Shown: positions 1 through 64,000 of the stretch, piece by piece | Layout: each line of letters starts with the position of its first letter | Numbering within the stretch: the first letter of the stretch is position 1 | NCBI GenBank assembly: GCA_963789955.1 | Contig: CAWBMV010000006.1 | Coordinates: 192,001 to 256,000 of the forward strand | Origin: an uncultured Candidatus Rokubacteria bacterium | GTDB taxonomy: Bacteria > Methylomirabilota > Methylomirabilia > Rokubacteriales > CSP1-6 | Direction: 5' to 3' | Length of the DNA: 64,000 nt | Notes under the pieces: generated by a model | What the model saw: the letters and a program-made list of their open reading frames with translations, nothing else | What the model was told of the DNA's origin: nothing | Databases searched by the model: none | Position numbers and translations under genes: made by a program

Positions 1-1183
1 CGCAGTTCTCGGTCTGGCCGTAGACCTCGCGCATGTCGATGCCGAGCGCCATGTACCACTTGATGAGATCGGGCGCGATCGGCGCGGCGCCGGTCGCGGT
101 GCCGCGGGCGCGGTGCAGGCCCATCGAGCGCTTGACGTTGTCGAGCACGAAGAAGTCGGCGATCCGGAACAGCAGGCGAAGACCGACGCCGGGCCGGCGG
201 CCGGCGACGCGGTGCTCGGCCACGCGTGCGCCGACGGAGAGCGCCCAGTGGTAGGCGAGCCGTCCCGGACGCGTGGCATCCCGCATCCGGAGGGCGACGG
301 CCGAGTAGAGCTTCTCCCAGATCCGCGGCACCGCGAAGAAGAGTGCCGGAGCGACTTCGCGGAGGTTGTCCGGCACGGTGTCGATGCTCTCGGCGAAGTT
401 GACGGTGGCCCCGGTTCGGAGCGGATTGAACACGCTGACCGTGCGCTCGGCGATGTGGCAGAGCGGGAGGAACGAGAGCTGCTGGTCGCCTTCGTGGAGC
501 TCGGTGACGTAGTCGGAGTAGTCGATCTGGAACAAGATGTTGCGGTGACTCAGCATCGCTCCCTTCGGCGGTCCCGTCGTGCCCGACGTGTAGACCAGGA
601 TCGCCAGATCGTCGGGCCGAGCGAGCTCGACCAGGCGCTCGAAGGCGCCGGGATTCTCCGCCTCGTGGCGGAGGCCCAGCTCGAGCAGCTCGTCGAACGA
701 CATCACTTGCTCGTCCTTGAAGGCGTGAAGCCCCTCGAGGTCGAAGACGATGATCTTCACGAGCTGGGGGCAGTTGCCGCGGACCTCGAGGATCTTGTCG
801 AGCTGCTCCTCGTCGGCGGCGAAGAAGAAGCGGGTGCCGCTGTCGTTCACGATGTATTCGACCTGCCGCGCCGAGTCCGTCGTGTAGATCCCGTTGGTGA
901 CGCCGCCGACCGAGAGCGTCCCGAGATCGGTGTAGAGCCACTCGGGGCAGTTGTCGGCCATGATCGAGACGACGTCGCGGTGGCGCAGACCGAGCGCGAC
1001 CAGCCCGAGCCCGACGTGCCGCGCCCGCTCGCCGTACTCGTGCCAGCTGACGGCTCGCCAGACGCCCAGCTCCTTCTCGCGCATGGCCACCCGGGCCCCG
1101 CGCTCGCGCACGACGTGGCGAAAGAGCTTCGGCAAGGTGTCCTGGCCGAAGACGGTGGTCGAAGTGCCGGTCGTCACCGCCAT
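1..1183 (-). CDS. Long-chain acyl-CoA synthetase / AMP-binding enzyme (runs off the window edge)
   Basis: Manual translation from ATG at 1183: MAVTTGTSTTVFGQDTLPKLF...; AMP-binding motif ILVYTSGTTGPPKGAMLSH; overlaps the stop of the upstream ABC ATPase. Confidence 0.9.
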   Translation of the reverse strand, partial: MAVTTGTSTTVFGQDTLPKLFRHVVRERGARVAMREKELGVWRAVSWHEYGERARHVGLGLVALGLRHRDVVSIMADNCPEWLYTDLGTLSVGGVTNGIYTTDSARQVEYIVNDSGTRFFFAADEEQLDKILEVRGNCPQLVKIIVFDLEGLHAFKDEQVMSFDELLELGLRHEAENPGAFERLVELARPDDLAILVYTSGTTGPPKGAMLSHRNILFQIDYSDYVTELHEGDQQLSFLPLCHIAERTVSVFNPLRTGATVNFAESIDTVPDNLREVAPALFFAVPRIWEKLYSAVALRMRDATRPGRLAYHWALSVGARVAEHRVAGRRPGVGLRLLFRIADFFVLDNVKRSMGLHRARGTATGAAPIAPDLIKWYMALGIDMREVYGQTENC

Positions 1184-1947
1184 GTCTTCTTCCTCTTCCA
1201 GCGCCGCGTGCCGCGGACGCCCGACTCCTTCATCCCGAGGTAGAACTCCTTGATGTCCTCTTTCTCGAGAAGCCGCGCGCACGTGTCCTCCATCACGATG
1301 CGGCCGACCTCGAGCACGTAGCCGTAGTCGGCGATGTGGAGCGCCATGTTGGCGTTCTGCTCCACCAGGAGGACGGTCACACCGCGCTCCCGGTTGATGC
1401 GCGCGATGATCTCGAAGATCTCCTTGACGAGCCGGGGCGAGAGGCCGAGCGACGGCTCGTCGAGCAGCATCATCCGCGGCCGCGCCATCAGGGCCCGGCT
1501 GATCGCGAGCATCTGCTGCTCGCCCCCGGAGAGCGAGCCCGCGCGCTGCTCGGCCCGAGACCGGAGCACCGGGAAGTACGAGTAGACCAGCTCCAGATCC
1601 TCGGCGACACCGCCCGCATCCCGCCGCGTGAACGCGCCCATCATGAGGTTCTCTCGAACCGAGAGAAACGGGAACACTTCGCGTCCCTCGGGCACGTGGC
1701 TGATGCCGAGCCGCGTCACCTTGTCGGGATCCATGCCCTGGATCTCGCGGCCCGCGAACGTCACGGTGCCCTTCTGGGGATCCATCACGCCGGACACCGT
1801 CTTGAGGATCGTGCTCTTGCCGGCGCCGTTGGCGCCGAGGATCGTGACGACGGAGCGCTCCGGCACCGCGAAGCTGACGCCGCGGATGGCCATGATCGGA
1901 CCGTAGTAGGTTTCGAGGTTCGCGACGGCGAGCAGCGCGTCGGCCAT
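1174..1947 (-). CDS. livF: Branched-chain-type ABC transporter ATP-binding protein (LivF-like)
   Basis: Walker A GANGAGKST, signature LSGGEQQ, LLDEPSLGLSP, LLVEQN. Confidence 0.9.
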   Translation of the reverse strand: MADALLAVANLETYYGPIMAIRGVSFAVPERSVVTILGANGAGKSTILKTVSGVMDPQKGTVTFAGREIQGMDPDKVTRLGISHVPEGREVFPFLSVRENLMMGAFTRRDAGGVAEDLELVYSYFPVLRSRAEQRAGSLSGGEQQMLAISRALMARPRMMLLDEPSLGLSPRLVKEIFEIIARINRERGVTVLLVEQNANMALHIADYGYVLEVGRIVMEDTCARLLEKEDIKEFYLGMKESGVRGTRRWKRKKTWR

Positions 1948-1950
1948 TCG

Positions 1951-2709
1951 TCAGGCGCCCAGGTACGCCTTGATGACTTCGGGATGCTCCTGCACCTCAC
2001 GCGCGGTGCCGAGCGCGATCGGCCGCCCGTAGTTCACCGCGAGGACCCGATCCGACACCGAGCTGACGAGACTCATGTCGTGCTCGACCATCAGCACGGT
2101 GACACCGAGGATCGTCCGGATGTCCTGGATCCAGAACGCCATGTCCTCGGTCTCCTCGACGCTCAGCCCGGACGACGGCTCGTCCAGCAGCAGGAGCCGC
2201 GGGCGCGTGCAGAGCGCCCGCGCCACCTCGACGACCTTGCGGACGCCGTAGGCCAGGTTGACGACGAGGCTATCGCGATGCGGCTGCAGATCCAGGAAGT
2301 CGATGACCTTCTCGACCGCTTCCCGGTGCTCGAGCTCGAGCGCGCGCACCCGCGGCAGGAACAGGAGCTCTTCCACGAACCGCGAGCGCTTGTGGGCGTG
2401 GCGGCCGAGCAGGAGGTTCTGGAGCACGGTGGCGTGCTCGAACAGCTCGATGTTCTGGAACGTCCGCGCGATGCCGCGCCGCGCGACCTCGTGCGGCGCC
2501 ACCCGCGTGATGTCCTCACCGTCGAAGATCAGGCGGCCCGCGCTCGGCTCGTAGATGCGCGAGACCAGGTTGAAGATCGTCGTCTTGCCGGCGCCGTTGG
2601 GGCCGATGATCGTGAAGACCTCGCCCGGCTCGATCTGGAAGCTCACGCCGTCGACGGCCCGGAGGCCGCCGAAGTCCATGACGAGGCCGTCCGCGGCGAA
2701 GAGACTCAC
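1951..2709 (-). CDS. livG: Branched-chain-type ABC transporter ATP-binding protein (LivG-like)
   Basis: GTG start overlapping the livM stop; GPNGAGKTT, RTFQNIELF, LLDEPSSG, VEHDM, C-terminal VIKAYLG. Confidence 0.88.
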   Translation of the reverse strand: MSLFAADGLVMDFGGLRAVDGVSFQIEPGEVFTIIGPNGAGKTTIFNLVSRIYEPSAGRLIFDGEDITRVAPHEVARRGIARTFQNIELFEHATVLQNLLLGRHAHKRSRFVEELLFLPRVRALELEHREAVEKVIDFLDLQPHRDSLVVNLAYGVRKVVEVARALCTRPRLLLLDEPSSGLSVEETEDMAFWIQDIRTILGVTVLMVEHDMSLVSSVSDRVLAVNYGRPIALGTAREVQEHPEVIKAYLGA

Positions 2710-3849
2710 CGCAGGCGCTCCGACCGCATGTACGACTTCTGGCGCCTGAACGTGGCGCGCTTGTAGAGCGGGAAGGTCGAGAAGTAGAGCTGGATCTTCC
2801 GCCAGCGGCCATAGATGCCCAGCGGCTCGAACAGGATGAACAGCACGAGAATCAACCCGAAGAGCCCGGGCTCGAGGCCGGGCTTCTTGACGAACTGATC
2901 CACCGCCAGGAACGCCGCGCTGCCGGCTTCCTTTCCGAACGGAGCGGCGAGCGCGCCCGGCCCAGGCCGGGATCGAGTCGCGGGCCTGGGAGATCGCCAC
3001 CGGCAGCAGCGCCACGAAGACGGCGCCGAAGAGCGCGCCGTGCAGGGAGCCGAGGCCGCCGACGACCACCATCAGCAGAAACTGGATCGAGAGCAGCACG
3101 GTGAAGATGTCCGGAGCCAGAAACCCGATCTTGTGCGCGAAGAGCGCGCCGGCGACGCCCATCAGCGCGGCGGAGTAGGCGAAGGCGCTGGTCTTGTAGA
3201 CGGCAAGGTTCACGCCCATCGACTGCGCCGCGATCTCGCTGTCGCGGATCGCCACCCAGGCTCGGCCCGTCGGCGCGCGCAGGAGGTTGCCCGTCAGCCA
3301 CAGACCCCCGATCAGGAAGGCCAGGCACAGGAAGTAGAACGCGGCGTCGCCGCCCATGTTGACGCCGAAGACGACGGGCTTGTCCACCGCCTTGCCCTTG
3401 AGCCCGCCGGTGACTCGCTCCCAGCGCGTCAGCGCTTCCTGGATGATCAGCGCGAACGCCAGGGTCGCGATCGAAAGATAGACGCCGGTCATGCGCAGCG
3501 CGGGCAGGCCGACCAGGACGCCGACCCCCGCCGTCACGACGCAGGCGAGGGCGACCCCGACGACCCACGGCAGGCCGAGATCGTGAACGACGTAGACGTG
3601 CGTATAGGCGCCGATCCCGAGGAACGCGGCGTGGCCCAGGCTGACGAGGCCGGTGTAGCCCGCGAGCACCATGAGCGAGAGCCCGCAGAGCCCGTAGATG
3701 AAGACGAGGCTCACGTCGACGAGATAGGAGGGGATCAGCAGCGGCAGGACCAGCAAGCCCAGCAACAGGGCCAGATACCAGTTGCGCTGGACCCCGTCGC
3801 GAAAGATTCCCAGGTCCTGAGCGTAGGTGGTCTTGAAGATGAAGCGCAC
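2706..3849 (-). CDS. livM: Branched-chain-type ABC transporter permease (LivM-like); one frameshift near 2950
   Basis: GYTGLVSLGHAAFLGIGAY, TGRAWVAIRDSE, VVVGGLGS; C-terminus continues in ORF 2706..2903 (FEPLGIYG). Confidence 0.85.
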
Positions 3850-3852
3850 GCC

Positions 3853-4725
3853 TCAGACCTTCTTCCGCGTGATCGTGCCGAACATGCCCTGAGGCCGCAC
3901 CGCGAGCACGATGAGCAGCACGACGTACGCCGCGACGTCCTTGAATCCCTGGGGCAGGTAGGCCCCCGAGAAGAGCTCGATCAGCCCGATCGTGACGCCG
4001 CCGACGAGCGCGCCGGGGATCGAGCCGAAGCCGCCGAGCACCGCGGCCGCGAACGCCTTGAGCCCGATGAATCCGAGGTTGATGTCGATCAAGGACACCG
4101 GGGCCAGCAGGACGCCGGCGATCGCCGCGACCGCCGCCGAGATCGCCCAGATCAGCGAGAACATCAGCTTCACGGGGATGCCCATGTAGTAGGCCGCGAG
4201 CTGGTTCTGCGACGCGGCCTGCATCGCCAGGCCGACGCGCGTGAACGTGAAGAACGCGTAGAGGATCGCGCACAGCAGTAAGGTGCCGACGATGATCGAC
4301 AGGTACTCGTGGCTCACCGCGACCCCGGCCAGGCGCGTGGCGTGGGCGCTGAACGGCGTCGGGAGCGTGTAGATCTCCGAGCCCCAGGCGATCGACGCGA
4401 AGCTCCGGAAGATCGCGCCGAGCCCGATCGTGAGCATGACGACCGAGAACTGCGGCTGGCCGATGACTCTTCTGAGGATCGTCGCGTCCAGGACCGCGCC
4501 GAAGATTCCGACCAGCACCACCGCCAGCGCAAGCGCCAGCCAGTAGCCGACCCCGTACCAGACGACGAACATGTAGCAGGTGAAGGCGCCCAGCATCAGG
4601 AGATCGCCCTGCGCGAAGTTCACGAGCTCGGTCGCCTTGTAGATGAGCACGAAGCCGAGCGCCACCAGCCCATAGATGCAGCCCACCGCGAGGCCGTTCA
4701 GCACGAGCTGCAGGATGATGTCCAG
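3853..4725 (-). CDS. livH: Branched-chain-type ABC transporter permease (LivH-like); probable CTG start
   Basis: LNGLAVGCIYGLVALGFVLIY...NFAQG, VLGGFGSIPGA; SD GGAGGAGG at 4731-4738 precedes an in-frame CTG at 4725. Confidence 0.87.
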   Translation of the reverse strand: MDIILQLVLNGLAVGCIYGLVALGFVLIYKATELVNFAQGDLLMLGAFTCYMFVVWYGVGYWLALALAVVLVGIFGAVLDATILRRVIGQPQFSVVMLTIGLGAIFRSFASIAWGSEIYTLPTPFSAHATRLAGVAVSHEYLSIIVGTLLLCAILYAFFTFTRVGLAMQAASQNQLAAYYMGIPVKLMFSLIWAISAAVAAIAGVLLAPVSLIDINLGFIGLKAFAAAVLGGFGSIPGALVGGVTIGLIELFSGAYLPQGFKDVAAYVVLLIVLAVRPQGMFGTITRKKV

Positions 4726-4760
4726 GCCGCCCTCCTCCGGGTTGGCTCCGAAATGCTCCG

Positions 4761-4789
4761 TTTATAGCCAGCAAGCCGCCATCCGTCAA
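4761..4789 (-). promoter_or_regulatory. Sigma70-type promoter for the liv-like operon
   Basis: Minus strand TTGACG-17 nt-TATAAA; the -35 lies within the imperfect palindrome CCGTCAAATTGGACGG (4783-4798). Confidence 0.6.
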
Positions 4790-4836
4790 ATTGGACGGGT
4801 ATTTCGCCTGGGCCACCGCGAAACCCTGGGCTGGGA

Positions 4837-4884
4837 TTGCCACGCGCAGGGCACTCGTTTACACTTCGATGAACAGTCGTTCAT
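4837..4884 (+). promoter_or_regulatory. Sigma70-type promoter plus palindromic operator for the ferritin-like operon
   Basis: TTGCCA(4837)-17 nt-TACACT(4860); palindrome ATGAAC-agtc-GTTCAT (4869-4884) covers the predicted +1. Confidence 0.65.
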
Positions 4885-4902
4885 TTTCCGGGAGGCCCTC
4901 GC

Positions 4903-5658
4903 ATGGATCGACCGATCGCCTACGACAAGCTCGCGCGAGAAGACCGATTCATCAGGATGCGCGCGCGGGACGTCGCGGAGCTGAAGGTCGCCCAGGGGCT
5001 CCCGCCGTTTCCCGATCTCTCGAGCGCCGAGTCGATCAAGGAGCGGGTCCACGGGATCATGGTCGGCGAGATGCAGGCGATGGAGGGTGCCGGCCGGAGC
5101 GTGTGCGACTTCCCCGAGGCGCCGTGGGACTTCACGATGGACATGGCGCGCCAGGTCTGGGACGAGTCGCGCCACGTCGAGATCTACCTGAGACTGCTCG
5201 AGCACCTCGACGGCTACGCCGGAGAGTATCCCGAGACGACGATCCTCTGGCGCTGCGCGTGCGCCGAGGACGCCGCGGCGCGGGTGGCCGGCGTCAACCG
5301 CGGCCTCGAGGGCCTGGCGTGCGACGTCTTCAACCAGCTCGTGCACATCGCCCGGAAGATCGGCGACCCGATCCTCGAGCGCGCGGTCGATTTCGTGCTG
5401 GCCGACGAGATCACGCACGTCCGCATGGGCTCGAAGTGGCTGACCAAGCTCACCGAGGGCGACGCCGAACGGCGGCGCCGCGCGATCGAGTTCCAGGAGA
5501 GCATCGACGAGCGCTTCAATCTGGGCGGTGTCCGCCGCGAAGGTGATCACGACGCGGTGTCCATCTCGATCGCCACCGACGTGCGGCGGATGGCCGGGTT
5601 CACGGAAGAAGAGATCGATCGGCTGATCAAGACCACCCAGCGGTCTCAGGTTTACTGA
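4903..5658 (+). CDS. Ferritin-like diiron-carboxylate protein (DUF455-like)
   Basis: E...ExxH...E...ExxH ligand pattern: VGEMQA, WDESRH, GLEGLA, ADEITH; SD GGGAGG upstream. Confidence 0.75.
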   Translation: MDRPIAYDKLAREDRFIRMRARDVAELKVAQGLPPFPDLSSAESIKERVHGIMVGEMQAMEGAGRSVCDFPEAPWDFTMDMARQVWDESRHVEIYLRLLEHLDGYAGEYPETTILWRCACAEDAAARVAGVNRGLEGLACDVFNQLVHIARKIGDPILERAVDFVLADEITHVRMGSKWLTKLTEGDAERRRRAIEFQESIDERFNLGGVRREGDHDAVSISIATDVRRMAGFTEEEIDRLIKTTQRSQVY

Positions 5659-5663
5659 GCGGC

Positions 5664-6646
5664 GTGTCGCAGCCCCTGGAAGGAACCTTCAGCGCCGAGC
5701 ACTCCGCCCGGCTGCTCCGTAACTACCGCTACGTCGTCGAGCGCACCATGCGAGCGCTGGGCGGCTGGATCGCGCTCACGCCCGAGCTCTCGGCCAAGCT
5801 CCTGATGGGCCGACACGTCTGGGACCTCGCCCAGCACTGTGACGCCTTCGGCCAGCGTCTCCCGGAGCTCCGCGCCCGCGCCCAGGTCTCCGAAGCCGCG
5901 AACCCGGCGGTCGCCGCGCTCATGGACTCTGTCGAGGACGCCGAAGGGCCCGATCAAACCGTCGAGCGTCTGGTCGGCGTGTACGGCGTACTGAAGCCTC
6001 ATCTCCTCGCGACCTACCGCGATCATCTCGCGCACGCCAATCCGGTCTACGAGCCACCGACCCGCCGCATCCTGGCGCGCTGCATCGACGACGAGGAGCG
6101 CCACATCGCCGCCGGTCAGACGATCCTGCGCTACCTCGCGGCCGGTCCGCGTGCGGCCGAGCGCGTGAGCGCGCGGCGCCGGCACCTCGAGGGGCTGCTG
6201 GCGGCCGCCGGCGGGGTGACGGGGGCGGGAGTGCCGGCGCCGGGCCAGCGCGGTCATCGCAGCGCAGGCGGAGATGTCGGACGACGCGCAGGAGTTCATC
6301 CGGCTGGAGAAGGCGACGGGCACATGGCCGATCCCCGCGGATCTCGAGGAGGCGCAGCGCTCGTTCGCGTCGGCGCTCGTGGCCGGTGACGACGCGACCT
6401 TGACTCGCTGGCTCGTGCCCGGTCTCGAGATCCAGACCACCGCGCGCGCACTGCTGGACGGCGCGACGTACTCCAGCCACGCGACCGTCGCGTTCGCGCG
6501 GCTCGGGCCATCAGCGGCTCGTGAAAATGCGGCTCGACGGCCCGTCGAGCTCGGCGACCGTGCTCGCCCGCTGGACGCCGTCGCCGCAAGGCTGGCGCAT
6601 CGCCGCTCTCGACGTCGGCGGGCGAGACGCCGTCCGCCCGGCCTGA
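5664..6646 (+). CDS. Ferritin-like protein with degenerate metal ligands plus a small C-terminal alpha/beta domain; frameshifts near 6240 and 6510
   Basis: WDLAQH and DDEERH; frames rejoin to end ...[18 protein letters not shown] at TGA 6644-6646. Confidence 0.6.
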
Positions 6647-6653
6647 GCGGCCG

Positions 6654-8003
6654 TTGTTCGGCACCGTCCTCGTCGCCAATCGCGGAGAAATCGCCCGCCG
6701 CGTGTTCCGCGGCTGCCGTCAGCTCGGGCTCAAGACCGTTGCGGTGTACTCGGAAGCGGACCGCGGAGCGCTGCACGTCGCGCGACGCCGACGCGGCGGT
6801 CGAGATCGGCGGCGCGCCGGCCCGCGAGAGCTATCTCAATGCCGAGCGTATCCTCGACGCGGCCCGCCAGACGCGCGCCGACGCCATCCATCCCGGCTAT
6901 GGTTTTCTCTCCGAGAGCTGCGCGCTTCGCCGAGGCCGTTCAGCACGCCGGCATCGTCTTCGTCGGCCCCAGCCCGCGACGCCATCCGGAAGATGGGCGA
7001 CAAGATCGAGGCGCGCCGCCTGATGAGCTCCGCCGGCGTCTCGGTGCTGCCCGGCAGCTCCGGCGCGGTCGCCGACGTCGCCGGAGCCGAGGCGGCGGCG
7101 CGCGAGGTGGGCTATCCGATCATCCTGAAAGCCGCCGCCGGCGGCGGCGGCATCGGCATGGCCCGCGTCGACAAGCCCGGCGATCTCGCCGCCGCGTTCG
7201 CCGCGGCGAACCGGCGCGCCCAGGCCGCGTTCGGCACGGGCGAGCTCTACGTCGAGCGCTACCTCGAGCGGCCCCGACACGTGGAGGTTCAGGTGTTCGG
7301 CGACGAGGCGGGAACGGTCGTGCACATGCACGAGCGCGAGTGCTCGATCCAGCGGCGTCACCAGAAGCTCGTCGAAGAGTCGCCGGCGCCCGGGCTGCCG
7401 GCCGCCACGAAGTCCGGCCTCACCGCCGCGGCGGTCGCCGGCGCCCGCGCCATCGGCTACACGAACGCCGGGACGATGGAGTTCCTCGTCGACGAGCGCG
7501 GGGGATTCTATTTCCTCGAGATGAACGCGCGGCTCCAGGTCGAGCACCCCGTCACGGAAGAGGTGACGGGCCTCGATCTCGTCGTCGCGCAGCTTCGCGC
7601 CGCGGCGGGCGAGCCGCTGCCGTGGCGGCAGAGCGAGATCGTTCAGCGCCGGGCGGCTATCGAGTGCCGAGTGTATGCTGAGGATCCGTCGAAGGGCTTC
7701 CTGCCGTCGCCGGGAACGATTCAGAAGCTCGAGCTGCCGTCGGGAGAGGGAATCCGGATCGAGTCCGGGATCGAGGCGGGGAGCACCGTGTCGGTCCACT
7801 ACGATCCGCTGCTCTTCAAGCTGATCGCCCACGGAGCGACGCGCGCGGACGCGATCGAGCATCTGGCCGCTGCGCTCGATCGCTGCGTGATCGAGGGTGT
7901 CCAGACCACGATTCCGTTTCTGCGCCGGGTCGTCGCGAGCGCCGAGTTCCGGCAGGGTCGCGTGCACACGCAGATGCTCGAACAAGGAGCCTTCAATGCC
8001 TGA
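6654..8003 (+). CDS. accC: Biotin carboxylase (AccC-like); several frameshifts near the 5' end
   Basis: [55 protein letters not shown]. Confidence 0.9.
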
Positions 8004-8211
8004 GGAGATCAAGGCGCACATCACGGGGGTCGTGTTCCAGATCGCCACCAAGCCCGGTGACCGGGTGGCGGCGGGCGACGCGGTGATCGTGCTCGAGTCG
8101 ATGAAGATGGAGATCCCCGTCGAAGCGCCCAGGGCCGGCGCGGTGAAGGAGATCAAGGTCCAGGAAGGTCAGACCGTGCAGGAAGGCGACGTGGTCGCGG
8201 TACTGGAGTAG
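7996..8211 (+). CDS. Stand-alone biotin carboxyl carrier protein
   Basis: ATG at 7996 after AAGGAG; ESMKME biotinylation motif; 71 aa. Confidence 0.9.
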   Translation: MPEEIKAHITGVVFQIATKPGDRVAAGDAVIVLESMKMEIPVEAPRAGAVKEIKVQEGQTVQEGDVVAVLE

Positions 8212-8222
8212 GGAAGAGGCCG

Positions 8223-8733
8223 ATGAGCCTCGACCTCATCCGGGGACTGTACGACTACCACCGCTGGGCCAACCGGCGGCTCTTCGACGTCGCGCTCGCG
8301 CTCGGCGAGGACGCTGGCGGCCCGCGACGTCGGCAAGCAGTTCAGCTACACGACGATCCGGGAGATGTTCGGTCACCTCTACGGTGCGGACCGCATCTGG
8401 CTCTCACGCTGGACGGGGCGCTCGCTGACCGCGGACCCACGCGGGCAGTTCGCGACGCTCTCGTCGATCCGGGCGCCGTGGGACGACCTCGAGCGGGATC
8501 AGCGCGCCTACATCGAGGGATTGTCAGCGACGGATCTCGCGGGCGTGATCCAGTACACCAACGCCGAGGGCAAGCAGCTCAGGGCTCCGCTCGGGCCGCT
8601 GCTTCAGCACGTGGCCAATCACGCCACGCACCACCGGAGCGAGATCGCGACCATGCTGACGATGGTCAGCAGCTCGCCCCCGGACACCGGTCTCGCCACC
8701 TACCTTCTGGTCACGACGAATCAACTGCGGTAA
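8223..8733 (+). CDS. DinB family protein; frameshift near 8313
   Basis: YHRWANRRL, FGHLYGADRIW, HVANHATHHRSE His triad. Confidence 0.85.
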
Positions 8734-8734
8734 G

Positions 8735-8832
8735 CGCGTGACCTCGCGGGCGGCACGACTTCGAGGGGCGCCGGCTACGCCGGGGCGTCTCCGAGCGCGG
8801 GGGGCTTGGGGGGCCCTTCGAGGCCCCCCATC
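8735..8832. repeat. GC-rich multi-hairpin intergenic element between convergent genes
   Basis: TGGGGGGCC-cttcga-GGCCCCCCA (8807-8830) and CCGGC-tac-GCCGG stems. Confidence 0.5.
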
Positions 8833-8836
8833 TCGC

Positions 8837-10338
8837 CTAATTCTCGATAAAGGCCCGGAGGTTGCGGCCGCGCAGCGGATGACGCAGCTTCCTGAGCGCC
8901 TTCGCCTCGATCTGGCGAATGCGCTCACGCGTCACCTCGAAGCGCTTGCCGACCTCTTCGAGGGTATGCTCGCCCTCTTCGCCGATACCGAATCGCAGTC
9001 GCAGGATTTCCTTCTCTTTCGGCGACAGCATCGACAGCGCTCGCTCGACCTGCGTGGTGAGGTCCTGGTTCAGCAGCGACTCGTTGGGCGAGCCCGCTGA
9101 CTTGTCCTCGAGGAAGTCTCCGAGCTCGGAGTCCTCACCAATGGGCGTCTCGAGCGACAGCGGCTTCCTCGACGACTCGAGGATGAGCCGAACCTTCTTG
9201 GCCGGCACGCCCGTGCGCTGCGCCAGCTCTTCCGGAGTCGGCTCACGACCGATCTCGTTGACCAGATTCCGGTTCACGCGTGAAATCCGGTTCAGGGTCT
9301 CGACCATGTGGACCGGGAATGCGGATCGTGCGCGAGTGGTCGGCGATCGCCCGGGTGATCGCCTGGCGAATCCACCAGGTGGCGTACGTCGAGAACTTGA
9401 AGCCTCGCCGGTACTGGAACCGGTCGACGGCCTTCATGAGCCCGATGTTGCCCTCCTGGACCAGATCCAGCAGGGAGAGATCGCTCCCGAGGTAGCGCTT
9501 CGCCACCGACACGACCAGGCGCAGGTTCGCCTCCATCAGCTCGCGCTTCGCCTGGCGCACCGTGCGGTCGCTCCTGTCGATCTGCTCGAGCAGAGGGCCG
9601 AGATGCTTGCGGGGAAGTCCTGCCCGCTTTTCGAGCAAACGCAGCTCTCGCGCGGCCGCCGGGTTGTGCGACCGCCGGTTGCTGCGATCCAGCTCGCTGA
9701 TCTGCTCCCAGCGACGCCGCACCTGCGCGACCAGCTCGTCGATCAGCGCCGGCTTGAGCGTCATTCCGGCGACCACGTCCTGGATCGCCTCGCGCGCCAC
9801 GGCAATGGCCGTGGCGGTGCTCTTGCGATAGGTTGCCGACCGCCGCCTGGCCTTGAGTGACTCTTCCAGGCGCGCGATCTTCCGCTCCAGCCGCCGAATG
9901 CGCTCGAAGGCCAGGACGATCGGCCGGATCGCCTTCGCTTCGAGCTCGCCCCCCTCCGGCAGGACGATCACGTCGTCGGCAGGCATCTCGCCACGACGCA
10001 ACTTATCCCCAACCTCGAGGAGGGCCTCGACGGCCATCGGGAATCGCGACGAGCGTGCGGCGCAGAGCGATCTGACCCACCTCGATGCGGCGGCCGATCT
10101 GCACCTCCTGCGCAGCGGTGAGCAGGGGAACCTTGCCGATCTCCTTCAGGTAGAGACGGACCGGATCCTCGCCCCTGCTGAGACCGGGAGCGTAAGTTTC
10201 CTCGACGGTCGCACGCGGAGTCTCCTCCGCCTCTTCATCGACCACCGTGTTTGCTTCGCGCTCTCCGGCCGAGGCCATGCTGACGGAAGCCACGGAGCTA
10301 CCCTCGACGGCATCCGAAGTCTCGCGAAATGTCATCAT
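8837..10338 (-). CDS. RpoD-like sigma-70 factor lacking region 1.1; frameshifts near 9315 and 10040
   Basis: Region 1.2 [12 protein letters not shown]; region 2 [42 protein letters not shown]; region 4 TLEEVG...[20 protein letters not shown]. Confidence 0.88.
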
Positions 10339-10650
10339 GTCACCGGCTTTCTGTCATGGGATTCCTGTTGGTTCAGATGCAGGAACCCGCTTGAAAGTTT
10401 CACCAAACTAGACTTTCATCCCATCGGAGCCCGGCTTAGGGTCATTCCCGCTGGGATCCTCGGGCGTTTCCCCGAGCCCCGAGCTCGCACCGACCCTCGC
10501 GGCGATCCCGCGCAGCCCTCTGACCGCGATTGCCCGCCGATCTATTCATGACCCGGGCGCATCAGTCGTAAACGCAACGACCCCACCCGGAGTTCCTGGA
10601 GAAATCCCGGGCCGTCCACGGCAGTGCCGGGCCTGGAGCACCCGCAGGGG

Positions 10651-10666
10651 TAGAATCGACGCTGTG
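10651..10666 (+). promoter_or_regulatory. -10 box positioned for leaderless translation
   Basis: TAGAAT, 7 nt, then the GTG start; no SD. Confidence 0.55.
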
Positions 10667-12098
10667 ATCGCCCCGAGCGCCAGCTACAGCTTCACAGTCC
10701 GGCTGCAGATCGCGAGCCGACCGGGCATGCTCGGCCGGGTCGCGTCCGCGATCGGCGACGCCGGCGGAGATATCGGCGCCGTCGACCTGGTCGAGACCAC
10801 GCGAGAGCGGACCGAGCGCGACATCACCGTCAAGGCGCGTGACAGTGTCCACGCGCAGCAGATCGTCACAAGGCTGCGGCGCGTGGCCGGCATCCGGGTC
10901 GGCGCGATCTCCGACCGGACGTTCCTCATGCACCTGGGCGGCAAGATCGAAGTCCGCAACAAGGTGCCGATCCGGACGCGGGATGACCTCTCGATGGCGT
11001 ACACCCCGGGTGTCGCTCGAGTCTGCCTCGCGATCAGGGACGATCGGCAGCGCGCCTTCTCGCTGACGATCAAGCACAACACCGTGGCGGTGGTCACCGA
11101 CGGCACCGCGGTGCTGGGCCTCGGCGACATCGGCCCCGAGGCGGCGCTGCCGGTGATGGAAGGCAAGGCGATGCTCTTCAAGGAGTTCGCCGGCGTCGAC
11201 GCCTTTCCCATCTGCCTGGCGACCAAGGACGTGGACAAGATCGTCGAGACCGTGAAGCTGGTCGCGCCGGCGTTCGGCGGCGTCAACCTCGAGGACATCG
11301 CGGCGCCGCGCTGCTTCGAGGTCGAGGAGCGCCTGCGCAAGGAGCTGGATATCCCGGTCTTCCACGACGACCAGCACGGGACGGCGGTCGTGGTGCTCGC
11401 CGCGTTGCTCAACGCGCTCAAGATCGTCCGGAAGGACCCGAGGAAGATTCGTGTGGTCGTGACGGGGGTCGGCGCCGCCGGGACGGCCACCATCAAGATT
11501 CTTCAATCCCTGGGTGTCCGTGACATCATCGGCGTCGACGAGCACGGCACGATTCACCGCGAGCGGACACGAGGCATGGACTTCATGAAGCGCTGGGTCG
11601 CCGCCGCCACCAATCCCCGCCGGGTCAAGGGCAACCTGAGCGCGGCGCTCGAGCGCGCCGACGTCTTCATCGGCCTCTCGGTCCCGGGGATCCTGTCCGC
11701 GCGCGATCTGAAGCGGATGGCGCGCGATCCCATCGTCTTCGCGATGGCCAATCCCGACCCGGAGATCCGACCTGAAGAGGCCCAGACGGCACGTGCGCGT
11801 CATGGCGACGGGCCGCTCGGACTACCCGAACCAGATCAACAATGTGCTGTGCTTCCCGGGCTTCTTTCGGGGATTGCTCGACGCCCGCGCGCGCGTGGTC
11901 AACGACGAGATGAAGCTCGCGGCGGCGCGCGCGCTGGCGGCGTGCGTGAGCCGGAGCGAGCTCTGCGAGGAGTACATCATCCCCAGCGTCTTCAACAAGG
12001 GTGTGGCGCCGGCGGTGGCCGAAGGGGTGGCCCGGGCCGCGCACGACACCGCCACGGCTCGTCGGCGGCGGCGCCTGGACGTCTCCCGCATCCGGTGA
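10664..12098 (+). CDS. NAD(P)-dependent malic enzyme with N-terminal ACT domain; frameshift near 11790
   Basis: [54 protein letters not shown]. Confidence 0.9.
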
Positions 12099-12811
12099 CA
12101 CCTCGCTGGTCGGTGGTCATTCCGGCGTTCAACGAAGCCGAACGCCTTCCGCCCTTTCTGGAGAAAGTCGTCGCGTACTTCGAGGGCCGCGACGAGCCCT
12201 ACGAGGTCATCGTCGTCGACGACGGCTCCACGGACGGCACGGCCGATATCGTGGGAGCCCGGCATCTTCCGGCGGTTCGCGTGCTGCGTCTTGCCGCGAA
12301 TACCGGGAAGGGCGCCGCGGTGCGCGCCGGGATGCTGGCCGCGAAGGGAGCGTACCGCGTCTTCGCGGACGCCGACGGCGCGACGCCGATCGAGGAGATC
12401 AAGCGCCTCGAGCCGATGCTCGTCGCCGGCGCCGACGTCGTGATCGGCTCCCGGGTCCTCGTCGATCCGGGGGTCGCGGTGACGACGCGGCCGCATCGGG
12501 TGGCCGCCGGTCGTCTCTTCAACTGGCTAGTGGCGCGGGTCGGTCTGCGGGACATCGCCGACTCGCAGTGCGGCTTCAAGGCGTTCACCGCGCCGGCCGC
12601 GAGCCGGCTGTTCGACGCGCTCTCGACAGAGGGCTTCGGCTTCGACGTCGAGATCCTGCTGCTGGCCCGGGCCGCCGGCTGTCGGATCGTCGAGGTCCCC
12701 GTCAACTGGACCGATCAGGCCGGGAGCAAAGTGGGCGTGCTTCGCCATGGGCCCGGCATGCTCTGGCAGATCGTGCAAGCACGGCGAAGAGTCGGCAGGA
12801 GGCGCCCGTGA
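12095..12811 (+). CDS. Glycosyltransferase family 2 (polyprenyl-phosphate glycosyltransferase-like)
   Basis: [43 protein letters not shown]. Confidence 0.87.
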
Positions 12812-13974
12812 CGTTCGCGCGGCGGATCGAGGAGATCGAGCCGTTCCTGGCCGTCGAAGTCGCCGAACGAGCGCAGGAGCTCGAGCGCGCCGGCATCGAC
12901 GTGGTCCATCTCGAGTTCGGCGAGCCCGACTTCGAAGCGCCGCCCGCCATCCGCGACGCGCTGGCGCGCGCGATCAAGGACGGTCGCACACGCTACACGC
13001 ACAGCCTCGGTATCCTGCCGCTTCGCGAAGCGATCGCGGAGCACTACGCGCAGACGTACGGTGTGACGGTCTCGCCGGATCAGATCCTCGTCACGGCGGG
13101 CACCTCGCCGGCCATGCTGCTCCTGTTCGGGCATCTCCTGAATCCCGGTGACGAGGTGGTGCTGAGCGATCCGTACTACGCGTGCTATCCGAACTTCATC
13201 CGCTACGCCGAGGGGCGGCCGGTCTATGTCGGAGTGACGGAAGAGGACAACTTCCAGTACCGGCCCGAAGCGATCCAGAGTCGCATCGGGCCGCGCACCC
13301 GGGCGATCGTGATCAACTCGCCCGCGAATCCAACGGGAACCGTGCTGTCGGCCGACCGCATGGCGGCGATCGGCGCGCTGAGCCGCGATCACGGTCCCCT
13401 CATCGTCTCGGACGAGATCTATCACGGGCTCAGCTACGAGGGACGTGACCGCACGATCCTCGAGTTCACCGACCGGGCCTTCGTGCTCAACGGATTCTCG
13501 AAGGCCTACGCCATGACCGGCTGGCGGCTGGGATGGGTCATCGCGCCACCCGATCACATCCGGGCGCTGCAGACGCTCTACGGCAACTTCTTCATCTCGA
13601 CCAACGAGTTCGTGCAGTGGGCCGGCGTCGCCGCCCTGCGCGAGGCCGGCGACGACAGCCGGCGCTTTCGCGCGATCTTCGACGACCGGCGCCGCGCGAT
13701 GATCGCCGGCCTCCGGTCCCTTGGATTCGGCGTCGGCGCCGAGCCGACCGGCGCATTCTACGTGCTGGCGAACGCGCGTCACCTCTCCACCGACTCGGTC
13801 CTCCTCGCCCGCGAGATCCTCGAGTCGAGCCACGTCGCGGTCACGCCCGGCGCGGCCTTCGGCGCCAACGCCGAAGGCTATCTGCGATTCTCCTATGCGT
13901 CGTCGCTCGAGCGCATTCACGAGGGCCTCGAGCGTCTGCGCCGCTTCCTCGGCGAAGCGCGACGCCGAGGCTGA
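12808..13974 (+). CDS. PLP-dependent aminotransferase class I/II
   Basis: GEPDF, NSPANPTG, SDEIY, GFSKAYAMTGWRLG. Confidence 0.9.
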   Translation: MTFARRIEEIEPFLAVEVAERAQELERAGIDVVHLEFGEPDFEAPPAIRDALARAIKDGRTRYTHSLGILPLREAIAEHYAQTYGVTVSPDQILVTAGTSPAMLLLFGHLLNPGDEVVLSDPYYACYPNFIRYAEGRPVYVGVTEEDNFQYRPEAIQSRIGPRTRAIVINSPANPTGTVLSADRMAAIGALSRDHGPLIVSDEIYHGLSYEGRDRTILEFTDRAFVLNGFSKAYAMTGWRLGWVIAPPDHIRALQTLYGNFFISTNEFVQWAGVAALREAGDDSRRFRAIFDDRRRAMIAGLRSLGFGVGAEPTGAFYVLANARHLSTDSVLLAREILESSHVAVTPGAAFGANAEGYLRFSYASSLERIHEGLERLRRFLGEARRRG

Positions 13975-14696
13975 TGGACGCCGCCTACGTCGCCGTCCAC
14001 ATCGAGGAGGACCGGTCGCACTGGTGGTTTCGCGGCCGGCTGGCCGTCATTCTCGCCGCGCTCCGTCGAGCGCTGCCGCCGCGGCGCGTTCGCCTGCTCG
14101 AGCTCGGCTGCGGCAGCGGCAACGTGCTCGGCGTCGCTCTCCGAGTTCGGCGAAGCGGTCGGGATGGACGGGCACGGCGATCTGGTCGCCGCCGCGCGCG
14201 CGGCCGGCCTCGACGTGCGGGCCGGCCATCTTCCGGACGATCTCGGCGTGCCGCAACGGCTGGGCGGACGTCGTCCTCCTGCTCGACGTGATCGAGCACG
14301 TGGACGACGACCTCGCCACGCTCCGCGCGGCGCGCACCAGCGTCGGCGAGGGAGGGCTGCTCGTCGTGACCGTGCCCGCCTATCAGTGGCTCTGGAGCGG
14401 CCACGACGAGGTCCTGGGCCATCGCCGCCGCTATACCGCCGCCGAGCTTCGCGCCGCGGTCGAGCGCGCCGGCTTCACGGTGCTGCGGGTGAGCTACTTC
14501 AACACGCTTGCTCTTTCCGCTGCTGCTCGCGGCCCGCGCGGCGAAGCGCCTGCGCGGAGATCGGGGTCACGACCTGCGACACCCCGCGGCGCCGATCAAC
14601 TGGCTGCTCGAGCGCGTGTTCGCCTTCGAGCGCCACCTCGTTCCTCGCGTTCGGCTGCCGTTCGGCTCGTCGCTTCTGCTGATCGGCCGGCGATGA
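13974..14696 (+). CDS. Class I SAM-dependent methyltransferase; about three frameshifts
   Basis: HWWFRGR, LLELGCGSG, LLDVIEH, TVPAYQWLWSGHD...HRRRY, PFGSSL spread across frames. Confidence 0.8.
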
Positions 14697-16846
14697 CCGA
14701 CACGCGCTCTGCTCGCGAATGGGCGATCGTCGGCGGCGTCTACCTGGCCCTGGTGCTGATCGCGGCGGTATGGCTGGCGGTCGACCGCACGCCGCCCGAA
14801 TGGGACCACGCAAATCACCTCGAGCGCGTCGTCCATTGCGCCGAGGACATGGCGCGGGGCGACGTGCGCACCATCATCGAGCGCTCGTCGTTCTATCCGC
14901 CGGTCGTACCATGCACGGCCGCCCTCGTGTACCGGCTGGCGCCGTCGGACGCGGCGGCGGCCCAGAGCGTGATCCTGGCGTTTCTCGGCCTCGGCATGGC
15001 CGCGGTCTATCTGCTCGGCCGGCGCGTGGCCGGCGGTACCGAGGGCGTCGTGGCCGCGGTCGTGTTCGGCTGCGCGCCGTTCGTGGTGTTCTCGGCGCTG
15101 CGCTTCCAGCTCGATCTGCCGCTGGCCGCGATGGTCGCGGTCGCGCTGCTCGTGATCTTCCTCACCGAGGGCTTCACCCGGGTCGGGTGGTCGCTGGTCG
15201 CGGGGATCGTGTTCGCCGTGGGCATGCTCACCAAGCCGCCGTTCGCGGCGTACGTCCTCGTCCCGGTTCTGCTCGCCGTCGCCTCGAGTTACCGGCGCCG
15301 TCGCGCGGCCGGCTACGCGGCGCTGGCGATCCTGGTGGGGGCCGCGCTCAGCGTGCCGTGGTACGGGCCGCGCCTCTTCGGCCTGCTCCCCCAGATCGCC
15401 AATCGTTCGTTCAAGCAAGCGGCCGAGTCGGGTCACCCGGATCCGCTCACGGCGACGGCGCTGCTGCTCTATCCGACGTGGCTCGCGCCCCAGCTCGGAG
15501 TGCTCGCGCTGCTCCTGCTCCTCGTCGGGATCGTCATCGCCGCGATGCGACGGCAATGGATCGTGCTGGCCGCGCTCCTGGCACCGTTTCTTCTTTTCGA
15601 GCTGCTCCAGAACAAGAACCTGCGCTACACCTTGCCGCTGATGCCCGTCGCCGCTGTCCTGGCCGGCATGGCCTTCGGCCTCTTGAAAGGACGTGCGCGC
15701 TCCGTCGGGGCGATCGTGCTCGGGCTGGCGTGCGCGCTCCAGGTGAGCGCCACCGTCCTGGCGGTGCCGTCAGGCTGGAAGCTGCCGGGCCTCGGCGTTC
15801 CGTTCGTCCTGGAGTCGCCGCCGCGCACCGCCAGCTGGCGGCAGCGCGAGATCCTGGCGCTGATCAGCAAGGACAGCCGAGGCGAGCCCGTGACCGTGAG
15901 CGTCGTCCCGAACGATAATTTCTTCTCCGTGAGTAACTTTCGATACTACGGGACACGCGACCGTCTCCCGCTCCAGTTCACGCGCGCCTGGGACGGTGAG
16001 CCGATCGGGATCGAGTACATGATTCTCAAGACCGGCGACGTCGGCCCGTCCTGGACCGCCGAGAAGCCGCGACGGATCGCCGAACGATTGCAGACCGACG
16101 GCGCGCTCGCGCGAGTGTTCCCGGTGATCGGCGAATTCCAGCTTCCCGACAACTCGACGGCCACCGTTCGCGCGAGGCGACTCACCGAGGACGTCCCCGC
16201 GACGGCGGCCGCCTTCGCGCGCGAGGTCCAGGCGGCAGTTCGCCGGGCGCTGGCGGACGTGGCGACCGACGTCCAGGGGCTCGAGATCAATCTGAATCAT
16301 GACGACACGATCCTGCGCGGACACATTGGCCGCGTGGAGATCCGTGCGGCGGCCGCGCGCGTCGGCGAGCTCAAGCGCCCGGGCTCGCCGCTGCTCCGCG
16401 TCGGCGACATCCAGTTCGTGTTCGAGGACGTGCTCGTCAACCCCTTCAGCGTGCACGCGAACGGGCGGTTGTCTCCGCTCGACGCCCGCCGCGCCTCCCT
16501 CGAGCGGGTGACCATCCGCGAGGACGATCTCCGGGCGTTTCTCAAGGAGCAGAAAGGGTTCAAGACGGCGTCGGTGACGTTCGAGCAGGGCGCGCTGGCC
16601 TTCGTCATCAGCCTGCCGGGGCCCGATGTCGCGGCGCGAGTCCGGGCCCTGCCGGCCACCGACCGGCCGTTCGCGCTCGTCGCCGATCACGTCACGGTCG
16701 GGGGGATCCCGGTGCCGGCGATGCTCGTCGACTGGGTCGTCCGCACGTGGGATCCGGCGCCACGGATCGCCAGCCGGCTCCCGGTGCCCGTGACTCTGGG
16801 CCGGATCGACATCACGCCCGAGGCCATCCGGATCTCGGCCCGGTAG
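14693..16846 (+). CDS. GT-C (ArnT/PMT-like) membrane glycosyltransferase with extracytoplasmic C-terminal domain
   Basis: WDHANH, FYPP, many TM helices, GMLTKP, NKNLRY; beta-rich C-terminus resembling DUF2993/LmeA. Confidence 0.75.
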   Translation: MTDTRSAREWAIVGGVYLALVLIAAVWLAVDRTPPEWDHANHLERVVHCAEDMARGDVRTIIERSSFYPPVVPCTAALVYRLAPSDAAAAQSVILAFLGLGMAAVYLLGRRVAGGTEGVVAAVVFGCAPFVVFSALRFQLDLPLAAMVAVALLVIFLTEGFTRVGWSLVAGIVFAVGMLTKPPFAAYVLVPVLLAVASSYRRRRAAGYAALAILVGAALSVPWYGPRLFGLLPQIANRSFKQAAESGHPDPLTATALLLYPTWLAPQLGVLALLLLLVGIVIAAMRRQWIVLAALLAPFLLFELLQNKNLRYTLPLMPVAAVLAGMAFGLLKGRARSVGAIVLGLACALQVSATVLAVPSGWKLPGLGVPFVLESPPRTASWRQREILALISKDSRGEPVTVSVVPNDNFFSVSNFRYYGTRDRLPLQFTRAWDGEPIGIEYMILKTGDVGPSWTAEKPRRIAERLQTDGALARVFPVIGEFQLPDNSTATVRARRLTEDVPATAAAFAREVQAAVRRALADVATDVQGLEINLNHDDTILRGHIGRVEIRAAAARVGELKRPGSPLLRVGDIQFVFEDVLVNPFSVHANGRLSPLDARRASLERVTIREDDLRAFLKEQKGFKTASVTFEQGALAFVISLPGPDVAARVRALPATDRPFALVADHVTVGGIPVPAMLVDWVVRTWDPAPRIASRLPVPVTLGRIDITPEAIRISAR

Positions 16847-16862
16847 TCGTAAGGGGAGCGTC

Positions 16863-17519
16863 ATGCGAGAGTCTCGAGACGCGAAGCGAGCCCGGGCCCG
16901 CAAGATCATTCGCGCGCTGAAGAAAGCCTATCCCGACGCCAAGATCGCCCTCGACTTCGGGAATCCACTCGAGCTGCTCGTCGCGACCATTCTGTCCGCG
17001 CAGTGCACCGACGAGCGCGTGAATCAGGTCACCCCTGCCCTCTTCAAAAAGTATGGGACCGCGCGCGACTACGCTCGAGCGAGCTCGGCCGTCCTGGAGG
17101 AAGAGGTCCGCTCCACCGGCTTCTACCGCGCGAAGACCCGCTCGATCATCGCGATGGCGAACGCGCTCCTCGACAAGCACGGCGGCGAAGTCCCGCGGTC
17201 GCGCGCGGCCCTCGTGACCTTGCCCGGAGTCGGGCTCAAGACGGCGAACGTCATCCTGGGCAATGCGTTCGGCGAGCAGGCCATCGCGGTCGACACGCAC
17301 GTGTTCCGCGTGTCTCAGCGCCTGGGACTGGCGCGCTCGGATGACCCCGAGAAAATCCACGATCAGCTCGCGGACGTACTTCCAGAAAAGGAATGGACGT
17401 TCACGACGCACCTCGTGCAGGCGCACGGGCGCCGCTGCTGCTTCGCGCGCAAGCCGCTCTGTCCGGCGTGTCCGGTCCGAACGCTCTGCCCCTGGCCCGG
17501 CAAGACCAAGATTCGTTGA
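16863..17519 (+). CDS. nth: Endonuclease III
   Basis: ILSAQCTD, HhH motif LPGVGLKTANV, AVDTHVFR, C-x6-C-x2-C-x5-C Fe-S motif. Confidence 0.95.
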   Translation: MRESRDAKRARARKIIRALKKAYPDAKIALDFGNPLELLVATILSAQCTDERVNQVTPALFKKYGTARDYARASSAVLEEEVRSTGFYRAKTRSIIAMANALLDKHGGEVPRSRAALVTLPGVGLKTANVILGNAFGEQAIAVDTHVFRVSQRLGLARSDDPEKIHDQLADVLPEKEWTFTTHLVQAHGRRCCFARKPLCPACPVRTLCPWPGKTKIR

Positions 17520-17544
17520 CAGCCCCCTGCTTCTCCCTTAGAGT
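17516..17544 (+). promoter_or_regulatory. Promoter of the rplM operon; the -35 overlaps the nth stop codon
   Basis: TTGACA-17 nt-TAGAGT. Confidence 0.7.
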
Positions 17545-17601
17545 ATGGCGTTGCGTTTTTCCAGTTTGGACGCCTACTTAGAAGCGTCAAGGGGAAGCGA
17601 G

Positions 17602-18045
17602 ATGCCGACGTTGGTACCGAAAGAAAGCGAAATCGAGCGCAAGTGGTTCATCGTGGACGCCAACGGGCAAGTCCTCGGACGTCTCGCGAGCCGCATTGCG
17701 TCAATCCTGCGCGGTAAGCACAAGCAGACGTTCGTGCCTCACCTCGACGTCGGTGATCACGTGGTCGTCGTCAACGCCGCGAAGGTCCACCTGACCGGGC
17801 GCAAGATGCGGGACAAGCAGTACCGCTGGCACTCCGGCTACATCGGAGGGCTCCGCGAGGTGAATGCCGAGACGATGCTCAGGACCCATCCCGAACGCGT
17901 CATCGAGTGGGCGGTTCAGGGGATGCTGCCCAAGACCCGCCTCGGACGGGCGATGGCCAAGAAGCTCAAGGTCTACGGCGGCGCCGCGCACCCGCACCAG
18001 GCCCAGCAGCCCGAAACTCTCACGACGAAGCCGGAGGTTCGCTAG
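17602..18045 (+). CDS. rplM: 50S ribosomal protein L13
   Basis: [38 protein letters not shown]. Confidence 0.97.
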
Positions 18046-18444
18046 ATGGCAGCGGTGGTCGACAGGTTTTACGCGACCGGCCGTCGCAAGACGTCCGTCG
18101 CGCGGGTGTGGATCAGGCCGGGAGCCGGACGCATCGTCGTGAACCGCCGGGCGTTCGAGGACTACTTCCCGCGCGAGACCCTGCGAATGATCATCGCCCA
18201 GCCGCTCGAGGTCACGAGCACCGTCGGGCAGTTCGACATCTTCGTGACCGTCGGCGGCGGTGGTCCCACGGGCCAGGCCGGCGCGGTCCGGCACGGGCTC
18301 TCGCGGGCGCTGGCGAAGTTCGACGAAAAGTTCCGGCTCCCGCTGAAGAAGGCCGGTCTCCTGACGCGTGATCCGCGGATGCGCGAACGGAAGAAGTACG
18401 GCCAGCCCGGCGCCCGGCAGAAGTTCCAGTACTCGAAGCGCTAA
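18046..18444 (+). CDS. rpsI: 30S ribosomal protein S9
   Basis: [27 protein letters not shown]...QYSKR. Confidence 0.97.
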
Positions 18445-19499
18445 TGGCGACGATCCGCGTCGCGGTCGCCGGCGCCAGCGGGTACATGGGCGCGGAGCTC
18501 CTCCGGCTGCTCTGCGTCCATCCGCACATCACGTTGACGGGCGTCACCTCGGACCGGCTCGCCGGCGAGGCGCTCACCAAGGCCTATCCCCACCTGCGGG
18601 GGCTGAGCGAGCTTCGCTTCCACGACCTCGACGCCGAGTGGCTCGCGAGTGTCGCCGACGTGGTTTTCCTCGCGCTGCCGCATATGGAATCGCAGAAGGC
18701 GGTGCCGATTCTGCGGGCTCGCGGGCGGCGCGCGATCGATCTCTCCGCCGACTATCGGCTGCGCGATCCGAACGACTACGTGACGTGGTACAAGGCGCCG
18801 CACATCGATCTGTCCGGCCTCGGGGAGGCTGTCTACGGCCTCGCCGAGCTCCACCGGAAGGCGATCGCGCAGGCCGCGCTCGTCGCCACACCGGGCTGCT
18901 ACCCGGCCGGCGCGATCCTCGCGACGGCGCCGCTGTTCAGGGCGGGGCTCGCGCGGCTCGAAGGCGTCGTCATCGACGGAAAGTCCGGCGTGACCGGAGC
19001 CGGGGCGCAGGGTCGAAAGATCGACCCGATGTATCTCTTCACGGAAGCCAACGAGAACGTGCAGGCCTACGGGATGGCGACGCATCGGCACACGCCGGAG
19101 ATCGAGCAGGAGCTCGGGGCTCTCGCCGGATCGCCCTTGCGCGTCGCGTTCACGCCCCATCTGGTGCCGCTCAATCGCGGGCTGTTCACGACGGCCTCCG
19201 TGCCGCTCGCGTCGGCGGCGACGACGGCGCGCCTGCTCGACGTCTATCGCGAGTTCTACGCGGGTGAGCCGTTCGTTCGCGTGCTCGACGAGGGTGAGCG
19301 CCCGACCACGCGCACGGTCGTCGGCTCCAACTACTGCGACGTCACCGTCGTGGCGGACCCGCGGACCAACCGTGCGGTGTGTGTCTCGGCGCTCGACAAC
19401 CTCGGCAAGGGCGGCGCCGCGAACGGTATCCAGAATCTCAACATCATGTTCGGCTGGGGCGAGCGGACCGGGCTCGAGGCCCCGCCCGTGTACCCCTAG
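18444..19499 (+). CDS. argC: N-acetyl-gamma-glutamyl-phosphate reductase
   Basis: GASGYMG, DLSADYR, PGCY, SGVTGAG, DNLGKG. Confidence 0.95.
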   Translation: MATIRVAVAGASGYMGAELLRLLCVHPHITLTGVTSDRLAGEALTKAYPHLRGLSELRFHDLDAEWLASVADVVFLALPHMESQKAVPILRARGRRAIDLSADYRLRDPNDYVTWYKAPHIDLSGLGEAVYGLAELHRKAIAQAALVATPGCYPAGAILATAPLFRAGLARLEGVVIDGKSGVTGAGAQGRKIDPMYLFTEANENVQAYGMATHRHTPEIEQELGALAGSPLRVAFTPHLVPLNRGLFTTASVPLASAATTARLLDVYREFYAGEPFVRVLDEGERPTTRTVVGSNYCDVTVVADPRTNRAVCVSALDNLGKGGAANGIQNLNIMFGWGERTGLEAPPVYP

Positions 19500-19501
19500 G
19501 C

Positions 19502-20725
19502 ATGGCGCCGGCAGAGCTCCAGTGGCTCGACGGCGGCATTACGGCGGTGCCGGGGATCCTCGCCGGCGGCGTCGTGGCCGGCATCAAGCCGAGCGGTAAG
19601 AAAGACCTCGCCCTCATCTATTCCTCGACCCCGGCGCGTGCCGCCGCGGTGTTCACGTCGAATCAGGTCAAGGGCGCGCCGGTGCTGGTGTCGTCCGAGC
19701 ACGTGCGCGGTGGCCAGGCGCAGGCGATCGTCGCCTCGAGCGGTTGCGCCAACGTCTGCACCGGCGAGCAGGGCATCGCCGATGCGCGCGAGATGACGCG
19801 GATCGTCGGAGATCTGCTCCGGATCCCGGCCGGGCATGTGCTGGTCGCGGCGACCGGCGTCATCGGCATTCCGTTGCCGATGGACAAGATCCGCGCGGCG
19901 ATGCCCAATCTCGTGAAGTCGCTCTCGCCGCAAGGGCGGCGGGCGGCGGCCGAAGCGATCATGACGACCGACACGCAAGCCCAAAGAGGCCGCGGTGCGC
20001 GTCGAGATCGCCGGTCGCCCCGTCACCATCGGCGGGATCGCGAAGGGCGTCGCGATGCTCGAGCCGCACCTCGCGACGATGTTCTGCTTCGTCGCGTCGG
20101 ACGCGGCGGTGGCGCGAGGCGCGCTCGCTCCGGTTCTACGGCGGGCCGTCGATCGCTCCTTCAACAGAACGACCGTCGACTCCGATCAGTCGACGAGCGA
20201 CACCGTGGCGGTCCTGACCAACGGCCTCGCCGAGAACACGCCTCTGGAGACGGGCTCGCGGGGCATCCGCCAGTTCGCCCTGGGCCTCGACGCGGTGATG
20301 ACCAAGCTGGCCCGGATGCTCGTGGCCGATGGCGAGGGCGCCACGAAGCTCGTGACGGTCGCGGTGCGCGGGGCGGCGAACGGCAAGGACGCGCTGAACG
20401 CCGCGCGGGCCGTGGCCGAACTCGCCCCTGGTCAAGACGGCGATCAACGGCCAGGACCCCAACTGGGGCCGCATCATGATGGCCCTGGGCAAGTCGCCGG
20501 CCCGGATCGACCCGGGCGAAGGTCGCGATCGCCTTCGGGGACGAGCGCCTGGTCGAGCGCGGGATGCAGAAGGAAGGCGTGCGTATCGAGCGCATTCGGG
20601 AGATCATGGGATTGTCGGAATATGAGATCTCGATCGATCTCGGTCTGGGCCGCGGTGAGGACCGGGTCTGGACGTGCGATCTGAGCGAGGAGTACGTGCG
20701 GCTCAACGCCAAGTACACGACGTAG
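19502..20725 (+). CDS. argJ: Ornithine acetyltransferase / N-acetylglutamate synthase; frameshifts
   Basis: ATGVIG, IMTTDT, AKG...PHLATM, DGEGATK, DPNWGR, WTCDL...NAKYTT. Confidence 0.92.
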
Positions 20726-20732
20726 CTCACCA

Positions 20733-20815
20733 TTACACACGCCGCGCACTTTCGGTGGCAGGGCGTCGCCCGCCGGGGCGAGCCTGCTGAGCGCGGCGGA
20801 GGCAAACCGAAGGAG
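20733..20815 (+). ncRNA. rpsB leader (t44/S2-leader-like structured 5' UTR)
   Basis: ACACAC-GCCGCGC...GCGCGGC-GGAGGCAAACC architecture immediately upstream of rpsB. Confidence 0.65.
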
Positions 20816-20820
20816 GATCC

Positions 20821-21585
20821 ATGGCCGCATTGACGATGAAGGAGCTGCTCGAGGCCGGAGTGCATTTCGGCCATCAGACCAAGCGCTGGAACCCGAAGAT
20901 GCAGAAGTACATCTTCGGTGAGCGCAACGGCATTTACATCATCGACCTTCAGAAAACCCTCAAGAAGTTCCGTGAGGCCTACGGGTTCGTGCGCGACCTC
21001 GCCGCGGGCGGCGGCACGGTGCTCTTCATCGGGACCAAGAAGCAGGCCCAGGAGACCGTGTTCGAGGAGGCGAGCCGCTGCGGCATGTTCTACGTCAACC
21101 AGCGCTGGCTCGGCGGGACCCTGACGAACTTCACGACGATCCGCAAGTCGATCACCCGGCTCAAGAAGCTCGAGGAGATGAAGGAGACGGGTGAGTACGA
21201 GCGCGTGCCCAAGAAGGAAGCGCTCGAGCTCGATCGGGAGCGGGAAAAGCTCGAGAAGGCGCTGATCGGTATCAAGTTGATGGAGCAGCTGCCGGCGGCG
21301 GTCTTCATCATCGATCCTCGCAAGGAGAAGATCGCGGTCGCCGAGGCTCAGCGGCTCGGCATCTCGATCGTCGCGATCGTCGACACCAACTGCGATCCGA
21401 CCGGGATCGATTATCCGGTCCCCGGCAACGACGACGCGATCCGCGCGGTGCGCCTGATCACCTCGCGCATCGCCGACGCCGTCAACGAGGGACGCGGCAC
21501 GCTCGGCAAGGACGAGGGCGAGGCCGCGGCGGCGGAGGTGCCGGCCGAGGGCGCGGAGCTGGCCGCGGCCGAGGCGGAGGACTAG
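20821..21585 (+). CDS. rpsB: 30S ribosomal protein S2
   Basis: [34 protein letters not shown]. Confidence 0.97.
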
Positions 21586-21588
21586 GGC

Positions 21589-22195
21589 ATGGCCGCGACC
21601 CCGCAGCAGGTCAAGGAGCTTCGCGACCGGACGGGCGCCGGCGTGATGGACTGCAAGGAGGCCCTCCAGGCGGCCAACGGCGACCTCGAGGCCGCCCTCG
21701 AGTTCCTCCGAAAGAAGGGCCTGGCCCAGGCCGGCAAGCGTGCACATCGAGAGGCTCGCGAGGGCGCCATCGGAACGTACATCCACCACGGCGCCAAGCT
21801 CGGGGTGCTGATCGAGGTCAACTGCGAGTCGGACTTCGTCGCGCGCACGGACGCCTTCCAGGATCTGGTGAAGGATCTCGGGATGCAGGTCGCGGCAGCG
21901 AATCCGTCCTATGTCGCGCGCGAGGACGTGCCCGCACGCGGTCATCGAGAAGGAACGCGAGATCTACCGCGGCCAGATGGCCGACCAGAAGAAGCCGCCT
22001 CAGGTGATCGACAAGATCATCGAGGGCAAGCTGGAAAAGTTTTTTACCGAGCAATGCCTGCTCGAGCAACAGTTCATCAAGGACGCCTCGGGCAAGACGA
22101 CGGTCCGCGAGCTCGTCGACGGCGTGAACGCCAAGACCGGTGAGCGCATCGTCGTCAAGCGCTTCGCCCGTTTCCAGGTGGGCGAGGGGGGGTAG
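21589..22195 (+). CDS. tsf: Elongation factor Ts (short form, about 200 aa); frameshift near 21935
   Basis: [30 protein letters not shown]-terminal RFARFQVGE. Confidence 0.95.
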
Positions 22196-22196
22196 C

Positions 22197-22937
22197 ATGA
22201 CGGCGGCTGCCGGCTCCGGCCGCCCCGCCTACCGCCGTATTCTCCTGAAGCTCTCGGGAGAGGCGCTCGCCGGGAGCCAGGGCTACGGGATCGACCCGCT
22301 CGTGATCGATCGGATCGCCTCCGAGGTGCGCGAGGTGGCGGCACTCGGGGTGCAGATCGCGATCGTCATCGGCGGCGGCAACATCTTCCGCGGAGTCGCC
22401 GCGAGCGCCGGCGGCATGGAGCGCGCCACCGCCGACTACATGGGGATGCTGGCGACGGTCATCAACGCGCTGGCTCTCCAGGACGGGCTCGAGAAAGTCG
22501 GCCTGCAGACGCGGGTCCTGTCGGCCATCGAGATGCGGGCGGTCGCCGAGCCCTATATCCGACGGCGCTCGATCCGTCACCTCGAGAAGGGACGCATCGT
22601 GATCTTCGCGGCGGGCACGGGCAACCCGTTCTTCACGACGGACACCGCGGGAGCCCTGCGGGCCGTCGAGATCGGTGCCGACGCGATCATGAAGGCGACG
22701 AAGGTCGACGGGATCTACTCGGCCGACCCCAAGCAGGACGCCAACGCCCAGCGGCTGGAGCGCGTGACGTACATCGAGGTCCTCAACCGGGGGCTTCAAG
22801 TCATGGACGCCACCGCGATCTCCCTCTGCATGGACAACAAGCTGCCGATCGTCGTCTTCGACCTGAACCGGTCCGGGAACATCAAGCGGATCGTCCTCGG
22901 CGAAACCGTGGGCTCGATCGTATCGTCGGGAGGATGA
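22197..22937 (+). CDS. pyrH: UMP kinase
   Basis: [25 protein letters not shown]. Confidence 0.97.
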
Positions 22938-22942
22938 CGTCA

Positions 22943-23506
22943 ATGGCGGACACGCAGGGCGTGATGAAGGAAATCGAGGCGAAGATGACCGGCGCCCTCG
23001 AGGCGCTCGGGCGGGAGCTCGCGACGGTGCGCACCGGCCGCGCCTCGGCCGGCCTGCTCGACGGGATCCGCGTCGACTATTACGGCACGCCGACACCCGT
23101 CAACCAGATGGCGTCCATCTCGGTCCCCGACGCCCGGACGATCGTGATCCAGCCCTGGGAAGCGGGCCAGCTCAAGGCGATCGAGAAGGCGATCAGCACC
23201 TCCGATCTCGGCCTGACCCCGGTCAACGACGGCAAGATCGTGCGCCTCGCGATGCCGTCGCCGACCGAGGAGCGGCGCAAGCAGCTCGCAAAGACCGTGC
23301 ACAAGATCGCCGAGGAATCCCGCGTGGCGGTCCGCAATCTCCGCCGCGAGGCGAACGATCGGCTGAAGGCACTCGCCAAGGACAAGAAGGTCTCCGAGGA
23401 CGAGGAGCGCCGCAGCCACGACCAGATCCAGAAGACGACGGACCGCTTCATCGCCAAGGTCGACGAGCTGCTCAAGAAGAAGGAGCAGGAGATCCTGTCA
23501 TTCTGA
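22943..23506 (+). CDS. frr: Ribosome recycling factor
   Basis: VRTGRAS, VDYYG, TEERRK, VRNLRR. Confidence 0.97.
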   Translation: MADTQGVMKEIEAKMTGALEALGRELATVRTGRASAGLLDGIRVDYYGTPTPVNQMASISVPDARTIVIQPWEAGQLKAIEKAISTSDLGLTPVNDGKIVRLAMPSPTEERRKQLAKTVHKIAEESRVAVRNLRREANDRLKALAKDKKVSEDEERRSHDQIQKTTDRFIAKVDELLKKKEQEILSF

Positions 23507-24237
23507 CGGAAGGCGACCTGTTCGAGGCCGTTCGCGCCCAGCCGGTTCCCGAGCACGTGGCCATCATCATGGACGGGAACGGACGCTGGGCGACCCATCG
23601 CGGCCTGCCGCGCGTGGCCGGACACCACGAGGGCGTGAAGTCGGCTCGCTCGATCGTTCGCGCCTCCTCGGCGCTGGGCCTCCGCTACCTGACCCTCTAC
23701 GCGTTCTCGACCGAGAACTGGAGCCGCCCGCCCGACGAGGTCTCGATGCTCATGAGCCTGCTCGAGCGGTCGGTCAACGCGGAGCTGCCCGAGCTGATGG
23801 CTCGCAACGCTCGACTCCGCGTCCTCGGCCGGACCAACGGGTTGCCGTCCGGCGTGCGCCGCGGCATCGACCACGTCGTGCACGAAACGCGCAACAACAC
23901 CGGGCTGACCGTGTTGATGGCGTTCAACTACGGAGCGCGGGACGAGCTGATCGACGCGTTCCGGTCGCTGGCGCGTCAGATCGTGGCGGGGGAGCTCAAG
24001 CCCGAGGACATCTCGGAAAAGAAGATCAGCGAGGCGCTCTACACCGCCGACATCCCCGATCCCGATCTCCTGATCCGCACGAGCGGCGAGATGCGGATCT
24101 CGAACTTTCTCCTGTGGCAGATCGCCTACACGGAGCTCTGGGTGACCCCGACTCTCTGGCCCGATTTCGGGCCCGTCGATCTCTATCGCGCCATCGCCGA
24201 GTTCCAGGGCCGGACGCGACGCTTTGGGAAGGTGTGA
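23503..24237 (+). CDS. uppS: Undecaprenyl diphosphate synthase; probable CTG start
   Basis: PEHVAIIMDGNGRWA, FSTENW, RTSGEMRISNFLLWQ. Confidence 0.93.
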   Translation: MTEGDLFEAVRAQPVPEHVAIIMDGNGRWATHRGLPRVAGHHEGVKSARSIVRASSALGLRYLTLYAFSTENWSRPPDEVSMLMSLLERSVNAELPELMARNARLRVLGRTNGLPSGVRRGIDHVVHETRNNTGLTVLMAFNYGARDELIDAFRSLARQIVAGELKPEDISEKKISEALYTADIPDPDLLIRTSGEMRISNFLLWQIAYTELWVTPTLWPDFGPVDLYRAIAEFQGRTRRFGKV

Positions 24238-24238
24238 C

Positions 24239-25133
24239 GTGGCCGAGACGGAGGCCGCGCGCGTGACCGTTCCTGGAGCCGGAGCCATCTCGCCGGCCTG
24301 GAAGCGCATCGCCAGCTCCATCGTGCTGATTCCGGTCTTCGTGTGGGTCACGACCGGGGCGCCGGCGTGGGTGTTCCAGCTGCTCGTGGTGGCGGCGAGC
24401 GCGGTGGCCTGCCGAGAGCTCGCGCGCATGTTCGAGCGCACGGGGCGCCCGATTGCCACGTGGCTCACGGTCGGCGTCGGCGCCGCACTCACGGCCAGCT
24501 TCGCCACGAGCCTCTATACAGGGCTCGGCATCGATGGACACGCGGTCCGCTGGATGCCGACCCCGGAGCTGGCGCTTCTGGTCGGTGTCGGCCTGATCTG
24601 CAGCGCACCGCTCTGGAGCTCGGGACGTCCGCTGGTCGAGTCGACCGCGAACACCCTGTTCGGCGCGATCTACATCGGCTGGCTTCTCGGCTACGCGATC
24701 TGGCTTCAAGGCCGCGCGGACGGCCCGCAGCTCGTGCTGTTTCTCGTCGGCGTGACGTGGGCCGGCGAATCGGCCGCGTACCTGGTCGGCTCCTCGGTCG
24801 GCCGCCACCGCCTCGCGCCGGTCTTGAGCCCGCGGCAAGACCGTCGAGGGTGCGATCGCTCAAGTCATCGTCTCGGTCGCCGCCGCGCTGGCGCTGGGAT
24901 TCTGGCTGCTCCCGGCGTGCGGTCTGCTCGGCGCCGCCGGAGCCGGCGTCGTCCTCGGCGTGATCGGCCAGGTCGGCGACCTGGCGGAGTCGGCGATCAA
25001 GCGAAGCATCGGAACCAAGGACACTGGCGACCTCATCCCGGGTCACGGCGGCATGCTCGACCGGATCGACAGCTTGCTCTTCAACGCCCCGGCCCTTTAC
25101 CTCTATTCTTTGTACGCCTGGTGCCGCGCATGA
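24239..25133 (+). CDS. cdsA: Phosphatidate cytidylyltransferase; frameshift near 24833
   Basis: SP-KTVEG, GDLAESAIKR, IPGHGGMLDRIDS. Confidence 0.9.
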
Positions 25134-26305
25134 AAAGCATTACGCTGCTCGGAGCAACGGGATCCATCGGTCTTCGAACCCTCGACCTCGTGTCGAGCTT
25201 CCCCGAGGAATTCTCGGTGGCGGCGCTCGCGGCGCGCGGGTCGAACGTCGAGCGGGTCGCGGACCTCTGCAAGAAGTACTCGCCGCGCGCCGTCGCGCTG
25301 CTGGAGGCGGACGCCCGCGACCAGCTGGCGCGCCTCCTCCCGGCGCCGCGTCCTGAGCTGCTCGCCGGTCCCGAGGGATTGGTGGCGCTGGCCCGCGACG
25401 TGAAAGCGGACATCGTGGTCTCGGCGCTGGTCGGCGGCGCCGGCCTGCTCCCGACCATGGCCGCGATCCAGGCCGGGCGCACCGTGGCGCTCGCCAACAA
25501 GGAAACCCTCGTCATGGCCGGGCGGCTGATGACCGCGGCGGCCCGGGCGCGGGGCGTGAAGCTCTTGCCGGTCGACTCCGAGCACAGCGCGATCTTCCAG
25601 TGCCTCGCCGGCCACAGCCGGGCCGACGTTCACCGTATCCTGTTGACAGCGTCCGGCGGTCCCTTCCGGGAGACGCCGAAAGCGCGGCTCGCGACGGTGA
25701 CGGTCGAGGACGCGCTCCAGCACCCGACGTGGAAGATGGGCGCGAAGATCACGATCGACTCGGCCACTCTGATGAACAAGGGCCTCGAGGTGATCGAGGC
25801 GCGCTGGCTGTTCGACGTCGCGTCCGATCAGGTCCAGATCGTGGTGCACCCGCAGTCGATCGTGCACTCGATGGTGGAGTACATCGACGGCTGCGTGATC
25901 GCCCAGATGGGCGTGGCGGACATGGGCGTGCCGATCCTCTACGCGCTCACGTATCCGGAGCGGCGGCCGATGCCGACCGCCCGCCTCGATCTGGTGCGCG
26001 CCGGGCAGCTCACGTTCTACGAGCCCGACGTCGACAAGTTCCCGTGCCTGCGGCTCGCGCGCACCGCGCTCGAGTCCAATAGCTCGGCGCCCGTGGTGCT
26101 CAACGCCGCCAACGAGATCGCGGTGGCGGCGTTCCTCGACCGGCGCATCGGCTTCAACGCGATCGCGGAGCTCATCGAGGAGGCGCTCAACGCCTCCCGC
26201 GCCGGCGACCTCGACTCGATCGAGGCCCTGGTGGCGGTCGACGCCGACACGCGCCGTTCCGTGCAGCGCGCGATCGACATCCGTCAGGGAGCGCGCTCCT
26301 CGTGA
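25130..26305 (+). CDS. dxr: 1-deoxy-D-xylulose-5-phosphate reductoisomerase
   Basis: LGATGSIG, LANKE, PVDSEH, HPTWKMGAKITIDSATLMNKGLE. Confidence 0.96.
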   Translation: MKSITLLGATGSIGLRTLDLVSSFPEEFSVAALAARGSNVERVADLCKKYSPRAVALLEADARDQLARLLPAPRPELLAGPEGLVALARDVKADIVVSALVGGAGLLPTMAAIQAGRTVALANKETLVMAGRLMTAAARARGVKLLPVDSEHSAIFQCLAGHSRADVHRILLTASGGPFRETPKARLATVTVEDALQHPTWKMGAKITIDSATLMNKGLEVIEARWLFDVASDQVQIVVHPQSIVHSMVEYIDGCVIAQMGVADMGVPILYALTYPERRPMPTARLDLVRAGQLTFYEPDVDKFPCLRLARTALESNSSAPVVLNAANEIAVAAFLDRRIGFNAIAELIEEALNASRAGDLDSIEALVAVDADTRRSVQRAIDIRQGARSS

Positions 26306-27666
26306 CGACCATCCTCTCGTTCGTCATCGTCATCGGCATCCTCATCCTGGTCCACGAGCTCGGCCATTTCCTGGTCGCCCGATGGACCGGTGTCGGCGTC
26401 GAGCGCTTCTCGATCGGCTTCGGTCCGGTGCTCGCGCGGTGGCGCGGCAAGGAGACCGAGTACTGCCTGTCGGCGATTCCGATGGGCGGGTACGTGAAGA
26501 TGGTCGGCGAGGAGAATCCGCTCGAAGGGGGCGGCTCGCCGGACTACGACCCCAAGAAGGCGTTCGCGCTCAAGCCGCTGTGGGCGCGCTTCCTGATCGT
26601 GTTCGCCGGCCCCGGGATGAATTTCGTGCTCGCCGCCGTGATCTTCGGCATCGTCCTCGCGACCATCGGGCGTCCGGTGTCTCCGGCGATCGTCGGGCGC
26701 GTCGCCGACGACGGCCCGGCCGCGGCTGCGCGGCTGCAACCGGGGGACACGGTGGGGTCGATCGACGGTCGCCCGATCGCGTTCTGGGAGGAGCTCTATC
26801 GGGCGATCATGAACTCGCAGGGCCAACCGCTGCGGTTGGGGATCGTGCGCGACGGAGCCAAGCGGGAGGTCGAGATCACGCCGCGGCGGGTCACCGTACG
26901 CGACCCGATCTTCAAGGAAGAGCGGGAGGAGTGGGACCTCGGCATCGGCCCGCAGCTCACGCCGCAGATCGGCGCGGTCACCTCGGGCTCTCCGGCCGAG
27001 CGGGCCGGCCTGCGCCCCGGGGACACCGTCATCGGCGTGGCGGGCCAGACGGTCTTCACGCCCGACGAGCTCACCCAGGCGATCCAGAAGCGCGGCGGGC
27101 AGACCTTCGAGATCGTCGTCCAGCGCGAGGGCAAGCCCGTGACCCTGCACGTGACGGCGACCACGGTGAAGGAGAAGAGCCCGACGGGTCAGGACGTCGA
27201 GATCGGGCGCATCGGCGTCGGCATCGTCATGAAAGCCGTTCGCTACGAGCGATACAATCCGCTCCAGGCGATGGGTTACGGCACCGTCAGGACCTGGGAC
27301 ATGACGGTGCTGACCGCCAAGGGGCTCTGGAAGCTCGTGACCCTGCAGTTGCCCCTCTCGAACCTCGGTGGCCCGATCCAGATCGCGGCGGAAGGGGAGC
27401 GTCAGCGCCGCGAGGGGTTGCCCTCGCTCGCGCAGTTCACGGCGATCATCAGCGTGAATCTGGCGGTGCTGAATCTCCTCCCGGTGCCGATGCTCGACGG
27501 CGGCCATCTTCTGTTCTTCGTCATCGAAGGAATTCTGGGCCGGCCGGTGTCGCTCAAGAAGCGCGAGGCCGCGCAGCAGCTCGGGCTCGTTCTTCTGCTG
27601 CTCTTGATGGTATTCGCGATTTACAATGACCTCGTCCGGATCGACGCATTCAGAATCTTTAGATAG
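26302..27666 (+). CDS. rseP: RIP metalloprotease RseP with two PDZ domains
   Basis: HELGH, GGYVKM, NLLPVPMLDGG. Confidence 0.95.
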   Translation: MTTILSFVIVIGILILVHELGHFLVARWTGVGVERFSIGFGPVLARWRGKETEYCLSAIPMGGYVKMVGEENPLEGGGSPDYDPKKAFALKPLWARFLIVFAGPGMNFVLAAVIFGIVLATIGRPVSPAIVGRVADDGPAAAARLQPGDTVGSIDGRPIAFWEELYRAIMNSQGQPLRLGIVRDGAKREVEITPRRVTVRDPIFKEEREEWDLGIGPQLTPQIGAVTSGSPAERAGLRPGDTVIGVAGQTVFTPDELTQAIQKRGGQTFEIVVQREGKPVTLHVTATTVKEKSPTGQDVEIGRIGVGIVMKAVRYERYNPLQAMGYGTVRTWDMTVLTAKGLWKLVTLQLPLSNLGGPIQIAAEGERQRREGLPSLAQFTAIISVNLAVLNLLPVPMLDGGHLLFFVIEGILGRPVSLKKREAAQQLGLVLLLLLMVFAIYNDLVRIDAFRIFR

Positions 27667-27675
27667 GACGGTTCA

Positions 27676-28773
27676 ATGATTACACGGCGGCAGACGCGGC
27701 AGATCAAGGTGGGCAGCCTCGCGGTCGGCGGCGGCGCCCCGATCACCGTGCAGTCCATGACCAAGACCGACACGCGCGACGTCCAGGCGACGTTGCTCGA
27801 GATCTGGTCACTCGAGGCGGCCGGCTGCGACATCGTCCGGTGCGCGGTGCCGGTCAAGGAAGCCGCCGAGAAGCTCGGTGAGATCAAGAAGCAGATCCGC
27901 ATCCCGCTCGTCGCGGACATCCACTTCAACTACAAGCTGGCGTTGATCGCGCTCGAGCAGGGCGTCGACGGCCTGCGGCTCAATCCCGGCAACATCGGCG
28001 GCAAGCAGTTCGTGCAAGAGGTCGTCAACGTCGCCAAGGACAAGAAGATCCCGATCCGCATCGGCGTCAACGGCGGCTCGCTCGAAAAGGATCTGCTGGC
28101 CAAGCACAACGGGCCGACCGCGGAAGGCATGGTCGAGTCGGCGCTCCGTCACATCCGCATCCTCGAGGATCTGAACTATCCCGAGATGAAGATCTCGCTG
28201 AAGGCTTCCGATCCCTTGATGATGATCGAGGCCTACCGGATGCTGGCCGACAAGGTCGACTACGCGTTCCACCTCGGTGTCACCGAGGCCGGCACGCCGG
28301 GCGTGGGCACGATCAAGTCGGCGATCGGTCTCGGCGCGCTCCTGTCGGAAGGGATCGGCGACACGATTCGCGTGTCGCTCTCGGCCGATCCGGCCGAAGA
28401 AGTCCGCGTCGGGATCCAGATCCTCAAGTCGCTCGGCCTGCGCAAGGGCGGCCTGACCTTCGTGTCGTGTCCGTCGTGCGGCCGCGCGGACGTCGACCTG
28501 GTCAAGCTCGCGAAGGAAGTCGAGGACGAGTTCAAAGGGCTGAACGAAGAGATCCACATCGCCGTGATGGGCTGCGAGGTCAACGGCCCCGGTGAGGCGC
28601 GTGTCGCGGACATCGGCGTCGCCGGCGGGCGCGGGATCGGGCTGATCTTCAAGAACGGAGACGTGATTCGCAAGGTGCCGGAGAAGGATATCGTCCAGGC
28701 GATGCGCGAGGAAGTCGACAAGTTCATCGCCGAGCGCAAGGCCGCGAAGCCGGCGGCCGTGGAGGCCTCGTGA
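27676..28773 (+). CDS. ispG: HMBPP synthase
   Basis: VQSMT, ADIHF, RLNPGNIG, SCPSCGR, MGCEVNGPGE. Confidence 0.96.
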   Translation: MITRRQTRQIKVGSLAVGGGAPITVQSMTKTDTRDVQATLLEIWSLEAAGCDIVRCAVPVKEAAEKLGEIKKQIRIPLVADIHFNYKLALIALEQGVDGLRLNPGNIGGKQFVQEVVNVAKDKKIPIRIGVNGGSLEKDLLAKHNGPTAEGMVESALRHIRILEDLNYPEMKISLKASDPLMMIEAYRMLADKVDYAFHLGVTEAGTPGVGTIKSAIGLGALLSEGIGDTIRVSLSADPAEEVRVGIQILKSLGLRKGGLTFVSCPSCGRADVDLVKLAKEVEDEFKGLNEEIHIAVMGCEVNGPGEARVADIGVAGGRGIGLIFKNGDVIRKVPEKDIVQAMREEVDKFIAERKAAKPAAVEAS

Positions 28774-29105
28774 TGGGACAGTACAAGACTCACGTCTTCG
28801 TGTGCACGACCGGCGATTCGTGTCCGACTCAGGGCAACGTCGAGCAGTACGTGAAGTTTCTCCGCGACGAGTCGGTGAAGGCCGGGCTCAAGGCGGACAT
28901 CCGCATCAACAAGGCCGGCTGCTTCTCGCAGTGCGGTCACGGTCCGATGCTCGTCTTCTACCCGGAGAACGTCTGGTACGGCGGCGTCCAGGAATCCGAC
29001 TTGAAGGAGATCTTCGAGTCGCACATCCGCGACGGCAAGCCGGTCGCCCGCCTGATCTACGATCCCGGCGTCAAGGGCGCGAACAAGAAGCCAGGTTACA
29101 AGTAG
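28773..29105 (+). CDS. Thioredoxin-like [2Fe-2S] ferredoxin
   Basis: HVFVC...C...GCFSQCGHGP...YPENVWY. Confidence 0.85.
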   Translation: MGQYKTHVFVCTTGDSCPTQGNVEQYVKFLRDESVKAGLKADIRINKAGCFSQCGHGPMLVFYPENVWYGGVQESDLKEIFESHIRDGKPVARLIYDPGVKGANKKPGYK

Positions 29106-29164
29106 CAAGCCCCGTCAAGGGTCCTCGCTGCTCCCGGTGCAGGCGGGATAAGTATGCCTCCGCC

Positions 29165-29224
29165 TTGCCTCCGGTCGGAACACGTGCTAAATTCTTGAAA
29201 AAGTGGGCTTAGCCCGCTTTTTTT
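29165..29224 (+). promoter_or_regulatory. rimP promoter and rimP-leader attenuator-like hairpin
   Basis: TTGCCT-17 nt-TAAATT with extended TG; AAAAAGTGGGC-tta-GCCCGCTTTTTTT. Confidence 0.7.
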
Positions 29225-29271
29225 AGTTTTGCCGACTGAGATGGAGGTGTTGGGCGCCGCGCCCGTGGTCC

Positions 29272-29739
29272 ATGGACGATGTCGAAAGGATCGCCCTGAT
29301 CGAGGAGACGGTCGCGCCGGTGGTCGGTGACCACGGGCTGGAGCTGGTCGACCTGGATTGGCGGGGGCTCCGGCCTCGAGGCGTGCTCCGGCTGTACGTC
29401 GACAAGCCGGGCGGCGTCGGGGTCGGCGACTGCGAACGCCTGAGCCGGGAGCTGGGAGACGTGCTGGACGCCGCCGCGGTGATCGAGGGGGGCTACGACC
29501 TCGAAGTGTCGTCGCCGGGACTCGACCGCCAGCTCAAGAAGGACCGGGAGTACCGCTGGGCGACGGGCAAGCAGGTCCGCTGCTGGCTGGCCGGCGGCGC
29601 CGAGTTTCACGGGCGCCTGGCCGAGGTCGGCCCCGAGCGGCTGGTGCTGGAGCGGGACGGCGAGCGAACCGAGCTCCGCCGGAGCGAGGTCACGAAGGCG
29701 CGGTTGGAGGCAGAGGTCCCCTGGGCCCGCAAGGCGTAG
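29272..29739 (+). CDS. rimP: Ribosome maturation factor RimP
   Basis: LRLYVDKPGG...DC, YDLEVSSPGLDR; position upstream of nusA. Confidence 0.93.
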   Translation: MDDVERIALIEETVAPVVGDHGLELVDLDWRGLRPRGVLRLYVDKPGGVGVGDCERLSRELGDVLDAAAVIEGGYDLEVSSPGLDRQLKKDREYRWATGKQVRCWLAGGAEFHGRLAEVGPERLVLERDGERTELRRSEVTKARLEAEVPWARKA

Positions 29740-29762
29740 AATCTGGGCGAGTCAAGGAAACC

Positions 29763-31108
<1,346 letters not shown>

Positions 31109-31112
<4 letters not shown>

Positions 31113-31474
31113 AGACACCCCCGAGCCGCACGTGTCTTGGATGTCGGCGAGCTCGGCCGAAGGCCGACCTCGTGCGGCTGACCCGAACGCCGAGCGGAAC
31201 GGTGGTCGTGGACTGCGGGCCTCGCGCGACAGGCCGCGGCGCGTATGTGTGTCCCGAGCCCGAATGTCTCGAGCGCGGCCTGAGCCGCGGTCGGCTCGGT
31301 CACGCATTCAGAAAGCCCAGTGAGGCAGGTCCGGATCTGGTCGCGACGGTGCGAGCCGCCGCGGGGCGTGAGCCACAGGCTGCGCTGGCCGAAGCGAGCC
31401 CGGAGGGCACGCTCTTGTGTGAGGCCGGCGCGGGAGCGATCGGCGATGTCGCAGTGATCACGGTGAGAGCGTAG
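31109..31474 (+). CDS. ylxR: YlxR/DUF448 family protein
   Basis: RTCLGCR, GRGAYVC; lies between nusA and infB. Confidence 0.85.
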
Positions 31475-31489
31475 GGAGGTGAGGGGACA

Positions 31490-34064
31490 GTGGCAGCAGC
31501 CAAGATAAAGGTGATCGAGCTCGCCAAGGAGCTCGGCGTGACCAGCAAAGATCTGATGGTCGCGGCCGAGGAGATGGGCCACAAGGGCGTCCGGGCCATG
31601 AGTCCCCTCGACAGCGCGCTCGCGAACGCGCTGCGCGTGAAGCTCGGCAAGGGCCGTGACCTGCCGGAAGCGCCGAAGCCCAAGCGCGTACCCGAAGCCC
31701 AAAACGGACGAGGCCGGCGATGCGGCCGCGGGCGATCTCGTCGCGAAAAAGCCCGCCTCTCGGTCGAAGAAGGCCAAGACCGAGGACGAAGTGGCCGCCG
31801 ACGTCAAGCCGGCTGCGACGATCGTGAAGCCGAAACCCGCTGGAGCCGTGCCGGACATCGCGCCGCAACCGCCGTTCGTACCGGAGCCGGAGCCCGAAAT
31901 CGTGCCCGAGCCCACCGTGGTTGCCGCGCCGCCCGAGCCCGTCGTTCCCAAGCCGGCTGCGCCGCTCGCGCCGCCGCCCGTTCCGCCCGCGCCTGCAGGG
32001 CCGAGTAAGCCTGAGCCCAAGATCGTTCCGTTCCGGCCACTCGAGCGTGGCGCTCCGGCGCCCCCGCCAAGGCGCCAGCCCGCGGGCCCGTTCGCGCCGC
32101 CGAGAGTCACGGTCTCGCCGCCGCGTCCAGCAGCGCCGCCTCCGCCGCCTCGACCCGCGGCCCAGCCGCCGACCGTCATTCGCCCGGCAGCCGCCGGTCC
32201 GGCGGCGCCACCGGCGCCCCCGATGCCCGCGCCTGCGCCGATCGCACCCGCTGCCGTCGCGCCCGCCGCGGCCGCAACGGTCCTCGTCGAGGAAGCGCCC
32301 GCGCCGCCGGTCGAGGCCAGGCGCGAGCTCATCCGCGTCCCGGAATCGGTCACGGTCGGCGAGCTCGCCGAGAAAATGCGGCGGAAGTCGGGTGAGGTCA
32401 TCAAGGCGTTGCTCGAGCTCGGCGTGATGGCCACGGTCAACGAGCTCCTCGATCCGACCGCGGCCAAGCTCGTCGCCGACAAGTTCAACGTGGACGTCGA
32501 GATCCGCTCGGTCGAGGGCGACGTGGTCGACGAGGAAGACGTCGACCCAGCTCAGCTCTCGCTGCGCCCGCCGGTCGTCACGGTCATGGGACACGTCGAC
32601 CACGGCAAGACGTCGTTGCTGGACGCCATTCGGAAGTCGAAAGTGGCCGAGAAGGAGTTCGGCGGCATCACCCAGCACATCGGCGCCTATCAGGTCACGA
32701 CCTCGCACGGCAAGGTCACGTTCCTCGACACGCCGGGCCACGAGGCGTTCACGGCGATGCGAGCGCGCGGGGCGCAGGCGACCGACATCGTCATCCTGGT
32801 CGTCGCGGCGGACGACGGCGTGATGCCGCAGACGCAGGAAGCGATCAACCACGCCCGCGCCGCGAACGTCCCGATCATCGTCGCGGTGAACAAGATCGAC
32901 CGGCCCGAGGCCGACGCCGATCGCGTGAAGCGCGAGCTGTCCAATCTGAACCTCGTCCCGGAAGAGTGGGGCGGCCAGACGATCTTCGTCCCGACCTCGG
33001 CCAAGATGGGCACGGGGATCGACCAGCTCCTCGAGATGACGGCGCTCCAGTCCGAGATCCTCGAGCTCAAGGCCAATTCCAGTCGCGCGGCCAAGGGTGT
33101 CATCATCGAAGGCCGGCTCGACCGGGGCCGCGGGCCGGTGGCCACGGCGCTGATCCAGAACGGAACCCTGAAAGAAGGCGACGCGGTCGTCGTCGGCTCC
33201 TACTCCGGGCGGATTCGCTCGCTGCTCGACCCCGCCGGCAAGAAGGTCAAGAGCGCCGGGCCGTCGGATCCCGTCGAGATCCAGGGGCTGTCCGGGGTCC
33301 CGGCCGCGGGCGACGTGCTGGTGGCCGTCTCGGACGAGCGCAAGGCGCGGCAGATCGCGACGATGCGGCTCGACCGGGAGAAGGCCAAGGGCAAGGCGTC
33401 GACACGTATCACCCTCGAGGGGCTGCAGAAGCAGATCCAGACCGGCGAGGTCAAGGAGCTGCGGCTCATCCTCAAGGCCGACGTGCAGGGCTCGGTCGAG
33501 GCGCTGGGCGAATCGCTCGAGCGGCTTTCGACCGACGAGGTAAAGCTGAAGGTCATCCACAGCTCGGTCGGCATGATCACCGAAAGCGACGTGATGCTGG
33601 CCTCGGCGTCCAACGCGATCGTGCTGGGATTCAACGTGAAGGCCGAGCCCAAGGCGACGGCCCAGGCGCAGGCGAACGGCGTCGACATCCGGAACTACAA
33701 CGTCATCTACGAGGCGATCAACGATCTCAAAGCCGCACTGGCCGGCATGCTGGCGCCGGAGATCCGCGAGACGGCGCTCGGCAAGGCACAAGTTCGTCAG
33801 ATCTTCGTCATCTCCAAGCTCGGCCCGATTTGCGGCTCGTATGTGTCGGAAGGCAAGATCGTACGCAACGCGAAGGTGCGGGTGCGCCGCGGCGACGAGA
33901 TCTTCGGCCAGGGCACGGTCGGCTCGCTGAAGCGCTTCAAGGACGAAGTTCGCGAGGTGCTCGCCGGACTCGAGTGCGGCATCGGCGTCGACGGAGTCAA
34001 CGGCGTGCAACCCGGGGACATCCTCGAGGTCTACACGAGCGAGGAAGTGGCGCGCACACTGTAG
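31490..34064 (+). CDS. infB: Translation initiation factor IF-2; frameshift near 31690
   Basis: IF2N-like start, Pro/Ala-rich linker, GHVDHGKT, DTPGHEAF, NKID. Confidence 0.96.
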
Positions 34065-34088
34065 CGAAGGAGCGCGCCGGAGGGGCCG

Positions 34089-34379
34089 ATGTCGGCAGCG
34101 CGCGTCGCGCTTGGACTCGTCGAGCTGCACCTGCCGGACGTCGAATCCCTCAAGGACAAGCGGCACGTCCTGAAGGGTCTCAAGGAGAAGGTGCGGGCGC
34201 GGTTCGAGGTCTCGGTGGCCGAGGTCGACCACCAGGATCTCTGGCAGCGCGCCACACTCGCGATCGCCTACGTCTCCGCCAACGCGCGACACGCCAACGA
34301 GGTCGTCGCCAAGGCGCTGGACTACATCGAAGACAACGTCGCCGGGCGAGTGCTCGACACGTCAGTGGAGATTCTCTGA
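34089..34379 (+). CDS. DUF503 (YlxP) protein
   Basis: SLKDKR, FEVSVAEVDHQDLWQ; lies between infB and rbfA. Confidence 0.88.
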   Translation: MSAARVALGLVELHLPDVESLKDKRHVLKGLKEKVRARFEVSVAEVDHQDLWQRATLAIAYVSANARHANEVVAKALDYIEDNVAGRVLDTSVEIL

Positions 34380-34732
34380 TGCAACGCAAGCGACTGGATC
34401 GGGTCAATCAGCTTTTGAAGGAGGAGATCTCGACACTCCTCCAGCGTGAGCTCAAGGATCCGCGGCTCGGATTCGTGTCGGTCACCGAGGTCGAGGCCTC
34501 GCAGGACCTGCGCACCGCCAAGGTCTTCGTATCAGTCCTCGGTGACGAGGACCAGTGGACCGGATCGCTGGCGGCCCTCGCCAGCGCCCGGGGCTTCATC
34601 CGCAACTGGCTCCGCCAGCATCTCGAGCTACGCGTCACGCCCGAGCTCGACTTCCGGCCCGACCGGTCGATGGAGCACGCGGCGCACATCCAGGCCCTGC
34701 TCCGGCGGGTCGGCGGCGAAACCGGACCGTGA
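34379..34732 (+). CDS. rbfA: Ribosome-binding factor A
   Basis: LKDPRLG, DLRTAKVFVS, LRVTPELDF. Confidence 0.95.
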   Translation: MQRKRLDRVNQLLKEEISTLLQRELKDPRLGFVSVTEVEASQDLRTAKVFVSVLGDEDQWTGSLAALASARGFIRNWLRQHLELRVTPELDFRPDRSMEHAAHIQALLRRVGGETGP

Positions 34733-35724
34733 GCGGCCCCATCGAGCACACGCGCCCGGTGCCGTCCGCCGCGGTGCTGGAGCCCTTCGGCCACCGCGGG
34801 CGCGCCCTCATGCTCGGTCACGTCCACCCGGACGCCGACGTCCTGGGCACCTTGCTGGCGCTCGGGCTGGCGCTCGAAGCAAGGGACTGGAGCGTCGTGT
34901 ACGGCGGTCCGCATCCATCGCCGGACCTGCTCGCCTTCCTGCCCGGTGTGGATCGCTATCGGACGCTCGACCGGCTCGACGGCCGCTTCGACGTGGTCGT
35001 GCTGACGGACTGTCCGAACCCTCAGCGCACCGAGGGACTCATCGACCAGGCTCGCGACGCCGCCCGGGTCGTCGTGAACATCGACCATCATCCCGACAAC
35101 CGCCGGTACGGTCACGTGAACTGGATCGACGTGACGGCCGCGGCCACTGGCGAGATGGTGTACGAGCTCCTCACGGCACTCCGGGTATCGCTGACGCCGG
35201 CGATCGCCACGAACCTGTACACGGCGATCCACACGGACACCGGCTCGTTCCGGTACTCCAACGTCACGGCCCGTACCTTCACGATCGCGGCGGCGCTCGT
35301 CGCCGCCGGCGCCCGTCCGGAGCTCGTGTCCGAATCGCTCTACGAGCGCCGGGCGCCCGACGCGCTGCACTGGCTCGGCGAGGCCCTCGCCCGGGTCGAG
35401 GTGAGCGAGGACGGGCGGGTGGGCTGGCTCGCGCTGTCGGCAGACTCCATCCCGGAACGGATCGTCGAGTCCGAAGAGCTCGTGAACTATCCGCGCTCCG
35501 TGGCCTCGGTGCGTGTCGCCTGTCTCCTCCGCGAGCTGAACGGCACGGTGAAGGTGAGCCTGCGGGGCAAAGGCGACGTCGACGTTCAGAAGATCGCCGC
35601 GCAGTTCGGCGGCGGAGGCCACGTGAACGCCGCCGGATGCACGGTCCCCGGGCCGCTCCCCGACGCCACGCGGCTCTTGCTCTCGGCGGTGCGGCGCGCG
35701 GTCGACGCGAACGGAACCTCGTGA
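34729..35724 (+). CDS. nrnA: DHH/DHHA1 phosphoesterase (NrnA-like)
   Basis: HPDAD, IDHH, TDTGSF, GGGHVNAAG. Confidence 0.9.
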   Translation: MSGPIEHTRPVPSAAVLEPFGHRGRALMLGHVHPDADVLGTLLALGLALEARDWSVVYGGPHPSPDLLAFLPGVDRYRTLDRLDGRFDVVVLTDCPNPQRTEGLIDQARDAARVVVNIDHHPDNRRYGHVNWIDVTAAATGEMVYELLTALRVSLTPAIATNLYTAIHTDTGSFRYSNVTARTFTIAAALVAAGARPELVSESLYERRAPDALHWLGEALARVEVSEDGRVGWLALSADSIPERIVESEELVNYPRSVASVRVACLLRELNGTVKVSLRGKGDVDVQKIAAQFGGGGHVNAAGCTVPGPLPDATRLLLSAVRRAVDANGTS

Positions 35725-36650
35725 GCGACGAGTCGATTCGCTCCGGCGTCCTGGTCGTCGACAAGGGACGGGGTGCGACCTCGTTCGACGTCGTGGCCAT
35801 CGTGCGACGGCGTCTCGGGGTGCGGCGGATCGGTCACGCCGGTACGCTCGATCCCGACGCGACCGGTGTGCTGCCGATCCTCGTGGGCGAGGCGACGAAA
35901 ATCACGCCGTATCTCGTCGACCAGGACAAGGAGTACCTGGCCACCGTGCGCTTCGGCCTGACCACCGACACGCACGACGTGAGCGGGCGCGTGCTGTCGG
36001 AGACGCCGGTGGACGACCTCGTTCCCGCCCGGCTCGAGGACGTCTGCCGCGCGTTCGTCGGGCACATCAAGCAGGTGCCGCCGATGTACTCGGCGGTCCA
36101 CCATCAGGGCCGGCGGCTCTACGAGCTCGCGCGCGCCGGCATCGAGGTGGAGCGCGCGCCGCGCGAGGTCACCATCCGGTCGATCGCGATCGAGAAGATC
36201 GACGGACCGCGGGCGACGCTCCGTGTCGTCTGCGGCAAGGGAACGTACGTGCGCGTGCTCGCCGCGGACCTCGGCGCCGCGCTGGGCTGCGGCGGCGCCG
36301 TCGAGTCGCTGGTGCGCTGCCGGGTCGGCCCCTTCGATCTGCGAGACGCGGTATCGTGGCCCGACCTGATGGAAGGCGGACACGAGCTCTGGTCTCGAGT
36401 GCGCCCGGTCGAGGCGGCGCTGGCTGGATGGCCCGTCGTCCGCCTCGACGGTCCCGGCGCGGCGACGTTCGGCCACGGTCAGCCGGCCGACGTCATCCCC
36501 GCCGCGGCGGGGACCGAGGGCTTCGTGCGGGTCCACGACATCGCCGGTCCGATGATCGGCGTCGGCGAATTGATGGCGGGCGGGAGCAAGGTCAGGCCCG
36601 TCCGCATCCTGCATGCAGATCGTCCGCGGACTCGAATCCTCCCCGCCTGA
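35721..36650 (+). CDS. truB: tRNA pseudouridine(55) synthase
   Basis: GHAGTLDPDATGVL, PPMYSA, GTYVR. Confidence 0.95.
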   Translation: MSDESIRSGVLVVDKGRGATSFDVVAIVRRRLGVRRIGHAGTLDPDATGVLPILVGEATKITPYLVDQDKEYLATVRFGLTTDTHDVSGRVLSETPVDDLVPARLEDVCRAFVGHIKQVPPMYSAVHHQGRRLYELARAGIEVERAPREVTIRSIAIEKIDGPRATLRVVCGKGTYVRVLAADLGAALGCGGAVESLVRCRVGPFDLRDAVSWPDLMEGGHELWSRVRPVEAALAGWPVVRLDGPGAATFGHGQPADVIPAAAGTEGFVRVHDIAGPMIGVGELMAGGSKVRPVRILHADRPRTRILPA

Positions 36651-37531
36651 CGCGGGCCCGAGTGCCGTCGCGCTCGGTGCCTTCGACGGCATTCATCTCG
36701 GCCATCGGGCCATCCTGGGCACGGCCGTGGCGCTGGCGCGACAGGGCAAGATCCGCGCGCTCGCGTGCACCTTCGACCGTCATCCGATGGAAGTGCTGCA
36801 GCCCGACCGGGCCCCGATGCCGATCACGACGCTCGAGGAACGGCTGGAGCTGATCGCCGGCACCGGGATCGACACGACGGTGGTCATCCCGTTCACGCCG
36901 GCCGTCGCGAGTGTCGAGGCCAAGGCCTTCGTCCAGGACGTCCTCATCGGCACGCTCGCAGGCTCGGGAAATCGTCGTGGGGTTCAATCACCGGTTCGGC
37001 CGCGGCGCTCGCGGCGACGCTCAGCTCCTCGAGAGCCTCGCCGTTCCGCTCGGGTTTCGCGCTCACATCGTGCCGGCGCTCATGGTCGACGGCGTCGCCG
37101 TCTCGTCATCGGAGATCCGCGCGGCACTCCAGCGCGGAGATCTCCCGAACGCCGAGCGGCTTCTCGGCCGCGCCTATTCGATCCGTGGCGAGGTCGTCCG
37201 TGGGGCGGGAAGGGGACGGACGCTCGGCTTCCCCACGGCGAACGTGAAGACCGAGCGGCCCCTGGGGCTGCCGGTCGGCGTCTACGTGTGCCGGCTCCTG
37301 GCCTGGGCGCGTCAGCATCAGGCCGTCGTCAACGTCGGCTACCGGCCCACGTTCGGGGAGACCGATCTCTCCGTGGAGGCTCATGTCCTCGATTTTGCCG
37401 GCGACCTCTACGATCAGACGGTGACGTTGACCTTTCTCCGTCGCCTCCGGGAGGAGCGAAAGTTCCCGAGCGTCGACGCGCTCAAGGAGCAGATCGCGCT
37501 CGATGTGGCCGCCGCACGGGCGGCTTCCTGA
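36613..37531 (+). CDS. ribF: Riboflavin kinase / FAD synthetase; frameshift near 36960
   Basis: GAFDGIHLGH, VSSSEIR, GFPTAN. Confidence 0.93.
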
Positions 37532-37543
37532 CGGCCCCATAGC

Positions 37544-37660
37544 TTTACTTCAATTGCCGTGCGTGGTACCCTGCCTCCGTATCTGCTGACAAAAAAAGGA
37601 CTTTTGGAACCCGCCCTGGCGTGGGAGCACGGCTCCCTGGGGTGTGGCGATTGGGGGGCC
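37544..37660 (+). promoter_or_regulatory. rpsO promoter and structured leader
   Basis: TTTACT-17 nt-TACCCT with extended TG; hairpin GGGAGC-acg-GCTCCC in the leader. Confidence 0.5.
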
Positions 37661-37664
37661 TTCG

Positions 37665-37934
37665 ATGCCGCTTGCCGTCGAACGGAAGAAGAGTCTAATT
37701 GAGCAGTTCCGAACTCATGAGGGCGATACAGGCTCGCCCGAAGTCCAGATCGCGCTCCTCACCGAGCGGATCAACAGCCTGACGGACCACTTCAAGCAGC
37801 ACAGCAAGGACCATCACTCTCGGCGCGGGCTGCTGATGCTCATCGGCAAGCGTCGTGGTCTTCTCGAGTACCTCCGGGCCCGAGCGCCGGAGCGGTACCG
37901 CGTCATCATCGACAAGCTCGGCATCCGCCGTTGA
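37665..37934 (+). CDS. rpsO: 30S ribosomal protein S15
   Basis: [22 protein letters not shown]. Confidence 0.97.
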
Positions 37935-38064
37935 CGGCGGAACCACCAATCACTGATCGGTCCTCGGACGGAACGAATCCGGGGGCCCCTGAGCGAGCTG
38001 ACGCAGCGCCCGCTCCACACGGCGTTCGCCGGATTCCGGCCGATACGCGAGGACAATTTTTCGT

Positions 38065-40203
<2,139 letters not shown>

Positions 40204-40214
40204 GAGGTGAGGGC

Positions 40215-41480
40215 GTGACAGAAGGCTACCGGAAGGGATTCCTGCCCAACGGCATTCGAGTCGTCACCGAGCGCATGGAGCACGTCCGCTCGGTCGCCGT
40301 CGGGGTGTGGGTCGAGACCGGGTCACGTCACGAAGCCGAGAACCGCGGTGGGATGTCTCACCTGATCGAGCACCTCGTGTTCAAGGGGACCGCCACGCGC
40401 AGCGCCGAGGCGATCGCCCGCACGATGGACTCGGTCGGGGGCCAGATGGACGCCTTCACGACCAAGGAGCACACCTGCTTCTACGTCCAGGTGCTCGACG
40501 AGCACCTGCCGCTGGCCGTCGATCTCCTGACCGACATCCTGCTCCACCCGCTCTTCAATGCCGACGAGCTGGAGCGCGAGAAGTCGGTGGTCCTCCAGGA
40601 AATCAAGATGGTCGAGGACACCCCGGACGATATCGTCCACGATCTGTTCGCGGGCCAGATCTGGGGCGGACATCCCCTCGGCCGGCCGATCCTCGGCACC
40701 CGCGAGGCGGTGACCGCGTACGACCGGACGGAGGCCCTCGGCTACTTCACCGACGAGTACGTGCCGCCGCGGGTCATCATCGCCGTCGCGGGCAACGTCA
40801 CGCACGAGCGAGTGATGGAGCTGTTCAGCGCGGGCTTCGAGGGCTTCGACCGTACGCCGACGTCGCGCTCGGCGACGCCCCCCGTCCTCAAGCCGGGCGT
40901 GAACATCGTCAACAAGACCCTGGAGCAGGTCCACGTCATCATGGGGTTCCCCGGGCTCCATCATTCGGCGCCCGAGCGGTACGCCCTGTTCCTGCTCAAC
41001 GACATCATCGGCGGCAGCATGTCCTCGCGCCTCTTCCAGGAAGTGCGCGAGCGCGAGGGGCTCGTATACGCGATCCACTCGGGCGTGCAGGCCTACACCG
41101 ACACCGGCGTGGTCTACGTGTACGCGGCGACCGACGAGAAGAACTTCTCCAAGGTCCTGAAATCGACCCTGAAGGTGCTCCGCGAGCTGAAGAAGACCGG
41201 CGTGACCGAAGAAGAGCTGAAGCGCGCCAAGGATCACCTCAAGGGCAGCCTGATGCTCTCGCTCGAGTCGACGTCGAGTCGCATGAATCGTCTGGCCAAG
41301 CACGAGATGCATCACGGGACATTCCTCTCGATGGACGCCATGCTGGCCGCGATCGACACCGTTCGTCACGAGGAGGTGCAGGCACTGGTCACCGACCTCC
41401 TCGACGAGGATCGTCTCGCGCTGACCACGTTGGGCCCGCTCGACCGCCGCAATCTGCCCCGCGAGCTTTTGCACCACTGA
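40215..41480 (+). CDS. M16 family (pitrilysin-like) peptidase
   Basis: HLIEH inverted zinc motif; usual position after pnp. Confidence 0.92.
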   Translation: MTEGYRKGFLPNGIRVVTERMEHVRSVAVGVWVETGSRHEAENRGGMSHLIEHLVFKGTATRSAEAIARTMDSVGGQMDAFTTKEHTCFYVQVLDEHLPLAVDLLTDILLHPLFNADELEREKSVVLQEIKMVEDTPDDIVHDLFAGQIWGGHPLGRPILGTREAVTAYDRTEALGYFTDEYVPPRVIIAVAGNVTHERVMELFSAGFEGFDRTPTSRSATPPVLKPGVNIVNKTLEQVHVIMGFPGLHHSAPERYALFLLNDIIGGSMSSRLFQEVREREGLVYAIHSGVQAYTDTGVVYVYAATDEKNFSKVLKSTLKVLRELKKTGVTEEELKRAKDHLKGSLMLSLESTSSRMNRLAKHEMHHGTFLSMDAMLAAIDTVRHEEVQALVTDLLDEDRLALTTLGPLDRRNLPRELLHH

Positions 41481-41530
41481 GCCAGGCGGCCGCCACGCGG
41501 CCGCGCTCTGATCACGAAGGAGATGTAGGC

Positions 41531-41911
41531 ATGTCGTTGCGCTATCACATCGATTCCGATGCCGGGATGCTTCTGGTCGTCGGTGAGGGCACCATCAGCC
41601 AGTCGGAGCGCCTCGCCGCCATGCGCGGGTGGCTCGGCGATCCAGGGTTCCGCCCGGGCCTGAACACGCTCTGTGACTTCTCGGCGGCGACCTCGACGCC
41701 AACGCTGGCCGAGCTGCACGAGATCGTCTCGATCGTCGACCGGCACTCCGCGGCGATCGGAAAGAAGAAGCTCGCGATGGTCGCGCCGCGCCCCGTCACG
41801 TTCGGTGTGGCCCGCCAGTTCCAGACCCTGGCCGACACCGGCCCGCTCGACGTGGGTGTCTTCAAGGATCGACGCGCGGCGCTCGGCTGGCTCCGCCACG
41901 AAGGGGCCTAG
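41531..41911 (+). CDS. Hypothetical protein, SpoIIAA/STAS-like small domain
   Basis: ATG at 41531 after AAGGAG; LCDFS, KLAMVAP...FGVARQF, VFKDRRAALGWL. Confidence 0.65.
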   Translation: MSLRYHIDSDAGMLLVVGEGTISQSERLAAMRGWLGDPGFRPGLNTLCDFSAATSTPTLAELHEIVSIVDRHSAAIGKKKLAMVAPRPVTFGVARQFQTLADTGPLDVGVFKDRRAALGWLRHEGA

Positions 41912-42075
41912 CCACTCGCAACGGCGACTACTGGCTCGACCTCAGCACCGGGATCTGGGGCTACGCCGGCAACCCGACTCCGCAAGGGCCCATCTCGGAC
42001 GGCTGTCGCCAGGCGCGCCCGCCCAGCCTGTCGGAGCGCGGCATGCTCTACAGCCCCTACGACTGGGTCCGGTGA
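41911..42075 (+). pseudogene. Start-less C-terminal remnant of a small protein
   Basis: Reads TRNGDYWLDLSTGIWGYAGNPTPQGPISDGCRQARPPSLSERGMLYSPYDWVR* with coding-like codon use; no ATG/GTG upstream in frame. Confidence 0.55.
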
Positions 42076-42105
42076 CGCGATATCGCTTCGTGCTACGCTC
42101 CGGGC

Positions 42106-42966
42106 ATGACGACCCGGCTGGAGCCCGCGAGTCAGGCGATCGACGTCAACGGACTGCGCGTGCACTATCTCGACTGGGGCAATCCCGGCGCGCCGCCGGT
42201 CGTGTGCGTCCACGGCTACACGTCGAGCGCGCAGGCCTTCAACGCGCTCGCGCGGCGCCTCCACGATCGCTACCACTTCGTCGCGATGGACGTGCGCGGT
42301 CACGGAGAGAGCGCGTGGTCGCCCGCCGGCGCGTATCAGTACCGTGACCAGGTCGGCGATCTCGCCGCGGTCGTCGACAAGCTCGGCCTCTCGCGATTCA
42401 CGCTGATCGGCACCTCGATGGGCGGCATCATCGCCATGGCCTACGCGGGGGCTCATCCGGATCGCCTCACGCATCTCGTGATCAACGACATCGGACCCGA
42501 CGTCGAAGCGGGCAGCCAGCGCATCACGCAGATGGTCGGCAGCCGGCCCGACGAGTTCGGAACCCTGGACGACGCGATGGCCTATCGGCGCCAGATGTCT
42601 CCGATCGTGGCCGGGCGAGCCCTGGACGATCAGCGCGAGCTGGCGCTCGGCGTGCTGCGGCAGCGACCGGACGGGCGCTGGATCTGGAAGATGGATCCGG
42701 CGTACATCGAGCAGCGCGTGAAGATCGGGCCGCCCGAGCGACCCGCGCTCTGGCCCGCTCTGCAGCGCGTGACGTGTCCGACCCTCGTCGTGTGGGGAAG
42801 CGACAGCGACGTCCTCTCCGAGGCGCAGGCCCGGCGTATGGTCGACACCTTGGCGGACGGTGAGCTCGTCACGGTCCCCGGCGTCGGTCACGCCCCGACG
42901 CTCGTGGAGCCGGCGGTGGTCACCGCACTCGAGCGGTTTCTCGGCCGGCCGACGCGGCAGGCCTGA
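42106..42966 (+). CDS. Alpha/beta hydrolase; probably leaderless
   Basis: VHG, DVRGHGES, GTSMGG nucleophile elbow, GH; TGcTACGCT 6 nt before the ATG. Confidence 0.9.
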   Translation: MTTRLEPASQAIDVNGLRVHYLDWGNPGAPPVVCVHGYTSSAQAFNALARRLHDRYHFVAMDVRGHGESAWSPAGAYQYRDQVGDLAAVVDKLGLSRFTLIGTSMGGIIAMAYAGAHPDRLTHLVINDIGPDVEAGSQRITQMVGSRPDEFGTLDDAMAYRRQMSPIVAGRALDDQRELALGVLRQRPDGRWIWKMDPAYIEQRVKIGPPERPALWPALQRVTCPTLVVWGSDSDVLSEAQARRMVDTLADGELVTVPGVGHAPTLVEPAVVTALERFLGRPTRQA

Positions 42967-43059
42967 AAAGATCTCTGCTTTAAGCGGCTCAGCCGCTACC
43001 CGTAGTAGCCGCCACAACTCCCACTTCCATCGTTTGCGGTTTTGCTCTATGGTGTGGGC

Positions 43060-44359
43060 GTGATCGACCGCTACACCCGCCCGGAGATGGGTCGGATCTG
43101 GAGCGAGGAGTCCAAATACCAGGCGTGGCTCAGGGTGGAGCTGGCGGTGTGCGAGGCCTACGCGCGCCGGGGCCGCATCCCCGCCGACGCCATGGCGCGG
43201 ATCCGGCAGAAGGCCCGCGTGGACATCGGCCGGATTCTCGCGATCCAGGAGCGCGTGAAGCACGAGATGATCGCGCTCCTGACGAGTCTCGAGGAGCAGG
43301 TGGGTGAGGACTCGCGCTTCATCCACATCGGCCTGACCACCAGCGACGTCTGGGACACCGCCACCGCCCTTCAGCTCCGTGACGCGATCGATCTCCTGAT
43401 CGCCGGACAGGAGCGGCTCGAGAAGTCGCTCGGCGTCCTCGCCGTCCGCCACAAGGACACCTTGACGATCGGCCGCACCCACGGCGTCCACGCCGAGCCG
43501 ACGAGCTTCGGCCTCAAGGTCGCGGTCTGGTACACCGAAGCCGGCCGCAACGTCGAGCGGCTGCGGCGCGCGCGCGCGACGATCTCGGTCGGCAAGCTCT
43601 CGGGCGCCGTCGGGAACTTCGCCCACGTCGAGCCCGACGTCGAGGCCGAAGTGTGCCGCGAGCTCGGTCTCGAGGCCGCGCCCGTCTCGACGCAGATCGT
43701 CCAGCGCGACCGCCACGCCGAGTTCTCGGCGATGCTCGCGGTCGCCGCCGCCTCGCTCGAGAAGATCGCGCTCGAGGTACGCGGGCCTGCAACGAACCGA
43801 GATCCTCGAGGCGCAGGAGCCCTTCGGCGACGGCCAGAAGGGCTCGAGCTCGATGCCGCACAAGCGCAATCCGGAGCTGGCCGAGCGCATCTGCGGCCTG
43901 GCGCGCCTGGTCCGGACCAACGCGCTGGCGGCACTCGAGAACGTCGCGCTGTGGCACGAGCGCGACATCAGCCATTCGTCGGTCGAGCGCGTCATCCTGC
44001 CGGACTCGACGATCATGCTCGACTATCTGCTGCACCTGGCGACGTTCATCGTGGAGGGGCTCGACGTCGACACGGCCCGGATGGCCGAGAACCTCGAGCT
44101 GAGCCACGGCGTGATCTACTCGCAGCGCGTGCTGCTGAAGCTCACCGACGCCGGCCTTCCGCGCCAGACCGCGTACGAGATCGTGCAGAAGAACGCGATG
44201 CGCGCCTGGAAAGAGCGGCGCTCGTTCTCGGAGCTGCTCGCCGCCGACCCGAAGGTGACGGATCATCTGTCGGCGGACGAGCTCAAGAGCTGTTTCGACC
44301 CGGCGTTCTTCTTGAAGAACGTCGACGCCATCTTCAAACGCCTGGGGCTCAGCCGATGA
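43060..44359 (+). CDS. purB: Adenylosuccinate lyase; frameshift near 43785
   Basis: IDRY, GRTHGVHAEP, SSSMPHKRNP. Confidence 0.95.
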
Positions 44360-45093
44360 GCGCGAGGATGCCGATGAGCATCGAGACCCGCGAGAAGCTC
44401 TACGAAGGCAAGGCCAAGATCGTCTACGAGACCAACCGGCCCGGCGTGATCATCCAGTACTTCAAGGACGACGCGACCGCCTTCAACGCCCTGAAGAAGG
44501 GCACCATCGTCGGCAAGGGCGTCGTCAACAACCGGATGTCGGCGGCGCTGTTCCAGCGGCTGGGACGCGCCGGCATCCCGACGCACTACCTCGAGACTCT
44601 CTCGGATCGCGAGATGCTCTGCCATCGCCTCGACATCATCAAGATCGAGACGATCGTGCGGAACATCGTCGCCGGCAGCCTCGCCAAGCGCACCGGTCTC
44701 GAGGAGGGCACGCCGATCAAGCAGCCGATCGTCGAGCTCTACTACAAATCGGATCCCCTGGGCGATCCGATGCTCAACGAGGACCACGTGCGGATGTTGA
44801 AGCTCGCCTCGCCCACGGAAGTCGCGTGGATGAAGCGCACGGCGCTCAAGATCAATGCCATCCTGAGACCGTACCTGTTGAAGCAACGGCTCCTGCTGGT
44901 CGACTTCAAGCTCGAGTTCGGGCGCCACGGCAAGAAGCTCATGCTGGGTGACGAGATCTCGCCCGACACGTGCCGCCTCTGGGACAGCGGGAGCAAGGAG
45001 AAGCTGGACAAGGATCGCTTCCGTCGCGACCTCGGCGGTGTGGAGGAAGCGTACCAGGAGGTCTACCGGCGGCTCGTGACGAAGGACGCATGA
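44356..45093 (+). CDS. purC: SAICAR synthetase
   Basis: LYEGKAK, LVDFKLEFG, DEISPDTCRLW. Confidence 0.96.
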   Translation: MSARMPMSIETREKLYEGKAKIVYETNRPGVIIQYFKDDATAFNALKKGTIVGKGVVNNRMSAALFQRLGRAGIPTHYLETLSDREMLCHRLDIIKIETIVRNIVAGSLAKRTGLEEGTPIKQPIVELYYKSDPLGDPMLNEDHVRMLKLASPTEVAWMKRTALKINAILRPYLLKQRLLLVDFKLEFGRHGKKLMLGDEISPDTCRLWDSGSKEKLDKDRFRRDLGGVEEAYQEVYRRLVTKDA

Positions 45094-45359
45094 GAGCGCG
45101 CGTTCTCGTACGGCTCAAGCCCGGCATCATGGACGTGCAAGGCGCGGCGGTGAAGCGCGCGCTCGCCGGCCTCGGATTCTCCGAGCTCAACGACCTGCGC
45201 GTCGGCAAGGTCATCGACATCGACCTGAACGAGCCGACGCCGGAAGGCGCGCGCGCGCGCGTGGGCGAGATGTGCCGCCAGCTGCTCGCGAACCCGATTC
45301 TGGAGGACTATACGATCGAAACCGTGGACGACCTTGCCCCGCGCGGAGCCGCACGCTAA
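45090..45359 (+). CDS. purS: FGAM synthase subunit PurS
   Basis: LKPGIMDVQG, RVGK, LLANPILEDY. Confidence 0.93.
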   Translation: MRARVLVRLKPGIMDVQGAAVKRALAGLGFSELNDLRVGKVIDIDLNEPTPEGARARVGEMCRQLLANPILEDYTIETVDDLAPRGAAR

Positions 45360-45371
45360 GATGAGTGCGCT

Positions 45372-46085
45372 ATGAGATTCGGCGTCGTGGTGTTCCCAGG
45401 CACGTGGAGCGACTGTGATTTTCACTACGTCGTCTCCGAGGTCCTGCATCAGCCCGTGCGGTACGTCTGGCATCGCGAGCGCGAGCTTCGCGAGCTCGAC
45501 TGCGTGATCCTGCCGGGCGGCTTCTCCTACGGCGACTATCTGCGCGCCGGCGCGGTGGCCGGCCGTTCGCCGGTCGTCGCAGCACTCGGCGATTTCATCG
45601 CCGGTGGCGGGCTCGTGCTCGGCTCCTGCAACGGCTTCCAGATTCTCTGCGAGGCGGGATTGCTCCCGGGCGTCCTGACGCGCAACGAGTGCCTGCAGTA
45701 CCGCTGTCAGTCGAGCCATCTGGTCGTCGAGAACGTCGACACGCCGTTCACGCGCGGTTTGCGGCCGGGCCAGGTGCTGACGATGCCGATCTCGCACGGC
45801 GAGGGCAAGTACTACGCCGATCCCGAGACACTCGCGCGGCTCAAGCAGCAGAACCTGATCGTCTTCCGGTATGCGGAAGCCGACGGCCGCGTCACCAAGA
45901 AGAGCAACCCGAACGGCTCGCTCGACAACATCGCGGGAATCGTGAATCCCGAGGGCACGGTGCTGGGCATGATGCCCCACCCGGAGCGGGCCTCCGAAGC
46001 GGCGATGGGCGGCACCGACGGGCTCCTGATGTTCCAGTCCCTCCTCGGAAGCCTCGTCGAGGATGGCAGCTTCCTCAAGCGGTAA
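45372..46085 (+). CDS. purQ: FGAM synthase glutaminase subunit
   Basis: PGGFSYGDYLR, CNGFQ, MPHPER. Confidence 0.96.
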   Translation: MRFGVVVFPGTWSDCDFHYVVSEVLHQPVRYVWHRERELRELDCVILPGGFSYGDYLRAGAVAGRSPVVAALGDFIAGGGLVLGSCNGFQILCEAGLLPGVLTRNECLQYRCQSSHLVVENVDTPFTRGLRPGQVLTMPISHGEGKYYADPETLARLKQQNLIVFRYAEADGRVTKKSNPNGSLDNIAGIVNPEGTVLGMMPHPERASEAAMGGTDGLLMFQSLLGSLVEDGSFLKR

Positions 46086-46091
46086 CCAGGG

Positions 46092-48315
46092 TTGACGGGG
46101 GCCGAGCCCAAGGTCACGCTCGGCCTGGCGCTGGAAGCAGGCCTCACGGCCGAAGAGTACGATCGCATCCTCTCACGCCTCCGGCGCGAGCCGACCTACG
46201 CCGAGCTCGGTCTCTTCTCGGCGCTCTGGTCGGAGCACTGCGCCTACAAGCACTCGCGCGTCTTCCTCTCGCGCTTGCCGCAAACGGGCTCGCACGTCCT
46301 GCAGGGGCCCGGGCGAGAACGCGGGCGCGATCGATATCGGCGACGGCTGGGCGGTCGTCTTCAAGATCGAGAGCCACAATCATCCGTCGTTCATCGAGCC
46401 GTTCCAGGGCGCGGCGACGGGCGTCGGCGGCATTCTGCGCGACATCTTCACGATGGGCGCGCGCCCGATCGCGATCCTCGACTCGCTCCGCTTCGGCGAG
46501 CTCGACGAGCCCAGGGTGCAAGAGCTCGTGAACGGCGTCGTCTCGGGCATCAGCTGGTACGGCAACTGCTTCGGCTGCCCGACGGTGGGCGGCGAGATCG
46601 CGTTCGCGCCGGAATACGCGGGCAATCCGCTCGTCAACGTGATGTGCGTCGGCCTGGTCCGCGCCGATCAGATCTTTCGCGCGCGGGCCGAAGGGCCGGG
46701 CAATCCGGTGTTCTACGTCGGCAACAAGACGGGCCGCGACGGCATCCACGGCGCGACGATGGCGTCCGCGACGTTCGACGAGCACGCCGAGGCGCGCCGC
46801 CCGACCGTCCAGGTCGGGGATCCGTTCACCGAGAAGCTCCTGCTCGAGGCGTGTCTCGAGGTGATGCGCACCGGTGCGGTCGTCGGCATCCAGGACATGG
46901 GCGCCGCGGGCCTCGCCTGCTGCACCTCCGAGATGCCCGCGCGCAGCGGGACCGGCATGGACGTCGAGCTCTCGCGCGTCCCGCAGCGCGAGACCGGGAT
47001 GACGCCGTACGAAATCCTCTTGTCCGAGTCGCAGGAGCGCATGCTGCTCGTCGCCGCGCGCGGCCGCGAGGAGGAAGTGCGGCGCGTGTTCTCGAAATGG
47101 GAGCTCGACGCGGTCGAGATCGGCACGGTGACCGAGGGCGCCGAGCTGACCGCGCGGCTCAAGGGCGAGGTCGTGGCGCGGGTGCCGGTCGATCTGCTGG
47201 CCGAAGCACCCAAATACCGCAAGCCCACGGCCGAGCCTTCGTGGCTCGCCGAGCGCCGCGCCTTCGATCCGCTGTCCTTGCCGGAGCCGGCCGACTATGG
47301 CGCGGCTCTGGCCGAGCTGCTCGCGTCGCCGACGATCGCGTCCAAGGAATGGGCGTTCCGCCAGTACGATCAGCAGGTCGGGATCAACACCCTGGTCCTG
47401 CCCGGCTCCGACGCCGCCGTCCTTCGCGTCAAAGGCACGCGGCGGGCGCTCGCGGTGTCCACCGACGGCAACGGCCGCCACGTGTTCCTCGATCCCCGGC
47501 AGGGCGCGGCGATGGCCGTATGCGAGGCGGCCCGCAACGTGTCCTGCTCGGGCGGCGAGCCGCGCGGCGTCACCGACTGCCTGAACTTCGGCTCGCCGGA
47601 ACGGCCCGAGATTCTCTGGCAATTCGCCGAAGCGATCGAGGGCATCGCGGCCGCGTGCCGGGCGCTCGACCTCCCCGTGGTCGGGGGTAACGTTTCCTTC
47701 TACAATGAGACCAGTGGCCGGGCCATTCTGCCGACCCCGGTCATCGGCGTGGTCGGGGTCCTCGATGACGCGGGCCGGCGAGCGACCCAGTGGTTCAAGG
47801 GCGCCGGCCACCGGGTCGCGCTCCTGGGGCCCGACACGGTGAGCCTCGGCGGCAGCGAGTACCTCTGGGCGCGCGAGCAGCGGCTCGCCGGCGCGCTGGC
47901 GCCGCTCGATCTCGAGACGGAGCGCCGGGTGCAGGCGGCCGTGAGGGCCGCGGTGAGCGCGGGGCTGGTCACGGCGGCGCACGACTGCTCCGAGGGCGGC
48001 GTGGCGGTCGCGCTGGCCGAAGGATGCATCACGGGCCGCGAGCTCGTCGGGTGCGAGGCGGCGCTGCCGGCGGGCGCCCGGGCCGATCTGACCTTGTTCG
48101 GCGAGGGGCCGTCGCGGGTCGTCGTCACGGTGGAGGCCGCGCGCGCCCGGGAGTTCGAGGCGCTGATGGCCGAATCGGCGATCCCCTGGCGGTGGATCGG
48201 GACGACCGGCGGCGAGCGTCTGGTAATTCGCATCGGGACCGAGACTCTGGTCGACGTCGCTACGAGACAACTCGAGCAGGCTTGGAGGACTGGATTTGAA
48301 CGTCACGTGGCGTGA
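46092..48315 (+). CDS. purL: FGAM synthase subunit PurL; frameshift near 46312
   Basis: [31 protein letters not shown]. Confidence 0.95.
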
Positions 48316-49708
48316 CGACAGATTCCACGACGAGTGCGGGCTCTTCGGCATCTGGAACCATCCGGAGGCCGCGAACGTCACGTACCTCGGTCTCTACGCC
48401 CTGCAGCATCGCGGGCAGGAGTCCGCGGGCATCGCGGCGACCGACGGCACGTCGTTCCACACCGAGAAGCACATGGGGTGGGTGGCGGACGTCTTCAGCC
48501 CGGAGCGCCTGCGGCGGCTGCCGGGTCATCGCGCCATCGGGCACGTCCGCTACTCGACCGCCGGGAGCTCGAACCTCCGGAACGCGCAGCCGATCACCGC
48601 GACCACCGCGCGCGGGCCGATCGCGATCGCCCACAACGGCAACCTGACGAACGCCGACACGCTCCGCCGCGACATGGAGCGCGACGGCGCCATCTTCCAG
48701 TCGAACTCCGACACCGAGGTGATCCTGCACCTCCTCGCGCGCGCGCCGGCCGGCCCGCTCGAGGATCAGATCGCCCACGCGCTCTCGCAGGTGAAGGGCG
48801 CGTACTCGCTCCTGATCCTGACGCTCGACGCGCTGTACGCGATCCGCGACCCGTACGGCTTTCGCCCGCTCAGTCTCGGTCGCCTCGGCGACGCCCACGT
48901 CGTCGCCTCGGAGACGTGCGCGCTCGACCTCATGGAAGCCTCGTTCCAGCGCGACGTCGAGCCGGGCGAGATCCTGATCATCTCGGACGCCGGCACCCGG
49001 TCGATCCGGCCGTTCCCGCCGGGCGAGCGGCTGCACTGCGTATTCGAGTACGTGTACTTCGCGCGGCCCGACTCGATTCTGTGGGGCCGCAACGTCCACA
49101 CCGTGCGCAAGGCGATGGGCCGCCAGCTCGCGCGCGAATACCCGGTCCAGGCCGACATCGTCATTCCCGTGCCGGATTCGGGGACCAGCGCCGCGCTCGG
49201 CTACTCCGAAGAGGCCGCGACGCCGTACGAGATGGGGCTGATCCGCAATCACTACGTCGGCCGGACGTTCATCGAGCCCAAGCAGGGCATTCGCCACTTC
49301 GGGGTCAAGGTGAAGCTCAACCCGATGCGCGAGATGCTCGAGGGCCGGCGCGTGGTGGTGGTCGACGACTCGATCGTGCGCGGCACCACGAGCCGCAAGA
49401 TCGTGCGGATGATCCGGAGCTCGGGCGCCAAGGAAGTGCACGTGCGCATCTCGTCGCCGCCGATCCAGTGGCCGTGCTTCTACGGCATCGATACGCCGAC
49501 GCGGAAAGAGCTGATCGGCTCGAGCCACAGCCCCGAGGAGATCCGTCGCTACCTCGGCGCCGACTCGCTGGGCTATCTCTCGCTCGACGGCATGCTCAAG
49601 GCCACCGGCACCGAGCCTGGGCAATTCTGCCACGCGTGCTTCACCGGCAACTATCGCGTGGGGATCGAGCCCGAGCCGACGCCGCAGCTCAGCCTCTTCG
49701 AGGGCTGA
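48296..49708 (+). CDS. purF: Amidophosphoribosyltransferase (Fe-S type with propeptide)
   Basis: [34 protein letters not shown]. Confidence 0.96.
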
Positions 49709-49709
49709 C

Positions 49710-50741
49710 GTGAAGCCGCTCACCTATCGCCAAGCCGGCGTCGACATCGACGCGGGCGACGATGCGGTCCGCCGCATCACGCCGCTCGCCCGCGCGACGA
49801 ACCGCGCCGAGGTGATCGGCGGCGTCGGCGGCTTCGCGAGCCTGGTCGGCCTGCCCTCGAAATACCGCGAGCCCGTCATGGTCTCGTCGACGGACGGAGT
49901 GGGTTCGAAGCTGAAGATCGCGTGCCTCGCCGGCCGGCACGACACGGTGGGCATCGACCTGGTCGCGATGGGCGTGAACGACATCCTCGTGCCGGGCGCC
50001 GAGCCCCTCTATTTCCTCGACTACATCTCGGTCGGCCGGCTCGATCCCGGGCAGATCGAAGCGATCGTCGGCGGCGTCGCCGAGGGCTGCCGGCAGGCCG
50101 GTTGCGCGCTGGTCGGCGGCGAGATGGCCGAGCACCCCGACTCGCTCCCGCCCGGAGAGTACGATCTCGCCGGCTTCGCGGTCGGCATCGCCGAGCGGCA
50201 GCGGTTGATCGACGGCTCGAAGATCCGTCCCGGCGACGTCGTCCTGGGCCTGGCCTCGTCGGGTCTGCACTCCAACGGCTACAGCCTGGTACGGCGCATC
50301 GTGTTCGACGTGATGAAGCTCCGCGTGACCGATACCCTGCCGGGAACCGGACAACTCGTGGCGGACGAGCTGCTCACTCCGACGCGCATTTACGTGCGAT
50401 CGATTCAGACCCTACTGGAGACGGTCGAGGTGAGGGGCATGGCGCACGTGACCGGGGGCGGCGTCACCGGCAACATCCCCCGCGTGCTCCCTCACGGTTG
50501 CCGAGCCCGGCTGATCCGCAGCTCCTGGTCGCCACCCGCGGTATTCGAGACTCTCCGCCAGGCCGGCCGAGTGGAGGATGCCGAGATGTTCAGGACCTTC
50601 AACATGGGGATCGGCTACGTGGTCATCGTGCCCTCGGGCGACGCGGACACGGCAGCGCGTGTTCTCCGAGGCGCCGGCGAGAAGGTGACGAGAATCGGCG
50701 AGATCGTCGCCGGGGAGCGCGGCGTGGAGCTCGTCGCGTGA
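49710..50741 (+). CDS. purM: AIR synthetase
   Basis: YRQAGVD, TDGVGSK, GLHSNGYS, FNMG. Confidence 0.96.
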   Translation: MKPLTYRQAGVDIDAGDDAVRRITPLARATNRAEVIGGVGGFASLVGLPSKYREPVMVSSTDGVGSKLKIACLAGRHDTVGIDLVAMGVNDILVPGAEPLYFLDYISVGRLDPGQIEAIVGGVAEGCRQAGCALVGGEMAEHPDSLPPGEYDLAGFAVGIAERQRLIDGSKIRPGDVVLGLASSGLHSNGYSLVRRIVFDVMKLRVTDTLPGTGQLVADELLTPTRIYVRSIQTLLETVEVRGMAHVTGGGVTGNIPRVLPHGCRARLIRSSWSPPAVFETLRQAGRVEDAEMFRTFNMGIGYVVIVPSGDADTAARVLRGAGEKVTRIGEIVAGERGVELVA

Positions 50742-51370
50742 CGGCCGCGCGCGCTCGGCTGCGCGTGGGCGTCCTGGTCTCGGGGCGGGGCTCCAATCTC
50801 CAGGCCCTGCTGGACGCCTCGGCGAGACCGGACTACCCGGCCGAGGTCGTCGTCGTGATCTCCGACCGGGAGCGAGCGGCCGCCCTCGATCGTGCGCGGG
50901 CGGCGGGCATCGAAGCGCTCTACGTGAACCCGAAAGACTTCGCCGACCGGGAGGCCTTCGACCTGGCGCTCGTCCGCGAGCTCTCGGCGCGCCGGGTCGG
51001 TCTCGTGTGCACCGCCGGGTTCATGCGGATCCTGTCGCCGGCATTCACGCGCGCGTTCGCGGGGCGCGCGATGAACATTCACCCCTCGCTCCTGCCCTCG
51101 TTTCCGGGACTTCACGCTCAGCGGCAAGCCCTGGACCAGGGCGTGAAGGTGGCCGGCGCGACGGTGCACTTCCTCGACGACGGGGCGGTCGACACCGGCC
51201 CGATCATTCTCCAATCGACCGTGCCGGTGCAGGCCGACGACACCGAGGACACGCTCGCGGCGCGGATCCTGGCCGAAGAGCATCGTCTCTATCCCGAAGC
51301 GGTGCGCCTGTTTGCCGAGGGACGCCTCGCCATCGACGGTCGGAGGGTCACGGTGCGAGGTAAGCCATGA
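50738..51370 (+). CDS. purN: GAR transformylase
   Basis: SGRGSNL, NIHPSLLP, DTGPII. Confidence 0.95.
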   Translation: MTAARARLRVGVLVSGRGSNLQALLDASARPDYPAEVVVVISDRERAAALDRARAAGIEALYVNPKDFADREAFDLALVRELSARRVGLVCTAGFMRILSPAFTRAFAGRAMNIHPSLLPSFPGLHAQRQALDQGVKVAGATVHFLDDGAVDTGPIILQSTVPVQADDTEDTLAARILAEEHRLYPEAVRLFAEGRLAIDGRRVTVRGKP

Positions 51371-52947
51371 AGGTCCGCCGAGCACTCATCAGCGTGCACG
51401 ACAAGACCGGGATCGTCGAGTTCGCGCGGGCTCTGGCCGGTCTCGGCGTCGAGATCCTGTCGACCGGCGGCACGGCGAAGCTGATCCGCGAGTCGGGGGT
51501 CCGCGTGATCGACGTGGCGGAGGCGACCGGTTTCCCCGAGATGCTCGACGGGCGCGTCAAGACGCTCCATCCGAAGATCCACGGCGGCATCCTGGCCCGC
51601 CGTGATGTCCCCGAGCATCTCGCCGCGCTCGGCAAGCACGGGATCACGCCGATCGATCTGGTCGTCGTCGCCCTCTATCCCTTCGAGCAGACGGTGGCGC
51701 GGCCCGGCGTGACGCAGGTCGAAGCGATCGAGCAGATCGACGTCGGCGGCCCCACGATGATCCGGGCGGCCGCCAAGAACCACGGGAGCGTCGCGGTCGT
51801 GACCGCGCAGTCGCAGTACGCGGCGGTCCTCGACGAGCTGCGCGCCAGCGGCGGATCGCTCAGCGACGCGACGCGTTTCCGCCTCGCGCAAGACGCGTTC
51901 CGCCGCACCGCGGAGTACGACGCGGCCATCTCGGCCTATCTGTCCTCGAGCGCGCCCGTGCCGGGCGAGGGTGTCCGCAGCGAGCTGTTCCCGGCGCAGC
52001 TCAGGTTCGAGGCCGAGCGCGTACTCCCGCTGCGCTACGGGGAGAACCCGCACCAGGAAGCCGCGTTCTATCGTCAGGTCGGCGCGCCGTCCGTGGGCCT
52101 CGCCACCATGAAGCAGCTCCACGGTCCGGAGCTCGGCTACAACAACCTGCTCGACTTCTCGGCGGCACTCTCGCTGCTGCTCGAGTTCGAGGAGCCGGCG
52201 GCCGTCGTCATCAAGCACACGAACCCGTGCGGGGTCAGTCGCGCGGCGACGGTGGGCGCCGCCATCGTCCTGGCCAAGGCGTCGGACCCGGTCTCGATCT
52301 ACGGCGGTATCGTCGGGGTCAACCGCACCCTGGACGCCGCCGTCGTCGAGGCGCTGGCGGGTGTCTTCGTCGAGATCCTCTTCGCCCCGGCGTTCACGCC
52401 GGACGCGCTCGAAGAGATCAAACGCACCAAGAAGAAGTGCCGCGTCTTCGAGGTCGCCTGCGACCGGACCTTGCCCGCGCGGCTCCCCGAATACCGCGGT
52501 GTCCTGGGCGGCCTGCTCGTGCAGACGACCGATCTCGCCGACCTCGAGCCCGCCAATCTCAAGACCGTGTCGAAGCGGGCACCGACCGCCGCCGAGCTCG
52601 ACGCGCTCCGCTTCGCCTGGCGCGTGGGCAAGCACGCCAAGTCCAACGCGATCGTGCTGACGACGCGCGACCAGGTGGTCGGCGTCGGCGCCGGCCAGAT
52701 GAACCGGGTCGACTCGGCGCGCCTGGCGGTGATGCGCGCCCGCGAGATCGGCCTTCCGACGAAGGGCACCGTGTGCGCCTCCGACGCGTTCTTTCCGTTC
52801 CGCGACGGACTCGACGTGGTCGCCGGCGCCGGCGCCACGGCGGTGATCCAGCCGGGAGGCTCCTTGCGCGACGAAGAGGTCATCGCCGCGGCCGACGAGC
52901 AGGGGCTCGCGATGGTCTTCACAGGCGTCCGTCATTTCCGTCACTAG
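51367..52947 (+). CDS. purH: AICAR transformylase / IMP cyclohydrolase
   Basis: GRVKTLHP, RYGENPHQ, SDAFFPF, RHFRH. Confidence 0.97.
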   Translation: MKVRRALISVHDKTGIVEFARALAGLGVEILSTGGTAKLIRESGVRVIDVAEATGFPEMLDGRVKTLHPKIHGGILARRDVPEHLAALGKHGITPIDLVVVALYPFEQTVARPGVTQVEAIEQIDVGGPTMIRAAAKNHGSVAVVTAQSQYAAVLDELRASGGSLSDATRFRLAQDAFRRTAEYDAAISAYLSSSAPVPGEGVRSELFPAQLRFEAERVLPLRYGENPHQEAAFYRQVGAPSVGLATMKQLHGPELGYNNLLDFSAALSLLLEFEEPAAVVIKHTNPCGVSRAATVGAAIVLAKASDPVSIYGGIVGVNRTLDAAVVEALAGVFVEILFAPAFTPDALEEIKRTKKKCRVFEVACDRTLPARLPEYRGVLGGLLVQTTDLADLEPANLKTVSKRAPTAAELDALRFAWRVGKHAKSNAIVLTTRDQVVGVGAGQMNRVDSARLAVMRAREIGLPTKGTVCASDAFFPFRDGLDVVAGAGATAVIQPGGSLRDEEVIAAADEQGLAMVFTGVRHFRH

Positions 52948-52961
52948 TCGAGAGCGCTCCG

Positions 52962-53861
52962 ATGAGCCCGTCCCAGCCCGAGCGCATCTACGGCGTGCGG
53001 GAGCTCACCCGGATCTTGACACTCACGCCGAAGCGAGCCGGACAGCTCCGCCGGCTGGAGCTTCTGCGCGGCGATTCCGGCTACACGTTCCGCGACTTGC
53101 TGGCGCTGCGCGCGGCCAGCGCGCTCCTCGACGCCGGGGCCTCGGTGCGGCAGATCCGCGAGGCGCTCACGGCCCTGCGTCGTCAGGATCCGGACCTCCA
53201 GCAGCCGCTGGCCGAGGTACGGCTGGTGCTCGAAGGTGACCGGCTCGTCGCCCAGTCCGATCGCGTTCGCTTCGATCCGCGCACGGGCCAGATGGTGCTG
53301 GCCCTCGACTCGGGCGGGCTCGAGGCCGCCGCCACCGCCACGCTCGGCACCGGCCTGGTGCGGCCGCTGGCGCCGCCCGCCGATCAGGCCGAAACCTGGT
53401 TCGAGCGCGCCAGCGAGTGGGACAGCGATCCGGCGCAGTGGGAAGACGCGATCGACGCCTACCGGCGTGTCGTCTCGATCGATCCGACCTACGCCGCGGC
53501 GTGGAACAACCTGGGGCTGCTCCTGCACCGCATGGGCCGTTACGACGAGGCCAGCGAGGCATACCTGGCGGCGCTCGGTCAGGATCCGCAGTGCTGCGAG
53601 GCCGCCTACAACCTCGGATCGTTGCACGAGGACCGCGGCGCGATCGAGGAAGCGATCGGCGACTACCGTCGGGCACTCATGCTCTCGCCCGATTACGCGG
53701 ACGCCCACTTCAATCTCGCGGGCGCGCTCGCGCGCAACGGCCGTGACGGCGAGGCGATCAAGCACTGGCAGCGCTACCTCGAGCTCGACTCCGGCAGTCC
53801 CTGGGCCCGCATCGCGCGAGCCCACCTCGAAGTCGTCGAGCCCCCCGACCGAACCGAATGA
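52962..53861 (+). CDS. MerR-like HTH plus tetratricopeptide repeat protein
   Basis: YTFRDLLALR...GASVRQI; TPR motifs AWNNLG, AAYNLG, AHFNLA. Confidence 0.75.
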   Translation: MSPSQPERIYGVRELTRILTLTPKRAGQLRRLELLRGDSGYTFRDLLALRAASALLDAGASVRQIREALTALRRQDPDLQQPLAEVRLVLEGDRLVAQSDRVRFDPRTGQMVLALDSGGLEAAATATLGTGLVRPLAPPADQAETWFERASEWDSDPAQWEDAIDAYRRVVSIDPTYAAAWNNLGLLLHRMGRYDEASEAYLAALGQDPQCCEAAYNLGSLHEDRGAIEEAIGDYRRALMLSPDYADAHFNLAGALARNGRDGEAIKHWQRYLELDSGSPWARIARAHLEVVEPPDRTE

Positions 53862-53982
53862 AACCGGCCCGAACCACGAACCAGGGCCCAACGACGCGCT
53901 CGGCGAGATCGGGCATGCGGAGCTTCGCCGCACCTGTCTCAGGCCACCCTCGGTCCAAGCCGGCCTCGAGGACCCCGCTACA

Positions 53983-55255
53983 ATGACCCTCAAGATTCTC
54001 ATCGTCGGCGGCGGCGGCCGGGAGCACGCGCTGGCCTGGAAGATCGCGCAGAGCCCGCTGGTCGACACGCTTGTTCGCGGCACCCGGCAATCCGGGCATC
54101 GCGCGCCACGCGCGCTGCGTCGACATCGGCGTCGACGCGCACGACGATCTCGTCGCGTTCGCCCGGCGCGAGCGCATCGATCTGACGGTGATCGGGCCAG
54201 AGGCGCCGCTCGTCGCCGGCCTCGCCGATCGGTTCGCCGCGGCGGGACTGGCCGTCTTCGGGCCGAGCGCGCGCGCGGCGGCGATCGAAGGTTCCAAGGC
54301 GTTCTCCAAGGACCTGATGCGGCGCCACGGGATCCCGACCGCGCGGTTCGCGACCTTCGACGACATTGACGGCGCGCGTCGCTTCTGCCGCGAGATGGGC
54401 GCCCCGCTCGTGGTGAAGGCCGACGGTCTCGCGGCCGGCAAGGGCGCGATCGTGTGCGCCACGCTCGAGGAGGCCGACGCCGCGATCGCCGAGTGCATGG
54501 AGCGGCGAGCGTTCGGCGCCGCCGGCGCGCGCGTGGTCGTCGAGGAGTTCATGATCGGCCAGGAAATCTCGTGGTTCGTGCTGTCGAACGGCGGCGACGT
54601 CATGACGCTCGCCGCCGCCGAGGATCACAAGGCGGTCTTCGACGGCGACCGCGGCCCGAACACCGGCGGCATGGGCTGCTACTCGCCGGTGGCGGTGTTC
54701 GACGAGGCGCTCGAGAAGCGTGTCATGGAGACGATCGTGCGCCCGACGCTCGCCGCGCTCGCCGGCGAGGGTGCCCCGTATCACGGCGTCCTCTATGTGG
54801 GCCTCATGCTGACGGCGCAGGGCCCGAAAGTCGTCGAGTTCAATTGCCGCTTCGGCGATCCCGAGTGTCAGGCGCTCATGGTGCGGGCGCCGGGTGATCT
54901 GGTGCCGCTGCTCCGCGCGGCCGCCGACGGAGACGCGTGGCCACCGGCGCATCCATGGCCTGGCACGGCTTCGGTCTGCGTGAACATCGCCTCCGGGGGC
55001 TATCCGGGAAAGTATCGGACCGGGTTGCCGATCCGCGGCGTGGAAGCGGCGGACGCCAGGCCAGGTGTCCAGGTGTTTCATGCGGGAACCGCGACGAAGA
55101 ATGGGGCCCTCGTGACCGCGGGCGGGCGAGTGCTCGGCGTGACCGCGGTTGCCGCGAGCATGGACGCGGCGATCGCGGCGGCGTATGCGGCGGTCCACGA
55201 GATCTCGTTCGAGGGCATGCACTACCGGACCGACATCGGGAGGCGCAGAGCGTGA
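53983..55255 (+). CDS. purD: GAR synthetase; frameshift near 54070
   Basis: GGGGREHAL, KADGLAAGKG, NTGGMG, EFNCRFGDPE. Confidence 0.95.
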
Positions 55256-55785
55256 CAGGACCTGTACGCGTAGGCATCGTGCTCGGCAGCGACAGCGATC
55301 TCGAGGTGATGCTCGAAGCCGTGAAGGTACTCGACGCGCTCGAGGTCGGGAGCGAGGTCGTCGTCACTTCGGCGCATCGAACGCCGGAGCGGACTCACGA
55401 ATACGCCACGACGGCGCACGCCCGCGGGCTCGGCGTGCTCATCGCCGGCGCCGGCGGCGCCGCCGCGCTTCCCGGCGTGCTCGCGGCCTCGTCGCCCTTG
55501 CCGGTCATCGGCGTGCCGGTCGCGTCGACGCCGCTCGGCGGAATCGATGCGTTGCTCTCGATCGTGCAGATGCCGAAGGGCGTCCCGGTCGCGACCGTCG
55601 CGATCGGCAAATGGGGCGCGGCGAATGCCGGTCTGCTGGCCGCTCAGATCCTGGCGGTCGGAGATCCAGCGCTGGCCGCGCGGATCGCGGCGTATCGCAA
55701 GCGGTTGGCCGACGAGGTGGACGAGCGCGCGCGCAAGGTCGCCGCGCAGATGAAGTCGGGCGGGCCGCCGAAGTCGGGGACGTGA
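55252..55785 (+). CDS. purE: PurE (N5-CAIR mutase / AIR carboxylase)
   Basis: GSDSD, SAHRTP, PVIGVP, QMPKGVPVATV. Confidence 0.93.
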   Translation: MTGPVRVGIVLGSDSDLEVMLEAVKVLDALEVGSEVVVTSAHRTPERTHEYATTAHARGLGVLIAGAGGAAALPGVLAASSPLPVIGVPVASTPLGGIDALLSIVQMPKGVPVATVAIGKWGAANAGLLAAQILAVGDPALAARIAAYRKRLADEVDERARKVAAQMKSGGPPKSGT

Positions 55786-56458
55786 CGGGCCCCGACCGGT
55801 CGCGCGTCCTCGCCGTCGACCCCGTTGCGCCCACTCGAGCCGCGCTACGCACCGCCGCCGACACGCTCCGCGCCGGTGGCGTGGTGGCGCTTCCGACCGA
55901 GACCTTCTACGGGCTCGCCGTCGCCGCGCTCGACGCCGGATCGGTCAGGCGCATCTTCGAGCTGAAGGGACGGCCCGACTCCAAGCCGCTGCTCGTCCTC
56001 GTCGACTCGGTCGCGATGACGGAGACCGTCGCGCACGTGACCCCATCGGCGCGCGATCTCATGACGCGCTACTGGCCCGGCGCGCTGACCCTGGTCATGC
56101 CGGCGCGCGCCACGGTGCCGTCCGTCGTGACGGCGGGAACGGGCACGCTCGGCGTTCGTCTCTCGTCCCATCCGGTCGCGCGCGGCCTGGTCGAGCTGCT
56201 CGGCGAGCCGGTGACGGCGCCGAGCGCGAACCCGAACGGGCTGGCGCCGCCCACGACCGCGGCCGGCGTGCTCGACGCATTTCCCCGAGGGCGTCGATCT
56301 CATCCTCGACGGCGGCCCCACTCGCGGCGGTGAGCCGTCGACGGTGCTCGATCTCACCGTGGACCCGCCGCGCGTGTTGCGGCAGGGCGCGGTCGTCGTG
56401 CGGGACATCGCGGGGCAGCCCGGGGAGCATCCAGCCGTCGCGGACGAGGCCGTCGTGA
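55782..56458 (+). CDS. tsaC: Threonylcarbamoyl-AMP synthase (Sua5/YrdC); frameshift near 56285, 3' end uncertain
   Basis: PTETFYGL, KGRP, WPGALT, APSAN, PSTVLD, LRQG. Confidence 0.88.
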
Positions 56459-57051
56459 AGGTCAGCGGCGTCATCCAGGCCGGGGGCCGGAGCGCGCGCA
56501 TGGGCGGACGGCCCAAGGCCTTGATCGAGCTCGGCGGCCGGCCGATCATCGAGCGCGTGCTCGCGGCACTGGCGCCGGCGGTCGACGACGTGCTCGTCGT
56601 GACCAACACCCCCGAGCTCTACGCGTTCCTCGAGCTGCCGATGGTCGGCGACGTCTACCCGGATCACGGCTCGCTCGGCGGGATCTACTCCGGTCTCGAG
56701 GCCGCGGACGGCGCGGCGGCGCTCACGGTCGCCTGCGATATGCCGTTCCTCCATCCCGACGTGGTCAAGCTCGTCGCCGCGCGGGCCGGTGAGGGGGACG
56801 TCGTGATCCCGCGAGTCGGGAGCCGGCTCGAGACCATGCACGCCGTCTACGACAAGGCCTGCCTGCCGTACATCGCCGAACGGCTCGTCGCCGGACGGCT
56901 CAAGATCGTCGACTTCTTCGAGCGCGTGCGCGTGATCGAGATCGCCGAGGATGAGGTCGCGCGGTTTCGCGACCCGCGGATCGTCTTCATGAACGTGAAC
57001 ACACCGGACGATCTCGAGCGGGCGCGCGCGCTCGCGGCGGAGCTCGGCTGA
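56455..57051 (+). CDS. mobA: Molybdenum cofactor guanylyltransferase
   Basis: AGGRSARMG..KA, GSLGGI, ACDMPF, NVNTPDD. Confidence 0.85.
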   Translation: MKVSGVIQAGGRSARMGGRPKALIELGGRPIIERVLAALAPAVDDVLVVTNTPELYAFLELPMVGDVYPDHGSLGGIYSGLEAADGAAALTVACDMPFLHPDVVKLVAARAGEGDVVIPRVGSRLETMHAVYDKACLPYIAERLVAGRLKIVDFFERVRVIEIAEDEVARFRDPRIVFMNVNTPDDLERARALAAELG

Positions 57052-57053
57052 GC

Positions 57054-58230
57054 ATGGCCAGGCTGCGCCACGTGGTGCTCGTGCACTATCACGAGCTCGG
57101 TCTCAAGCGGGGCAACCGGCCGCTGTTCCTCCGCCACCTCGCGCGGAATCTCCGCCGCGCGACCTCCGATCTCGGCCCGGTGAACCTGCGCCAGGTGTCC
57201 GGCCGCCTCTTGCTGGAGCTGGACGAGCATCCCGACCCGGCGGCGGTCCGCGACCGCGTGCGTCGCGTGTGCGGCGTCGCGAGCGCGGCGCTCGCGTACC
57301 GCGTCGTGTCGACGGTGGAGGCGATGAAGGCGGTCGTCGCCGAGCTCGTCGAGGGCCGAACCTTCGCGTCGTTCAGGATCTCGGCGCGCCGAGCGTTCAA
57401 GACCTATCCGCTCACGAGCGTGGAGCTCAATCGCCAGCTCGGCGCGTTCGTGCTCGAGCGCGTCGCCACCAAGGTCGACCTGCGCCAGCCGGAGCTCGAG
57501 ATCCACGTGGAGGTGATGCCCGCCGAGACGTTCGTCTACGTCGATCCGGAGCCCGGTCCCGGCGGACTTCCGGTCGGCGCGAGCGGCACCGTCGCCGCGC
57601 TCCTGTCGGGAGGAATCGACTCGCCCGTCGCCGCCTGGCGCATGATGAAGCGCGGCTGTCGCGTCGTCTTCGTCCACTTCCACAGCGTGCCGTACCTGCC
57701 GCCCACCTCGCAGGCCAAGGCGCGCGCGCTGGTCGAGCGGCTGACCGCAGTGGCAGTACGACTCGACGCTCGTGCTGGTACCGTTCGGCGAGATCCAGCG
57801 CGAGGTGGTCCTGACGGTCCCGCCGCCGGCGCGCGTCGTGATCTACCGCCGCCTGATGGTGCGGATCGCCGAGGCGCTGGCGCGCAAGCACGGCGCCGTC
57901 GCGCTGACCACCGGCGAAAGCCTCGGTCAGGTCGCGTCGCAGACGCTCCCGAACATCGCACGCATCGACGAGGCCGCGACGATGCCGATCCTGAGGCCGC
58001 TCATCGGCATGGACAAGCTCGAGATCACCGAGCAAGCGCGCCGGCTCGGCACGTTCGAGATCTCGATCGAGCCGGATGCCGATTGCTGCACCTTGTTCGT
58101 TCCAAAGCATCCCGCGACGCACATGTCAGAGCACGAGGTCGGAGCGGTCGAGGCTCGTCTGGACATTCCGCGGCTGGTCGCCGCCGGCTCGGACGGCGCT
58201 TCGGTTGACGCGTTCGCGTTCCCGGCCTGA
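57054..58230 (+). CDS. thiI: tRNA 4-thiouridine synthase (THUMP + PP-loop, no rhodanese domain); frameshift near 57748
   Basis: ELGLKRGNR, LSGGIDSPVA, TGESLGQVASQT, DCC. Confidence 0.92.
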
Positions 58231-58251
58231 AAAGCCCCCTCTGTTGTTACC

Positions 58252-58290
58252 TTGACACGCTGGAGCCACTACCGATATGGTGCCCGTATG
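58252..58290 (+). promoter_or_regulatory. Promoter of rpiB-glyA-nrdR, leaderless configuration
   Basis: TTGACA-18 nt-TATGGT-6 nt-ATG. Confidence 0.65.
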
Positions 58291-58764
58291 ACTGTCGTCG
58301 CCCTGGGCGCGGACCACGCGGGCTTTCCGTTGAAAGAAGACCTCAAGACCTGGCTGATCACTCACGGATACGACGTGGTCGATCTGGGAACCCAGTCGGC
58401 CGAGTCCGTGGACTACCCGGACTTCGCGGTCGGGGTCGGCAGCGCGATCACCGCCGGCAAGGCCGATCGCGGCGTGCTCGTCTGCGGGACCGGTATCGGC
58501 ATGGCCATGGCCGCCAACAAGGTGCCGGGGGTCCGTGCCGCCGCGTGTACCGACGCGTTCGGCGCGCGGATGAGCCGCGAGCACAACGACGCCAACGTCC
58601 TGGCTCTCGGAGCGAGGATCACCGCGCGCGACGCCGCCATCGAGATTCTCGAGATCTGGCTCGGGGCCGAGTTCGCCGGCGGCCGTCACGCCCGGCGAGT
58701 GGAGAAGATCGCCGCCCTCGACCACGCGCGGGAACTGGAGTCCCCCGATGCACAGGCTCGCTGA
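58288..58764 (+). CDS. rpiB: Ribose-5-phosphate isomerase B
   Basis: GADHAG, DYPD, CGTGIG, HNDANVL, GGRH. Confidence 0.95.
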
Positions 58765-59995
58765 CACCGATCCCGAGGTCGCCAAGGTGCTGCGCGCGGA
58801 GGCGCAGCGGCAGAACCGGAACCTCGAGCTGATCGCCTCCGAGAACTTCGTGTCCGAGGCGGTGCTCGAGGCGGTCGGCTCGGTGCTGACGAACAAGTAT
58901 GCCGAGGGCTATCCGGGACGCCGCTACTACGGCGGCTGCGAGGTCGTCGACGTGGTCGAGGACCTGGCGATCGCGCGCGCCAAGGAGCTCTTCGGCGCCG
59001 AGCACGTCAACGTCCAGCCCCACTCGGGCGCCCAGGCCAACATGGCCGTCTACTTCACCTTGCTCAAGCCCGGCGACACCGTGCTCGGCCCGAATCTCTC
59101 TCACGGGGGCCATTTGACGGCCGGAAGCCCCGTGAACTACTCCGGCAAGTTCTATTCGATCGTCGCCTACGGAGTACGCAAGGACACCGAGCGCATCGAC
59201 CTGGACCAGGTCCGCGATCTGGCGCGCCAGCATCGGCCCAAGATGATCATCGCCGGAGGATCCGCCTTTCCGCGGGCGATCGACTTCGCGCCGTTCGGCG
59301 AGATCGCGCGCGAGGTCGGCGCTATGCTCATGGCGGACATCGCGCATCCGGCCGGGCTCGTCGCCGCCAAGCTTCACCCGTCCCCCGTCGGCATCGCCGA
59401 CTTCGTCACGACCACCACGCACAAGACGCTTCGCGGCCCGCGCGGCGGGATGGTCATGTGCCGTGCGGCGCACGCGCAGGCGCTCGACAAGACCGTGATG
59501 CCCGGCGTGCAGGGCGGCCCGCTGATGCACGTGATCGCCGGCAAGGCCGTGGCGTTCCGGGAAGCCCTCACGCCGGCGTGGCGAGGCTACCAGCAGCAGA
59601 TCGTGAAGAACGCGGCGGCGCTCGCCGCGGCGCTGCTTGGGTACGGCTACCGGCTCGTGACCGGAGGCACCGACACGCATCTCATGCTGCTCGACCTGAC
59701 CACCCGGAACATCACCGGAAAGGACGCCCAGGAGGCACTCGACCGCGCCTGGATCACCGTCAACAAGAACACGGTGCCGTTCGAGACCAAGAGCCCGATG
59801 GTGACCAGCGGCGTCCGCATCGGCACGCCCGCGGTCACGACACGCGGCATGCGCGAGGCCGAGATGGCCGAGATCGCCCGCCTCATCGACCAGGTACTGG
59901 CCAATCTTGGATCCTCGTCGGTCGAAGCGAAGGTGCGGGGAGAGGTGCAGGAGCTGACGAATCGGTTCCCGCTTTATCCGGAGCGAACCCGATGA
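58748..59995 (+). CDS. glyA: Serine hydroxymethyltransferase
   Basis: [26 protein letters not shown]. Confidence 0.97.
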
Positions 59996-60026
59996 CCCAA
60001 CCGGCATCGGGAAAGGGGGGAGCCCG

Positions 60027-60530
60027 ATGAAGTGCCCGTTTTGCGGTCACACGGAGGATCGGGTTGTCGACTCGCGGGTGGGCCGGGACGGGGAGTTCAT
60101 CCGGCGCCGCCGTGAGTGTCTCAAGTGCCACCGCCGGTACACGACCTACGAATACATCGAGGACGTGCTGCCGCACGTGGTCAAGCGCGACGGGCGCCGC
60201 GAGCCCTTCGACCGCCAGAAGCTTCGCGGCTCCATCTTGAAGTCGTGCGAGAAGCGGTCGGTCGGCGTGCAGGCCGTCGACGACGTCGTCGTCGAGATCG
60301 AGGCCCAGCTGCACGAGCGGGCCGAGAAGGAGATCAGCAGCGAGGAGCTCGGCCGGGTGGTGATGGACCACCTCCAGCGCCTGGACCCGGTCGCCTACGT
60401 GCGGTTCGCGTCGGTCTACCGTCAATTCAAGGACATCGGCCAGTTCGTCGAAGAGGTGAAGGGGCTCCAGCGGGACGACAAGACCAAGCCCGCCCCGGCG
60501 AAGCCACGCCCCCTTGCCAAGACCAAGTGA
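60027..60530 (+). CDS. nrdR: Transcriptional repressor NrdR
   Basis: MKCPFC...RRRRECLKC zinc ribbon, ATP cone, AYVRFASVY. Confidence 0.97.
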   Translation: MKCPFCGHTEDRVVDSRVGRDGEFIRRRRECLKCHRRYTTYEYIEDVLPHVVKRDGRREPFDRQKLRGSILKSCEKRSVGVQAVDDVVVEIEAQLHERAEKEISSEELGRVVMDHLQRLDPVAYVRFASVYRQFKDIGQFVEEVKGLQRDDKTKPAPAKPRPLAKTK

Positions 60531-60542
60531 CCGGGTCGGTTG

Positions 60543-60588
60543 AAATAGCGCGGCCCTGCCGATGGAGTCGGATCGACAGGGCCGAGCG
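60543..60588 (-). terminator. Hairpin terminator, best formed on the minus strand
   Basis: Minus strand CGGCCCTGTCGAT-loop-ATCGGCAGGGCCG (one G-U pair) followed shortly by TATTTC. Confidence 0.6.
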
Positions 60589-60599
60589 CCGCGTGGGCC

Positions 60600-60638
60600 C
60601 TACTTCTTCTTCTTTTTGGTCGCCTTCTTCTTCGCCAA
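60600..60638 (-). CDS. 12-aa lysine-rich micropeptide MAKKKATKKKKK
   Basis: AAGGGAGGTGAGG SD, TTG start 7 nt after GGAGG, TAG stop, own promoter and terminator. Confidence 0.65.
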   Translation of the reverse strand: MAKKKATKKKKK

Positions 60639-60685
60639 CGCCTCACCTCCCTTCGCCGAACGACGAATCGCGTATCTAGCTCGGC

Positions 60686-60714
60686 ATGCTAGTGAGGTGG
60701 CAAAAATCTGTCAA
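60686..60714 (-). promoter_or_regulatory. Sigma70 promoter for the micropeptide unit
   Basis: Minus strand TTGACA-17 nt-TAGCAT. Confidence 0.7.
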
Positions 60715-60721
60715 GACCAAA

Positions 60722-60769
60722 AGTCAATACCTGGGGGTCGTCGAGCATTTCGCGCCCCATATATAGGGT
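60722..60769. promoter_or_regulatory. Tandem NrdR-box-like sites
   Basis: AGTCAATACCTGGGGG (60722) and GCCCCATATATAGGGT (60754), 32 bp apart, compared with consensus acaCwAtATaTwGtgt. Confidence 0.6.
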
Positions 60770-60779
60770 CGTCCGTAAA

Positions 60780-60808
60780 TTGACTTCCCGGGGGCCGCGA
60801 TGTAGCGT
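60780..60808 (+). promoter_or_regulatory. Sigma70 promoter for the radical SAM gene
   Basis: TTGACT-17 nt-TAGCGT. Confidence 0.6.
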
Positions 60809-60871
60809 GAGCGCACGGTCGGGGCACGGCCCATCACCCATAACTTTCCGCTCTTGAGGAGATCTCCCTCG

Positions 60872-62689
60872 ATGAGACGCGCGCTTAAGAAGCTTGTGTT
60901 CGTAGAACCGAAATCGACGCATCTGCACATCTATAGCCGGGTCTGTATTCCGCGCATCGGCTCGGTCCTGCTCGGCACCATCATGCGGGCCAAGGGCTAC
61001 GACGTCCGGGTCTACATCGAGGACATCCAGCCCCCCGACATGCAGGAAGTGCTCTCGGCCGACCTCGTCGCGATCTCGGCCATTACCTCGACGGCGCCGC
61101 AGTCCTACCGGCTGGCGGACCAGGTCCGCGCGGCGGGCGGAATTGCCGTCCTCGGCGGGACCCACGTGAGCTTCCTGCCGGAGGAAGGGCTCGAGCACGC
61201 GGACTTCGTCGTCCGCGGTGAGGGCGAGTTCGCGTTCCAGGAGCTCGTCGACGCCATCCAGGCCGGTCACGGGTTCGAGCAGATCAAGAACCTCTCGCAC
61301 ATCGTGGACGGGAAGGTGGTCAACCACCCGGAGCGCCCGAAGATCCCGAATCTCGACGTGAACCCGATTCCGGACTACAAGCTGATCACGGGCTGGAAGC
61401 CCGGCGGGGTCATCTCGGTCGCGACGTCGCGCGGCTGCCCGTTTTCGTGCACCTTCTGCTCGGTGCCGGGCATGTACGGCCACGCGTTCCGCACCCACTC
61501 GGTCGACCGCGTGCTGCAGGAGCTCGAGAGCCACCGGGGCAACGCCTATACGTTCTTCGCGGATGACATCTTCACGGCGAACAAGAAGCGCGTGAAGGAG
61601 CTCCTGCGCGGGATGATCGAGCGCAACCTCATTCCCGATTGGGGCGCCCAGGTCCGGACAGAAACCGTCGACGATCCCGAGCTCCTCGAGCTCATGCAGG
61701 CGGCGAACTGCTTCAACGTCTACGTCGGCTTCGAGTCCATCAATCCCCGGACGCTCAAGCTCTTCCAGAAGAAGCAGGACCTCGCGAAGATCGAGCGCTC
61801 GATCGAGCGCTTCCACGCCCACAAGATCCGGATCCACGGCATGTTCGTGGTCGGGTCCGATGAGGACGACGTCGAGACGATCGACGCCACCGCCGAGTTC
61901 GCGCTCAAGAACGACATCGACTCGATCCAGTTCATGATCCTGACGCCGATTCCGGGCTCGCCCGACTGGGAGCAGCTCTACGACCGCGGCGACAAGTACG
62001 TGATCAGCAAGAACTGGCAGTTTTACGACGGCCACCACGTCGTGCACCAGCCGCGGCGCATGAGCCCGTACGAGCTGCAGACGGGCGCGCTCGACGCCAT
62101 GGCGAAGTTCTACTCCTGGCGCGGTATCGCGAAGAAGCTCCTGAAGGGCGACCACTACTACGCGGCGATCCGGTACTTCGGCAAGCGAATGGTCCGCGAC
62201 TGGTGGAAGGACGACGAGAACCGCCAGCACGTCGAGTGGCTCAAGGCTCAGCTCTACTCGGATGCGAAGGAGCTCGGGCACCATGCGCTTCAGCGGGTGG
62301 GGCTTCCGGCCATCCTGCTGCAAGATTCCGTGGGACGCCTGCTCCAGCGCTTCCTGGGCGAGCTCGGCGTGACCGTCGTGCCGCTCGCGGAAGCCGCGGC
62401 CGAAGGCGCGGCGCGCGCCAAGGAAACCGTCGACTGCCTGATCACGCCGATCGTGAAGCGCGCGGTGAAGGAGCGCGAGGAGTTCTACGCGAATCTCGCC
62501 ACCGTGAACACCTTGCTGCAGAGCCAGTGGGAGAAGCTGCCACGCGTGAGCTTCCCGCTGCTCGACGGCCAGGGACCGGTGTTCGAGCCGTTCGCCAAGA
62601 TCGGTCTGCTCTTCACCAAGAACCTCGACCGCATCCGCGACGCCTACAAAACCGCCGGGGTCGCTGAAGGTCTCTGGGAAGCTGCGTAG
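60872..62689 (+). CDS. B12-binding domain radical SAM protein with extra C-terminal domain
   Basis: N-terminal cobalamin-binding-like region (GGTHVS, VVRGEGE), SRGCPFSCTFC, FADDIF, VGFES; SD GAGGAG. Confidence 0.88.
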   Translation: MRRALKKLVFVEPKSTHLHIYSRVCIPRIGSVLLGTIMRAKGYDVRVYIEDIQPPDMQEVLSADLVAISAITSTAPQSYRLADQVRAAGGIAVLGGTHVSFLPEEGLEHADFVVRGEGEFAFQELVDAIQAGHGFEQIKNLSHIVDGKVVNHPERPKIPNLDVNPIPDYKLITGWKPGGVISVATSRGCPFSCTFCSVPGMYGHAFRTHSVDRVLQELESHRGNAYTFFADDIFTANKKRVKELLRGMIERNLIPDWGAQVRTETVDDPELLELMQAANCFNVYVGFESINPRTLKLFQKKQDLAKIERSIERFHAHKIRIHGMFVVGSDEDDVETIDATAEFALKNDIDSIQFMILTPIPGSPDWEQLYDRGDKYVISKNWQFYDGHHVVHQPRRMSPYELQTGALDAMAKFYSWRGIAKKLLKGDHYYAAIRYFGKRMVRDWWKDDENRQHVEWLKAQLYSDAKELGHHALQRVGLPAILLQDSVGRLLQRFLGELGVTVVPLAEAAAEGAARAKETVDCLITPIVKRAVKEREEFYANLATVNTLLQSQWEKLPRVSFPLLDGQGPVFEPFAKIGLLFTKNLDRIRDAYKTAGVAEGLWEAA

Positions 62690-62690
62690 C

Positions 62691-62840
62691 GTCGGCCGGG
62701 TCGAGGCGGGGCTGGGATGTGCCTGCCTCGACCTGGTAGCAACCCGCCCTGCTGGGAATTCCTCCGGACTCTGCGTCGGGACAACCCTGACTACACAGGT
62801 CGAGGCAGACACATCCCAGCCCCACCTCGACCCGGCCGAC
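62691..62840. repeat. Long inverted repeat element 1 (45-bp arms)
   Basis: 62691-62735 matches the reverse complement of 62796-62840 at 43 of 45 positions. Confidence 0.9.
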
Positions 62841-62904
62841 TCCGCGCTTCCGGCCGTTCTCGCGACTCGGCGCTTCGGTCTTGCTTCGAACCTAAGGCCT
62901 CGCC

Positions 62905-63068
62905 GCGGCGGACGGTCAGGGGTGGTGGGAGCGGGGTCGCGCGACCCGTTCCCTTCGAAGCGGTATCGAACGCCGCGCGCCCGGATGGAGCCCAGCCGCC
63001 GCGGAGCAGCGCACGCGTGCCGCGTGGTCGCGCGACCCCGCTCCCACCACACCCTGACCGTCTGCCGC
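62905..63068. repeat. Long inverted repeat element 2 (42/43-bp arms)
   Basis: 62905-62946 pairs with 63026-63068, with one mismatch and one bulge. Confidence 0.9.
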
Positions 63069-63751
63069 TATGCTTCTTTGGGTTCTTGGACGGAGGAGGG
63101 TTTGCGGGCGTGGCGGCGTCGCACGAACTCTTCGTTGAGGGGGACGCCGCGCTTGCAGAACGGACACTTGTCGGCGTCGTAGGTCGGGAAGTCGCGGCTC
63201 ACCAGGCTGAAGACCGGGCGGTTCTCGAGCTCCACGGACGTACGACGCCACAAGCAGCCGATGCCGACCACGAGCCCGCCGAGCTGCTCCACCAGGTTGA
63301 TCAGAAGGCTCAGGGTCGAGCCGGTGCTGACGAGATCTTCGATCAACAGGATTTTCACGCTGGGTCGGATGAGCCGCTGGAACTCGACGGGCAGGGAGAC
63401 GCGCCGCTTGCCGCCGGAGAGTCCCTTCGTGCCGTAGACCACGATCGGGCGCGACGGATGCGCGCGCGCCACGCAGTGGGAGAGGATCAGCGCGCCCGGG
63501 CCGGTCGAGAGGACCATGTCGACCGGCCACTGCGCGAAGTGCTTGGCGATCACCGCGCCGAGACCCTCCGTGAACGAGGGCTCCGTGGTCACCAGGGTCT
63601 TCTCGATGTACTCGGTCGTGTGCTGGCCCGACGGAAGCAGAATGTGATCGTTGGCGTGATAAGCGCCGGTCCGTTTGAGGATTTCGAGGTGGATCTTCTC
63701 CCGGACCTCGGTCTCGACGGCGGCGGGGTCTTTCCTGGCGGCAGCGCTCAT
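63068..63751 (-). CDS. Phosphoribosyltransferase, orotate PRTase-like
   Basis: HILLPSGQH, PRPP loop ILLIEDLVSTGST, C-terminal CPFCKRGVP; SD GAGGAGG. Confidence 0.75.
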   Translation of the reverse strand: MSAAARKDPAAVETEVREKIHLEILKRTGAYHANDHILLPSGQHTTEYIEKTLVTTEPSFTEGLGAVIAKHFAQWPVDMVLSTGPGALILSHCVARAHPSRPIVVYGTKGLSGGKRRVSLPVEFQRLIRPSVKILLIEDLVSTGSTLSLLINLVEQLGGLVVGIGCLWRRTSVELENRPVFSLVSRDFPTYDADKCPFCKRGVPLNEEFVRRRHARKPSSVQEPKEA

Positions 63752-63830
63752 CGCGGCCCTCCTCGGGGCATTATCGCACGCGCCGGATCGGCGACGAGTC
63801 GCGCTTTGGGCGCATGCTAGACTCCCTTCC

Positions 63831-64000
63831 ATGCGCGTGCTCGCCGTCGAAACCTCGACGCTGTCCGGCGGCGCTGCACTCCTCGACGGCGAGCGGATCG
63901 TCGGCGAGTACACGCTCGACGTGCGCATGACCCACTCGGAGCGCTTGATGGCCGCGATCGATCAGCTCTTGACCGACGCCGGCTGGACCGCGCGCGACCT
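63831..64000 (+). CDS. tsaB: tRNA threonylcarbamoyladenosine biosynthesis protein TsaB (partial)
   Basis: MRVLAVETST...THSERLMAAIDQLL; TGcTAGACT 7 nt before the ATG. Confidence 0.88.
   Translation, partial: MRVLAVETSTLSGGAALLDGERIVGEYTLDVRMTHSERLMAAIDQLLTDAGWTARD

What the first reader, a model, noticed from the sequence alone, without database searches (positions are those of the whole stretch)
4903..8733. Candidate new two-subunit diiron enzyme operon with biotin carboxylase, divergent from an acyl-CoA ligase and transporter
Seen: the first ferritin-like protein has a complete E/ExxH/E/ExxH set (GE, DESRH, LE, DEITH). The next has a similar helix pattern but appears to have lost ligands (DLAQH for ExxH, K at the probable third site) and carries an extra C-terminal domain. 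Biotin carboxylase, BCCP and DinB follow with gaps of 11 nt or less. Known: catalytic plus degenerate ferritin-fold pairs make up PaaA/PaaC and multicomponent monooxygenase hydroxylases, and PaaAC acts on a CoA ester. Inference: this is an uncharacterised diiron oxygenase or desaturase working on a substrate imported and CoA-activated by the divergent Liv/ligase operon.
Basis: partly seen in the sequence, partly recalled or inferred. Interest (0 to 1): 0.7.

Follow-up and report, generated by a model that had tools for sequence, protein, structure and literature searches.

The report
FadR-controlled two-subunit DUF455 iron enzyme
Two adjacent genes of an uncultured soil bacterium (Rokubacteria) most likely encode the active and the structural subunit of an unstudied iron enzyme, and their promoter carries the operator of a repressor of fatty-acid breakdown genes, a testable clue to what the DUF455 protein family does.

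Summary
The operon is real. A (4903-5658) is a DUF455 protein with a full diiron ligand set. B (5664-6646, broken by probable sequencing errors) is a distant paralogue lacking two ligands in all 73 intact copies, with an NTF2-like tail. They are adjacent in 80 of 80 Rokubacteriales loci, fused in 20 of 143 distant proteins (29 by a looser test), and predicted to bind (0.92, best control 0.00).

A palindrome before A matches the Bacillus FadR operator unit. It lies in 80 of 87 promoters outside family f2 and 0 of 10 in f2, which lacks FadR; it also precedes fadR, an acyl-CoA dehydrogenase pair and a thiolase.

Biotin carboxylase and carrier follow only in Rokubacteriales (0 of 60 loci of a second clade). 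The divergent Liv/ligase cassette has its own promoter and seems to have replaced an older same-strand paralogue.

Best reading (0.5): a heterodimeric O2-using oxygenase on acyl-CoA, accessory to beta-oxidation; substrate, chemistry and reductase are not shown. It is built like PaaA/PaaC but is not a member; a BioE-type biotin role is rejected. The scan noted this operon before in other genomes.

The parts
4837..4865 (+). sigma-70-type promoter of the operon (-35 TTGCCA, 17 nt, -10 TACACT)
   Evidence: only site found in 4600-9000, 0.3 expected from shuffles; similar hexamers recur in relatives
4868..4885 (.). palindromic operator (TGAAY-N4-RTTCA) at the likely transcription start; assigned to the FadR-type TetR repressor
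   Evidence: 80 of 87 upstream regions outside family f2, 0 of 10 in f2, 98 of 5000 random windows; second-best site in the genome; resembles the 16-bp inverted repeat of B. halodurans FadR (PMC5397183). Binding is inferred
4903..5658 (+). A: DUF455 ferritin-like protein, presumed catalytic diiron subunit (E56, E88, H91, E136, E169, H172)
   Evidence: Pfam PF04305 93.4 bits; each ligand kept in 119-120 of 120 close homologues and 55-57 of 57 second-clade proteins; model pLDDT 88.5, best fold match ADO Z 16.6, rmsd 2.8 over 188
5664..6646 (+). B: degenerate paralogue of A (residues 1-190; keeps E26, H58, E144, H147; lost the E88 and E136 equivalents, L55 and K111) plus a C-terminal NTF2-like domain; frame breaks near 6240 and 6505
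   Evidence: B profile matches A at E 1.2e-6 within one genome; full ligand set in 0 of 73 copies, K111 in 72 of 73; model of the L001 orthologue: ferritin fold Z 18.0 to ADO, tail matches NTF2-like proteins only weakly (best E 8e-3); the tail is a separate gene of about 100-120 aa in most f2 loci
6654..8003 (+). biotin carboxylase (three frame breaks in this assembly)
   Evidence: directly after B in 58 of 68 loci
7996..8211 (+). 71-aa biotin carboxyl carrier protein
   Evidence: passes NF004547 (87 bits, cut-off 75); in 65 of 68 loci
8223..8733 (+). DinB-family protein (one frame break near 8316)
   Evidence: Pfam DinB 33.2 bits, cut-off 23; in 52 of 61 loci
4761..4789 (-). probable separate promoter of the divergent Liv/ligase cassette (TTGACG, 17 nt, TATAAA)
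   Evidence: read by eye from the sequence; not reported by the scanner, which requires T at the last position
1..4725 (-). divergent cassette livH, livM, livG, livF, long-chain-type acyl-CoA ligase (runs off the window; livK follows outside it). A neighbour, not core
   Evidence: this cassette type is upstream in 11 of 96 loci (8 divergent), a 44-53% identical paralogue in most of 21 others

Best explanation
A and B form a heterodimer. A holds a carboxylate-bridged diiron site that activates O2. B is a structural subunit without a complete site that packs on A through the first two bundle helices. The operon is shut by a FadR-type repressor and opened when acyl-CoA accumulates, together with beta-oxidation genes. 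The most likely job is to oxygenate (hydroxylate or oxidatively cleave) an acyl-CoA, or a fatty acid derived from it, that plain beta-oxidation handles badly. The co-transcribed biotin carboxylase and carrier, with a PccB-like carboxyltransferase (in the operon in some genomes, elsewhere in this one), would deal with a short acyl-CoA product such as propionyl-CoA. Electrons would come from a ferredoxin or reductase encoded elsewhere. Shown by computation: gene pairing, ligand pattern, fold, operator conservation and co-distribution with FadR. Predicted: the A-B interface. Inferred: iron loading, O2 chemistry, the effector, the substrate, the reaction and the role of the carboxylase.
For: Pairing: 80 of 80 loci, 39 of 54 second-clade loci with room, B-A fusions in 20 of 143 representatives by profile, 29 by motif, with ligands kept in the A half and variable in the B half. 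Complex: score 0.92, best of 3 controls 0.00; the mark was reached by 116 of 157 solved complexes and 2 of 215 mismatched pairs; runs agree in at least 97% of contacts, partner pLDDT at least 92. Regulation: operator in 80 of 87 against 0 of 10 promoters; FadR in 75 of 83 f1 and 0 of 14 f2 genomes; the repressor passes NF053878 (205.5, cut-off 200); the other three of the four best sites in this genome precede fadR, a PimC/D-like acyl-CoA dehydrogenase pair and a thiolase; fadR and the dehydrogenase pair recur in all 5 further genomes and A-B in 4 of 5. Neighbours: two paralogous Liv/ligase cassettes upstream, a ligase-dehydrogenase cassette inside the operon in 13 loci, a carboxyltransferase in 25 of 61. 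Fold: ADO ranks first for both subunits; BioE, also modelled as ADO-like, cleaves acyl-CoA (PMC12704756).
Against: No reductase or ferredoxin lies in the operon. Fold scores fall off smoothly (Z 16.6 for ADO, 15.2 for a Dps-like protein, 13.7 for PaaA), so the fold does not pick a substrate. The predicted interface is pseudo-two-fold between paralogues and may pass by likeness to solved PaaA/PaaC, R2 or ADO dimers; the A alignment also held fusion proteins. Family f2 keeps A-B (13 of 14) without FadR or operator, and 7 of 87 other promoters lack it. The operator could be there for the carboxylase genes. In the second clade 15 of 54 loci have A with no B beside it, none of 60 has accC or BCCP, and no shared operator was found. 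The count of strong genome sites alone (6 above score 20) is not above column-shuffled matrices (0-6). All Rokubacteriales loci are kin with conserved synteny (iscS, cysE, dinP, rpoD also stay put), so they are not independent.
Confidence: 0.5

Rival explanations
1. A-B is a protective diiron protein (peroxide or lipid-hydroperoxide reduction, or iron handling) that is switched on with beta-oxidation because flavin acyl-CoA dehydrogenases leak peroxide; it does not modify acyl-CoA.
For: No reductase in the operon; Dps-like proteins, bacterioferritins and Mn catalase are among the fold matches; bacterioferritins top the sequence-profile search with the fusion alignment; near-universal single-copy presence in the order.
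Against: The fold matches span extra helices beyond the four-helix bundle (about 190 residues aligned to ADO, R2lox and PaaA against about 140 for ferritins); a dedicated degenerate subunit is typical of oxygenases (PMC4498308 for PaaC); very high sequence conservation (77-97%) suits a specific pocket.
Confidence: 0.18
2. A-B is a heterodimeric oxygenase on a substrate unrelated to acyl-CoA. It shares a promoter with an ordinary propionyl-CoA-type carboxylase, and FadR control serves the carboxylase.
For: A-B stands without carboxylase genes in 60 of 60 second-clade loci; f2 has no operator; accC is missing or broken in 10 of 68 loci and the carboxyltransferase is absent in 36 of 61; TauD-like and other unrelated genes also enter the upstream slot.
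Against: A-B are the first genes after the operator, which persists in loci that lost accC (L014, L016); second-clade neighbours include acyl-CoA dehydrogenases, CoA transferases, enoyl-CoA hydratases and ligases, though no single one is constant.
Confidence: 0.2
3. A-B is an aryl- or alicyclic-CoA epoxidase or hydroxylase in the manner of PaaA/PaaC or BoxB.
For: Same subunit logic (PMC4498308); PaaA, PaaC and BoxB appear among the fold matches; a cassette resembling cyclohexanecarboxylate-CoA ligase and dehydrogenases (all below their cut-offs) sits inside the operon in 13 loci.
Against: A scores 12.9 bits on PaaA_PaaC, cut-off 28.5; the genome has three separate proteins over that cut-off; no PaaB, PaaD or PaaE-like gene was seen in the operon; the repressor is FadR-type.
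Confidence: 0.08
4. A-B is a BioE-like enzyme that makes pimeloyl-CoA for biotin synthesis, to supply the neighbouring biotin enzyme.
For: ADO-like fold as for BioE, acyl-CoA link, biotin carrier next door (PMC12704756).
Against: Biotin synthase passes its cut-off in only 5 of 83 f1 and 0 of 14 f2 genomes at least 90% complete, and not in this genome (87% complete), while A is in 74 of 83 and 13 of 14. Ligand spacing differs (A 32-3-45-33-3; EmBioE 27-3-69-30-3), and BioE is a homodimer or monomer.
Confidence: 0.02

Closest known systems
PaaA/PaaC core of phenylacetyl-CoA 1,2-epoxidase (PDB 3PVR), and the alpha/beta subunits of bacterial multicomponent monooxygenases
   Same: Catalytic diiron subunit plus a same-fold structural subunit of low identity (PMC4498308 passages); ferritin-like fold; CoA-ester context.
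   Different: Different Pfam family (DUF455; PaaA_PaaC below cut-off); smaller subunits; no PaaB/D/E partner seen in the operon; FadR-type control; NTF2-like tail; carboxylase genes downstream.
BioE (Elizabethkingia, Chlamydia)
   Same: ADO-like ferritin diiron oxygenase with E/ExxH/E/ExxH ligands that acts on long-chain acyl-CoA and has no dedicated reductase identified (PMC12704756, PMC12915131 passages).
   Different: Homodimer or monomer in a biotin operon under BioL; different ligand spacing; most Rokubacteriales lack biotin synthase. BioE sequence was not compared here.
Cyanobacterial aldehyde-deformylating oxygenase (ADO) and R2-like ligand-binding oxidase
   Same: Best structural matches (ADO Z 16.6 for A and 18.0 for B; R2lox Z 13.8 and 15.6); both hold a fatty chain at the dimetal site (recalled; PDB titles show palmitate-bound ADO).
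   Different: About 15-19% identity; no degenerate partner subunit; different gene context.
BoxB benzoyl-CoA epoxidase
   Same: A single chain that needs no separate structural subunit; recalled to consist of a degenerate and a catalytic half, like the B-A fusions found here.
   Different: Only Z 12.2 to A; aromatic substrate; has the reductase BoxA. The fusions were not folded or compared with BoxB.
Bacillus FadR (TetR family) regulon
   Same: Repressor passes NF053878; operator resembles one 16-bp inverted repeat of the Bacillus site; targets include fadR, acyl-CoA dehydrogenases, hydratase and thiolase.
   Different: Single repeat instead of two overlapping ones; small regulon (2-4 exact matches per genome); includes a DUF455 pair. 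The effector was not tested.

Membership tests
DUF455 (PF04305) | Score above the Pfam gathering cut-off | tested here: met
   A: 93.4 bits against 34.3. B does not score, but its profile matches A.
Ferritin-like diiron-carboxylate proteins | Four-helix bundle with E, ExxH, E, ExxH ligands | tested here: met
   A. B has the fold but the full ligand set in 0 of 73, 0 of 39, 0 of 30 and 0 of 35 sequences.
Ferritin-like diiron-carboxylate proteins | Two irons bound and O2 activated | not testable with these tools
   Needs metal analysis and spectroscopy; Mn/Fe is not excluded.
PaaA/PaaC phenylacetyl-CoA epoxidase | PaaA_PaaC (PF05138) above cut-off | tested here: not met
   A 12.9 bits, cut-off 28.5; no hit for B; true members lie elsewhere in the genome.
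PaaA/PaaC phenylacetyl-CoA epoxidase | Catalytic plus structural same-fold heterodimer | tested here: met
   By prediction only: 0.92 against best control 0.00, mark reached by 116 of 157 solved and 2 of 215 mismatched pairs; fusions. May pass by likeness to solved pairs.
PaaA/PaaC phenylacetyl-CoA epoxidase | PaaB, PaaD and reductase PaaE in the operon | tested here: not met
   The genes after A-B are accC, BCCP and dinB, with no room for others.
BioE | Located with, and feeding, a biotin synthesis pathway | tested here: not met
   bioB over cut-off in 5 of 83 f1 and 0 of 14 f2 genomes, not in G000.
BioE | Sequence homology to EmBioE/CpBioE | not tested
   No BioE sequence was available from a tool; only ligand spacing from the papers was compared.
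Ribonucleotide reductase R2 | Invariant radical tyrosine four residues after the first ligand histidine | tested here: not met
   Y95 is in 120 of 120 close homologues but only 38 of 57 second-clade proteins (15 F, 4 Q). The R2 spacing is recalled.
FadR (Bacillus type) regulon | Repressor above the NCBIfam cut-off and operator before its own gene and beta-oxidation genes | tested here: met
FadR (Bacillus type) regulon | DNA binding released by long-chain acyl-CoA | not testable with these tools
   Shown for Bacillus FadR (PMC5397183 passages); inferred here.
Three-subunit acyl-CoA carboxylase (BC, BCCP, PccB-type CT) | All three subunits in the locus | tested here: inconclusive
   CT absent from this locus, present in 25 of 61 relatives; paralogues at 43-48% identity elsewhere in G000.

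The most novel reading that the evidence does not exclude
A-B and its fused forms are a widespread, uncharacterised class of two-subunit diiron oxygenases that arose by duplication inside DUF455, independently of PaaA/PaaC. They open an O2-dependent side entry into fatty-acid catabolism, by mid-chain or branch-point hydroxylation or C-C cleavage of acyl-CoA to dicarboxylyl- and propionyl-CoA that the co-regulated PimC/D-like dehydrogenase and carboxylase then use. The invariant lysine in place of a ligand in B (72 of 73) with four ligands kept may hold a single metal or tune electron entry instead of being merely dead.
Probability: 0.25. Interest if true: 0.8.

Novelty: new variant of a known kind. 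Interest (0 to 1): 0.55.

Why it matters
No characterised DUF455 protein turned up in the searches run (no solved relative by sequence). Here the family gains a partner subunit, a likely regulator and a substrate class, which narrows the assay to a panel of acyl-CoAs. The pair is a near-core trait of Rokubacteriales (87 of 97 genomes at least 90% complete), uncultured soil bacteria whose carbon sources are poorly known, and related pairs or fusions occur in proteins labelled Deltaproteobacteria, Chloroflexota and Bacteroidota. If it oxygenates or cleaves acyl-CoA it would add a catabolic counterpart to BioE among ferritin-like oxygenases.

Tried and rejected
Sequence search of solved structures with A: no credible relative. 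Foldseek gave no match at E 0.001 for either model; BoxB is absent from B's top 50, which does not exclude likeness. Plasmids: no B, one weak DUF455 among transposases. Viral contigs: one weak match. The profile comparison is void as an A-versus-B test, because alignment A6 held fusion proteins whose B halves matched; two searches were used instead. The search for longer forms of A gave 18 proteins, mostly read-through artefacts plus A-A tandem forms; B-A fusions came. My first ORF filters picked antisense frames and were replaced by a codon model. The count of operator sites was not above shuffled matrices, so only their positions and (5-14 matches per genome against 0-3 for the reversed pattern) are used. 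No extra operator site was found within the fetched DNA of the 38 loci with upstream Liv genes. No shared palindrome was found before second-clade A genes; TetR was confirmed just upstream in 3 loci, and cluster representatives for 6 others had no hit at E 1e-12. The tree is the quick tree (8 of 81 branches strongly supported), so the order of cassette events is a reading, not a test. A BioE role, R2 radical role and Paa membership were rejected as above. Literature: no paper on a DUF455 function or this operon in searches; search 110 on MadB/MadC was empty. The library lacks most subscription journals, and no supplements were read; the BioE supplements hold alignments that could bear on the BioE comparison.
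Full report
What is there. The window belongs to a Rokubacteriales genome: the closest relatives of A (95-97% identical) are mostly labelled Rokubacteria or Methylomirabilota. The stretch 4903-8733 holds five same-strand genes spaced by 5, 7, -8 and 11 nt: A (DUF455, 93.4 bits), B (no family), biotin carboxylase, a 71-aa biotin carrier and a DinB protein. Single-base indels break B, accC, dinB, livM and the neighbouring rpoD. Most relatives have intact genes, so I read the breaks as assembly errors and used orthologues by reference.

The two subunits. A has E56, E88xxH91, E136 and E169xxH172; each is kept in 119-120 of 120 close homologues and 55-57 of 57 proteins of a second clade about 53% identical. 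B is a paralogue: its profile matches A (E 1.2e-6 in one genome) and the pairwise alignment puts L55 on E88 and K111 on E136. No B sequence has the full set: 0 of 73 Rokubacteriales copies (intact ones only; 7 of 80 were dropped as cut or broken), 0 of 39 second-clade, 0 of 30 fusion halves and 0 of 35 other distant homologues. In Rokubacteriales B keeps E26, E144 and H147 in 73 of 73, H58 in 66 and K111 in 72; the more distant groups lose different ligands, as expected of a structural subunit. Both models are ferritin-like, with ADO first (A: Z 16.6, rmsd 2.8, 188 aligned; B: Z 18.0, rmsd 3.0, 191 aligned), but scores fall off gradually. B's tail has weak NTF2-like matches and is a separate small gene in most loci of family f2.

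Do they belong together? B follows A in 80 of 80 loci and in 39 of 54 second-clade loci with room; 15 have A alone. Among 143 newly listed representatives found with the B profile, 20 are B-A fusions by a strict two-profile test and 29 by motif; ligands are invariant or nearly so in the A half only. Named cluster members of fusions and distant B proteins are labelled Bacteroidota, Chloroflexota, Thermomicrobiales, Dehalococcoidia and Deltaproteobacteria. The complex prediction supports binding: 0.92 against a best control of 0.00, a mark reached by 116 of 157 solved complexes and 2 of 215 mismatched pairs; runs share at least 97% of contacts and partner pLDDT is at least 92. The interface (A 57-93 with B 29-60) uses residues conserved in both families (A E61, A82, W86; B K45, R50, W53). 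It is pseudo-two-fold and may pass by likeness to solved PaaA/PaaC or R2-type dimers; homodimers were not tested.

Regulation. Earlier notes of the scan pointed to a FadR operator, and I tested this. A palindrome TGAAY-N4-RTTCA sits just after a sigma-70-type promoter (4837-4865), 17 nt before the start of A. It is found, with up to two mismatches, in 80 of 87 upstream regions outside f2 (these include the window and a few duplicate genomes), 0 of 10 in f2 and 98 of 5000 random windows. The four best sites in this genome precede a TetR gene, A-B, a PimC/D-like acyl-CoA dehydrogenase pair and a thiolase; the number of strong sites alone is not above shuffled matrices. The TetR protein passes the Bacillus FadR model and occurs in 75 of 83 f1 and 0 of 14 f2 genomes, matching the operator's distribution. 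In five more genomes sites precede fadR (followed by a hydratase) and the dehydrogenase pair in all five, A-B in four and a MoxR/VWA pair in four. The motif resembles one 16-bp inverted repeat of the B. halodurans FadR site, whose repressor is released by fatty acyl-CoA (PMC5397183, passages). Binding and effector are inferred.

Neighbours. Biotin carboxylase follows B in 58 of 68 loci, BCCP lies downstream in 65 of 68, DinB in 52 of 61 and a PccB-like carboxyltransferase in 25 of 61; this genome has carboxyltransferase paralogues elsewhere. None of 60 second-clade loci has accC or BCCP, though only 18 are 8 kb or longer. Upstream, of 96 loci 55 have no Liv genes, 21 a same-strand cassette of another type, 11 the window's type (8 divergent), 4 livK alone and 5 are too short. 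The other-type ligases are 67-93% identical to each other across both families and 44-53% to the window's type, which suggests an ancestral same-strand cassette that was often lost and sometimes replaced; the tree is weak, so this order is a reading. The divergent cassette has its own probable promoter and no operator. In 13 loci a ligase resembling cyclohexanecarboxylate-CoA ligase, with dehydrogenases in the loci inspected, lies inside the operon. Acyl-CoA genes thus gather here repeatedly, but no single one is constant, this genome has about 32 ligase-like loci, and housekeeping synteny is also conserved.

How it most likely works. When acyl-CoA rises, FadR leaves the operator; A and B assemble; A's diiron site, reduced by a donor encoded elsewhere, activates O2 and oxygenates or cleaves an acyl chain that resists beta-oxidation; the dehydrogenase pair, hydratase, thiolase and carboxylase take the products on. 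I put this at 0.5. Rivals: a non-acyl-CoA oxygenase riding on a carboxylase promoter (0.2), a peroxide- or iron-handling protein (0.18), a Paa/Box-like aryl- or alicyclic-CoA enzyme (0.08) and a BioE-like biotin enzyme (0.02). The last fails because biotin synthase is in 5 of 83 and 0 of 14 genomes while A is in 74 of 83 and 13 of 14.

Comparison with known systems. It is built like PaaA/PaaC (PMC4498308, passages) but fails the Pfam test and lacks PaaB/D/E, and true PaaA_PaaC-family proteins lie elsewhere in the genome. BioE is the nearest chemical precedent: an ADO-like diiron enzyme that cleaves acyl-CoA (PMC12704756, passages and section 8; PMC12915131, passages). For DUF455 I found only passing mentions (PMC4520260 and PMC9988556, passages; other hits seen as listings only), and PMC8780371 (passages) does not treat this operon. 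The claim that it is not in print rests on searches of an open-access library; no supplements were read.

Verdict. A real, order-wide operon headed by an uncharacterised two-subunit diiron protein under probable FadR control: a new variant of a known kind. The scan recorded it before in at least eight other genomes. Interest 0.55: the architecture has precedent, but the partner, regulator and substrate class make a family of unknown function directly testable.

Noticed in passing
L207:162-2490, L210, L194, L205 (G130, G131, G181, G182): A MoxR AAA ATPase plus VWA gene pair (best matches MadB and MadC, below cut-off) has the same operator just upstream in 4 of 5 genomes; such pairs are recalled as chaperones of metalloenzymes and could mature A-B or the dehydrogenases.
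   Followed up: partly
L201:1593-2549 (G130): A 319-aa protein with no NCBIfam hit at E 1e-12 and a divergent metallo-beta-lactamase-fold gene share a double operator site; from recall its start resembles another ferritin-like family.
   Followed up: no
L184 (G000 C6 384400-393800): fadR heads a lipid cluster: SDR, SCP2-like protein, class III PHA synthase PhaC, PhaE/PhaR-like, acetoacetyl-CoA reductase-like and a fatty acid-CoA ligase.
   Followed up: partly
L082:1387-2046 (G000 C37 about 175900-176500): A second, 219-aa ferritin-like protein with a full ligand-like motif set, weakly matched by DUF455 (31.2 bits, below cut-off) and by the B profile; common in the phylum as a weak second hit.
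   Followed up: no
P0474, P0488, P0491: Proteins with two A-type domains in tandem, both with ligand motifs; some may be read-through artefacts of adjacent genes.
   Followed up: no
L083-L092 and L027, L062, L074, L077, L094 upstream of A: Where the operator is missing, a -10-like hexamer lies 6-9 nt before the start codon with no ribosome-binding site, which suggests leaderless mRNA.
   Followed up: no
L014, L083, L089, L092 upstream; G000 C6 182000-189000: The locus follows an ISC cluster (iscS, iscU, iscA, hscB, hscA, ferredoxin, iscX), three small divergent DsrE/TusB-like genes (label by recall), a second iscS, cysE and dinP; the ferredoxin is a candidate electron donor.
   Followed up: no
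G169, G203: Two small, 97-98% complete f1 genomes lack A yet have biotin synthase and FadR, the reverse of most of the family.
   Followed up: partly
window 8837-10338 and throughout: rpoD and many housekeeping genes carry frame breaks, so the assembly is error-rich and apparent pseudogenes or fusions in this window should be distrusted.
   Followed up: yes
window 10664-64000: The rest is mostly housekeeping: malic enzyme, glycosyltransferases, arg genes, dxr, ispG, nusA, infB, truB, pnp, pur genes, thiI, glyA and a B12-binding radical SAM protein at 60854-62689.
   Followed up: partly

Follow-up and report, generated by a model that had tools for sequence, protein, structure and literature searches.

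The window, i.e., the whole stretch of 64,000 nucleotides that was analyzed, contains a short segment on the minus strand that lies between nrdR and the gene for a B12-binding radical SAM protein and carries the signals of a complete transcription unit (Table 1). Named GTDB records that share its DNA and neighbors belong to Rokubacteria, which places the window in the Rokubacteriales (phylum Methylomirabilota). The original prediction of such a unit stood in all of its parts: the promoter, the Shine-Dalgarno (SD) sequence, the TTG start codon, the 12 codons (eight of them for Lys), the TAG codon, and the TATTTC tail were all found as claimed, and on the strand claimed.

Table 1. Features of the predicted transcription unit and its two neighbors in the window.
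Feature	Position	Strand	Remarks
−35 hexamer TTGACA	60709..60714	-	sequence read; promoter scan
−10 hexamer TAGCAT	60686..60691	-	17-nt spacer from −35
Putative transcription start	near 60679	-	inferred position
5′ leader with small hairpin, not conserved	60654..60679	-	length and sequence vary among relatives
Shine-Dalgarno AAGGGAGGTGA	60643..60653	-	pairs over 12 bp with the 3′ end of the 16S rRNA of the same genome, −21.4 kcal/mol
TTG start codon	60638-60636	-	
12-codon ORF (TTG start, MAKKKATKKKKK, TAG)	60600..60638	-	eight Lys codons (seven AAG, one AAA)
Terminator-like hairpin, 13-bp core 60584-60551	60548..60587	-	stem kept in relatives, loop varies
Short U-rich tail TATTTC	60542..60547	-	weaker than a canonical intrinsic terminator tail
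nrdR, convergent downstream neighbor (outside the unit)	60027..60530	+	
B12-binding radical SAM gene, divergent upstream neighbor (outside the unit)	60854..62689	+	

TTGACA-17-TAGCAT was the sole σ70-like site found by the promoter scan in 59500-62000 (shuffle mean 0.3). A pattern combining promoter and SD had one match in the window and 0 in 100 shuffles; because it was derived from the site itself, this count reflects rarity, not function. The hairpin, which had been predicted to pair better on the minus strand, indeed did so when compared with shuffled sequences (z −2.99, versus −1.28 on the plus strand); it was not called by the terminator scanner because its U-tail is short. The whole predicted RNA of ~138 nt was as structured as its shuffles (z −0.18), and an Rfam search of the window gave no match at gathering scores. 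An antisense RNA to nrdR was considered and rejected because there is no overlap, nrdR ending at 60530 and the hairpin tail at 60542. NrdR itself has a short Lys/Pro/Ala tail at its C-terminus (window 60461-60530, +), beside the terminator of the peptide gene, and in several members of the genus short GC-rich palindromic repeats are inserted between this terminator and nrdR (L004:1810-2010, L006:1810-1950, and L010). Elsewhere in the window, a thiI-like ORF (57054-; window 56344-58230, +) and a Sua5/TsaC-like ORF (window 55785-56340, +) seem, by eye, to be frame-split near 57770 and near 56330, respectively, maybe because of assembly frameshifts.

The variation among relatives indicates that the 12-codon ORF is under protein-level selection. 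The search of related genomes for an SD followed by a short Lys-rich ORF, which the original prediction had named as a check, was carried out, and SD and frame were found to be kept and the variation to be synonymous: across 15 orthologs from the genus, which were selected for similar flanks, with the SD as anchor and without a codon filter, and which, being kin, are not independent, pN was 0.012 and pS 0.32 (pN/pS about 0.04). Ten sites vary in this set; seven are third positions (synonymous or TAG/TAA stop-to-stop), one is an exchange of the start codon (TTG/GTG/ATG), and two belong to a single Lys-to-Gly codon. A pattern lacking the SD, whose middle gap of 0-12 nt permits 13 spacer lengths, five of them in frame, had 153 matches in Methylomirabilota genomes, and all of those listed (150/150) keep the stop codon in frame; the reversed control of this pattern had 0 matches. 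AAA-AAA codon pairs were rarer than in within-gene shuffles, irrespective of whether 24 low-GC genes (11 versus 23.7 expected; 0/5000 shuffles) or 51 high-GC genes (3 versus 7.3 expected; p 0.028) were considered. Upstream, a promoter of the form TTGACA-N16-18-xAxxxT was present in 24/24 single-copy orthologous loci, a count that leaves out five tandem loci and one unpublished locus. The 5′ leader diverges in length and sequence while the spacing of the SD stays, and the terminator stem is the only fold that is kept; across relatives, neither a convincing conserved fold nor covariation was found in leader or transcript outside that stem. A dual-function sRNA, which had been offered as one possible identity, is therefore unsupported. 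Synonymous-only variation, frame-keeping length changes, the interchange of start and stop codons, the kept promoter and SD, and the existence of paralogs (see below) strongly support a stand-alone micropeptide gene rather than a leader peptide. Judged from these sequence comparisons, the gene is very probably translated, i.e., a real gene, and, to our knowledge, it ranks with the shortest stand-alone genes for which protein-level selection is clear.

The SD is stronger than that at the best start of every one of the 3343 long ORFs in the genome. It ranks sixth of 91 genome-wide sites at or below −16.5 kcal/mol, with one tandem copy of the gene ranking second, and 33 of 107 gene copies have a GTG or TTG start. 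Other small ORFs were seen in the same genome. At G000:C22:524912 (+), a basic micro-ORF of 19 aa (MAKGTGMRKETKKPKKKKK) has an SD of −21.7 kcal/mol and lies, by eye, between dioxygenase-like and ABC-ATPase-like genes; the pattern derived from it was found in 3/5 relatives. A 13-aa ORF at G000:C1:493242 (+) (MCNPTVICEVVAS), whose SD could pair with about 16 nt of the 16S 3′ end, lies in a long spacer that is bounded, again by eye, by a comEA-like gene and by a cold-shock-like gene in convergent orientation. Two Lys/Ala-rich ORFs are located at G000:C1:~630920 (−) and C34:~563850 (−), one of ~50 aa and one of ~100 aa that is Pro-rich with a Lys/Ala/Arg tail.

When 3658 SD-led short ORFs of the genome were scanned, only four contained at least 30% Lys, namely, the studied gene, a tandem pair on contig C34 (12 and 10 aa), and a 9-mer that is unrelated to them. 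The tandem paralogs at G000:C34:854673 and 854768 (L031:5673-5800, +) each have a strong SD and are flanked by an AbiEi_2-like gene upstream, a convergent rpmB, and two GC-rich hairpins behind. A DNA search up to the order level matched 61/61 genomes, the distant ones mostly over SD and ORF only, and all 30 order-level loci fetched hold a Lys-rich ORF (35 genes, 10-13 aa). The strict SD-free pattern matched 96 of 201 genomes of the phylum; of the nonmatching ones, 37 of 40 chosen were matched by a looser SD-start-KKK pattern, which catches ordinary genes too, and the loci fetched show variant and longer peptides. Judged from these searches, Rokubacteria and their relatives usually keep two or three copies of the gene per genome, the number staying at about 1-3 in genomes of 2-9 Mb. 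The order, phylum, and locus-context tallies include the unpublished genomes G025, G179, G096, G140, and G105, which the set of 107 copies omits and on which none of the conclusions depends.

A census of 104 loci placed the Rokubacteriales gene at two fixed positions, locus A and locus B. At locus A (38 loci), it is divergent from the radical SAM gene or lies behind a phosphoribosyltransferase gene, which takes the place of the absent radical SAM gene in six of the 38; downstream, nrdR is convergent in 24, an EamA transporter gene is co-directional in 11, and the gene is unknown in three. At locus B (38 loci, with the AbiEi-like gene in view), a tandem pair (a single gene in four loci) follows an AbiEi_2-like gene and faces a convergent rpmB, encoding L28, in 38/38, and the radical SAM gene is a neighbor in none of the 38. 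A RiPP precursor modified by the radical SAM enzyme was rejected as a candidate because of this inconstant linkage and because the product has only 12 aa. Changing and often convergent neighbors exclude a general role as RiPP or leader peptide, in agreement with the initial view that a leader-peptide position is unlikely next to a convergent gene. The AbiEi_2-like gene (349 aa, type IV antitoxin-like; L031:4600-5649), which immediately precedes the tandem peptides and is vertically conserved throughout Rokubacteriales, has no AbiEii toxin directly behind it, and no solved structural relative of it was found. In other orders of the phylum, the tandem peptides are preceded by an HTH-nucleotidyltransferase and HEPN pair (PADLOC PDC-M05A/B; L313:313-1321, L310:428-1433, L301, L308, L311, and L149), to which the AbiEi_2-like gene showed no relation (hhalign probability 0.4%). 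The HEPN member of this PDC-M05-type pair lacks the catalytic His of the usual RxxxxH motif, and the transferase motif is degenerate in most, which suggests a domesticated regulator.

The 107 distinct copies from the phylum consist of 66.6% K, 22.5% A, 3.9% T, 2.4% G, 1.9% P, 1.3% R, and 0.2% E, compared with 2.8% K and 9.0% R in the long ORFs of the genome; Arg, aromatic residues, and His hardly occur. Their products span 10-27 aa, 51 having 12 aa and 19 having 13 aa (70/107), with about four entries beginning a few codons early, and one further copy from the phylum has 32 aa. Within a single family, forms of 23 aa occupy the same tandem position. In Methylomirabilis and other orders, products of 12-32 aa are encoded by genes of equal anatomy, and the pmoA-bearing Methylomirabilis-type genomes (two of two tested contained pmoA) have tandem versions of 17-32 aa with AAPKK-type repeats. 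In Nitrospirota, 31/81 genomes matched the SD-start pattern. Stand-alone Lys-rich ORFs of 12-64 aa with an SD of the GGAGGTGA type and KKK ends were present in 18 of the 30 loci fetched there, the longer ones carrying histone-H1-like Lys/Ala/Pro repeats; the remaining 12 loci proved to be ordinary genes or noise.

Outside these phyla, the occurrence of similar ORFs was patchy. A scan of GTDB gave at least 125 matches in at least 116 loci, and among the matches listed 100 were in frame; the 25 of 125 listed that were out of frame are mostly N-termini of long genes from AT-rich genomes (23 run for at least 40 aa) and were set aside. Beyond Rokubacteria, the listed matches include records labeled Patescibacteria, DPANN archaea, Armatimonadota, Brocadiales, Phycisphaerales, Binatia, Eisenbacteria, and Goldbacteria, although some of these labels are plainly wrong. 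Stand-alone look-alikes of 9-12 aa were, among the matches listed, scattered over Patescibacteria and DPANN archaea. The strict pattern matched 5/61 Brocadiales genomes, three of them real-looking, including one doubtful case, and 13/301 Patescibacteria genomes, three of them with SD and intact frame; with such patchiness in both groups, the notion that the peptide is typical of ultrasmall cells as a rule is unsupported. Since low-complexity sequences converge easily, the cross-phylum look-alikes may be homologs or convergent. In Patescibacteria-type genomes, pure-lysine ORFs of 9-10 aa lie between serS and secA (L040, L056, L069, L080, L091, L093, and L105), with a conserved hairpin repeat behind them, some of these records being labeled Gammaproteobacteria; in three of these loci, inspected by eye, the ORF has its own promoter and a U-tailed terminator ahead of secA. 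Viral candidates were discarded: 49/120 matches were in frame, among at least 120 loci, and they are mostly C-termini of longer basic ORFs without SD. Phage ORFs such as L186, L193, L199, L200, and L244, among others, carry Met-Ala-Lys-run tails on longer basic proteins, and the viral L192 is possibly a stand-alone micro-ORF with an SD. Plasmids yielded four partial matches only, none covering 80% of the query.

Several known systems resemble the peptide in part. The chlamydial Hc2 (PF07382, NF038052) and the H1-like proteins of Burkholderia and Bordetella (NF038053, BpH1) are likewise low-complexity Lys/Ala/Thr/Pro proteins with in-frame length variation; Hc2 is, however, described as having 165-237 aa and evenly spaced pentamers and as including Arg (PMC2848022), whereas the studied peptide has 12 aa and two Lys blocks. 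The 107 copies share the Lys-rich, Ala/Thr/Pro-spaced, acid-free composition of H1-like proteins but not their many repeats and length of about 150-240 aa, the product having 12 aa here and at most 64 aa in look-alikes. As the 12-mer is below the 20-aa minimum of the model searches, longer members were used: seven of seven members of 20-25 aa gave no match to the H1-like models, and eight Nitrospirota members of 25-64 aa reached at best 17.1 bits against a cut-off of 40 and 19.8 against 80, the forms of 33-64 aa giving weak, sub-cutoff H1-like matches (PF07382, E 0.006; NF038053, E 0.0008). Family and structure searches with longer members gave nothing above cut-off, and an Atlas feature match at 0.92 (HC2 on 17% of members) is a lead only. 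The C-terminal KPAA tails of Pseudomonas AlgP and PhaF, and eukaryotic H1 C-terminal tails, are likewise Lys-Ala-Pro-rich and disordered and bind DNA or polyphosphate by charge, as reported (PMC11894788, PMC11331069). In those cases, the tail belongs to a larger protein with a folded domain, whereas here a tail about ten times shorter is the whole product and has its own promoter and terminator. In its presumed working, the peptide resembles the tails of Hc2, AlgP, and H1, but it lies outside these families by length and model score. Polyamines and protamines are small polycations neutralizing nucleic acids, too, but the former are metabolites and the latter Arg-rich, and the studied peptide would be a ribosomally made, Lys-only 11- to 12-mer. 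From a collection of 15 billion proteins, for which the 12-mer is too short for look-up, 10/11 longer members were absent, and one was present as "hypothetical protein". No description of the gene was found in the open-licence literature, supplements (e.g., Table 5 of PMC5712423 and small-protein catalogues) and most subscription journals aside.

Sequencing runs were inspected over the locus. Of the 22 runs listed, 18 (14 RNA, nine studies) hold part of 60300-61100, and none holds half of it. Four runs, all consisting of contigs, were examined in detail, and in three of them the summed depth rose over the ORF; the rise comes from contigs that match 60600-60637 alone and have foreign flanks. 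At the loose ends of these ORF-only contigs, two listed look SD-like, and the remaining ones are internal Lys repeats. A single contig, near-identical to the locus, spans the promoter and may be DNA. Contig depth over the ORF was consequently not taken as evidence of transcription, and the high expression put forward in the original prediction is something we infer from the promoter and SD signals.

Concerning function, we lean toward the peptide being a minimal, H1-tail-like nucleic-acid binder that is driven by charge and contributes to DNA compaction, this being the most likely reading of the sequence data. The near-consensus σ70 promoter would yield an RNA of about 138 nt, the unusually strong SD would load ribosomes so that the peptide accumulates, and removal of Met would leave an unstructured 11-mer with a net charge of about +8. 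This 11-mer would bind nucleic-acid phosphates by charge, without a fixed pocket, and would most likely help to neutralize and compact the chromosome beside HU and polyamines. The free length variation, the preference for Lys over Arg in GC-rich genomes, and the grading into Lys/Ala/Pro repeats argue for an H1-tail-like binder rather than a ribosomal protein filling a pocket. Of the functions originally proposed, a nucleic-acid-binding polycation is therefore the best supported, at the strength just given. ε-Oligolysines of charge +3 to +10 are reported to condense plasmid DNA in vitro (PMC2790876), and Rokubacteria, with large genomes in cells of 0.3-0.4 µm, have been proposed to need "extensive DNA packaging or dormancy" (PMC5712423). 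According to the literature cited here, H1 tails are well-mixed Lys/Ala/Pro copolymers, Lys condenses DNA less strongly than Arg (PMC11331069), and K8 particles are less stable than those of K16 or longer (PMC4991294). The studied peptide has two Lys blocks, unlike the well-mixed H1 tails, and this counts against compaction, as do the findings on Lys versus Arg and on K8. The tight length of 12-13 aa in Rokubacteriales could point to a defined binding site and speaks against a binder relying on charge only. Free short peptides are usually degraded fast, which speaks against accumulation. The genome has five HU/IHF matches and a spermidine-synthase-family match, and HU and polyamine genes were found in 5/5 genomes tested; a role as substitute for missing HU or polyamines was therefore rejected, the peptide replacing nothing that is missing. 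A copy number of one to three whatever the genome size indicates no scaling with DNA content. By our own arithmetic, half-neutralizing 6.8 Mb at +8 takes about 8.5 × 10^5 peptides per chromosome, more than such a small cell could be expected to hold if the peptide condensed the DNA alone. Thus, the peptide is at most one contributor to DNA compaction.

Instead, the peptide may occupy an acidic rRNA pocket as a ribosome- or RNA-associated factor of the bTHX, bS22, or eL41 type or as a hibernation aid, which we regard as unlikely. Like the peptide, bS22/COX24 (PF08213), bTHX, and eL41 are very short and basic, have a strong SD, and are missed by gene callers. Near-universal presence in the order, strong conservation, and very strong translation signals would suit such a factor, as would the tandem locus facing rpmB in all 38 loci; this rpmB is, however, convergent, not co-transcribed. 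Hc2 is reported to bind RNA and to repress translation (PMC2848022). Against a ribosomal factor speak the length range of 10-27 aa, with 23-aa forms even at the same tandem position, the usual two to three copies per genome, and the lack of a PDB sequence match for a 25-aa member. The bS22/COX24 proteins of the phylum have about 31 aa, are Arg/His-rich, and are encoded by a separate gene, found in two of five genomes tested (G067 and G200), whereas the length-variable, multicopy peptide has hardly any Arg, His, or aromatic residues; the PF08213 search of the studied genome itself gave no match anywhere. The ribosomal comparison drawn at the outset therefore captures size, charge, and translation signals but fits less well in length, Arg content, and gene identity.

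With a lower probability again, translation itself might be what matters, in that an over-strong SD, a weak start, and a Lys run would act as a sink for ribosomes and Lys-tRNA or as a sensor of lysine supply, as in the minigene effect. An SD outdoing that of every long ORF, GTG or TTG starts in close to a third of the copies, codons of which two-thirds specify Lys, and tandem copies behind toxin-antitoxin-like regulators are all compatible with this. AAA-AAA pairs, which promote ribosome sliding, are however avoided in the Lys-rich genes, and the non-Lys residues are conserved with synonymous changes; moreover, the Ala/Pro repeats of longer members are ordered, as expected if selection acts on the peptide. 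By analogy to AlgP, there is a slim chance that polyphosphate granules or other polyanions are what the peptide binds. AlgP is H1-like, has 54 KPAA-type repeats, and is described as localizing to polyphosphate granules (PMC11894788), and the longer members share its residue types, but AlgP additionally has a folded N-terminal domain, and no polyphosphate gene was present among the neighbors scanned. A noncoding RNA, a repeat element, or a chance ORF is very improbable: the unit is short and self-contained and its purine-rich run is of low complexity, but the low pN/pS and the uniformly kept frame, the constancy of SD spacing while the leader diverges, the lack of covariation outside the terminator stem, the empty Rfam search, and the merely partial plasmid matches all speak against it. 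A lysine-sensing leader peptide attenuating a downstream gene, for which the same-strand EamA gene in 11/38 locus A loci and the seven same-strand serS-secA loci could be cited, is hardly credible given the convergent nrdR in 24 of the 38, the convergent rpmB at every tandem locus, the promoter and terminator ahead of secA in the three loci inspected, and a terminator hairpin that is intact in three EamA loci, as judged from minimum-energy folds alone.

Annotation has missed a gene that is multicopy and near-universal in a widespread soil lineage, and tryptic proteomics is blind to its product. Longer relatives sit in pmoA-bearing genomes of the Methylomirabilis type, a group that has been grown in enrichment culture. 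To return to the charge-driven nucleic-acid binder, a wider scenario, which we put forward tentatively and hold to be rather doubtful as a whole, is that several uncultured lineages (Methylomirabilota, Nitrospirota, and some Patescibacteria and DPANN archaea) use gene-encoded oligolysines of 9-13 residues as an abundant part of their chromatin that has escaped notice, a "peptide polyamine" with transcription controlling its supply; in Rokubacteria, it might help to fit a genome of 6-8 Mb into a cell of 0.3-0.4 µm, and the tandem copies may be switched by the domesticated toxin-antitoxin-like regulators at the entry into dormancy. If the peptide does bind the nucleoid, it would add a minimal component, consisting of nothing but an H1-like tail, to bacterial chromatin and would be a concrete candidate for how Rokubacteria pack large genomes into tiny cells.
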